Shown piece after piece: positions 1 through 64,000 of a stretch of DNA of 64,000 nt. The notes under the pieces are model-generated. The model saw nothing but the letters and a program-made list of their open reading frames with translations, did not search any database and was not told where the DNA came from. The translations under genes were made by a program, and so were the position numbers. The DNA is from Octopus vulgaris (Eukaryota): positions 87,978,001 to 88,042,000 of the forward strand of contig OX597818.1 of the NCBI GenBank assembly GCA_951406725.2. The letters are read 5' to 3'. The first letter of the stretch is position 1; each line of letters begins with the position of its first letter.

Positions 1-166
1 CTAAATGGAGGCGTGGTCAAATCTTATTTTATGGACTCAACCATGTTCTAAAATAAATCGAAATATAAGCTACTATAAATCGGCACGAACTTTCCGAACA
101 ACCCAATAGATATATATCCCTGAAGCACGGTTTGTTTAGTTTTACCGTTTTACCCCTCTCTAACCC

Positions 167-350
167 AGTGCCCCGCAACTGGTATGCCGCGGCACACTGG
201 TGTGCTATGAGACGACGCTATGTGTACCATCGTGTAACCTGAACATAATTTTTCTCTATACTTTTAGTTACATTTTTAGTTCAGGTGTGCCGCCGAAAAG
301 AATATAAGTGTGCCGCAAGTGAAAAAAATATTCCAGAGGAGAAAGTACTG
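167..350. mobile_element. Degenerate hAT/Charlie-like MITE
   Basis: Starts CAGTG.. and ends ..TACTG, with repeated GTGTGCCGC / GCGGCACAC subterminal motifs typical of non-autonomous hAT elements. Confidence 0.4.
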
Positions 351-1046
351 AAAGTTTCATACTTGTGTCCTACCTTTCGCACACAGATATGGTGCAGACA
401 CCAACACAGATAACATACGTCAAACCTATCTTATATCTACGAGGAGACCCCTCGAAAGCCATCTCGAATAGGATCATGTGAACCTCGTCCCTTTTGACAG
501 TACTTAAAACCAATGTAAGATTGTACAAGATTGTTTCGCTTATACTGAAACAATCTTGTACGCCAGACAAACTTGCTTTAATCAATATGCAACTTGAAGT
601 TGCTACAAATGTAATGTCAAAACACATTTAAAGATCAGGTTCATTAATATTAATTAACAATAATTAATTTTAATTCCGTGTCTCGCCTGATTTGGTTGAC
701 CAGGAAAACTCATTAAAATAATGGTTTGCTCTCCCCACTAAGAATGTAGTTTTAATTAATTAATTAAAAATTTCTTGTCTATATTAAGCATGTTAGCATT
801 CACTTAACTACTAATTTAATCAGTTTGGAAGGTATGGGGAGACAATCCCTACAGGCTAAAGTCACGTTAAAGGTCATTAGCGATGCACAGCTATCCCTGT
901 AAAGTTGAGAGAATTACTAAATAAATTTACACTGTTGTATAAGGACAGACGTAAAAATTAGCATATTTAAAAAAAAAAAGAAATTTATATTTCGTTTTTG
1001 GATTTGGTTTGCAAGATTCTTTATATGAGTTCGTGTGTTGAAGCAT

Positions 1047-1285
1047 ATTCTTTTGTGTCTGGGGAGAGTCATTTTCTTTTGTGCCTTATAATGTAACACA
1101 CTCACCGGTAAAAATTCCACTTATTTCTTATTTTTATTTTCCTATAATTTCCGTTGCGTCTTGCAACCTTTTCAATAGTCTTTTAGGAAAATGAAAACAA
1201 GAAATAAATGGAAATTTTGCCGGTGTGTGTGTTACATTATAAGGCACAAAAAAGAAAATGACTCTCCACAGACACAACAAAAGAA
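1047..1285. repeat. ~97-bp imperfect inverted repeat, Penelope pLTR-like, with a degenerate hammerhead-like fold in the spacer
   Basis: 1047-1143 (ttcttttgtgtctggggagagtcattttc...ttttcct) is the reverse complement of 1185-1285 (aggaaaa...gaaaatgactctccacagacacaacaaaagaa). Confidence 0.75.
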
Positions 1286-1293
1286 ATTTAGTT

Positions 1294-1449
1294 TACCATG
1301 TTTGCTCGTGTATAAGTTGCACTATTTTACGTTTGATTTTTGTCTGGTATGTGACTGATAAAGGAGAAAAGCTAAAACTATGAAGATCTATCTCTAAATT
1401 AGGGGTACACTTGTACACGAGTGCAACTTATACACGAATAAGTACGGTA
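1294..1449. mobile_element. Tc1/mariner superfamily (pogo/Tc2-like) MITE
   Basis: ~29-bp TIRs including flanking TA: TACCATGTTTGCTCGTGTATAAGTTGCAC and GTGCAACTTATACACGAATAAGTACGGTA. Confidence 0.7.
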
Positions 1450-1724
1450 ATTACTCAGAGTCGCTATCCCCATGCAATTCATCAGCTAAGTGTTAATATC
1501 TTTAATGCAAGTAACAACAAAAACCTAAGAGATATTGAAGCGATATGAGAAAGACAGTACTAGCTACATCACTCAATATGTCTTGAAGCTTATTAGACAT
1601 ATCAAGACAGTAAGGTGTATTGTGTTTTGTAAAGTAGAATACCAAGGAATTTGGTAGAAAACTGAGAGACTGCATAGTCGTTTCTACAGTGCCACGTTTT
1701 GATTTTATTTGATGATGTCCCTTT

Positions 1725-2010
1725 ACACTGGCTTCAAATTTTGGCATAAGACCAGCCAGTTCAGGAAAGGGGCAAGTTAATTACATCAACCCCAGTGCTC
1801 CACACTAGGCACAAGGTTCGAAATTTTTGGGGACGGGGCCAGCCGATTAGATCGACCCCATCACGCAACTGGTACTTAATTTATCGACCCCGAAAGGATG
1901 AAAAGTAAAGTCGACCTTAGCGGAAATTGAACTCAGAATGTTCTGAACCAAAACGGCGTGCTGTAAGCATTTCGCCCGGCATGCTAACGATTCAGCCAGC
2001 TCACTGTCTT
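1725..2010 (-). mobile_element. SINE family B copy
   Basis: Shares CAACTGGTACTTAATTTATCGACCCCGAAAGGATGAAA...GAACTCAGAA with the copies at 30.3, 37.1 and 40.7 kb. Confidence 0.75.
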
Positions 2011-3079
2011 AGGTGTCCTTTGATAGTGAATGGCTTTGGGGAAAGAGCTATACGCTAGTGTTCACATGTCCTTAGATTTCGGTGAGATCGACATGCTTAA
2101 CGTTCATACGAGACTATCGCAACTCTTTAGTTACACGAAGGAAATATTTCCTAAAAGGAATTCCAGAAGGTCGATATTCTACAGGAGAAAGGACTGAAGG
2201 TGGTGATTAGTGTGGGATGGGAGTGATAGCTGGTAGGCATATGAAGAATACGAATCCAGGGACAGGAGCTGAGGTGGTACGACACGAAACCAGCCATATC
2301 AAGGAGCAGTGACCACTGTAGTAACGGGAGATAATCCAGAGAGAGAAAGAGGACACAGCGTGTCTGTGATCTGGACGAGGGAGTGTATTGATGAGCAAGT
2401 TTTGTAACAATATTGCATGTGTCTAGGTTGTTTTCTGTCTGTAGCAGGAATAGTAGCCGCAGGAGCAGTAGCAAGTGTGAGGGGCTGAATCTGGCTGGTT
2501 TGAACATAAAACAGACAGAATATGAGAATTCGTTCCCCAGGGCCGGACACGAAATTTTCTTTCCCTCGAGAGTTTCGGATCCTAATTATGAACTCATTTG
2601 CATACAGCCAATCAGAGCTCAACTATCAAACTAATTTATGAGCGCATAACAAGTGATGGGCGATAAGATAAAGTCACTTGGGTATGAAGCGGCTATGCTT
2701 CTTTTCTCTTTTAAGAATGCTTGTTGTTGTTTTTGTTTCTGCGTAGTTATTTGTGTTGTTGTTTACTTTGTAAAACAGTAAGGGGAGAAGGTTGCTAGCA
2801 CATCACCCTCTACCCACATTTTTCTCATCCACATCTTTACTACATGGGGCCCTAACAAAATCCGATAATAGGTATAGATGCAAATCTATCTAATTACTTG
2901 TCTCCTTCTGAAATCAGGCATAACTTGGCAATCGGTCGACTTACAACACCGTTCTTCGTCTTGGTCAAGGTGAGCTCTGATCAGCTGTATGCAAATGAGT
3001 TCATTACTGTGGCCCGGAACTCGCGTGTGAAAAAGTTTCGCGGGTCGGACCGTCAATCGAGAATTCCACTGCGACGAGA

Positions 3080-3448
3080 GAGGACATTCGACAAAAGCGA
3101 CCTGATCTACGGAGCGCAAAGAATTGGATTCTTCGCAACGGAAAAGAACCCTGTCACCAAGCCCTCCTCACTCGTGAGTTTCTCGCCAAAAACATGGTAT
3201 CGTTTCTGCACCCGCCCAATTCGCCAGATTTAGCACCTGCGGACTTCCATCTCTTCCCCAAGATGAAAATACAGCTCACTGGTCACCGTTTTAACACCGT
3301 TGTCGAGATCAAGAGTGAATCGCAGAATATCCTTGACTCGCTTACAGAAAATGACTTCCAGACTGGATTCCAAAAGTGGCGGGAATGCCGGGACCAGTGC
3401 AATGCTACGCAAGGTAACTATTTCGAAGGTGATGATTATAAAACTTAG
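3080..3448 (+). pseudogene. Mariner transposase C-terminal remnant (internally deleted element, approx. 2870-3510)
   Basis: Translates EDIRQKRPDL..KNWIL..PCH...EFLAKNMVSFLHPPNSPDLAPADFHLFPKMK..G.RF...QGNYFEGD, matching the mariner YSPDLAPxD motif. Confidence 0.9.
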
Positions 3449-4311
3449 GTAAATACGCTATTTTTAAAATGAAACATAACTTGTCCGGGAGCATGACTAG
3501 TCCCGGAACCTATTTAAGCTGAATAGGGACAGTTTAAATTCTAAAGAGTTAATAGGATTAACAGTCGTGTGCGTGCTACGAGTATGTTGAAGATGTTCGC
3601 GATAGCCTAACGTACAAGTGTTACATTTCAGGAACTTAAACTGATAAACAAAAAACAAACAAACAACAGCAATAACAACAACAACAGCAGCAGCGATAAC
3701 AAAAATAGTTTCGACAACAGCAATTACAACGATAGTAATAATGTAGAAGTCTATAGCAAAGAGGAATCGAATTTATCAAAGTTGATTTTGCTGGTCAGTG
3801 AGTTTCTCTCGTTGAATATAAATACAGACAATGGAAACCGAACGAAGTTAGGTGTTGTGACGTCTATATATCAAACTGCTTGACAAGGTGAGGATGGAAT
3901 GGTATAGTAAGTATACGGTGCAGTGTAGTGCAAGTCGAATGTGGGCCATAAATAACAATTATAAATATATTTGCACCAATTAGTACACTGGTAAACTGAG
4001 CAATTCGGAAACTATCTGACAAAAATGGATCAAAGAATATTCACTGCCGCCAAAAACAAAAAGAAAAGGAAAGAAAAAAAAGGAAAGCAGGAAAGAAAAG
4101 AAAAAGAAAAATGATTTCTTGAGAAGTGGCTTTTGCCAAACGAATAAATTAGACTGGAATGATGCCATGAGATAGGTTGGTGAAGAAGACGGTCAAGTTT
4201 TTGGTTTTGTTGCTGCTGTGAAACTGGAGCGAACTGTGAAGGGAAGTGAAAGGTGGGTGGGCGAGTGGGAAGGAAGTTTTTAAAGAATTTTATATACTGT
4301 GTATTATGCTT

Positions 4312-4754
4312 TTATTCTTTCATTTCTTTCAGTTATTTGACTGGGACCTTGCTGGAGCACCGTTTTGAAGGATTTTAGTCGAAGAAATCGACCCTAGGAC
4401 TTATTTCTAAAGTCAAGTACTTATTTTATCGCACTCTTTTGCCGAACCGCTAATGTTACGGGTTGTGAAGTGGTGATGGGCTATAAATACACACGCACAC
4501 ACATAGACACACACAGACACACACACGCGCGCGCACACACACACACTCACACACACACACACGCACACAGGCACACACACACATACATATATATACGATG
4601 GGCGTCTTTCAGGTTTCCGTCTACTAAATCCACTCAAGGCTTCGGTCGACCCGTGGCTATAGTAGAAGACACTTGGCCAATGTGCCATGCAGTGGGACTG
4701 AATCCAAAGCCATGTGGTTGCGAGGAAAATTCTAACCACACACCCATGCCTGCG

Positions 4755-4757
<3 letters not shown>
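4312..4757 (-). mobile_element. tRNA-derived SINE family A (internal (TG)n)
   Basis: Minus-strand head AGGCGCAGGCATGGGTGTGTGGTTAG; body matches the copies at 7.4, 35.8, 46.6 and 58.5 kb. Confidence 0.8.
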
Positions 4758-4791
<34 letters not shown>

Positions 4792-4995
4792 TGATCAAAA
4801 TAAAAACATGATGCGAAGGATTCAGCGGTACATATGTTTCGGGCCTTTATTAGACAGATTTATAACAATGCATAATGTATGTATGTGGCCTTCTTCAGCC
4901 GCGCACAACAGCTTCCACAAGGACATGTGTTACATCAAAAATTCTTGGTTGGGGATGCAAATCCTCTCATTCGCGTACGACATAATGCGGCAGCA

Positions 4996-5023
<28 letters not shown>

Positions 5024-5031
<8 letters not shown>

Positions 5032-5238
5032 TCAAACATATAAAGGATGGCCATAATAGGACATCTGACTCACTAGAAAGAGCATTTAAACTCCAAATTA
5101 CTAATAGTTGTAATTCTGAAATGGAAAGAGAAATAAAAACGTTTACCCTATCCTTTCTGGACTATGCATAGTTTCGGCAATCTTTCTAGTGAATCGGATG
5201 TCCTATTATGGTCATCCCTTATATGTTTGAATGTATAT
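5024..5238. repeat. ~57-bp inverted repeat (fold-back element)
   Basis: atatacattcaaacatataaaggatggccataataggacatctgactcactagaaaga pairs with tctttctagtgaatcggatgtcctattatggtcatcccttatatgtttgaatgtatat. Confidence 0.8.
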
Positions 5239-5317
5239 TACATACTCTATTGACTATTTTTTCTTTATCACTTGACCGCTGGTAGCGGAGAATTTTTTGC
5301 TACCCTAAAATTTATTA

Positions 5318-5403
<86 letters not shown>

Positions 5404-5405
<2 letters not shown>

Positions 5406-5518
5406 CGGGAAGCTTTATGAAAATAAACAAAAGACGAAGGCAGGTGGAAAACAAACGAACAATTGTATTAGTATGGCGCTCAGGAAATATAAATAAAACA
5501 AGTCTTTAACGTTTCGAG

Positions 5519-5520
<2 letters not shown>
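5404..5520 (-). repeat. Truncated copy of the hammerhead-variant repeat family (cf. 34029-34275)
   Basis: Near-identical to 34029-34195; ends at ...aacgtttcgagcc inside (TA)n. Confidence 0.7.
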
Positions 5521-5586
<66 letters not shown>

Positions 5587-5719
5587 CATGAATAATATAT
5601 AAATATACGGGGGTGCATCAGCATGGCCGCAGTTCTGAGCTGAAACTAGAGAGAAAAATATGCATATATACATACATATATGTACATACCTACATATATA
5701 TATGTATATATACATGCGT

Positions 5720-6130
5720 ATATGGGTACAGGACATAAAAAAGAAACGTTGAACTTAATGAGAAACGAAAACATAAAAACAAAAACATAGAAACGAACTT
5801 TTTTTCAAATAACGAAAAGAAAACCCCAGAGAAACGAGACATACAGCGCACGGAATATTCCCCTTCTTCAGTTGTCCCTGTTTCATTTAATCCACGAAAC
5901 GAAGGCAAGGACAAGACGCATCTTCGTTGAAATAATCCTACCCGCAAAGCAAATTAGATAAAATTTTGGATTTTTTGCAGAGGGTGAAAGTGGTAACAAG
6001 AACAGGACAGTAAGAACAAAACAGTAAAAACAATAAAAAAAGTAAAAACAGTAAAAGACAGAACAATAAGAACAAAGCAGTAAAAACAAATGATGAGGGC
6101 TGTTAAGCGAAGATGATGGCAAAATTATTC
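5720..6130. repeat. Dispersed non-coding repeat (related copies 56700-57040 and, inverted, 38660-38755)
   Basis: Shared gtacaggaca..aaaa...gagaaacgaaaacata; the 5.7 and 56.7 kb copies also share cccttcttcagt and caggacagtaa. Confidence 0.6.
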
Positions 6131-6442
6131 TGAACGCTTAAGGAGACTTATGAAGAGACAGATAAGCTGGTTTGGTCATACCTGTCTTAATCTATTCATA
6201 TTAATGTACTACCATCATTTCTATACTATATGTAATCAGAAGAAAGGCAATGAAATTTCCCTTCTGAATCTCATCGAGAATCTCAAACTGAAAAAAATAG
6301 AACATTAGCTAAAACATTAAATGGAAGATTTCCCCTTTGCCAAGCAATAAGAAAGGTGGCTAATTCTGTATGACGGATTGCATAGAAATTCTCTTTGCAA
6401 ACATTTCCCTCCTTAACTAACACGCGTATTTCATATTGTCTA

Positions 6443-7340
6443 CACGAGTTGCATTCAAAAAGTACCCGACTTTATTTTTTCCTGCCAAAACTAATGTTGC
6501 GTGGGCAAAAATCCTCTGGGTGGAAGGTGAAAATTTTCGTACCGGTAAGCCGCGTCAGTTCCCACGAGTTTTGGCTTGATTACAGACATGTAGTGCGTGC
6601 TCGTCGGAGTTTCGTTTTCAATCAAGGTGACCGAACGCATCGAACAGAGACTATGTTCTACCACCAGTGGTAAAGACTGAGTCCTTGTTTGCACAGCCCT
6701 GCATGTCCTGGGTGATTTCCATGCGTAGTTGCTTCTGCTGCTCTCCCAGCATCTTGGCGATGAATTTTGCCAACACTCTTGGCATGCACAAATCCTCCAT
6801 TAAAATGGAATGCACTGATCCTGTGCTTACTTCCACTTCTTGAGCAATTTCCTGGATTGCTACCCGACGATTTTCCATGACTATTCGCCGAAACTTCTCA
6901 ATCGGCTTCTTATTTCGGCTTGAGGATAGCCTGTCGGAGCGTACCTCACGCTCCATTGAGGTGCAGCCATGTTTGAAGCGGTTGTAACACTCTTTGATCT
7001 GAGTTTAGCCCATGGCATCATCACTAAAGGCTTGCTGAATCTTCTGGATGATTTGAGCTTGAGTATCACCAAACTTTTGGCAAAACTTTATACAATATCT
7101 CTGCTCGATGCATTCGATGAAAACGAAAATCCGACGAGCGCATAATACACGTCTGTGACGAACGCGCACTACACATCTGTACTCCGAGTGTAACAACTGG
7201 AAACTAACGCGGCTTATCTCTGCCAAAATTTTCACTCAAGCACAGGAAAGGTGGTATAACCTCCTATCCAAAGAATTTCACCCACGTGGCATTAATTTTG
7301 GTAAAAAATAAAGTCGCATAATTTTTGAACGCATCTCGTA
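6443..7340 (-). mobile_element. Non-autonomous mariner element with transposase N-terminal (HTH) remnant
   Basis: TIRs CACGAGTTGCATTCAAAAAGTACCCGACTTTATTTTT / AAAAAATAAAGTCGCATAATTTTTGAACGCATCTCGTA, TA on both sides; frames IEQRYCIKFCQKFG..IIQKIQQAFSDDAMG and ENRRVAIQEIAQEVEVSTGSVHSILMEDLCM. Confidence 0.9.
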
Positions 7341-7357
7341 TAAAAATTTAAAACATT

Positions 7358-7563
7358 ACTCTTTACTCTTTTACTTGTTTCAGTCATTTGACTGTGGCCA
7401 TGCTGGAGCACCGCCTTTAGTTGAGAAAATCGACCCCAGGACTTATTCTTTGTAAGCATAGTATTTATTCTATCGATCACTTTTGCCGAACCGCTAAGTT
7501 ACGGGGACGTAAACACACCATCATCGGTTGTCGAGCGATGTTGGGGTGACAAACACAGACACA

Positions 7564-7649
<86 letters not shown>

Positions 7650-7820
7650 CATATATATGACGGGCTTCTTTCGGTTTCCGTCTACCAAATTCACTCACAA
7701 GGCTTTGGTCGGCCCGAGGCTATAGTAGAAGACACTTGCCCAAGGAGCCACGCAATGGGACTGAACCCGGAACCATGTAGTTGGTAAGCAAGCTACTTAT
7801 TACACAGCCACTCCTACGCC
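7358..7820 (-). mobile_element. tRNA-derived SINE family A
   Basis: Minus-strand head GGCGTAGGAGTGGCTGTGTAATAAGTAGCTTGCTTACC...GGTTCAGTCCC; 3' tail AAAAGAGTAAAGAGTA. Confidence 0.85.
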
Positions 7821-8711
7821 ACTGGGGAATTTTAGACCTTTAATTTACGTTAGCGTAAGGGTATCAGCAATAATATGAAAACATTGACAATCTGCATCAA
7901 ACAACCAATCATTAATTTTTTCCGAATACATATCGTATTCATTTTACATTAAAGATAAAAACCACCTTAGATATCTCACATAAAATATCTATTCATCTAC
8001 TTCAAACTTACTTGACAATTGTACAAAGCTTAATAGGCCCATAAACCCTACCTAAATGACCCTTACAAAACCCTCATCATTCACTTATACATATAAATTG
8101 AATTTCCACCCAAATTACCCAGGCAACTTCCATATTCGTACTTTGTGCTTTACGTTATAATTTACACACTTCATACTTTATAAAACCACGTTGTTTCACA
8201 GTCAAACAATGCTATATCGCTTATTTGATCATTGTATTAAAAACCAAACCTACACCTACTTATATTTAAATTCAATATCTACCCAGACATATTAGCGACT
8301 TCCACCGCTATAGTCACAGACCCATCTACTACAAACAGATAATTAGATTGATTCACTGAAAAATCAAATAATTCTACTACTATCACTACAACAACAACAG
8401 CAACAATAACAACGGCAACAACTTTCTTTGAATGAACTCGATTATTCTTTGATTCTCGACTAATTATATTTTCTTTGCCCTTTCATCACTACAAACGTAC
8501 CCTCTAATATTTGTGCCAATATCGTTCTGTGCAATATAACACAATACATTTATAACAATTTCATAATTTATTTTATTAGATAACCCAAATAAACTTAGTT
8601 CAGTAGATCTCTTAATATTGTAGTTCTTTATTTACTATCCCAAACAAATATACATAGACTCCTTTCTACCGCTTAACTTTAATAATAATAATGATAATAA
8701 TAATAATAATG

Positions 8712-8807
<96 letters not shown>

Positions 8808-9251
8808 GTGGTATAAAAGATTGGGTACAGCAAATATTCTGCTCAATACTACATATTTGCTTGTCAGTTGTTTGACCTTAACCAGTTGAGCATGTTCCTT
8901 AGTGGCTGACGATATGTGCATCTCTGATCAGGAGCAGAAGTAGTGGGGAGCATCATAGCCTTGTGTTGAGAGGGATTCTTTGGGATTTGGACAATTCACC
9001 TTTGGGAACATGGGTGGTTCGTTGAAAAATCCTTATTAAGGGACCTTTTGGGCGGGATGGGCTACTCGACCAGAAGAAAATTCTAACTGGGCCCCACCTA
9101 CATAGTCATGCGCTGTTTATCTTGTCGCGCACATATGGTTGTGATGCATGTGCCTAGTGAGCCCTTATCAGACGGGTGTCATGATGGGTATACTGGGCTT
9201 CAGGTATTTTACTCCAGTGTCACTTTCATGATATATACAGCTCTCTCACTC
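8808..9251 (+). mobile_element. Non-coding dispersed repeat flanked by (AAT)n; related inverted partial copy at 20603-20790
   Basis: cagcaaatattctgctcaatactacatatttgcttgtca...gctgacgata matches the reverse complement of 20603-20705. Confidence 0.55.
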
Positions 9252-9264
9252 AATAATGATGATG

Positions 9265-9319
<55 letters not shown>

Positions 9320-9472
9320 TAATAATAATAATAATGATTATAATGATGATGATGATGGGGTTCCTTTTATTTGCCACCAGGATGAAGGATGAGGGGGACA
9401 ATACAAAAACAGATATGTGTGGAAGTTTACAAATAATGGAATAGTTAAAAAAACAACCAGCGTAAACGCGTA

Positions 9473-9545
<73 letters not shown>

Positions 9546-9580
9546 TAATAATAACAAAAACAACCACAACAACAACAACA

Positions 9581-11162
9581 TTGCTCTATGTGGATGATCT
9601 GAAATTATATGCAAAACGTGACAATGATCTGAATGAGTTACTAGTAACTGAAAAAATTCATTCATGACATCATTATAGAATTTGGTCTGGACAAGTGTGG
9701 AAAAGCTTCGTTGACTTGTGGTAAACTGACAGCTAATACCACGACCTAACTTGATCCTGATACATCTATCACGGACCTGGACCAAGAAGGCTTTTATAAG
9801 TATCTTGGGATTTGCGAAGGGAAAGGTATTAAACACGGATCAACGAAAGAGAAGATCCGGAAAGAGTATTATAGACGTGCCAGTATGGTCCTGAATATCC
9901 TGAGTTGAACTCTCAGAATAGAATTGTGGCTATAAACTCCCAGGTGGTACCATCTGTTCGGTATGGCATTCATGTCGCCAGTTGTAATCTGTATGATCTC
10001 TAGCGTATGGACATAAAGACCAGGAAACTGCTGACACTAAACAAGAATATCACCCAAAATCAGACGTCCACAGACTATCTCCCACGAAAGGAAGGTGGCA
10101 GAGGCTTAATCCAGCTTGAAAGTCCTATAGAACGATCTCGATAGGACTCCAAGTATACATCCAAAGTAACACCGACTGGATGATACAGCTGGTGAGGTAA
10201 CACGAAGAGAGTAAGAAATTGCACTCAATCTCAACGAAGTCATATAAATCCAGATGAGAGCTTAACCTTCCTGAATATGATGATGATAAGGAGGACACAC
10301 CAACCACTAAGGCAGTAAACATTTGTAAAACAAAAGCCAAAGAAGAAATCTTGAGGGAAATATCAAGTCTGCGGCAAGGAAAACCATTGCATGGGCAGTA
10401 CCCCAAACAATTTGGGGAAGCTGATGTAGATATGAGAAGAACCCATCATTGGCTGCAGAGTGATGGTTTGAAAGCTGAAGCAGAAGGATTTATTTAGCGA
10501 AACAAGATCAGAGGCTCTTCACTAGGAGCTATCAAGCTAATGTCACACGCAATGAGGTAGACACAAAGTGTAGACTCTGCAATGACAAACTGTAGAATAT
10601 TGATCACATTGTTACCGGTGGATAGAGGTAACCAATACTTGCACTGGAAAATATGCGTCACTAGGGTTTCCCGCAACCTAAGAACTGGTATGAACAGCAC
10701 AAAGAGTCAGTCATTGAAGGAGAAAATGCCACCATCTTATGAGATTATGGGATACATACAGACAGGCAAATAAATGATAACAGACCAGACATCGTCATCA
10801 AAGATATAAGACAGAAAAGAGGACTGTTAATTGACATGACAGTACCTACTGATAGAAACATCTCAGCAAAGGAATTTAAAAAACTGTCGAAATATAAGGA
10901 GGACGAGATTAAGATATATAAGACGTGGTGATTAGAAACCCAAGCCATCCCTGTTGTTGCAGGTGCCCCGGGGATGATCAAGAAAGGTAGTGACTAATTT
11001 TTTGAGCAGATTCCTGGGAACCCAACAATCTATGAAACTTAAAAACTTGTGTTGGCATCAACCATCCACATTCTCAGGAAGTTTCACTCCATTCAATATA
11101 TACGTACATTAGGTCTTTGCTTGATATCCGGTCAGATGAAATAAAATGCAAATCAATCGGAA
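9581..11162 (+). pseudogene. 5'-truncated, degenerate R4/Dong-like non-LTR retrotransposon (RT C-terminal half + RLE endonuclease)
   Basis: Frame fragments LLYVDDLKLYAK (9581), EFGLDKC, YKYLGI, KIRKEYYRR, HPKSDVHRL, PRKEGGRGLIQLE, KPLHGQY, LHWKIC, NRPDIVIKD..LLIDMTVP..KEFKKLSKY; (AAT)n on both sides; many stops and frameshifts. Confidence 0.88.
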
Positions 11163-11166
11163 AATG

Positions 11167-11890
<724 letters not shown>

Positions 11891-12735
11891 TTATTGATTC
11901 CAGTTCGTAGGACATCTTGCCATATGCTGTTTCAAGACCGTCCACAAAACGGCAAGTAAAAAACCTAGGTACATTTTGAAAAGTCACATGAGTAGAGGCA
12001 TCTGTACCTATAAATACATAGCAGTTGATCGTACAGCATCTCACCTCTAAAGCACGGGTGCATGGTGATTCAAAACGGTCGTAGTGGCTCTGAATATAAG
12101 AGTCACGGGAATTCTATTCAAATTATACAACAGAAGTAGCTCTATAATGGAAGCATTACCAATACCACACATAGTTAGAGTATGCGTATTGTTAAAGTGT
12201 CAGAAGCTGCGGCTTTTTATCCAGGAATTATCTTTTTAAAGTAGTTTAGCATTAAAACAAAAAGCAATATACCTCAGAGCCAGGCAAAACGGAAGTCAAC
12301 GCAGAAGTGATTATGAGAGCAGCAGATACCGTATTTCGTCAGGGCTGCGGCTTACCAGTGCGACGTGTATTTATAAGAAACTTATATGTATTTAATTAGA
12401 TACAACATTAAGAACAGATTAATTTTAAATCTATGGGAAACAGCAAAAATTATGGATTTATCAGTTGTTAAGTGTGGCTATCAGTAGAAAGAGAAGCTGA
12501 TATTAACTAAAAGACGAGATTCCCCCATCCATCAACAAAAAAAGTAATATTTGTATAGCATAACAGACCGCAGGAGATTTAGAACTGGTATAGATCCTAA
12601 TGTATAATTATGTGGACAGATGTGATTGAGATAAGTAGGACATGAAAACAATAGAGGAAGGCAAGAAAGATAAATAAACCGACAGGCAGGAAGATAGATA
12701 GATAGATAGATAGACAGACAGACAAACAGACATAC

Positions 12736-12811
<76 letters not shown>

Positions 12812-13019
12812 GAAATTTATAGAAAAACAAACAACGAAAACAGATGTATGAACAACAAACACGTGTATTAGTTTGACGCTCGGGAAAAATCAAAAAGTCC
12901 TTTGCGATTCGAGCCTACGCTCTTTAACAAAAAGGAATAATAGAAAATAAACACAGAGAGTAAAAATTTGTAGATTTCAGCTGACCAGCATGGCGAATGA
13001 TTGGTATAAAAAATAGAAA

Positions 13020-13081
<62 letters not shown>

Positions 13082-13103
13082 TGATAGATAGATAGATAGA
13101 TAG

Positions 13104-13168
<65 letters not shown>

Positions 13169-13296
13169 TGGTAGTAAACTAGCTAAGTAGATGGATTGAT
13201 GATTAGAGAGAAAGAATTTGTTTGAAATAAATTAACGAACAAATAATTCTATATATAACAAATAAGTGTCTGTCTGTCTGTCTGTCCGTCTCCCTC

Positions 13297-13373
<77 letters not shown>

Positions 13374-13448
13374 AAATAACTGCACACATACACAAATACA
13401 CACACATACACACACAGAAATGCACATATATATGTATATATATAAATG

Positions 13449-13528
<80 letters not shown>

Positions 13529-13864
13529 TATATGGTGAGAGAGAGGAGGGAAGGAGAGAGTCATAGATATATACACACATATGTGCATATTTAGACGTTT
13601 GCGCATACACACAAACACACACACACACACACACACACGCACATACATACACACATGTATATTGCGGGCATGGTGCCTTTGGAGTTTAATTTGGTTTGTA
13701 ACAGCGGGAGAAACTGATGGTCACTAAATCTCGCTATATCAAAGAGTACCAAAATAAACTGGCAGTGCAAGATTTTTTTTCGTTTTTGGTTGAGAATTTG
13801 ACGTGTTGTAATCACGTGACGGAGGTGACAGAGAATAGCTCTGCATTTAGCCAGACGTATACGC

Positions 13865-13935
<71 letters not shown>

Positions 13936-14245
13936 CACTGAGGGAGAGAGTGTGAGAGAGGAAGAAGAGAGTGAGATGGGAAGGAGATAAATGGGTAAAT
14001 TGATTAATTGATTGATTGATTCAGTAGCACTGTCTGGTTACCCTTTTATCGCTGTAATAAACACACAAAGAGCACGCCTAATAATGGATTCTAAAACTGA
14101 AAATACTCACGAAACAATTCTACACTAGCAACCTACATATCCAACCAAATAGTTCAGTCTACACACACACACACACAAACACACATAGATAGATAGATAC
14201 ACACACACACATATATATATTCATATCTCTCTCTCTCTCTCTCTC

Positions 14246-15881
14246 TATTTTCAACTATTTTCAAACAAGATGATGGTCGTGAACCCCCTCCATTTGATAG
14301 ATCGGTACCTCCAATGCTTCGATTGATCATCACGCGGGACCAAGTCAAACGTGTTATTCAAGGCCTCGATGTCAACAAGGGTCACGGCCCTGACGGCATA
14401 CACCCACGGGTTATCAAAGCGTTGGCTCCGGTCATCTGCGAGCCCTTAACACGACTATTCAATATGTCATTGGCGACGGGTGTTATACCTGCAGACTGGA
14501 GAACAGCGATAATCTGCCCAATTTTCAAGAAAGGGAGCCGCGAAGACCCGCTTAACTACCGACCGGTTTCCCTTACATCAATAATCAGCAAGATGTTCGA
14601 AACCATCCTTAAGAAAAGTATGATGCTCCACCTCCTAAGCACAGCCTCGATCACTGATTCCCAACACGGCTTCGTGCCGAAGAGATCATGCTTGACCAAC
14701 TTACTAGTAATGGAAGAATTGGTGACGCGCATCCTCGATGATAGTGATGCTGTTGACATCGTTTTATTGGACTTTGCCAAAGCTTTTGACTCGGTAAACC
14801 ACCGCCTACTACTTGTCAAGCTTCAAGCATATAGTTTCCATCCGGATATTGTACGATGGGTTGGTGCCTTCCTCTCAGATCGCTCCTTCCAAGTTCAAGT
14901 TAATGGTTCGCGGTCCGACGTCTCCAGTGCGAGCAGTGGCGTGCCTCAAGGTTCAGTGCTTGGGCTCTTGTTGTTCTTAGTCTTCATAAATGACTTGCCC
15001 GACGACCTCACGCAACACACCCTTCTATTTGCCGACGATATCAAACTGGTCGCTCCTCGCGGTAGTATAGAGGATCTTCGTCGATGCCTCCACCAAATTT
15101 GGAAGTGGTCTAACGATTGGGACCTGTGTCTGAACGTGTCAAAGTGCTGTCATCTGCCTGTCGGCTCTACTCCTGCAACTCAACTTGATTTCGAGCCGGG
15201 TCGTCTGCTGCTGGAGAGGACCGATCAGGTAAGGGACCTGGGTATCTTGGTGGATTCCTCCTTTTCGCCTTCGGCCCAGTGCGTCCATGCTGCCAACAAA
15301 GCGCGCGGAATTCTGTTTTTGATTCGACGGTCATTCGGAGTGCTCACAGCAGCCATATTCCTGCCACTCTATGTCACGCTGGTGAGACCCATATTGGAGT
15401 ATGGGATTCAAGCCTCTTCTCCTTATCTCCTCAAAGACATACAGCACCTCGAAAGAGTCCAGAGTCTGGCTACCCGCCTGGTTCATGGTCTCAAAAATTT
15501 GTCCTACGAGGACGCTCGACCTTTATTCTCTTGAAAAACGCCGCCGCCGTGGTGATCTCATTCTCGCCCACAACATCATAAGCGGGAAGTGTAACCTCTC
15601 GAAAGAGCTGTTCTTCACTCCTGCTCCGGAGCGTCGGCTGCGGGGTCATTCCGAAAAGCTCTACCTGCGACGATTTCATCTCAATCGAAGGAGAGGAGCT
15701 TTCTCCGTCCGGGTTGCGGATCCGTGGAACAAGCTGCCAGATGAGATGGTGAAGATGCCAACGACCGCTTTGTTCAAAGCCTCCCTGGACCTCAAGTGGA
15801 CTGAACTCTTTACATGAACACCACCCTGTACTTAACTCTATGTCCCCCTACATGGCCTTGCTATTTGCTTTTGAGCCAAAT

Positions 15882-15890
<9 letters not shown>
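14246..15890 (+). mobile_element. 5'-truncated CR1-like LINE, relatively young
   Basis: GC-rich block between (CT)n and (TA)n; RT ORF, C-terminal domain, short 3' UTR ending in TTAACTAACT. Confidence 0.9.
14314..15817 (+). pseudogene. LINE ORF2 reverse transcriptase (CR1 group), one frameshift near 15510
   Basis: GPDGIHP, NYRPVSLTS, QHGF..KRSC.TNL, LDFAKAFDSVNH, SGVPQGSVLG, LFADDIKL, RDLGI, LVRPILEYG; continues in another frame LDLYSLEKRRRRGDLI...FSVRVADPWNKLP. Confidence 0.93.
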
Positions 15891-15953
<63 letters not shown>

Positions 15954-16026
15954 TATAAATATATATGTGTGTTTGTGTGTGTCCAAAGTATATGTACATG
16001 TATGTAAATGTATATACATGTGTGAT

Positions 16027-16102
<76 letters not shown>

Positions 16103-16379
16103 GTATATATATGTATATATCATTATATTATATATATATGTGTATGTGTGTGTGTGTGTGTGTGTGTGTACCCTAAAGCCATTTTGCACATTTGCGAAAG
16201 AATCTGCCTGAGTCCGCTACAGGTTAGGGCCACTGTTTGTAGCAAATGGTTCACTGACTGCACGCCCTCTTTGGATATGCGATATAGTAAAATAACTGTT
16301 CCAATGTGTTTTAATTTTTCCACTGGGAAATATGCAAATAAACAATTCTGATGAGTTCTTCAGCCGCAGATTTATATAA

Positions 16380-17712
<1,333 letters not shown>

Positions 17713-17725
17713 TCTATTTATATAT

Positions 17726-17766
<41 letters not shown>

Positions 17767-18149
17767 ATGCATCTATTCCACCCTCAGCGTTTGTCCACCG
17801 GTGTCCATTTGCTTACCCACGTAACTTAGCGGTTCGGCAAAGATATAGGCATGCATACGTACACACACATATATACAAATATGTGTGTGTATGTATGTAT
17901 ATATATATGTATATATGTGTGTGTATGTGTGTGTGCGGTATGTGTGTGCGTGTGTGTGTGTGCATATGTGTGTGTGCGTGTGTGTGTTTATGTGTGTGTT
18001 TATGTATGTGTGGTGTGTTATACATATATGCATGTATATATGCTTATATACATGTATATATACATGTGTGCATGCATGCACGCCTGCTTATGTATTCAAC
18101 TCATGCATATACTCCTTTGCTATCTACCTGAGTTAACAACTGAAGGGAT

Positions 18150-18180
18150 AATCATTACCACAACCACCACCACCACCACC

Positions 18181-18262
<82 letters not shown>

Positions 18263-18977
18263 TTCTCACCTGCATCGCCGGCTCACCTGTCATCCTCCTC
18301 CTCGTCGTCGTCATCCTCCTCTTCATCATCATCCTCATCATCATCATCACAACCACCGCAAATTTTTTATTTATTTAATTAATCGTTTAATAATTTTGGT
18401 CCTGAACGGACGAGGATCGTCAGTAGCCGTTTCCTCCTACCCATATTCTCCGCATAATCGCTATTTCCCACCCCCACCACATCCTCCGCACCAACTCCCT
18501 ATTTCACCACGTCACCCACCCTCCACCCTCCACCCTCCACTCTCCACCCTGCAGCAAGCCTTTTGTTTTTTGTTTTACGCTGCCTACGCCCCACATATAT
18601 AATCATGACGAATCTACGAACGTTAAAACATCTTCAATTTGCTTCATATATTAAACTCCGCATCATGCAACCCATATAAACACCCGTCCACCAAGCAATC
18701 AACCCGCCAATCAGCCAACCAACCAACCAACCAACCAACCCGTTTACCTGGCTGTGAGAACAATAACAGCAACAACAAGAACAAGAGCAACAACACCGTA
18801 ATTGTATGTTTTATTCCGTTGTAGTGAGCGGCTATGATAATTCAGGTTTATGTTCCTCTGGAAAGGTTATCTGGTGCAGTCGACTGCACCCATTGACTCG
18901 GCAAGTAAATTAGCTTGAAATATGTAATAACCACAACGGTAACCGCCATCTTCCTACCCATCACACAAACAGCGTCG

Positions 18978-19020
<43 letters not shown>

Positions 19021-19790
19021 TATCATCATTAGTGTCGTCATCATTTATCATTGCCATAGTCGTCGTCATGGTCAGCATCATCATCATCATCACCCTGATG
19101 ATCATCGTCGTCGTCGTCATCGTCATCATCACCATTACCCCCCCCCCCAAAAAAAACCCCACCTCCACCTCCCAAACCACCCCCACCTCCCAAACCACCT
19201 CCACCTCCCAAACCACCTCCACCTCAAAACCACCTCCTCCCCCAAAACCACCTCCATCACCATCATCATCACCATCATCGTCGTCGTCGTCATCATCATC
19301 ATCATCATCATCAGAACCTCCAGCGCAATTACCGACATCATCAGCAGCAACACGCTCAGTACCACTACCATGACTACCACCACCACCACCACCATAACCA
19401 ACAACAACAACAACAAAAACAACAACAACAATAACACCACAACCACCACCACTATCACCACCGCCACCACAACTATCATTATCGTCATCGCCATCATCGT
19501 CGTCATCATCATCATCATCGTCATCACTATCATCACCTCACTTATCATCATCATCATTATCGCCATCATCAATTTCATCTTCCTCCTCTTCTTCCTCCTC
19601 TTCCTCGTTCCCCACCACCAATGTTACCATCATTATCTCCCAGGCGTTAACCCTTCTTCCTCCTTCTCCTCCTCCTCCACCACCACCACCACCACCATCA
19701 ACAACAACAACAACAACCACACCAACCGCAATAACAGCAGCGCTCCAGTCAATATCTACATCAGCCTCACTATCGTGTCACAGTAACCTC
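18150..19790. repeat. Mosaic trinucleotide low-complexity tract (ACC/ACT/ATC/GTC/AAC) with an 18-bp CCTCCCAAACCACCTCCA-type minisatellite near 19160-19240
   Basis: Directly visible. Confidence 0.9.
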
Positions 19791-20055
19791 TCCAAACCGA
19801 CGATTACTTACAAACAAATAGCCAATGAGAGAAATTCTACATGCTCAAATGTCTTACTAGAAATAGAAGTTAAACCTCTCCCAAACCACGCCCTCCACCC
19901 GTCTTCAAAACGCCCACGATAGATAACGTGGATCTGGATAGATAACGTGGCCCACATAGGAAAAGACGTGATGTTCACCACTGGAATGTTTTAAAATGAT
20001 AGTTCTACGCAACCAGACGTGTGACCGGGTGCGCTAAACAACAACAACAACAGCA

Positions 20056-20245
20056 GTGGAGGCGCAATGGCCCAGTGGTTAGGGCAGCGGACTCGCAGTC
20101 GTAAGAACGCGGTTTCGATTCCCAGACCGGGCATTGTGAGTGTTTATTGAGCAAAACCACCTAAGCTCCACGGTGCGGAGGTGGGGTGGGATGAACCCGC
20201 TGTACTCTTTCATCACAAGTTTCTCTCACTCTTTATTCCTACTTC
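20056..20245 (+). mobile_element. tRNA-derived SINE family C
   Basis: A-box TGGCCCAGTGG and B-box-like GTTTCGATTCC; matches 31111-31410 and 55608-55915. Confidence 0.8.
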
Positions 20246-20543
20246 TACGTTGCTAGTGTTTAGCGAAACTGTGATCACAGATGTTCCAGCTGTGACCACC
20301 CTGTCTTTTTCTCAGACTATTTTGTACAAATAATAGCATATTAAATGAATATTTGTATTGTATCAATAAATGCAAACGTGAGATAAACAACTTCTGAGTA
20401 ATTGCAATTTACAGGCTCCAGTTAGTTATGTTGTACTCTCTGTATAAAAAATATTTTACACACACATACACACACACACACAAATGCACACACACATGCA
20501 CCAACATGCATACTCATTTACTCATAGATGCAGATACATACAT

Positions 20544-20586
<43 letters not shown>

Positions 20587-20875
20587 TTGTATATATATAA
20601 TATCGCCAGCTACCAAGGGACAAGCTTAACTCGGCCTGTTCAAAAGAATGACAAGCAAATCTGTTGTATTGAACAGAATATTTGCTGTGGCTCACGTTTT
20701 ATACCAAGACCAAACGTACATGATAACACTTTATGATAACAGTTAAGATCAGAAGCCATGAGAGCCAATGCTTGGTATTGCATCAGGGCATGTCTTCTTC
20801 TTCTTCTTCTTCTTCTTCTTCTTCTTCTTCTTCTTCTTCTTCTTCTTCTTCTTCTTCTTCTTCTTCTTCTTCTTC

Positions 20876-20926
<51 letters not shown>

Positions 20927-21154
20927 TGACGACAAAAGAATAAATGAGACCTCTATATTATGTAATTAGAGGAATTTATCTGTAATATAATATGTGACAA
21001 TGAGTCGGTTGCTATAATAAAACTCAGAGTTTTATATATAGACATCACTGAAGTGACTAAGAGTTCTAGTTAGTGACATCTGTACTTCTGCCTTTCGGTT
21101 GTAAATTGCAAATGAACCGCATTTATTATTTATGTGTGTGTGTGTTTGTGAGTG

Positions 21155-21227
<73 letters not shown>

Positions 21228-21243
21228 TGTGTGTGCATATATA

Positions 21244-21450
21244 TGACCATGGGTGCACCTAATAGGTTTCCCTCCGGGATACAGGTCTGGGCGGAAGCTC
21301 ATCCCATCGGCGAACGCACAACCTAGGGATGTTTTTTTTTATGGAAGACCAGCAGTCGTCCATGTATACCGGTCTCCCCTCTCCACGCCACCAATGTTAT
21401 CCAAGGGAAAGGCAAAGGCCGTTTCAGCTTGTCACCAGTGATGTCACAAC
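21244..21450 (-). mobile_element. SINE 3' fragment related to 25875-26170
   Basis: Shared tttatggaagaccagcagtcg.ccatg.atacc.gtctcccctct.cacgccacca.tgttatccaagggaaag. Confidence 0.65.
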
Positions 21451-21611
21451 TCAGAAATCTGGATGGTTTTATATTTACAGATTTTTATTAATAAAGATAA
21501 TAAAAATCTGTAAATATAAAACCATCCAGATTTCTGAGTATCTTATTTCTTCTAATATATAATACCTGTACATCACCTCCAAACATTCTAATATATGTGT
21601 GTATATATATA

Positions 21612-21760
21612 TCACCTTCACCTTGATCACCTTAACCGACCAGTCCGCCAGGCGTCCATTTGACACCGCTGGTCACAGCACGCTGTCCACTCCTCTCTGG
21701 ATCGCGCCTTTCTCATCCACGTGATCCCAATCGTCCTCCTGAAATCGTAACTCCACACAC
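21612..21760 (-). mobile_element. 3' end of an RTE-like LINE
   Basis: Minus frame TWMRKARSREEW resembles the RTE C-terminal W...A.DR..W pattern; tail of AAGGTG repeats. Confidence 0.45.
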
Positions 21761-22679
21761 GCACACTCATGTTCCTAGGTATATTTTCCTGCTTGCCTCA
21801 CCAAACCTGCTTACATTTATCATGATTATATCACACATGCAAACCTATACAGAAGATACTTCAACATCAGACATGCAAAAGCGTACGAACTGTTCAATAA
21901 ACTCTGTTTCAATAGGATTTCGATATCTTCTATAATTTTGTCGATCGTAGCCCCGTCACTGCATCTATTGTGATACATAAATACATACATACGTACATCA
22001 TACATACATACATACATCATACAAACATGCATACACACATACATACATACATACATACATACATCATGCATACATACATACATGCATACATACATACATA
22101 CTTTTATACATACATAATAAATGTATATTTATGTGCATGTATGCGTGTGAATGTATATATAACTATACATGTCAGTGAAAATTACCTTTAACTCAACAAC
22201 GTAGCGTTATTTAGACATTATATAATGAAAATATATTTCATCGTTTGGAATTTCGCTTCGATGATCATGGCTGATATTGAGAACAACAACAACAGCAATA
22301 ACAACAATATCTACACCTAATAAATCTGTGCTGTAAGGAAGTCAGCGTTGCTATTCCAATCACTTCACTTGGTCTTTCCAATTAAATAAAGATTTATTCC
22401 GGTGCTATCAGGAAAAATATGAAGCTTTTAAAGATTTATCGCAATGAGGACATCTCTCCATATTTAAACATTTCGCAGCAAAGAAACTTCCCACTGCAGG
22501 CATCTTTCCTTGCCGGAAAATTCGCTATTTCAGATAATGATTGTCATTCGATCTTTTGTAGAATCAGACTATTTTCAAAATACTATTTTCCATTGGAAGT
22601 AAATGACAAAAACGTAAAGGAATTATCATTACCATTACTAACAGATAACAGACCAGAATAGGGAAAAATACATAAAGTT

Positions 22680-22830
22680 GCATGGCCTAGTGGTAAGGGT
22701 CCTGCATTCCCGATCGTAAGATGGAGGTTTCGATTCCCGGAACGGGCGAAGTGTTGTCTACTTGAGTAAAACTTCATTTCACGTTGCTTCAGTCTATTCG
22801 GCTGCAAATGAGTAACCCTGATGTGATATT
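22680..22830 (+). mobile_element. tRNA-derived SINE (family C-like) fragment
   Basis: TGGCCTAGTGG A-box, GTTTCGATTCC B-box, followed by ttcacgttgcttcagtctattcggctg domain. Confidence 0.65.
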
Positions 22831-22832
22831 TA

Positions 22833-22914
22833 GCATATGGCATAGTGGTTAAGAGTGCAGGCTACAACCCCCAAGATTCCGAGTTCGATTCCAAGCAGTG
22901 ACCTGAACAATAAC

Positions 22915-22991
<77 letters not shown>

Positions 22992-22993
22992 TG

Positions 22994-23077
<84 letters not shown>

Positions 23078-23236
23078 TCGAAATATACCTTAGGAGTGAG
23101 AACCCAGGTTCGAAATTTCCCCAAGACACCTGAAGAGGGCTGGAGGGTGAATATCAGCTGAAACGCTGTGTTAACAACAAACAAGATGAAGACAAATATC
23201 TGTCGAATGTAAATAATGTAAATAATGTAAATAATT
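22833..23236 (+). mobile_element. SINE family D: tRNA-like head + (AAT)n + hammerhead-bearing tail
   Basis: A-box TGGCATAGTGG, B-box GTTCGATTCC, (AAT)n, tail with GACAC-CTGAAGA-G-GGCTG..CAGCT-GAAAC-GCT-GTGTT, then (AATGTAAAT)n. Confidence 0.8.
23125..23172 (+). ncRNA. Minimal type-I hammerhead motif with mutated cleavage triplet (GCU)
   Basis: Stem I GACAC/GTGTT, core CTGAAGA and GAAA, stem II GGCTG/CAGCT; U16.1 changed to C relative to the 42186 copy. Confidence 0.6.
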
Positions 23237-24119
23237 TAGCGGGGGTGTTGTGATTTCGATCACTTATAACAACATGGAAACAAGTAATTGACTCCTAAGA
23301 CTCGAAACAGTACATACTTTTATGGAAAATACACTCCAGGTTACAGAATATTAGCAACATCGTGACTATATGAAAAATATGATATACATATTTGATAACC
23401 GATGTTTATTTGTATGGCAGAATCGTTAGCAAGCATAACAAAATGCTTCGTGTCATTTCGATTGTCGCTACCTTTTGTGTTCAAATTCCGCCGAGACTGA
23501 ATTTAGATTTTCTTCCTTTCGAGATCAAATTAGATTATAATTCTTTCAAGATCGATGAAATAAGTACCAGTTAATCACCAAAATTTCAGGCCTCGCGCTA
23601 ATAGTAGAAACTATATTTATTTGTATGGTAGCTATATCAGCGTGTAATAACACATATGAAATTTCTGGAAGTACACGTGATGATAAATGAAAGTACACGT
23701 GATGATAAATGAAAAATGAAACTCGAAGAAAAAATATTACAGACTATACAATAATCATTACAAGTGTAAGTTATATAAGAATTCTTTGTTTACGATTAAT
23801 ACCTAAAAGTTAATTTAAGGATATACATTGTAAATACGGATGATTAACACTGTTTATTTACTTAATTATTAGATCTTCTATTAACTAACAGTAACTGAGA
23901 CGTAGAAATTCAAATTTGTTAACCAATTTGATATAGCTTATGATTTAAAATAATCGCTCCCTAACCCCCAATAATTTTGAAACTCTAAAATATTAATATG
24001 TAACATATAACATGGCTATTATAGCTTATATATCGTACCTTAACAAATGCTTTATTATTTGAAATTTTCTGTAGAAATACTCTATGAAACAATATTAATT
24101 CGTTGGATAAAAATATAAA

Positions 24120-24517
24120 TCTTTATATATAAAAGTGAAGTTGTGTGTCTGTCTCCTACGATTTAGATTCCTAACTACTCCCACATTTTGTAGTGCAGTT
24201 TAACCAAAACCGGGTATCTTATAGTCGTGATTAATATCGAGCCCTTCTGGGTATTAGCGCGCGTCTACGATGAGTCTACGATTAAAAAAAAAAAATTACC
24301 ATAATTTTTTTTACATTTTAATGCATTTTTTCGCTATTATATAGGGGAAGTAACTCTCTAAAAATGTCTACGATGAGTCTACGATTTAAAAAAAAATTAC
24401 CATGATTTTTTTCCATTTTTAATGCATTTTTTTGCTATTTTTTGGCTATAACTCTCTAAAAATGCTTATATAGTTATTTCCCTTACAAACCCGAGCAACG
24501 CCGGGCGATACTGCTAG
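24120..24517 (+). mobile_element. Non-autonomous Helitron
   Basis: 5' TC, 3' CTAG, subterminal GC hairpin CCCGAGCAACGCCGGG, sits between A and T; internal ~100-bp tandem duplication (24263-24465). Confidence 0.8.
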
Positions 24518-24900
24518 TGTAAGTATAATTTAACTTTGACAAAAAGGAAAAAAAATCCTCATATTGGTATATATTTGTACGTATGTTTATATATGTACAT
24601 GTTGCTTCTATTTGGCACCCATACGCATGGACTTGTATGTATTAGAAGAACTATATACTAAAAGCCATGGCCTAACTGTATGTTTTTTATATATTTATAT
24701 ATACATGTATATTTGTATATGTATATGTATATATATTTGTTTGTATGGATTGTGGATTGTTTATCTTGTATCGTAATATTTGTTATATTGGAATCTGTTA
24801 TAATATGTATTGTCAAGTGAAGATTACTATAGATCTAAAAATATTGTTATTATTGATAAATATAAAAATAATAATAATAATAATAATAGTAATAATAATC

Positions 24901-24977
<77 letters not shown>

Positions 24978-25049
24978 TATTATTATAATTATTATTATTA
25001 TTACTATTATAATGATAATAATAACGATTATAATAAAAATAATAATAAT

Positions 25050-25115
<66 letters not shown>

Positions 25116-25251
25116 TGATTATTGTTTGTGTAGTCATGTACATAGACGTATGTATATGTGTAAGTCTATATGGATATGTGTTCATATTTTTATATATATT
25201 AAATTGTACGTGTATCCTGTTTCATGTATAAATATTTTTAAAGTTCTTTAT

Positions 25252-25390
25252 AATCTCTGACGAGGCCTATGGTTATATATAAGTACCCTATTTTTAAATG
25301 CCTACAACCTCAATATAATTGACAACTATAGGCACTGAAAAAAAAAACTACTTTTATCCATAGGCTGAAACAGCTGTAAGGAGTGATTTT
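25252..25390 (+). ncRNA. Type-I hammerhead motif with a long stem II insert
   Basis: CTGACGA (25257), stem II GGCCTATGG/CCATAGGCT, GAAA (25367), palindromic stem III ACAGCTGT, triplet GTA (25376-78); stem I weak. Confidence 0.65.
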
Positions 25391-25570
25391 AATGATTTCA
25401 ATAATTTATTGTATGATTTTTATAATTTCATTCTTATCTTATATGTATTGAATTATAATGTATATATGTATGCTATTAAGGTTCTCATTTTACTTAAATG
25501 AATAAATAATTCAACATTCTAATATCCGAAAACTGATGAACCAACTAAATTGTTTCTCCATTTTCTTATT

Positions 25571-25678
<108 letters not shown>

Positions 25679-25838
25679 TATATACATACATACATACACA
25701 AACACTCGTGTGTAAGTATGGATGTATGTATATACGGACGTACGTATGTGTGCATGCATGTATATATACATGTATGGTTGAACGTGTGTATGCGTGTAGA
25801 AATAGTCGTTTCGTATCTCGTTGTACACGGCGAAAATA

Positions 25839-25874
<36 letters not shown>

Positions 25875-25877
<3 letters not shown>

Positions 25878-26170
25878 GGAGACCCCCTTCGGTCACGACA
25901 CAGACCATGGGATTGCACCTAGAAAGTTACCCTCCTAGACACAAGTCCGGGCAGGGTTGTTTTATGGAAGACCAGCAGTCGCCCATGCATACCAGTCTCC
26001 CCTCTGCACGCCACCAGTGTTATCCAAGGGAAAGACAAAGGTCGATACAGCTTGGCACTAGTGACGTCGCAGCTCATTTCTACAGCTGAGTGAACTGGAG
26101 CAACGTGAAATAAAGTGCCTTGCTCAAGAACACAACACGCAGCCCGGTCCGGGATTCGAGCTCACAACCT
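25875..26170 (-). mobile_element. tRNA-derived SINE (5'-truncated) with conserved central domain
   Basis: Minus strand GCTCGAATCCCGGACCGGG..TTGAGCAAGGCACTTTATTTCACGTTGCTCCAGTTCACTCAGCTG; domain shared with 39029-39276. Confidence 0.7.
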
Positions 26171-26241
26171 ATATATATATATATACGTATCTCTCTCTAT
26201 ATATATATATATATATATTTATATCTCTCTATATATATATA

Positions 26242-26293
<52 letters not shown>

Positions 26294-26790
26294 CATACAT
26301 ACATACATACACACACATATATATATAATACATCAATATATGAATATATATTCTTCGGATGTGTGTAATTAAACGCATGAATGTGTATCATGTATGTAAG
26401 AATATACATAGACAAACACACACAGGCACATACACACATACGCACACACGTACAGACGTACACAAACACACACGCAAAAACGCGCGCGCGCGAATGTAAA
26501 TGAATATTTCATTATAAATACGAGGTAAATACATGACAGCAATGTAATCTTAAGTTTGCAGTCAAACATGCACGTATGATGCCTGTGTGCGAGTATATAA
26601 GTTTCTGTTGGTGTGTGTATGTGTGTGCGCGCGTGTGTCTGTGTGTTTGAGTGTGTGTGTTTGTGTGTCTGTGTGTGTGCCTGTCTGTGTGTATTTGAGT
26701 GTGTGTATGCATCTACTCCTATTCAACAATTTTCATTTCCTGTATGTGTTTGTGTATGTGTGTGTATACATACATACATACATACATACA

Positions 26791-26826
<36 letters not shown>

Positions 26827-27106
26827 CACATATATATATATATACACACACACATACGTATATACATTGTATCATCAGCAGTATTTTTGAATCAACTTAA
26901 AGTGACGTAAGCAGATGCAAAAAGTAAGCATGATAATGTAGAACATAAATACTTAATACAAGTCTGAGAAACTAACAAGATATGCATACATGTAGACTGA
27001 CAGATATACATACATACATACATACATACATATGTACATACATACATATGTACATACATACATATGTACATACATACATTTATACATACATACATACATA
27101 TATACA

Positions 27107-27140
<34 letters not shown>

Positions 27141-27322
27141 CATACATACATACATACATACTCAAACACATACATACAAACATGCATACACACACACATA
27201 CAAACATGTATACACACGCTCATAAATACATCCATACAATCTTAATACACACACGTACACACACACGCACATATAATATATATATATATATAGAGAGAGA
27301 GATAGACAGAGAAGATAAATAC

Positions 27323-27355
<33 letters not shown>

Positions 27356-27464
27356 ATAGGTAGATAAATATAGTCAGATAGATAGATAGACTGATAGATA
27401 AATGATAGATAGTTGTACGTACATATACTGATACATACATACACACACACACACATACACACAC

Positions 27465-27520
<56 letters not shown>

Positions 27521-27622
27521 CCACACATTCACATACATACAGACTAACAAATATATACTTGCATACATAGTACATATATATATATATATTTGTGTATGCG
27601 TGAGTTATTATTCCTATTATTA

Positions 27623-27679
<57 letters not shown>

Positions 27680-28314
27680 GCGAAAACAGTTTGATTCGAT
27701 TTCCGTGCTACTTCAAGTCTTTTTCTATGTCTATATATATTAATACACACACACACACACACACACATACATACATAAATACATACACTTGTATATATAT
27801 ATATAAATATAGAAACATGCATACTTATACACGTGCATAAATAAAGACTTACAAATTGCTATATAGAATACAAATGTATTTATATATACAAAGATTTATC
27901 TACCCATCTACCATTCTCGCACCCGCCTTTCTGTCTTGCTTTTTATTTTAACAAGTACACATATACATATGTATGAATGTATGTATATAAGTATGTGTAT
28001 ATACATAGAGAGCATACACACCCATGTACTCTCTCTCTCTTTCTCTCACACTCGTGTGCGTGCGCACAGACAAAGAAACAGCCAAATGGACAAATAAAGG
28101 AAGAATCTATGACAGTCTGCTAAATAGACATGAAGAAAATGGACGTATAGCAAAATACAAATTTGTTGATTCAAAGATACACTTACACACAGACATACAC
28201 GCAAAAACACTCGCAAATACATATACATATACACCTAGACATACATACACACTTATAATGATAGATAGATAGATTGATAGATAGATAGACTCACAGATAG
28301 GTGGAGAGGTGTGC

Positions 28315-28370
<56 letters not shown>

Positions 28371-28527
28371 TATATAAATTTATATTTAATATAAACATAT
28401 ATAAACGTATATATATTTATACATATGTATATATATGCACGTGTGTGTGTGGGTGTATATATGTATATATATATATATATATATATACATACATATATAT
28501 ATACAATGAGAGAAAGAGAGATGATAT

Positions 28528-28576
<49 letters not shown>

Positions 28577-28845
28577 GAGAGACAGAGAGAGACAGAGACA
28601 GATAGACAGAAAGACGGATAGATAGATAAATAGATAGATAGATACACTGACAGATAGGTGGAAAAGTGTGCATGTGTGTGTGTGTATATATATTATATAA
28701 AATCATATTTAATATAAACATATATATAGGTATATATACGTATATATATATTTATATATATGTGTATATATATGCGTGTGTATGTATGTATATATAATAT
28801 AAAGCGAGAGAGAGAGAGAGATGACAGACAGAGAGAGAGAGAGAG

Positions 28846-28928
<83 letters not shown>

Positions 28929-29516
28929 CCGACCGAAAATCCTAAATGAGACAGCTGCAGTTGTTTTGAGAGGGTATCTAAACATGGAAGCAGATGTACA
29001 AATATCCACCTACACTCTCCTTCTATCTTCATATTTCCTTGAGCGCCATAATTAAATTACATTTCAGAAGATATTCACGCAACTTCTTTGTGTTCTTCCT
29101 GTGGCTGACTTACTATAAATGACATTTGTATATTATTTTATTTTTATCTCTCATATTCCCATGCTGCTGATCCTATTGGTGGTGGCGCTGCTAACGCTGT
29201 TGCTGTTGTCGTTATGGACGGACATTAGCTCTGAGCAGATTTTATGCCGAAGTGATCCACTACATGACAATAGTATGTTTATATCTACATAGTTTACCTT
29301 GGACTACATTATTTCAATGTGTCCATCCTTCAACGAAAATTATTATTATCTTGCTAGCACCAACGTATTATCAAAAACTGTGCCCTCGGATTCACTTCAC
29401 TCCCCACCATCACTACGCCACATTTCTGATATTTAACGAACTAAATATTTCTCCATGTCGTCGAGCGGGCAGAATCGTTAGGCGCAGGAGTGGCTGTCTG
29501 GTAAAAAGCATGCTTA

Positions 29517-30287
29517 CCTCGTTTAGCATGCGTGAGTTTGTCAGTCACTTACGAGAGTGATCTCTGTCAAGATGTGCTTGGAAGCCGTCTTGAATTAAAG
29601 AGCCGTTGAAGGCGCGACTGCAAGGTAGGCATCTGTCGTTTGAGGGATTCGGTGGGGAATTCAAATTTTTTTGATATTGTTTTTTTCTCGAATAAGAAAT
29701 CCTCACTGGGTCATAGACATTTGTCTGCTGCAGTCGCGCTGAGTGACTCACTTAGCTGCGAGAATTGTTGTTTTAGTGGGCGTATCTCGTTACCAAAATT
29801 TGGAAAATTTATGAATTCGTGGAGGAATTTTTGTGTTGCGACGGCGAACTGGAGTACCTATATTCTTGTGGATAACCTGAGTGACGGAATTGTCTTGCCG
29901 TGAATTGAATTGCCTTCCTTCGTTCTTTTTCTCTGCTCTATCTTTTTGTTCTTTTTTGTGTTTTTATTTGGAACATTTTGGATTTTGTGTTGAACATTTT
30001 TCTTTATTTTTCTTTTGCAAGCATGGTAAAAAAAAAAAAAACACTGTATTAGAGTGGCAAATTGTGGCCCTCAAGCAATGGGGAAAAAACTTTAATGAGA
30101 GAACGGTGGTGTTGAGGACATATTTTAAGTCCCTCGACACCATCACTGTGTTCTCTCAGGCGGACATTGAAAAGGAGCTGGAAGAATATCTGCCAACTAT
30201 TAAGTTTATTGCAAGGGGTGTCGAATATGCAACGGTGCGATTGCTGCTTGACACCCATGGGGAGGCTCGAGATTTTGTGAACCAACG
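29517..30287 (+). mobile_element. 5' part of an L1/Tx1-like ORF1 element (relative of 46972-49575), 3'-truncated by SINE B sequence
   Basis: 5' UTR motif GAAGCCGTCTTGAATT shared; ORF1 remnant LEWQIV..KQW..ERTVVLRTYFKSLDTITVF..IEKELEEYLPTIKFIARGVEYATV.LLLDT nearly matches ORF 47644-48498. Confidence 0.85.
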
Positions 30288-31095
30288 CTTAGCGGTATTT
30301 CGTCTGCCGTTACGTTCTGAGTTCAAATTCCGCCGAGGTCGACTTTGCCGTTCATCCTTTCGGGGTCGATTAAATAAGTACCAGTTACGCACTGAGGTCG
30401 ATATAATCGACTTAATGCGTTTGTCTGTCCTTGTTTGTCCTCTCTGTGTGGATAGTAAAGAAATAGGTATTTCGTCTGTCTTTACGTTCTGAGTTCAAAT
30501 TCCGCCGAGGCCGACTTTGCTTTTCATCCTTTCGGGGTCGATTAAATAAGTACCAGTTACGCACTGGGATCGATGTAATTGACCTAATCTCTTTGTCTGT
30601 CCTTGTTTCCCCCTCTATCTTTTGCCATCTGTGAACAATAAATAAATAAATATTATACCAACATAAGGCGGCGAGCTGGCAGAAATGTTAGCACACCGGG
30701 GGAAATGCTTAATGGCATTTCGTCTATTTTTACGTTCAAATTCTTCCGAGGTAGACTTTGCCTTTCATTCTTTCGGAGTCGATAAAACAAATACCAGTTT
30801 AGCACTGGGGTCGATGCAATCGACAAGCCCCTTTCTCCAAAATTTCAGTCTTTGTGTCAATAGTAGAACGAGTATTATGCCAGCATGTAAGGCGGCAAAC
30901 CAAAAGAATCGTTAGCAAGCCACGCAAAACGCTCAGCAAGATTTCGTCTGTCTTTACGTTCAAATTCCGCCTAGATCGACTTTGCCTTTCTTCCTTTCGG
31001 GGTCGATAAAATAAGTACCAGTTTAGTACTGGGATCGATGCAATCGACTTATCCTCTCCACCGAAATTAGTGGTCTTGTGCCAAAATTTGAAGCG
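30286..31095 (+). mobile_element. Tandem cluster of SINE family B units
   Basis: Four repeats of ttacgttc(tgagttc)aaattccgccgaggtcgactttgcc..cctttcggggtcgat..aagtaccagtt, each with variations. Confidence 0.85.
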
Positions 31096-31110
31096 TATAT
31101 TATATCAGCG

Positions 31111-31410
31111 TGGGTGCGCAATGGCCCAGTGGTTAGGGCAGTGGACCTCACGGTAAGAGGATCGCGGTTTCGATTCCCAGACCGGGTTTTGTATGTGCTT
31201 ATTGAGCGAAAACACCTCAAGCTCCACGAGGCTCCGGCAGAGGATGGTGGCGATCCCTGTTGTACTCTTTCGCCACAACTTTCTCACGCTCTCTCTTCCT
31301 GTTTCTTGAGTAACGCTGCGATGGCTGGCGTCTCGTCCAGCTGGGGAGAACACATACGTCACAGAAACCGGGAAACCGGTGCCAAGAGCCTGGCTAGGCT
31401 TCAAAAGGGC
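31111..31410 (+). mobile_element. tRNA-derived SINE family C
   Basis: TGGCCCAGTGGTTAGGGCAG...GGTTTCGATTCCCAGACCGGG. Confidence 0.85.
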
Positions 31411-32535
31411 GACGTTATCGTATCAGTATATAGTGAATTCCTTGGAAGTGAGAGGTGTCCAAAGTCTCTCAGCTGAACTCGTCTTAAATATAACCAAATC
31501 TCTCAGATGCGTTATTGTTCATTCCTTCTTTATTTCTATGTCATCTCGTCAATGGACGTCTTTAGTGACTTCTGTGAAAAACGCTATGCGCTCTTTCATG
31601 ACATTTTCGTCAGCGAATACTATAGGTTTTGCTTGCTTCCTTTATTTCTTACAAAATATCATCTGAATTAGCTTACATTATCAAAAACAAGTTTTAACAT
31701 AATGTATTTATCTTTAAATTTGCAATTTAATATTTTAATTAAGATATAAAACCATGAGAAAGTAAAACATAATATACAAACAAAAGCTAGAGCACTATCT
31801 ATGTCAAGAAAACCTCCATTATGTAAGAATCCCCACAAAGCATGAGCAGTACCCAACAGAATCCTTTATAGTCACTCTATGTGCTAGGCGTCACTAACAC
31901 GGTCTATCTCTTCCAGTGAAAGCTCATCCTTAGCATAGCAAAAATCACATTGCCAAGGCTGGACCTTAAGTTCAGAGCCAGAAAATATTTTGGTTCTTAG
32001 CAGCTTCTGATAATCAGAAGGCTCAAGTGAGCCCGCAACGGAGAATGGCCACTTGATTAATTGGCATTCAACCACTAACAAACATGTTCCAGCTTGTGAC
32101 CCAAAGGAGTGCTGCCTCTTCTCTCTATCTTTTGTATCGCTAATAGAATGGTCTTTGCTCCTCGGAGTGGCTAGTCTTGTACGTCTATGACACGTTCACC
32201 TCTCGTCATTCTCGATGCAGCCAATGTCCTCGGCTCCACACTAAGCATTGAGCTCGGTTATTTCTTCCCAGAGCCTCGGCCTTTTGGCACCTCTTTTCTG
32301 TTCATGTTTCTTCCTGCACGTTGGCGCACACGAATATATATTGGCAAAAAACTTCACAAATATACAGTCTAACATATCTACCTATATATAATTCTATGGA
32401 AGGGATGGGTACACACACACACACACACACACATACATACACACTCACAGACATTCACACAAACACATACACACACACACAAACATACACATACATTACT
32501 ATAGTTAAATAGACAAAAAGATAGATAAACATCCA

Positions 32536-32608
<73 letters not shown>

Positions 32609-32609
32609 G

Positions 32610-32666
<57 letters not shown>

Positions 32667-32720
32667 TTATTTCTCACTCTCTCAGTCGTAGTCATTGAAC
32701 ATACATACATAATACATACA

Positions 32721-32776
<56 letters not shown>

Positions 32777-33146
32777 CTTACATGCATGCATATATACACT
32801 CCTATATAACATTTGTAAAACATGCACATACATATAAATTGTATGCATATTTTTATATACGTATATATGTATATATATATATATATGTGTGTGTATATAT
32901 ATATATATATACATTTAAATATATATACGTGTTTGTAAGTATATACGTATGTATGTATGTATATATGTATGCATGCATGTATGTGTATATATATATTGAT
33001 ACATATATATATGTAAATGTATATATGCATATATATGTATATATATATGAATAAGTATATAGATATAAGTATATATATGTATATGTACATATATGTGTAT
33101 ATATATGTATGCATGTATGTATGATTGTACGTGTATATATTAATGA

Positions 33147-33229
<83 letters not shown>

Positions 33230-33908
33230 GACGTAGTAACGGTGAAAGTGATGAAGAAACTATAAGCGGATACAATATTTCATGCTATTTAAATAATCAT
33301 TTATAATTTCTACATATTCTTATATCCTTGTCGGAAATAATATTGTATCAAGTGCTTATATAAACATCTCCATATTTATTTTTGGAAACCGGTTAAAAGC
33401 GAAATCAAAGTATTTATAAAGTGTAAGGCGGTTGCGGCATTTCTCGTTATGGCCGTTTAACTGCAAATCATCCTCGACCGAGCCGACATATGATCAAAGA
33501 AGAGCAAGGCGTGACCCATGCTGCACCTGTCTGTTTTTTTTGTCTCGCTTTTTTTAAAATTTTCCTGTTTTAGTCTTTTATTAGTTTATGTATACCAGTG
33601 CATTAAGTGATGAGCAGTGGTTAATTTTGTACTTCGTTATTTTACGTTATCTTATTTTTCATTTTATTTTTGTGAGATGGGAATGTGTGATTTGAGTGAG
33701 ATTGCACTGCTATCTCTAGCTATTTCTCGACTCGATTTTGTTGAGCAGTGTTTAAAAGAAAGGAACAAGCTTCATATCACACACAGTCACATAACCATGG
33801 ACATATATATATAGGTATACTTACATACACATATACACATGTACTCACATATGTATATACATACAAACATATATATACGCATGTATGCATGAATATATTT
33901 ATATCTTA

Positions 33909-34050
<142 letters not shown>

Positions 34051-34177
34051 CGGGAAGCTTTATGAAAATAGACAAAAGACGAAGGCAGGTTTACGGAAAT
34101 AAACAAAAGACGAAGGCAGGTGGAATACAAACAAACAATTGTATTAGTATGGCGCTCAGGAATATAAATAAAACAAG

Positions 34178-34215
34178 TCTTTAACGTTTCGAGCCTACGC
34201 TCTTCAACAGAAAGA
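34178..34215 (-). ncRNA. Minimal hammerhead-like motif, core variant CUGUUGA
   Basis: Minus strand TCTTT-CTGTTGA-A-GAGC-GTAG-GCTC-GAAAC-GTT-AAAGA, inside repeat 34029-34275. Confidence 0.55.
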
Positions 34216-34279
34216 TACAGAAACACAGAAAGAAGGAGAGAAAAAAAAATGCGTGCAGAGGCTAGCGAATCAACATATA

Positions 34280-34440
34280 TACTAAGTAATTAGGGTTCAG
34301 CAACGATTTGCCTCACCGCACACCGAATTTAGAAATAGCAGTCAAAAAGTCTTGGCTATTCCATCTACTTTAAAGGGAGATCCTAGTAAAACCAAAGCAC
34401 TCAAGAACAAACCACGCAGGTAAAAGAGAAAGAAATGACG
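34280..34440. repeat. Diverged partial copy of segment A of the 57-58 kb unit
   Basis: actaag.aat.agggtt.agcaacga.ttgcct.acc.ca.accgaatttagaaatagcagtcaaa matches 57070 onward. Confidence 0.75.
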
Positions 34441-35789
34441 AATATATATATATATTAATCAGCCGAAATTGCGAGGATGATCCGGTTCTTGACTGAAGAT
34501 TAGAGGCATCGAATGACCCGTCCGTTTTTTGTGTCGTCTATTTGAATGTTTTGCGTTCTTGTCCCATTTTGTATTTCTGCATGGCCGTAGTCTAATGAGA
34601 GAAACTAGTAAAAGATACAAGATAAAAGACGTGCTCTCACACACACACACACACACATACACACACACCCACATATACATACATACATACACGCACACAC
34701 ACGCGCGCGTGCGCACACACATACATACACACACGCACACACATACACACGCACATATACATACACATACAGGCACACACACATATGCACACGCACACAT
34801 ACACACATATACACACATACGTATACACACATATACACTCACACACCTGTACACACACATATATACACACGCACATATGCATACACACACATATGCATAC
34901 GCACACATACACATGCACATATACATACGCACATATATACATACACACATAGGCACACATACATACATATATATACACGCATATACGCACACATACATAC
35001 ATATATATATATATATTTATACACACACAGGCACACATACATACATACATATATATATATATACACGCACACACGCACACATACACACACACACACGCAT
35101 ACACACACATGCACTCACACACATGCACACACGCACATACACACACATACACACACATACACACATACACACACACACACACACACACTTACATACACGC
35201 CCACATACATACAGTGAGTGAAAATGCCGAAGGCGGCTGCGGTACCTGAACAGCAGAACACCGCCAGACGACAAGCATAACGAACTGAAGACATGTTTAA
35301 AAGACATAACTATTAACATTACCCCCGCCTTTTCTTAACTGAGCGAAACCGGGTAGAATCTATAATTACTTTTACACAAGATTGATGAGCGCTCTTGTAA
35401 TATATACAGCTGTCTTACACACCCATATACTCTTATATACACAAAACACACACGCGTACAGGCACACATTAAAAAAAAGGTAATATATACATACGTATAT
35501 CATTATACATATGGTGAGATTATGGCGTATGTTACAAGCTATTTATTTATCAATGCATCCGTTTCCTCTGTATAAATGATTATAATTGTGTGTTTGTGTG
35601 TTGTTATAGGTGTATCTGTGTGTGTGTGTGTGTCTATGTGTATTTGTATGTGTGTGCGTGCGAGCTCGCGTGGCTGTATGTATGAATGTATGTCTGTGTA
35701 TTAGTATATGTATATATATCTTCGTGTGTGTGTGTATGCATGCGTACGTGTCTCTCTCTCTCCCTCCCTCTATCTCTCTCTCTATCTCT

Positions 35790-35961
35790 GGGCGCAGACG
35801 TGGCTGTGTTGTAAGTAGCTTGCTCACCAACCACATGGTTCTAGATTCAATTCCACTGCGTGGCACCTTGGACCAGTGTCTTCTACTATAGCCTCGGACA
35901 GACCAAAGCCTTGTGAGTGGATTTGGCAGAAGGAAACTGAAAAAAGCTCGTCGTATATATG

Positions 35962-35995
<34 letters not shown>

Positions 35996-36180
35996 CGTGT
36001 GTGTGCGTGTGTGTGTGTGGCTGTGCGTGTACGTATGTGTGTATGTATGTGTGTATATGTATGTGTTTGTGTCTGTGTTTGTTTGAACCATCATCACGAC
36101 AGCCGATGTTGGTGTGTTTACGTCCCTGTAACTTAGCAGTAGGGCAAAAGAGATCAATAGAATAAGTACTTAGCTTACAA
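35790..36180 (+). mobile_element. tRNA-derived SINE family A
   Basis: GGCGCAGACGTGGCTGTGTTGTAAGTAGCTTGCTCACCAACCACATGGTT head, body with (TG)n. Confidence 0.8.
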
Positions 36181-36217
36181 AGACTATATATATATGTCTT
36201 GCGTGTGTGTGTGTGTA

Positions 36218-36281
<64 letters not shown>

Positions 36282-36631
36282 CATACATACATACATGCAT
36301 ACGTACATATATGTATATCTATTTATCTATCTGCCTGCTGTCTATTATCTGTCTACTCTTTGATCTATCTTCTCTATTTCAGAATAACACTGTTCCGCCT
36401 TGACCTCTACGTGCCCACGACACTCACAAGACATAACCGCTGCCCGCGTCACCACTACTACTACCACCACCACCACCAACACTACTACTACTACTACTAC
36501 TACTACTAGCAGCAGCTGCACCGACGACGGAGGCATCAATAAACGAATTCTCAATAAAAAACATAAAATATTTTATTGCTCTTCCTTATTGTAATTACTT
36601 TATTTATTTTATTGACGTTTCTGAAGACAAA

Positions 36632-36670
<39 letters not shown>

Positions 36671-37114
36671 ATGCACACACTTATACTTATATAGTCATTA
36701 TTGATGTATATGCAAAGTGTGCGACTTAATGAGTGTGTACATTATAAATGTGTGTGTATGTGTATATGTATATATAGTATATATATATATATATATATAT
36801 ACATGTAAATACATATCTACATGTGCGTACATACATACATACATACAGACAGACACAAACACGCATATACATATATATACATATGTGCGTATGTGTGTGT
36901 GTTCCAGTAGGGATACGCTAACAAGGAAGGAAATGAGCACAAAATTGAGTATAATGCTTTTGCTGGTGGTGGTGATGATGATGATGTCGTTGTTGTTGAT
37001 GATGATGATGATGATGATGTTTACGAGGATTACAATTCCTCGGTTTTATTTTCGGAAACACTTTCATGGACATGAATCGCAGTATGGTTGTTACTTCGTA
37101 TAGGAGTTGGTTGA

Positions 37115-37702
37115 ATAATCCTTTCTACAAAAGGAGGATGGGACCAGTCGATTACATCGATTCCAGTGTTTCACTGGTACTTAATTTATCGACTCCGAAA
37201 CGAAGAAAGGTAATGTCCCCCACGGCGGAATTCGAACCCAGAACGTAAAGATAGACAACATACCGCTCGGCGTGTTAACGTTTCTTATTTCTTTACAGCC
37301 CACAAGGGTCTACATACATAGGGGACAAACAGGGACAGACAAACTGATTAAGGCGATTACATTGACCCCAGTGCGTAACTGGTACTTAATTTATCGACCC
37401 CGAAAGGATGAAAGGCAAAGTCGACCTCGGCGGAATTTGAACTCAGAACGTAAGGAGAGACGAAATACTTATTTCTTTACTACCCACAAGGGGCTAAACA
37501 CAGAAAGGACAATCAAGGACAGACAAACGGATTAAGTCGATTATATCGACCCCAGTGTGTAACTGGTACTTATTTAATCGACCCCAAAAGGACGAAAGTC
37601 AAAGTCGACCTTGGCGGAATTTGCACTTAGAATGTAGCGGCAGACGAAATACGGCTACGCATTCCGCCCGGTGTGCTAACGTTTCTGCCAGCTCGCCACC
37701 TT
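37115..37702 (-). mobile_element. Tandem cluster of SINE family B units
   Basis: Head AAGGTGGCGAGCTGGCAGAAACGTTAGCAC on the minus strand at ~37700; three core repeats. Confidence 0.85.
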
Positions 37703-38323
37703 ATCAGTTAGTTTAATAACAACCAGACATTATACTGGTTCAGCAACAACTGCTACCCTCTGGGTTTACAGTCATGGTGTTTATGCATGATACTAACTCT
37801 GCTTCCTTTTTTTATTATTATATATATTTTTTATTTATATTTAATTTTTGCATGATTTTTTTTTTGCCCGGAAACTATGAAAACTATCAGACATGCTTGA
37901 GTTGAAACTGCTAACCTAATGTTGCTGAAGCTTGTCTCAATGTCGCCGTTCGGACATGCTTCAACATGTCTCCCCACCAATCTGGCGTCAAACTTTAAAA
38001 CCCTATTAAAACGCAAGCATCACGAGAGGTTAGGGTACAGTTTAGCATGGAGTTAATCCCAAGAAGTGATGGTCATCAGTATGTATCGCTATGTAGGTTA
38101 ACTAGCATGTCATGGAATTATCTCCGGAAGAATGTCTGTCACAGGCACCTCCAACCATCCAAGGAATATATAGAGACCCTTCAGCTCATTCGCTGTTTAA
38201 CTTAGATAGCGGTTCTCAATTGGAGTCCGTATGGCCCTTTGAGGGTTCATATAAGAATTTGTAGCTAATATTTATGTGCAATAAACTGTTTATGATACAC
38301 AAAGTATTTAAACAATTCTTTTG

Positions 38324-38419
<96 letters not shown>

Positions 38420-38589
38420 GATGGCCAGATAACCGAAGAGATGGTGTTGTGAATTTCCACCTCGGCATCCGAAACTCAGAGTTTTATCCTGGCTATTGAA
38501 TAATTGTCACATATCATTTTACAGAAAAATTTCCTCTATTTACATAATATTGAGGTCTCTTTCTTTCTTTTGTTATCTTACCGTTTTTA

Positions 38590-38654
<65 letters not shown>

Positions 38655-38972
38655 ATAAATATTAAGATAAAACTTGCTTTGAAAAGGATGCGTGGCGTTG
38701 TTTTTATGTTTTTGTTTTCTCATTGTGTCTACGTTTTTTGATGTCCTGTACCCATATATGCATATATATATACATATATGTGTAGGTATATACATATATA
38801 TATATATGTATATATGCATATATTTATATATAAATATTATATCCGATAGAATAAGTACTAGGTTTACCAAGAATAAGCCCTGGGGTCGATTTATTCGATT
38901 CGACTAAAGGGCGGTGCTCCAGCACGGCCGCAGTCAAATGACTGAAACAAGTAAAATAGCAAGAGTAAAAGA

Positions 38973-39017
<45 letters not shown>

Positions 39018-39028
39018 TATATATATAG

Positions 39029-39462
<434 letters not shown>

Positions 39463-40299
39463 GTGTGCGCGCGCGTATATAACATTTTTCATACAGAAGA
39501 AAACGTACATCTATATATGCGCGAGCGCGTGCACACACATATATGTATGCATATATACATACATACATACATACATACATACATTTATACATACATACAT
39601 ACAATATAGAATCAACAATACTCAGTGCAAATACGTTCAGTAGCGAGAGATTCGCTCCGCGAAATATATCATATACAACACCACCACCACCACCACCACC
39701 ACCACTATCACCACCAGTACCAACACCACCACGACCACCACCACGGCCACCTCCGCGACCACCACCACCACCACCGCCGCCACCATTAGTACGAACAACA
39801 GCAACATTAATTGGTAAAAACAAAAGCAGACCAAACGGACAGCCGGCTCATTTAGAATGAAATTACACAGCGTAAAAGCTATCATTGCCGTCCACTGCTA
39901 GCAACTCATATGAATAAGTATAGGGTTGGTCTTTCCCTTCTGTAACGTCTCTATCTAACGATAATGGCTCTAGGACCTTGAAACGAAATCCAGCGTTGAT
40001 TCAGAAGACTTTAATTACTTCAGATTAACATTAGATCTAATTGCAATTGTAAAAACGACCTGGATGTTAATAGACTTTTCCAAGTTGTTCATGTAGTCAT
40101 CGTCGTTGTTGCAGTTGTTGTTGTTGTTGTTGTTGTAGCCGTCATCACCGTCGTCGTTCTCATTGCTGCTGTTGTTGTTGTTGTTGTAATAAAGAAATAT
40201 GTTGTTGTTGTTGTTGTTTAACCGTTGGTCAGATCTGGTTGTTGCAGAAACCTATTATAAAAGGCATCATAAAAATTTTTTTTTTTTGCTTTTTGATTC

Positions 40300-40678
40300 T
40301 GCTTTTCTTCGTCTCAGTCACTGGACTAAGGCCATGCTTGAACACCGCTTTGAAGGATCTTAGTATAACAGGTCGACACTCAGTACTTATTTTTAGTCTG
40401 ACACTTATTCTATCGGTCACGTTTTGCCCAAACGCTAGGTTACGAGAGCCTTAAGATACCAAGCAGTGATGGGGCTTACATACACACACACACACACACA
40501 CACACATATACGACAAGCTTCCATACAGTTTCCAGTTACCAAATTCGCTCACAAGTTATTGGTCGACCACGGATCTATGGTAGAAGACACATACCCAATG
40601 TACTGGGCAGTGGGACTGAACTCTAAACCACGTGGTTGCAAAGCGATCATCTTAACCATGCAATTATATCTGTGCCTA
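40300..40678 (-). mobile_element. Diverged SINE family A
   Basis: Same block order as 7358-7820, with many substitutions. Confidence 0.65.
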
Positions 40679-41416
40679 AGGCGGCGAGCTGGCAGAAGCG
40701 TTAGCACGCCGGGCGAAATGCTAAGGGGTAGTTCGTCTGCCGCTACGTTCTGAGTTCAAATTCCGCCGAAGCCGACTTTGAATTTCATCCTTTCGGGGTC
40801 GATTAAATAAGTACCAGTTACGCACTGGGGTTAATTTAATCGACTTAATCCGTTTGTCTATCGTTGTTTGTCCCTTGTGGGTAGTAAAGAAATAGGTATT
40901 TTGTCTGCCGCTACGTTCTGAGTTCAAATTCCGCCGAGGTCGACTTTGCCTTTCGTCCTTTCGGGGTCGGTAAATTAAGTACCAGTTGCGTACTGGTGCC
41001 GATCTAATCGACTGGCCCCCTCGCCAAAAGTTTCGGGCCTTGTACTTAGAGTAGAAAAGAATATTATAAAAGTGGCGAGCTGGCAGAAACGTTAGCACGC
41101 CGGGCGAATTGTGTAGCCGTATTTCGTCTGCCGTTACGTTCTGAGTTCAAATTCCGCCGAGGTCGACTTTGCCTCTCATCCTTTCGGGGTCGATAAATTA
41201 AGTACCAGTTACGCACTGGGGTCGATGTAATCGACTTAATACCTATATCTGTCCTTGTTTGTCCCCTCTATGTTTAGCCCCTTGTGGGTAGTAAAGAAAT
41301 AGGTATTTCGTCTGTCATTACGTTCTGAGTTCAAATTCCACCGAGGTCGCCTTTGCCTTTCATCCTTTCGACTGGCCCCCTCCCCAGAAATTTCGGGCCT
41401 TGTACCAAGAGTAGAA
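40678..41416 (+). mobile_element. Two head-to-tail SINE family B elements with duplicated cores
   Basis: Heads GGCGAGCTGGCAGAA at ~40683 and ~41074. Confidence 0.85.
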
Positions 41417-41842
41417 ATGAATTACACCTGCTCCTATTGTTTCTGTCTCTTTTTCTTTTTCTTTTTTTTTTCTCAACACACATTGTATGCACGATCACAT
41501 TTTCTAATGTGTTCTTTTCAAGGACAACTGATTGTTATATCTAGCGTATCGAACGTCCGACCATGTAGAGCAGTGGTTCTCAACTGGGGTCCGTATGGAA
41601 CCTGAGGATCTATATAAGATTTTTTTTTTGTGGTGAGGAGTCTACGCAACAAAATAGCAAATTGGGGATCTACAATAGCATTTGAAGGGACCCTGAATAA
41701 AATTTGCTTTAGATATATGTAATGATATGTATTGCAAGAAACAGCAAAATTTCTTTCTCTAACATTTTACATAGTTCAACCCACGCAAGTGAGCATGTGA
41801 AAAACAAAATAGGAATTTTGAAAGAGGTTTCTGCAAAGCTAG

Positions 41843-41979
41843 TTCTATATTTAAGAGATGAGGAATTATGTTCATTATTTACATTATATACATTATTAAC
41901 ATTCGACGGATATTTGTCCTCATCTTGTTTGTTGTTCTCATTCCTAAGGTATTTTTCGATGTTGTTGTTGTTGTTGTTG

Positions 41980-42056
<77 letters not shown>

Positions 42057-42283
42057 GTAATTGTTATTGTTCAGGTCACTGCTTGGAATCGAACTCGGAA
42101 TCTTCGGGTTAGTAGCCCGCGCTCTTAACCACTTCGCCAAATGTCCGTGGTTAGGAATGAGAACCCAGGTTCGAAATTTCCCCAAGACACCTGAAGAAGG
42201 CTGGAGGGTATATCAGCCGAAACGTTGTGTCAACAACAAACAAAATGAGGACAAATATCCGTCGAATGTAAATAATATCTATA
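41843..42283 (-). mobile_element. SINE family D copy with an inverted duplicate of its tail at the 5' end
   Basis: Minus strand: tRNA-like head (42070-42150), (AAT)n, tail with internal deletion; plus strand 42151-42283 is an inverted copy of the tail carrying the hammerhead motif. Confidence 0.8.
42186..42231 (+). ncRNA. Minimal type-I hammerhead ribozyme motif
   Basis: GACAC-CTGAAGA-A-GGCTG-gagggtatat-CAGCC-GAAAC-GTT-GTGTC: perfect 5-bp stems I and II, palindromic AACGTT in place of stem III. Confidence 0.75.
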
Positions 42284-42580
42284 AAACTAGTTTTTGAACA
42301 GCCAATGGTTATGAGGGGTCCATATCAGACTTTTGGTGATCCACGTAAAATATTAGTAAATTGGGGATTTACAATAGATGTTTAAGGACCCCTGAAAAAG
42401 TTTTGCTTTTGATGTATTTATTGGAACTTATCGCAGGAAACAGCTAGGTTTCTTTCTCTTACATTTTACATAGGTCAACGTGCAGAAGTTAATATGTGAA
42501 CAATAAAATAGGAATATTTAATGGCTAGGATAGAATTACAATCAAAGGGTCCACAAATAAAATCGTTGAGTAGCCCCGAT

Positions 42581-42708
42581 ATAGAGGCTTCCATAGTTTG
42601 TTTACTAGATGACCTTGTGTATCATAGAGGCTTCTATAGTTTGTTTACTAGATGACATTGTATATCATAGAGGCTTCTACAGTTTGTTTACTAGACGACA
42701 TTGTGTGT
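42581..42708. repeat. Minisatellite, ~43-bp unit x3
   Basis: atagaggcttc.a.agtttgtttactaga.gac.ttgt repeated three times. Confidence 0.85.
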
Positions 42709-43335
42709 TAATATTTGTGTTGAGGCTGGAGCTGGTGTTGACATCGAAGGTTAATAGTGAAGGCTTGTTTCTTATTAAACATCGTTTCACAATGAAAGTT
42801 CATTTTACAGGTGCAGCTCTCTTTTGTGTCTAGATAATGACAACGGTGATTTTCTGTTTTTCAAAAGCCTTTTGTTTGCGGCGAAAATTGGTCAGACGTT
42901 TGTATCGCCTGATTCTAAAAAGACATTTGTGTCTTACTTTGGAATAAATCCAAATGAAACAGTTTTTTAAAGACTTAGTCGTGTAGTGCTTGTGTGCATA
43001 TGTGTATGTGTAACTGTGAGCATGTCTGTATGTTTATTTATGTGCGTGTCTGTGTGTATATGTGTATGTGCGAGTATGTGTGTGTATGTGTATGTGCGTG
43101 TATGTGTGTGCGTGTGTGTGCGTGTGTGCGTGTGTGTGTGTGTGTGTTAGGATGTGTTCTGTTAACGACGACGAAGATAGATTCTGGACAATTCGTCATT
43201 ACTTTTATTCAGAACCAAGTTTATAGAAGGTACTTGCTATCTTTGTTACCGTCTTTAGAACGTCTGTACGGAAACGTGCTAAACAAGGGAGTCTTTACGT
43301 GATTAACAGAGAGATTAAAGGAGAAAGTGTATCCT

Positions 43336-43375
<40 letters not shown>

Positions 43376-43453
43376 TGTGTGTGTGTATGTCTGTGAGTGT
43401 GGGTGTCGCTGAGTGAGAGTGATAGCTAGATAGACAGACAGAGAGCTACCTAA

Positions 43454-43543
<90 letters not shown>

Positions 43544-43599
43544 TGATAGATAGATCGATGGATAGATAGATATATAGATAGATAGATCGATCGATAGAC

Positions 43600-43650
<51 letters not shown>

Positions 43651-44039
43651 CAGACAGATTGAGAAAAAGAGAGAGAGAGAGAAGGGGAGAGAGGGAGATA
43701 GAAGAAAAAGAGGCTGTGATGTTCGTACTTCCAGATCACGATTGATACACTCACGATAAAACTATTGCAGCTAACCATGAAACACTTAGTTCCCAAATTC
43801 AGAACATCCAATCCCATTATGGCTCACACCATTGAGCCATAAAAGATAACTAACGGCTAACAAATTTCTCATACATAGTCACTCAACCTGCTAAACGTAG
43901 CAACAAAATGTCCAGCCGATGAAGGTACCTTTACGTTGTTCCTAGAATTGTCGATTTAGCAGTTGTATCTCACTTGAATAAGACATCCTTGAAAAGGAGT
44001 TGTTAGATAATAAGATCCCAAAATCCTTGCACAAAATAA

Positions 44040-44500
44040 AAGGCCGAAGACGGTGAATTGGCAGAGTCATCTGTATTTGTTTCGATTCCCGGCTCTCTGA
44101 GTTCAAATCCCACAGAAGTCCTCCTTGAATTTTCATCCTTTGGAGGTCAGTATAAAAACATGCCAATCCAGGGCTGTGAGATGATGAAACTGTAAGAAAC
44201 TGTAAGGTGGGCAATACGCCTTGCAGTATCTCTTCCTGCTCTTTGTATTCTGAGTTCAAATCACGCCGTACTCAACTTTGTATCTTCATCTTTTTGGGGT
44301 CGATATTTGAAACTCAGCCTGGCAGAATCGTTAGCACGCCGGATTAGATGCTTACCAGCATTACTTCCGTATTTACTCTCTGTGCCCAAATTCCACCGAT
44401 GTCGGCTGTGCCTTTCAATTTTTCAGGGTCGATAAAATAAGTACCAGTTGAGCCCCTTCATCCAAATTTCTGGCCTTGAGCCAAGATTTGAAACCGATAT
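44040..44500 (+). mobile_element. Diverged SINE family B cluster
   Basis: tctgagttcaaat, ggggtcgat and aagtaccagtt motifs. Confidence 0.6.
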
Positions 44501-45623
44501 TTGAAACTCAGCCTAGTTTTGTGTAACATCTTGGAGAAGTGTATTAGCACTAGACGAGGCTATCCGCTTGATACATTCCTCTTCGAAAGGCAACATATTC
44601 AGTGTTTGTAACTCTATTGTCTGTAGCTACAGAGTTGCTGGTCATTTATTCATGAGATGTTTCACAGATCTACCAACTCTTGATCCTAGCTTATTCATGG
44701 CTAATATACCTAGGGTGGTACGTACGGAGAATGCCGCCACAAGTGACAGGGCCTACTTTCTCCCTGTATTGTCTTCGGTTATGGTTTTTTTTTGGTAAGT
44801 AATCGATCTTTACAAGCGTAGTAATGCAATGTAATGGAGTGATGGAATTTTCAGAGGATCAGCAAAGTTACTTTGTGGTACATATTTCGTATCTTTGCGT
44901 TCTGATATTAATAACTGCATGGATATTGGGGTCTGGGTCTATATGCACCAACGAAGCTGCCTTTCACGTCGATAAACCTCGATGGCGTGGAGTTACGAGA
45001 CGTGAATATATGGGCAAGGCAGTGTCTTCCGCAAAATATCTTGCACAAACTTGCACATTGGAAGCTCTTGACTGTGAGTAAAAGAATGGGTTGACCAATA
45101 TTGAAATATTTTGATTATCTGTCTGCATCGTGGGTCTTTATTGCGTATGAATGTGGTAGTGACATAGATCATACTGTTTCTGAAACAGCTGTCAAGATAA
45201 GACTGTCACATAATTCTTTTCGTTTACTTACATTTGTTTATATCTGTAACCTGTATTTTGCATTCCATGTAAATATATGTATTAAGCCAATTTGTGCTTG
45301 TCTGGTTTCCTACCTCAATGACAGCTTGATGAATAACGTTCTTATTGCTTATAGCGACGTCGGAAGAGCTGGGATTTTAAGTTCTCATCTCTCTGAGTAC
45401 TACACTATAGATATCTTGAATATCTATACCACGCCTACTTTACAGTCTTCTATATACTGTATATATATATATATATATATATAATTTCAACAATTGAGGG
45501 TAAAATTAATTAATTATTAATCAATTTCACCAAGTGTTCAGTATGCAAAGGGACCATTTAAGACGAATTCAAATTATTACATTATATAAAAATTATTACA
45601 TTTATATAATGTAATATAATGTA

Positions 45624-45674
<51 letters not shown>

Positions 45675-46070
45675 CATATATACATATAGACACACACACA
45701 CATGTATATGTATGTACGCGTATGTCTATATGTATGGACGCAAGTATGTGGGATATGTACGTGTGCATACGATTTTTCTATCTTTCTATCTCTCACTTTC
45801 TTCCCCTCTCTCTCACACCATCTTCTCTCTCACTCACGCTCTAAGAAGAAGAAGAAGAAGAAGGAAGAGGAGAATGAGGAATCAGTAGTGGTCAAACCAG
45901 GAGAAGGATGAGTTTCACGTGGTCAAAAATGCCTAAGACACGCTGTAAGGCCGTTGCCATAATCTGCTTTCATACTTCGTGTTCATTCCGGCATCAGGTT
46001 GGACAATCAAACACACATACTTACGCACAGGCGCATAAAGGCACACACACACAGACACACAGACACACAC

Positions 46071-46121
<51 letters not shown>

Positions 46122-46144
46122 TAACACACGCATTTATATGAGCA

Positions 46145-46460
46145 TACGAGCAAAGTTGCGTGGTTTGTGGTTAGTGTATTCGGCTTACGCTCATATAGTG
46201 GTGGGTTCGATTCTCAGCGGTACGCTGTACCCCCGAGCAGGATACTTTATTTCCACTCAGCCGGCAAAAATAAGTTTTACCTCTGATTCAAAGGGCCAGT
46301 CTTGTCACAGTTTGTATCACGTTGAATATCCCTGAGAACTACGATATAGGTACGAGTGTCTGTGGAATACTCAGCCACTTGTACGTTGATTTCACTAGCA
46401 GGCTGTTCTTTTGACCTGATCAATTGGAACACTCTTCGTTGTAACCGATGGAATGTCGGT
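46145..46460 (+). mobile_element. Diverged tRNA-derived SINE
   Basis: TGGTTTGTGGTTAG A-box-like, GGTTCGATTCTC B-box-like, then gagcaggatactttatttc domain. Confidence 0.55.
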
Positions 46461-46540
46461 TATTATAAATGTATGTACGTATGTGTGTATGAGTTTATAC
46501 TAACATACACACACACATACATATATAAATGTGCGCACAC

Positions 46541-46582
<42 letters not shown>

Positions 46583-46586
46583 GTAT

Positions 46587-46971
46587 CTCTTTTACTCTTT
46601 TCGGTCATTTGACTGCGGCCATGCTGGAGCACCACCTTTAGTCGAGAAAATCGACCCCAGGACATATTCTTTGTAAGCCTAGTACTTATTCTATCGGGCT
46701 CTTTTACCGAACTGCTAAGTTACGGGGACGTAAACGCACCAGCATCGGTTGTCAAGCGATGTTGGGGGGGCAAACACAGACACACAAAGAAACACACACA
46801 CACACATATATATATACATATACAAATATACGGCGGGTTTCTTTCAGTTTCCGTCTAGCAAATCCACTAACAAGGCTTTGGTCGGCCCGAGGCTATAGTA
46901 GGAGACACTTGCCCAAAGTGCCACGCAGTGGGACTGAACCCGGAACCATGTGGTTGGTAAGCAAACTACTT
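46587..46971 (-). mobile_element. SINE family A body; its first ~37 nt are displaced to 49576-49612 by an insertion
   Basis: Family A sequence stops at ggtaagcaaactactt and resumes at ttagcaagctacttaccacacagtcactcctgcgcct. Confidence 0.88.
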
Positions 46972-49575
46972 TATTTCAAAACATTTGCCATAAAGGCAGT
47001 ACACAGATTAAGTTAGCTTTGCGGGCTGGACGAGGACATTAATGAGGTGAATGATAATGAAAGAAAGATGATAAGGATGGGAGAAGACAAAAAGCGCCCG
47101 CCGACTTTGGCTTCTCTAAAACATTGTTCTTTTTAAAGATAAACACAAAACGAGGTATTAAACCTCTTACAATTTTTCCAATTTTTGGACTTAGCAGTCC
47201 ATTATTAATACAAAACGAGGTATTAATCCCCTTACAATTTTTCAATTTTTGGACTTAAGTCCATTACTAATAATACATATCGTCCTCGAAATAGCTTGTG
47301 CCCGCGCCCTCCACCATCAACCACGCCTCCCTCAGAACGTAGTCAAGTTCCGAGTTCGCGTCGCCCGGGACCAAGTTATAATCTTCATTGAGCTCCTTTA
47401 GCCCAAGCGTCATGTCGAACGCCACGGCCTCCACAGCTACCTGCGGAGGCCATTCGGGGTCCTGGGTGAAGGCTAAAGGTGCTCCCTTGTAGTGCTCTTC
47501 CATCACTTTTTCAATTTCTCCTCCTCTATAGAAGAGGACCAATACGTTCAGTTCTTTCGTTAGCGGCACAGTTTCCGCCAACGGTATTCCTTCTCTTGTC
47601 GGTGGCGCAACCCCAACCGACGTAGTTCCGGGACATTCCGGTGCTACACTGACAGCCGGTAATGTCCCGTTTTTTTTCCTCTTTTTCTTTTTTTTCCCTT
47701 TTCAACTGAGGGAGGGTGCGTCTCCTCCGTGGCTGGAAGATTCGCCTTCCTCTCCTCATCCCTATTATCCTTTGGTGAGCACCCATTGTTGCTCACCTTC
47801 CTCTTTCGGCCTCTGTTTGAGGAGTCCTCTGCTTTCTCGGCCGTTATCGTTCCCTCTTCTAGAGGGGTTTTACTTAACTGTTCCGGGATCCTATTTTGTT
47901 CCCGAGGACAGTTCTTCTTTATGTGGCCGGACTCCAAGCACCGATGACACCTAGCGGGGCGACCCTCAAGCATCACCGGGTACCTGCACCCGGCCATTTT
48001 CAAAAAATCTGGAAGAACCAGGGTCCACAGGGTCAAAATTGCTTTTGACCCAACCCAAGCAGCCGCAGGAAGAACTTTTACATTGAGGAGCTTAGTTTCG
48101 CTGTCACCCAGACCCCGGCGGATAGTCTCCTCTATCCACTCGGGTTCTATGTCGGGTGGCAGTCCGCAGATCCAAGCTTTCATCAATTTCTTTTTTTTGT
48201 ACGTGGGCAGGAATAAGATTTCCTTACCCTCCAAGGGTTTGCTAGCAAATTTGCAAGCCTCTTCAGGGGTGTCAAATAGCAACCACACCGTTGCATATTT
48301 GACACCCCTGGAAATGAATTTAATTGTTGGCAAATACTCTTCCAACTCCTTTTCAATTGCCGTCTTTTCGAATAGGGCGATGGTGTCAAGTGCCTTGGAG
48401 TAGGCTCTCAACACCACCGTCCTATCTTCACGGTCTTTTAACCACTTTTTGGGTGGTATGATTTCCCACTCCAAAATTTTGTTATTTTTCATTGCCATGT
48501 TTTTTTTAAAATATATTCAAATTAAACTCAAAAGCAGGAAGAAAAAAGTTCAAAAGTCCAAATAAAATTTGATAGATTTTTGAAAAAACAAAAAGGAGAA
48601 AGCACAACAGAAGGGAAGAAATTAACGGAAAGTCGCAATAAAGAAAAAAACAAAAGGGGGGGGGGTTAAATGAAGTTCAAAAGAAAGTTAATAAACAGAA
48701 AAAACACAGCAAAAATATTCTGGCCTTGCGGTACTCCCGGCCTGGGTTGAACCTGGAACGCCGCAACTGCAACACAACCTCCACAAAAATGGGTCCGAAA
48801 GGTAATCCAATAGTGGCTTATTTTTATACTTTTCTTGCGAAGTACTCTGACAAGGGAATAAATTCAACAAACCCAAACACACCACTGGCTACCGCCAACG
48901 GTAATTTTAACAGTAACTGTATTGAATTCTGAGGATACGCCCCTCCACTGTTTTTTCCGTTTTTTTTTCAATGAACACAAAAACGGCAGCCGCCTAGAGC
49001 AGGCGAAATTGTCTCAGAGTTGGACACAACTTACTGAAATAATAATTGGCTCGCAATAAATTATGCCCAACTCACAATAAACAAAATCACTTACCTCGAC
49101 AACTTTCCGTTTTTGGTCTTTTTTCTTTACTCCCGGCCTAAATTGAACCAGGAACGCACAACTTCCACAAAAATTGGTGTAAAATTGGTAAAAATTGTTC
49201 AAACTTCGGAGGCAAAATATTCCCCTATATAGTAGTTTTCACAATTCATAAAAGTTCTTCACAGCACAATACAATTCTCACAATTACATGAGAAAAATAT
49301 TTACTCAATTTATCGGAGACGGATACGCCCCCAAAAATTTTTCTCAGCGAGAAAAATATATTTGCCACATGTCGGCAGAATCAGAATTCTGAATCCAGTA
49401 GGACTTCCTGCCTGTAAAAAACAATTCTCAACAAAAACTCCCACTGGACCCAGAAAACAGAATCTTACCTTACATGGGGCTTCCAAAGTTTTCAATTCAA
49501 GACGGCTTCAATAGCACGTCTTCACCGCTTCAGTGCCAAACACAACACTGACTCGCACATGCGCAGAAGCAACCG
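46972..49575 (-). mobile_element. ORF1-only (HAL1-like) non-autonomous L1/Tx1-type retroelement, apparently complete
   Basis: 14-bp TSD with 12/14 identity (TAAGCAAACTACTT / TTAGCAAGCTACTT); ~1.07-kb 5' UTR; ORF1; 3' UTR with ~65-bp tandem duplication; ends AATAAA; no RT or APE motifs seen. Confidence 0.8.
47644..48498 (-). CDS. LINE ORF1/gag-like nucleic-acid-binding protein with CCHC zinc knuckle; probably continues by frameshift into 47267-47581
   Basis: 284-aa ORF starting at ATG, with CHRCLESGHIKKNC (CX2CX4HX4C), an RRM-like stretch WICGLPPDI upstream and a basic C-terminus. Confidence 0.75.
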   Translation of the reverse strand: MAMKNNKILEWEIIPPKKWLKDREDRTVVLRAYSKALDTIALFEKTAIEKELEEYLPTIKFISRGVKYATVWLLFDTPEEACKFASKPLEGKEILFLPTYKKKKLMKAWICGLPPDIEPEWIEETIRRGLGDSETKLLNVKVLPAAAWVGSKAILTLWTLVLPDFLKMAGCRYPVMLEGRPARCHRCLESGHIKKNCPREQNRIPEQLSKTPLEEGTITAEKAEDSSNRGRKRKVSNNGCSPKDNRDEERKANLPATEETHPPSVEKGKKRKRGKKTGHYRLSV

Positions 49576-49831
49576 TTAGCAAGCTACTTACCACACAGTC
49601 ACTCCTGCGCCTACGTATGTGTATATATATATATGTGTATGTGTGTGTTTATGTATATATGTATACATATTTGTGTGTGTGTATGTGTGTGTGTGTGTGT
49701 GTGTGTATGTGTGTATGTGTGTGTGTGTGTGCGTGCATTGTCAACCGTAACGCCTTATCGCCCGTTGCATATGAATTGTAACATTTGGAAATATCAAACA
49801 GGTTTCGGGAATTTCCTCGAAGACTCCCTAC

Positions 49832-49862
<31 letters not shown>

Positions 49863-50353
49863 ACAACAGCAACAACAACAATAACAACATACATTCACTA
49901 CCGCAACAATCCCCATCTCAACCACCACAACCAGAAGCAACCACATCACCACCACCGCCACCACCACCACCACCACAACTACTACGAAACAAAACGCCAA
50001 TTCAACGACCCGGACAAAACCTTTGGCAAATGGTTCCATAATTACAAGAAAGATAACATGAGGGCAAGAATTATAGGAGAAATAAGCTCCAAGGAAATCC
50101 ATAAAAACAACAGAATAATGAAAACAACAAAATCACACACACACACACACACAAACACACACTCACACGCATACACACGCACACAAACGCACACAGTTAC
50201 ACGCATACATACACAGACGGACATCTTTAATGTTATTTTTAAAATTATACTGCCAATTAAATATTATAGCAAACAACATCAAAACCAATAACAACAACAA
50301 TAATAATAATATTAATAATAATAATGATGATGATAATGATGATGATGATAATG

Positions 50354-50396
<43 letters not shown>

Positions 50397-50442
50397 TAAT
50401 AATAATAATAATAATAATATATAATAATAATAATGATGATAA

Positions 50443-50484
<42 letters not shown>

Positions 50485-50508
50485 GTAATGATAACAATAA
50501 CAATGATG

Positions 50509-50575
<67 letters not shown>

Positions 50576-50577
50576 TG

Positions 50578-50637
<60 letters not shown>

Positions 50638-50849
50638 GCAATAATAATAATTATATTTGACACCAGATTGAAGAAACCATTAAACGGGATTTAGTTTAAT
50701 AAGTCAATTTCCCGCTCTTTCTTGTAATTATTTCAGCAGCTTCCGTTTGTTGTAATTACAGTAAGGATTTTCTCTCCATCCCTCATACTCTCCCTCTCTC
50801 TCCCCTCCTCTCTCTCTCTCTATCTCTCTCTCTGTCACTCAGTCTGACT

Positions 50850-50889
<40 letters not shown>

Positions 50890-50985
50890 TGTTTCATTTT
50901 CCTAACGACCCTCGATTCTTAGAAAAGTCGTTCATAACCTCATCCTTTAGTTATGTTAAGTAGTAACACAAATGCACGTGTGTGC

Positions 50986-51028
<43 letters not shown>

Positions 51029-51269
51029 TGCATATGTGTATTATATATATATAGTTATATATTTATATTCATATATGTGTGTATGTGTGTGTGTGTTAAA
51101 TAAAATGAGACAATAAAGCCAAGGCTGTGTGGAATTTTCAGGACATTTATAGAGTTTAACTACGGTCCTTCCATAGAATTTGCATGACCTTACCTGCAAC
51201 CTTTCGTCTTCTGGATACCAATACCTCTCTTACCTTTGCCCTACATACATACATACATACATACATACA

Positions 51270-51303
<34 letters not shown>

Positions 51304-51324
51304 CATACATACACACATACACTC

Positions 51325-51359
<35 letters not shown>

Positions 51360-51497
51360 AAAAAGTTGAGTTGTGGGGTATCGCACGAGTGGGATTATAT
51401 AAGAAAAAAGGTTTGAAAATGCAATTTAAACGATGTTTATTTACTTAACCGGTTTCACTCTTTGGTAAAAGATTGTCAAAAGTTACATTTAAGGAAA

Positions 51498-51724
51498 CAT
51501 TGAATAATATGGGTTCAAAAAAGTTTTTTACATAATTGTCACATTGAATATTATGCATTCAAAAAAGTTTTTTACATAATTGTCACATTGGATATTATGG
51601 GTTCAAAAAAAGTTTTTTACATAATTGTCACATTGAATATTATGCATTCAAAAAAGTTTTTTACATAATTGTCACATTGGATATTATGAATTCAAAAATG
51701 TTTTTTTATACATAATTGTCACAT
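51498..51724. repeat. Minisatellite, ~44-bp unit x5
   Basis: acattg.at.ttatg..ttcaaaaaagtttttacataattgtc repeated head to tail. Confidence 0.9.
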
Positions 51725-52187
51725 TATTTGGGAAAATTTGGCAGAAAAGGATAAAACAAATATATTATTGGGAATTGGTTGCGTTAATTATTGGTGGTCG
51801 CAAATTGTCACATTACATGTATATATATACAATCTTTGGTATATATATACAGCGTTTTGACAGCAAAAATTAAAATGGATTTTTTGTCCATCTCAGAATA
51901 TTTTAAGTATGTTTTTACTGACCTGTTAGTATTAGCAGAAAGGCTGAACTGAGAGAACAGAAGTAGCCAATGTGGTGTATACTTCCCCTTTATGCATGAA
52001 TGATTTTGGGGTTATCAGGAGGTTAGTATGCGGGTGTGAATAGATGTGTCCGTGCCTGCTGGTCAGACAGCGTCTGTTTGTCACACACATATATATACAC
52101 ACAAACACACACACACACAACAACACACACACACACACACATAGTATACAATATATACATATATAAATACATAAATATATGAATATG

Positions 52188-52225
<38 letters not shown>

Positions 52226-52297
52226 TATATATAAATATATATATATTATACACTCAAACACAAACTCATACATACGTCCATGTTTAATAAATCTATA

Positions 52298-52339
<42 letters not shown>

Positions 52340-52350
52340 ATATATATATA

Positions 52351-52423
<73 letters not shown>

Positions 52424-52528
52424 CAAACCTGAAACATATCGGATGATTTCAGAACATCAATACTTAGTCTCTCTCTCTCTCTTCCACGCACACACACATA
52501 CACACATATGTATGTATATGTATATATT

Positions 52529-53015
<487 letters not shown>

Positions 53016-53086
53016 ATGTATATATTAAATGAACCCGGAACCAAGTGGTTCGTAAGCAAGCTACTTACCACACAGCCACTCCTACG

Positions 53087-53133
<47 letters not shown>

Positions 53134-53570
53134 CACACACACACAGACACATAAGCGCATGCATGCCTGTGTAGTAAGAAGCTTTCTCCTCAACTGCACG
53201 GTTCCGTGTTTAGTCTCCATGTATGACACCTTGGGCAAGTGTCTTTTACTATAGCTTCCGGCCGACCAAAGCCTTGTGAGTGGATTTGATAGACGGAAGC
53301 TGTAAGAATCCCGTCGTATGTATATATATATAGCAAGGGTTGAACAGACAGAACAACAAAAAGAAAAAGACGAAAGCAGAGCAAACGGGAAACTAGACGA
53401 AAACTTAACGGACGGTGAATATAGACAAAGACACGATGCACGGAATATTTGCAACCTCGTCAGTCAATGAAGCAAAATATTCATCGTGGATTTGCATACA
53501 TACATGTGTATATATAAATGTATGTGTATGTATGTATGTATGTATGTATGTATGTATGTATGTATGTATG

Positions 53571-53634
<64 letters not shown>

Positions 53635-53868
53635 TATATTTACGAAATCCTCGCACAAGATCTTAATCGAACCGGTGCTATTGCAGAAGTCACTTGCTTA
53701 AAGTGTTACGCAGAGATACTGAACCTGGAACCATGTGGTTGGCAACCAAATACCTTTCCACACAGCCACGCATGCGTCTAACTATACACACATATCTTTG
53801 TGCATACATTCGTACATACATACATACATACATACATACATACATACATACACACATACATACATACA

Positions 53869-53902
<34 letters not shown>

Positions 53903-53932
53903 CATACATACATACATACATGCATGCATACA

Positions 53933-54009
<77 letters not shown>

Positions 54010-54031
54010 ATTCTATATAATTCTATATTAT

Positions 54032-54286
54032 TTGTTTTTAGTTCCCACAACATTATCTAGTAAAATTTGGGAACTAAGAACAAATAATATAGAATTCAAC
54101 CTAAAATGGGATATAGTTAGAAGAGCGCAACCTTATAGAAATAGTAGGGATGGTTGTCAACTTTGTTCTATGGAAACTTATGAAATTTTGAAACATCGGA
54201 GTAATACAAATCTGTTGAATAACCGTTTGGAACTGGGAGGATCTTGTATACATCGTACGACCCGAACGTTTAAATACTTTAAATAA
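54032..54286 (+). pseudogene. Penelope-like element GIY-YIG endonuclease C-terminal remnant
   Basis: TTLSSKIWEL..N....LKWDIV..A.PY......CQLC.ME...I.......LLNNR.EL...CIHR pattern typical of PLE ORF ends; 5' part replaced by (TA)n. Confidence 0.8.
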
Positions 54287-55414
54287 TAATTTTGTGAATA
54301 TTCCTATATTTTTCAAATTTTAATTATTTATAACCAAATAAGAAGGAATATACCATACTAGCTTTCAATCTAACATTTATAGATGACTAAAGTAACTTCA
54401 CTGCAAACTTAAAATTGAATTCTTCTTTTTTCTAAAATTAAACTGTATGAATCTAAATAGTTGGAATCCTAAATAGTATGAATCTCAAATAGTAGGAATA
54501 CTAAATAGTATGAATCCTATGTCCCTAAGGAAACTATTCGGTTCACCTTGATTATCTCACTTCCATTTCTTAATATATAATTAGTCTAAGATATCTTTAC
54601 AAAATATATTTAACCAAATAGGAACGAATATACCATACTGGTTTTAGTTTAACACCCATATATGATTAAAAAAACTATATTTTAATTCATTAATATCAAC
54701 TCACTATCCATGAAATTTGAATAATTTACTCTTCTAAATTACCTCTCTTCATATTATAAAATATCGCCTTCTACTAAACCTATGAATATCTTCCTTCTTT
54801 GATTTTCCCTCTTCCATCTTTCTTAGTATATATTTTGACCCCTAATATGTTCACTTGATTAATAAGGCTTTTCCCCCCAGTTAATAAGTACTATGCCTAC
54901 TCATAATAAGTGATAGTCTCTTTCTCCAAATTTGAATAAATTTTAGATTTATATTTTTTCCTTTATTCTAACGTGTCAAAGTACTTGGAACTTATAGACC
55001 AACTGTTGTGTTGATATGCATAGGATTTGTAAGGTCTCTGCATTCTCTGTGAATATTATTGTGACCATTTGACTTTGACCTAGTTCTCCTAACGCTGAAT
55101 CTGTTCATCAAATAGTAGTAATTGGCATTTAGTTGTGACAATGCTGTCTTCTACATAAATTCCTTATATGGAGCTATGTCATCCCCTTTACCCAATTTCT
55201 ATAAGTAGAAAATCTTTATTGTCTCTTTTCATTTGTTCTTCCCTCTCAGAACCTTACAGTAGTCTGGAACAACTGAATCTTAGTCAGTCAGTTGATGGGC
55301 TCCACTACCTCAAATGTTCTTAAAATTTTAATCCACATATTTGTCTATGTATCTACCTTCTCTATAATGTTGCCACTTGATATGAAAATTTTTGTATTAA
55401 TGGAAAACCTCTAT

Positions 55415-55505
55415 AATTGGCTGATGAGTGCTCAGCATTTTAAAGCTGTTGTAATACTTACAACATTTAATAAAATGATGTAGTACGAAACGATCGTACC
55501 AAATT
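55415..55505 (+). ncRNA. Canonical minimal type-I hammerhead ribozyme motif in a putative PLE 3' UTR / pLTR
   Basis: TTGG-CTGATGA-GTGCT...AGTAC-GAAAC-GATC-GTA-CCAA; extended stem II with inner hairpin TGTTGTAA/TTACAACA; palindromic ACGATCGT. Confidence 0.85.
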
Positions 55506-55547
55506 ACCGGAGTCATTCTTGTTGCTTATTTTGATTATATATATATG

Positions 55548-55607
<60 letters not shown>

Positions 55608-55608
<1 letters not shown>

Positions 55609-55915
55609 GGAGCCGCAATGGCCCAGTGTTTAGAACAGCGAACTCGCGGTCGTAGGATAGCGGTTTCGTTTCCCAGACCGGGCGTTGTGAGTGTTTAATG
55701 CGCGAAAACACCTAAAGCTCCATGAGGCTCCGGCAGGAGGTGGTGGCGATCCCTGTTGTACTCTTTCGCCACACCTTTCTCTCACTCTTTCTTGTGTTGG
55801 CCTGCTCGTTTAGCCAGCGGGGTGGTGTCATTTGAAGGCTAAAACAATGCGAAGCGCATTGTGACCAACGATGTGCAGCAACATCTGATAGCCTGGTCGG
55901 TCACGGTGACGGTAA
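55608..55915 (+). mobile_element. tRNA-derived SINE family C
   Basis: CGCAATGGCCCAGTGTTTAGAACAGCG...GGTTTCGTTTCCCAGACCGGG; body matches the 31111 copy. Confidence 0.8.
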
Positions 55916-55989
55916 TATATATATATATACATAATATCTATCTATCTATATATATAATATATAGATAGATAGATAGATATATAGATAGT

Positions 55990-56037
<48 letters not shown>

Positions 56038-56580
56038 AAGAAGCTCACACTCACACACGTACATGCTCCCAGCTGTAGATATTAGCAACAGAAGCAGTCG
56101 CCTAAGGAATCCATGCATACCACCACCAACATCACCACCACATTCAGTATATTCGAAATGCTAAGCGAAAAATTTGAAAACAATAAATTAAATGCAAGAC
56201 AAATCAAAACGTGAGAATTCCTCGAGTAGCGTCTAGCTTATTTAACAATACGTTGCGTAGGCGATATTAACGGATATAACTTCTTTATTGACCGAGACGT
56301 TGCGAAAGAAAGTACTTTCCTGGAGATGTAAAGCTTCCAATGAAGCTGTTAGATTCCTCAGTGCTAATGTGTAACAAGTTGTCATGCTTAAATCCGTTGA
56401 TTGTATTGAGAATATTGCTTATGATACCTGTCTACGGAAGAAAGAAGCTGTAGTAAACTAAAGCTTACGAAGACATATTGACGGTTGTCCTAGATACGAG
56501 ATAGATTAAATTCTTTGGCAAATTTGTCATGGTATCGTGGTATGGGTGCGTATGTGTGTGTGTGCGCGCGCACGTGCATG

Positions 56581-56620
<40 letters not shown>

Positions 56621-57259
56621 TAAATAAAATAAAACATAGGCATATATATAAACATATATGTACGTACCTACCTCTACATGTACATATACACGCATATATG
56701 AGTACAGGACACCAAAAAGGACGTCGAACACAACGAGAAACGAAAACATAGACACAAACCAAGGAACTGGACATTTATTTAAAAACAGCAAAAAAATAGA
56801 ATACAGGATAATTAACACAAAGAAAAACCCCTTCTTCAGTCGCTAAAGCTTTCCTCTACTCTACGTTTCGAAGGATAAAAGCGAGACGTATCTTCGACAA
56901 GAAAACTTTCCTTCCTGCGAAAAGCAAATCAATTAAAATTCTGAGATCTTTTCGCAGAGGGGTAAAAAAAATAGTAACAACAGGACAGTAACGACAGTGC
57001 AAATTGTAAACAGTATAAGACAGGTCAAGGAAAACAAGATAATATATATATATATATATATGTATATATACTAAGCAATAAAGGGTTTAGCAACGAATTG
57101 CCTTACCACATACCGAATTTAGAAATAGCAGTCAAAGAGTTATAGCTATTTCTTCTACTAAAAAGGGAGATCTCAGTAAAAAACACAGCAATTGGAAGGC
57201 AGACACAAACAGGTAAGAGAGAATGAATTGACGGCAATCTATCATACAATTTTAAGTTA

Positions 57260-57359
57260 TCTACGGACGCACGTTTCGAAATCAAGTTTTTAGGAAAGCA
57301 TGAGAATTAAATATTAAATAATTCTACGTTACCCAAACTTCTTTTCTCTTCAGCGTAGA
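57260..57359 (-). ncRNA. Type-I hammerhead ribozyme motif
   Basis: Reverse complement of 58046-58145. Confidence 0.85.
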
Positions 57360-58045
57360 ATACTATAATCATAAGTGATTATATATTGAATTTTGAGATG
57401 CTAGAAGGCACCAACTCAACTCAGTATCAGAGCGAGCTAGAATCCGCAACTAGTATCACCAAACTCAACGTGTGAATGAAAGGATTGTGTCACCAGCCCC
57501 TTCCCACCCGCGTGTAGCCAAAACAAGATGCTATGGTCATCTACTGAGATAAAGTATGGTTATCCGTAATAATGAAGGGTGAAATTAATTAATTTGGAAT
57601 AATTATCAATTACACCAAGTAGTCTTCGGCATGTAAAAGCCTCATTCGAGGAAAATTTAAGTAATACTAAGCAATAAAGGGTTTAGCAACGAATTGCCTT
57701 ACCACATACCGAATTTAGAAATAGCAGTCAAAGAGTTATAGCTATTTCTTCTACTAAAAAGGAGATCTCAGTAAAAAACACAGCAATTGGAAGGCAGACA
57801 CAAACAGGTAAGAGAGAATGAATTGACGGCAATCTATCATACAATTTTAAGTTATCTACGGACGCACGTTTCGAAATCAAGTTTTTAGGAAAGCATGAGG
57901 GGAAGGGGCTGGTGACACAATCCTTTCATTCACACGTTGAGTTTGGTGATACTAGTTGCGGATTCTAGCTCGCTCTGATACTGAGTTGAGTTGGTGCCTT
58001 CTAGTATCTCAAAATTCAATATATAATCACTTATGATTATAGTAT

Positions 58046-58145
58046 TCTACGCTGAAGAGAAAAGAAGTTTGGGTAACGTAGAATTATTTAATATTTAATT
58101 CTCATGCTTTCCTAAAAACTTGATTTCGAAACGTGCGTCCGTAGA
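58046..58145 (+). ncRNA. Type-I hammerhead ribozyme motif
   Basis: Stem I TCTACG/CGTAGA, CTGAAGA (58052), stem II GAAA/TTTC extended by AAGTTT/AAACTT, GAAA (58128), stem III ACG-TG-CGT, triplet GTC (58137-39). Confidence 0.85.
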
Positions 58146-58428
58146 TAACTTAAAATTGTATGATAGATTGCCGTCAATTCATTCTCTCTTACCTGTTTGT
58201 GTCTGCCTTCCAATTGCTGTGTTTTTTACTGAGATCTCCCTTTTTAGTAGAAGAAATAGCTATAACTCTTTGACTGCTATTTCTAAATTCGGTATGTGGT
58301 AAGGCAATTCGTTGCTAAACCCTTTATTGCTTAGTATTACTTAAATTTTCCTCGAATGAGGCTTTTACATGCCGAAGACTACTTGGTGTAATTGATAATT
58401 ATTCCAAATTAATTAATTTCACCCTTCA

Positions 58429-58472
<44 letters not shown>

Positions 58473-58474
<2 letters not shown>

Positions 58475-58827
58475 TCTTTTACTCTTTTACTTGTTTCAAT
58501 CATTTGACTGCAACCATGCTGGAGCACCGCCTTTTAGTCGAGCAAATTGACCCCAGGTACTTATTCTATCGGTCTCTGTTGCCGAACCGCTAAGTGACGG
58601 GGACGTAAACACACAAGCATCGGTTGTCAAGCGATGTTTCGGGGGACAAACACACGCACATATATACGACGGGCTTCTTTCAGTTTCCGTCTACCAAATC
58701 CACTCACAAGTCTTTGGTCGACCAGAGGCTATAGTAGCAGACACTTGCCCAAGGTGCCACGCAGTTGGACTGAACTCGGAACCATGTGGTTTGCACACAA
58801 GCTACTTACCATACAGCCACTCCTGCG

Positions 58828-58830
<3 letters not shown>
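58473..58830 (-). mobile_element. tRNA-derived SINE family A
   Basis: Minus-strand head AGGCGCAGGAGTGGCTGTATGGTAAGTAGCTTG; tail (AAAAGAGT)n. Confidence 0.85.
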
Positions 58831-58892
<62 letters not shown>

Positions 58893-59534
58893 GTTTATGG
58901 ATTCGTTTTGCAAGACTCCTGATGTGAAATCGTGTTGAAACAGATATTGTATTTTGGGACGGTCACTTTTTTTATGAATAAACACACGCACTATATATTC
59001 GTTCTTCACTCGTTTATTACTGTTTTTATTTTAATTCATGTCTATTATCCGGAAATCTTTTGTCACACATCTGTGACCTCTTCAGCGACACTTTCCGTCT
59101 TCGTCTGTGCCTTTGCTCCACTTACATACATACAAAAGAATAAAGTCTCTCGGATTTCTAAAGACCTCGTCACTGCTCACTGTTCATATAATATATTTAT
59201 ATTGATATCTCAGCTTCTCACCATTTCATTTTAATTTCATTTTCTAATTTTTTAAAAATATATTTAAAAAAAAATTTTTTTTAAATATATTTTCCTTTTT
59301 CTTCTCTCTTTTGTTTTTCCTTCTTTCTTTTTCAAATTTTTCAATTTTTTCCTTTTGTCAGTTCTCCACAGTTTTCTCTTTTGCTCAATTCTACTATCTT
59401 TCACGTTCAGCGTTTGGTTTAACCACCGATAAACCGCTAACTCCTCAAGTAACACCTCCTCCTTCTTCATTCTTCATTCTTTCCTCCTAGCTCAGCTTTA
59501 ATTCTTTTAGCATAGCACATCCACCCACCATCTT

Positions 59535-59930
59535 ACTACCACATAGGGATTGAATGTTCGTGGTTTCCTACATCAAGCATTTCGAGACCGGTGGATTGGA
59601 AGGGATGGCCCAATTCGCTCTGGCCACCTCACTGCTCATTTCTCTGGACTTTTTTTATGGGGTAACGTTAAACATAATATGTATCGAACAAAGATACAGG
59701 ACATCAATAACCTGAAGGAAAGGATCTCTGAAATCCATTGTCACAATTGATAAGGCTATGTTACAGCGAACATGGCAACCATTGGTGGCTATATAGAGAT
59801 ATATTAAATGAGAAAAAAAAAAACTTCAATGTCTACTCCTCATTTTGTAATAATTTGCACAGATTTATCTATTTATTTGCTTTTGTAACAAATTTTTGAA
59901 TTTGTAAAGAGACTTTATAGACACGCTGTA
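59535..59930 (+). pseudogene. Tc1/mariner (rosa/DD41D-like) transposase 3' remnant with right terminus
   Basis: LNVRGFL..F.DRWIGRDGPI..., LDFFLWGNVKHNMYRTKIQDINNLKERI; ends ACTTTATAGACACGCTG followed by TA. Confidence 0.75.
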
Positions 59931-59952
59931 TATATATACATACATATATATA

Positions 59953-60026
<74 letters not shown>

Positions 60027-60804
60027 ATAAAATACAAAATGGGACAAGAATGCAAAACATGCGGACGACTATGTGATACAAAAAGGGACAACAAAACATC
60101 CAGATAGACGATACAAAAAAACACGGACGGGTCATTCGAAGCCTTTTATCTTCAGTCAAGAATCGGATCGTTCTCGCAATTTCGGCTGATTAATCTTGAG
60201 ATTGCTCCAACATCGCCAGCCCGAAGGAAAAACTAAGCTAAGAACATTAGATTCCTTGGAAAAAAGCATCGAATGTATACGAAACAAGGTCGGAAAAACG
60301 GACGATGTTATACGAATATAAATACAAAAATACAATAAAAAAACCAAAAAAAAAACAATTATAATAATAATAATAAGAGAATATAACAACAGGCGTCTTT
60401 CGACTGGGGACGAATTGAATTCAGCTGACGTGTGTGGAAATGAAGCCTTGCCGCAGAGGGAAGAATATCGATGTGGCAGTGATCGTGGTCAAACGCAAAA
60501 AGGGCTAGGAGTCGGCCAACGGTCACGTGAGAAGAGAAGAGAGAGAAAAAAAGGAACAAAGGAATTAAGAGGGGGAGAAGAGAGAGGGAGCGAGAGAGAG
60601 TATATAGCAGTAGATAGACGGAAGAATCAAAGAAATGCGAGGAAAAAAGAGACAGGGACATAGTGAAGTGCAAAGTGAGTAAGAAAAGCAAGGAAATGTG
60701 AGAGAGAGTGTTGAAAAAGTCGTACAAAATTTAGTGAAATGTGTACTTACATATAAGAGAACAAAGTGTACGTATATATATATAATTATAAATAAGAAAA
60801 TGGA

Positions 60805-61110
60805 GGCCGAGGCCTATGGATATATATATAAGTACCTCATTTTTAACTGCCTACAACCTCAATACAATTGACATGTATAGGCACAAAGGATTACTATTTT
60901 CCATAGGCTGAAAGTGATTTTAATGATTCTAACAGTTTATATTAACGTTTTAAATAACTACTTGTATTCTTATCTTATATGTATTGAATTTTATACTGTA
61001 TATATGTATGTTATTATGGTTGTTGTTTTGATAAATAAATAAGTCAACATTCTAAAATCCTAAAGCTGATAAGCCAACTAATATGTTTCTCCATTTTCTT
61101 ATTTGTAATA
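60805..61110 (+). repeat. Degenerate second copy of the repeat at 25260-25573
   Basis: gaggcctatgg...tgcctacaacctcaata...ccataggctgaaa...tgtttctccattttcttatttgta; CTGA and stem III are lost. Confidence 0.8.
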
Positions 61111-61236
61111 CAGTGAGTTTATTGCATTGCAATTAAAAACTCTTGTGTATTAATAATTTAGGTATTATACCAACAGTTTATTGGGTAAGTATTATCCCTT
61201 AGTGGGTTGCATCCACAACCCCTAACTTACATGGTG

Positions 61237-61267
<31 letters not shown>

Positions 61268-61272
<5 letters not shown>

Positions 61273-62863
61273 GCGGCCAAAATGTTCAGAACGACATTGT
61301 TTTCGCCCAAAAAAGTAGGTATAATTTTTTATCAAAGTTGTTTTATGTTCGATAATTTTCACAGACAATAAATACAATATTAATTGTTATTGTCTGAGAT
61401 TTTGGTGTAATTTGAGAGGATAATACAAAAGTTATGGATGATATAGTGATTTACTGCAAAACCCATGGCGGCCAAAATGATCAGAACGGTTGAAAATATA
61501 ACAAAATAATAAAAAATGACTGAGAATACTGAAATTATTTAATATTTAGTATGAAGCCCTTTAGCTTCAATCACACTTTGACATCTTCGACTGCATGAGG
61601 AAATTAAATTTTCAATTTCTTGCTAGGTGATCTTATTCCCTTCTTCCTGAAGGGCATTCCGTAATTGCTCGCTTGTTTTAGGATTTCTGGCTTTCAAACG
61701 TTCTCCTAGAATATTCCACACATTTTCAATAGGATTGAGATCTGGGCTTTGAGCAGGCCAATCCATAATAATAACCTTTTCAGTCTTGAGGAAGTTCATG
61801 ACCACCTTAGCCTTGTGACATGGGGCATTGTCCTGCATGAATATGGGTGGTCGCTTAGTTGAATTTCTCAGCACAGACAAGACATTTACCTTTCCGTGTA
61901 ATCGCACCAAAGAGCCCACACCGTCTCCAGATATCATCCCCCAAACCATAACACTTCCTCCACCGAATTTAACAATAGTCTTAAGGCATTTAGGCGACAA
62001 TTTTCACCTACTTTTCGACGAACGTACCTTTTCCCATCTGAGCCAAATAACATCAACTTAGATTCATCACTGAAATGCACCGTTTGCCATTTGTCTTGAG
62101 ACCACAACACATGTTCGGTTGCAAAGGTAAGACGACACTTTTTATTTTTGGAGCTGATCAGTGGCTTCACTGCAGGTGATCTTGCTTGTAGGTTATGTTC
62201 AACTAAACGATGAGACACAGTTTTTCGAGATAACGCTTTCTTCAGTACAATGCTCATTTCCCGAGAAACAGCAGCAGCAGTTTTAAATCTGTCCTTTTTA
62301 ACCAACTCTACTATAGCACGATCTTCTCTCTTGGTCGTTTTTCTTGGCCTACCTGTAGACTTTCTTGCTTCATACGAACCACAATCATCGAAGACCTTAA
62401 GAATACCGTGAACAACACTTTTTGACTTGTTAACAATCTTTGCAATAGACCCAATACTTAAATTATCCTTCTTTCGAAGCTTAATAATCTGCTGACGAAT
62501 TGGTAACGGAGTAAGTGACATTATATTAACAAAGTACAATGCAGATATTCTTAGTAATGTTTAGTAAATGAACCATCATGTAAACAAATTCAAAACATTA
62601 GAGTTCGCCGGTTAAATATATTAAAACACAGAGTAAAAGCAACCGTTCTGATCATTTTGGCCGCCATGGGTTTTGCAGTAAATCACTAAATCATCCATAA
62701 CTTTTGTATTATCCTCAGAAATTAAACCAAAATCTCAGACAATAACAATTAATATTGTATTTATTGTCTGTGAAAATTATAGAATATAAAACAACTTTGA
62801 TAAAAACTTATACCTACTTTTCTGGCGAAAACAATGCCGTTCTGAACATTTTGGCCGCAACTG
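61268..62863 (-). mobile_element. Near full-length Tc1 (DD34E) transposon with ~225-bp IR/DR-type TIRs
   Basis: TIRs 61268-61492 and 62641-62863 with outer and inner direct repeats GCGGCCAAAATG(T/A)TCAGAACG; inserted in (TA)n. Confidence 0.95.
61539..62521 (-). pseudogene. Tc1 transposase (frameshift near 62000, premature stop at 61623, small deletion)
   Basis: GRPRKTT, WQTVHFSDESK, VKFGGGSVMVWG, FMQDNAPCHKA, WPAQSPDLNPIENVW (34 aa between D and E), ..AKGLHTKY stop. Confidence 0.93.
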
Positions 62864-63016
62864 TATATATGTATATATATATATATATTCATGTTTATAT
62901 ATGTAAATATATATGTATATAAAGTTAATCCAAACAAGAAAGCACAAAAAAAACACAACGCGAGGACGTGGAACAAATATAGTATATTTGGACGCTCAGG
63001 AAAGAAGGAAAGGAGG

Positions 63017-63051
63017 GTTTAACGTTTCGAGCGGAGCTCTTCGTCGGAAAC
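63017..63051 (-). ncRNA. Minimal hammerhead-like motif, core variant CCGACGA
   Basis: Minus strand GTTT-CCGACGA-A-GAGC-TCC-GCTC-GAAAC-GTT-AAAC, inside repeat ~62925-63120. Confidence 0.55.
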
Positions 63052-63259
63052 ATAGGAGAAGGAAAGATCCAGAGAAGGAAAGACAGAGGAAAAAAATCGC
63101 CTACGGTACACACGAGGTCCGACTGCGCGCGCGTGTTTTTCCATATCGTCGTCACAGCTCCGTCTTCTGGTGCATAAGAAAGAAGCAGCGACCAGCAGCG
63201 CCCCCTACGCACGTCCGAAGATGTATACATGTTTGCATATATGTATATATATATATGTA

Positions 63260-63329
<70 letters not shown>

Positions 63330-63349
63330 TGTGTGTATATACATATATA

Positions 63350-63878
63350 TGTCAGGTCACTTTCGAGTGCTACTGGTAACATGTAACCCAGTACAACCTG
63401 TTGCAAGGTGGGGTCGTCGGCGACTAAACCGGTAACCCCACCAAGCTTGCTTGCTGCGGGATGAAAAACAAAACCCGTGAAAGGGCGGAGGAACTCTTGA
63501 GAGTCAACGGCCATCCAATAAATGTCTTAAGGCTATATCATGCGCGGGGATATAGAAATAATCGAACTGAATACCCGATCGCGCGATTAAACCATTGGGA
63601 GTGAAGGACTCCTAGCCTTTGTTAGGGCATCCTTCTAGGAGAAGGTAACTCAAGCAACTGGGATAACTCCGACATAAAACCTGCGGCTCAGTGGTTACAG
63701 ATGATGTTGACTTGTTCTTCTCTTCGGATTATGGCTGCTGTTGCTTAGTGAGTGGGATTGATTCAGTGCACAGCCTTTCCTCACTTTAAAAAATCTTCTT
63801 GCACAGGCATTGCACGATAACAACATTGATTAAGCTTCGTGCAATGGCCATACTCGATAACGAAGGGACAACCACCAT

Positions 63879-63880
<2 letters not shown>
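63350..63880 (+). mobile_element. GC-richer non-coding insert in (TA)n, possibly an RTE-derived non-autonomous retroelement
   Basis: Sharp compositional boundaries, structured 5' end, GGAGAAGGTAACTC motif reminiscent of RTE 5' UTRs, (CATA)n tail. Confidence 0.4.
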
Positions 63881-63929
<49 letters not shown>

Positions 63930-64000
63930 TGCGTGTATATACATACATGTATATACATAATTATATATATATATATATATATATAAAATGTATATACATC

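Follow-up and report, generated by a model that had tools for sequence, protein, structure and literature searches.

Several LINEs of the Tx1 clade insert at a fixed site, and the targets described for them comprise piggyBac, Mariner, Harbinger and LTR elements, U2, U5 and 5S genes, and microsatellites (PMC4494074). Thus, Tx1L of Xenopus is found in Tx1D, the crocodilian Tx1-Mar in Mariner-N4 and Tx1-9_AMi in Harbinger, Keno in U2, and Kibi and Koshi in microsatellites (PMC4494074). The criterion used there for a target-specific family was that one type of repeat appear in more than 20% of the flanks. Non-autonomous elements are also known, either as short non-coding passengers that share the target of a Tx1 partner, like the crocodilian SINEU (PMC4494074), or, in the case of HAL1 (half-L1), as elements that encode ORF1 only (PMC5753468). 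Insertion into tRNA genes has been described for the LINEs NeSL-1_TV and LIN15/LIN25_SM (PMC4640811) and for Dada DNA transposons, some families of which are found at the anticodon arm (PMC8869645). In Octopus vulgaris the L1-Tx1 group is abundant, with 80 families of which 13 were recently active, and SINEs make up ca. 12% of an octopus genome (PMC13282606), so that one hit inside a SINE means little when taken alone. The literature searched (including PMC8967140, PMC4824008, PMC3747384, PMC10351740, and PMC9115989) contained, in the portions available to us, no report of a LINE that targets SINEs or of the octopus element that we describe here, for which a database entry may exist.

We have focused on a stretch of 64 kb of the O. 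vulgaris genome (hereafter the window), in which an element of 2,603 bp (46972-49574, minus strand, as are all features of this locus) sits between two copies of a target-site duplication (TSD) and splits a SINE after its nucleotide 37. The SINE head upstream of the insert (nt 1-37, 49575-49611) was aligned with the intact copies at 7820 (minus), 58829 (minus), 35791 (plus), and 53088 (minus), and differs at 2 of 37 positions from the majority of these four heads. The body from nt 38 onwards (46590-46956) resumes in register past the 3' TSD copy, with 13/134, 13/134, and 20/134 differences to three intact copies. It contains an internal microsatellite and then the second half of the SINE (46790-46590), which is 90% like the copy at 7567-7369. 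In a systematic scan of both junctions the best duplication was 15 bp long with 13 of 15 matches, the 5' copy (49575-49589) corresponding to SINE nt 23-37 and the 3' copy lying at 46957-46971; each of them differs once from the majority of the four intact heads in the window. A first-pass annotation of this DNA had already placed the split after nt 37, exactly as found here, and had proposed a 14-bp TSD (12/14); the duplication is real, but those 14 bp are a sub-window of the longer one.

The host repeat appears, by its sequence features, to be a tRNA-derived SINE with internal A and B boxes and a tRNA-like head. Using a box consensus and allowing up to two mismatches, we located motifs resembling an A box at SINE nt 11-21 (49601-49591) and a B box at nt 54-64 (46940-46930). 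The former precedes the insert and the latter follows it, so that the element separates them, as the annotation had stated. With relaxed settings ARAGORN predicted a tRNA-like fold in two of three intact SINE copies. Neither default ARAGORN nor Rfam found a tRNA in the SINE heads, as would be expected of a decayed head. The Rfam matches obtained beside one intact SINE were discarded as microsatellite noise. There are nine recognizable SINE heads in the window, seven of them followed by the body. Consensus sequences of octopus SINEs (OK, OR1, and OR2) have reportedly been published by Ohshima and Okada in 1994.

The element itself has a simple layout. A long 5' UTR of 1,076 nt (48499-49574), which contains a diverged internal duplication (49191-48964 and 48805-48577, 146/207 identical), is followed by an ORF1 region (47267-48498) that begins with an ATG at 48498 and ends with a stop at 47267. 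The first frame has 284 codons and is overlapped by a second one that is open for 143 codons up to 47267; we infer that the two constitute one ORF1 with a frame switch. The 3' UTR (46972-47266) measures 295 nt, which is all that separates the ORF1 stop from the intact 3' end, contains a 65-nt tandem duplication (47263-47137) and is without ORF2. No poly(A) tail was present at this end, which consists, as originally annotated, of an AATAAA abutting the target (46970-46975 in the sequence). The duplication begins with the two A's that close this motif, and the TSD could be of 13 bp if they derive from the element.

The AlphaFold model of the first 205 residues of ORF1 (mean pLDDT of 89.4) is made of two RRMs and a zinc knuckle. 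The predicted RRM domains span approximately residues 14-103 and 104-179 (47962-48459). Foldseek retrieved tandem-RRM proteins as the best matches to the model (E 4e-5), and with VIA-align each half of it could be superimposed on single RRMs (La RRM, Z 9.1, rmsd 2.7, 83 aligned residues; U2AF65 RRM1, Z 8.6, rmsd 2.2, 70 aligned). LINE ORF1 structures were absent from the lists produced by the fold searches, something that excludes nothing. The single CCHC knuckle (residues 184-198, 47905-47949) matched PF00098 with E values of 0.014-0.03, under the Pfam cut-off, and is above the cut-off in the relatives P0004, P0009 and others. Along the same lines, the nearest Atlas clusters were CCHC-domain and ZCCHC3-RBD proteins (0.91-0.93). 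As predicted from this model, the protein is a type I LINE ORF1 with the order RRM-RRM-CCHC. In other words, the knuckle of the first-pass annotation stands, but it is accompanied by two predicted RRMs that had gone unnoticed. An ORF1 of the L1/HAL1 type (Transposase_22) was ruled out, with no such Pfam match and with a model of two RRMs plus knuckle.

The best match of ORF1 was the Octopus sinensis protein P0002 (62% identical over 96% of the query), a protein annotated as the product of a gene and listed under three RefSeq accessions. A phmmer search of the full library gave 53 relatives at E ≤0.001, eight of them at 1e-10, and among 20 relatives that were checked the species was given as Octopus for nine and Argonauta for one. 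Thirteen metagenome loci, out of 352 candidate stretches, were rejected as relatives since they matched in the zinc-knuckle region only. The C-terminal segment encoded by the second frame is plausibly related by eye to the C-termini of the relatives, although the homology did not reach significance, the score being equalled by 109 and 45 of 500 shuffles. An Atlas match of this segment to an amine oxidase was set aside, with just 101 of 256 features in common.

Like the target-specific Tx1 LINEs, the octopus element is apparently inserted at one defined site of a multicopy repeat, has a type I ORF1 (RRM plus CCHC) and is flanked by a duplication of the kind left by target-primed reverse transcription. 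Unlike them, it is inserted in the head of a tRNA-type SINE, a class that does not appear among the targets described for Tx1 in PMC4494074, and lacks ORF2 and with it the reverse transcriptase (RT) that defines the clade. Its similarity to HAL1 is that of a non-autonomous element with ORF1 present and ORF2 absent, as seen in one copy. However, HAL1 is a mammalian L1 derivative with a Transposase_22 ORF1, whereas the octopus ORF1 is RRM-RRM-CCHC, the poly(A) tail is missing and the insertion is apparently site-specific. It is therefore not a HAL1 member, having the wrong type of ORF1, and the original description as L1/Tx1-like is likely to hold as far as Tx1 is concerned, with which a type I ORF1 agrees, but its ORF1 is not of the L1/HAL1 type. 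SINEU is likewise a non-autonomous passenger sharing the target of a Tx1 partner, but it is short and non-coding and its target is a DNA transposon (PMC4494074). As in NeSL-1_TV, LIN15/LIN25_SM, and Dada, the insertion is inside a tRNA-like Pol III unit; those elements differ, according to the descriptions cited above, in using real tRNA genes and in carrying an RLE endonuclease or a DNA transposase.

The window contains one more member of this family and no further fragments of it. It is a diverged relative on the plus strand (29518-30291), with a full-length 5' end, a shorter 5' UTR and the first 85-90 codons of ORF1. The first 280 nt of the main 5' UTR are homologous to the relative; the shared 5' UTR is identical at 158 of 221 positions (score 106, where 1,000 shuffles reached 45 at most) and the first third of ORF1 is 72.8% identical over 257 nt. 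It is preceded by a second SINE head (nt 1-37, 29481-29517, plus strand), which differs from the majority of the intact heads at 4 of 37 positions and from the main head at 6 of 37. Its 5' junction lies at SINE nt 37 or 38 in the same orientation as in the main copy, in agreement with the first-pass annotation. The 3' junction is missing, the 3' part being lost at ca. 30291, at the start of the body of a SINE of a second family; the head of this second SINE is found just left of 29481 and its body resumes past the break, at which there is a short similarity to both ORF1 and the second SINE family. The host head of the relative starts exactly at nt 1 after TTA, as other SINE copies do. The simplest history that we can infer is that the insertions were nested and that the 3' part of the element was later deleted together with the body of its host SINE. 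Some Tx1 families have 5' heads derived from small RNAs (PMC4494074), which might explain such a copy without targeting.

The two copies are only distant relatives. Over 80 codons of ORF1 the proportion of synonymous differences is 0.53 (bootstrap 0.39-0.67; dS 0.91), and 20% of the non-synonymous sites differ (dN 0.23), which indicates that the two ORF1s diverged as working genes. In a comparison of 39 residues, the main copy goes with P0003 of O. sinensis (34/39), whereas the relative resembles P0002 more than P0003; all five informative sites back this split. The SINE heads, on the other hand, differ at 6/37, within the range seen among the four intact copies (2-8/37). As the ORF1s are deeply diverged and the heads are not, two independent hits on one site are favored. 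Both family members of the window adjoin a SINE and start at its nt 37-38 in the same orientation (2/2), although the scope is that of two copies with one TSD seen; given nine heads in 64 kb, the chance of coinciding at a fixed point is 1.4e-4. The split in register, the TSD and a second, diverged element at the same position all support specificity, and we consider a real preference for this site of the SINE probable. The targeting of a SINE position proposed in the first-pass annotation is thus supported, on the basis of two of two copies in one window.

The shared junction could also have been inherited, if one old insertion into a SINE had multiplied as a composite unit. Both copies have indeed the same junction and orientation, and in the case of SINEU-3 in Mariner-N4 it was necessary to exclude such hitchhiking (PMC4494074). 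However, the heads should then have diverged like the elements they accompany (pS of 0.53, or 158/221 identity in the 5' UTR) instead of differing at 6/37, and the two ORF1s belong to different subfamilies, so that we find this explanation hard to credit. A less remote, though still quite improbable, scenario is that there is no targeting at all. The main copy would have landed in a SINE by chance and the relative would have gained its head separately, by template switch or 5' read-through. SINEs are abundant, the relative has no 3' junction, and the weak TT/A-type nick site resembles the generic preference of L1. Heads acquired from U1 or U2 are known in Tx1 families (PMC4494074). Nevertheless, two unrelated events would have had to stop at the same base (37-38). 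Besides, the head of the relative starts at SINE nt 1 inside a second SINE that resumes past the break, the arrangement expected if a nested insertion was later deleted.

If site preference is accepted, the nature of the element has still to be considered. No RT or endonuclease remnant was found in the insert, among whose frames 18 stop-to-stop ones of at least 60 amino acids were listed; an RT fragment of this window, used as a tblastn query, reached a best E of 3.5, and nothing in Pfam matched the two post-knuckle frames scanned. The first-pass annotation, which had seen neither enzyme, is thus confirmed. Searches for ORF1-ORF2 fusions, weak tests in themselves, yielded none among 790 and 3,744 candidates. 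This could correspond to an autonomous family of SINE-targeting LINEs, with ORF2 missing from the main copy alone because of an internal deletion that accompanied or followed its insertion. In favor of it are that one complete copy has been seen, that some distant ORF1 relatives are on contigs of 5.4-6.2 kb, with room for an ORF2, and that KIGKIVRGL can be read just 3' of the ORF1 stop, similar to the first strand of APE endonucleases. This last candidate relic was rejected since it is without Pfam support. For a deletion private to this copy, almost the whole of ORF2 would have had to go, with the ORF1 stop and the 3' end spared and no detectable remnant left, and we regard this as unlikely. 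A loss common to a whole family is what we lean towards.

As to the clade, RRM-RRM-CCHC ORF1s fit Tx1 and have been described as consistent with it in non-mammalian animals (PMC5203782), but similar ORF1s are known from I, Jockey, R1, Tad1, L2, and some CR1 elements (PMC4120745). ORF1 is thus compatible with the Tx1 label and not diagnostic of it. The source could be a different clade in which type I ORF1s occur (R1, I, L2, or the CR1 subgroup), or even a domesticated host gene resembling ORF1, retrocopied and mobilized by a LINE with target specificity. The presence of this architecture in several clades (PMC4120745) and the annotation of P0002 as a gene go in that direction. However, three knuckles and not one are present in the ORF1s with two RRMs that PMC4120745 lists for Jockey, L2, and CR1. 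There are also many diverged octopod homologues. A 15-bp duplication and an end in AATAAA fit the L1/Tx1 group better than those other clades. Such origins thus have very little to recommend them, and membership of the Tx1 clade is likely. Putting everything together, we are inclined, by a little more than an even chance, to see here an ORF1-only element at nt 37 of the SINE, likely non-autonomous and Tx1-like, that was probably inserted by the sequence-specific endonuclease of a partner and would silence its host SINE; the missing poly(A) tail counts against this reading.

The most likely route for such an insertion, the junctions of which are seen directly, is target-primed reverse transcription by a presumed partner ORF2 acting in trans. 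An RNA of 2.6 kb would be made from the long 5' UTR of the element and bound by the ORF1 protein. The partner would nick the SINE at nt 22/23 on its antisense strand, or at nt 24/25 if the two shared A's come from the element. The freed DNA end (TT) would then pair with the AA at the end of the RNA, so as to prime reverse transcription. A nick of the sense strand after nt 37, together with fill-in, would produce the duplication. A SINE whose boxes have been moved 2.6 kb apart would be unable to recruit Pol III, so that its transcription is presumably lost. An abundant and dispensable repeat might serve in this way as a safe landing site.

We consider a SINE target a true twist on a known kind of element, with a clean internal control, although it rests on two copies. 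More broadly, and only tentatively, an octopod Tx1 lineage may target the head of this abundant SINE, have done so since before its split into subfamilies (dS of ca. 0.9) and have spawned ORF1-only passengers, each insertion destroying the Pol III promoter of a SINE. If true, one retrotransposon would be living off another and pruning it. If it holds genome-wide, SINE heads would join the targets of sequence-specific LINEs, Tx1-type targeting and an ORF1-only passenger, each known apart, would be found combined, and a partner endonuclease with a new specificity of 15-20 bp would be expected. SINEs being ca. 12% of the octopus genome, their activity could be influenced by a parasite that interrupts the promoter. 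Judging from the gene models of O. sinensis, repeat annotation would depict such copies as unrelated SINE fragments flanking an unknown gene.

The pattern of SINE plus element junction had no match in viral and prokaryotic genome contigs, as expected for octopus DNA. Among the runs listed, 20 of 24 hold part of the insert, with a top word share of 0.61, and 13 of them, from six studies, hold at least half of its words; shares below 0.2 (four of the 24 rows) were left out, and there was no RNA holder among the runs listed. Runs of 305-562 million letters, of types that we have guessed, have word shares of 0.53-0.59. A single-copy locus seen once would be expected to give 9-15%, assuming a genome of 2.7 Gb. 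These shares point to a young multi-copy family, if the runs are DNA, or to a transcribed one, if they are RNA; they bear on the amount of the element and not on the junctions or the ORF2 of other copies. A plateau near 0.6 would correspond to a difference of ca. 1.6% from the family and fits with the finding of no premature stops in the 302 codons tested (P of 0.57 at 1.6% divergence and 0.10 at 6.7%). The two mismatches in the 30 sites of the TSD are somewhat high for this age (P 0.08), and we may speculate that one of the TSD copies comes from the co-transcribed flank of a donor SINE.

The Octopus sinensis homologue of the ORF1 protein (P0002, 281 aa) ends within the same lysine-rich stretch in which the ORF1 of the main element changes frame, at ca. 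codons 270-284. The frame switch there may be conserved, or the stretch may be an A-run that is prone to errors. Among the more distant ORF1 relatives, four members of a single cluster (P0005 and P0055-P0057) are found on contigs that cannot accommodate an ORF2 because they are only 1,849-1,930 nt long, which weakly suggests that elements with ORF1 alone are common in this lineage. Within the ORF1 of the main element there is also a perfect inverted repeat, whose 15-bp arms (48264-48278 and 48296-48310) are separated by 17 nt.

Both untranslated regions of the main element contain duplications. The one in the 5' UTR is diverged (49191-48964 and 48805-48577, minus strand), with ca. 390 nt between the copies, and the 5' UTR of the relative has about half the length of that of the main element. 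One reading frame of the 3' UTR duplication (47200-47160, minus strand) translates as KIGKIVRGL, which is reminiscent of the first strand of APE endonucleases; Pfam gave no support for this likeness of the frame.

Elsewhere in the window, the second SINE family forms clusters of tandem 170-bp repeats (30283-31057, 37146-37718, and 40677-41370), and the first family adjoins the head of the second twice (at 29481 and near 40680), each time preceded by TTA. Additional tRNA-like heads from other SINE families were recognized by eye at 31110-31410 and 46150-46460, both on the plus strand. An open frame of 445 codons (14197-15534, plus strand) resembles a fragment of a LINE reverse transcriptase, and this putative fragment served solely as a search query. 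Another frame, of 208 codons (61934-62560, plus strand), resembles, as judged by eye, a Tc1/mariner transposase fragment.
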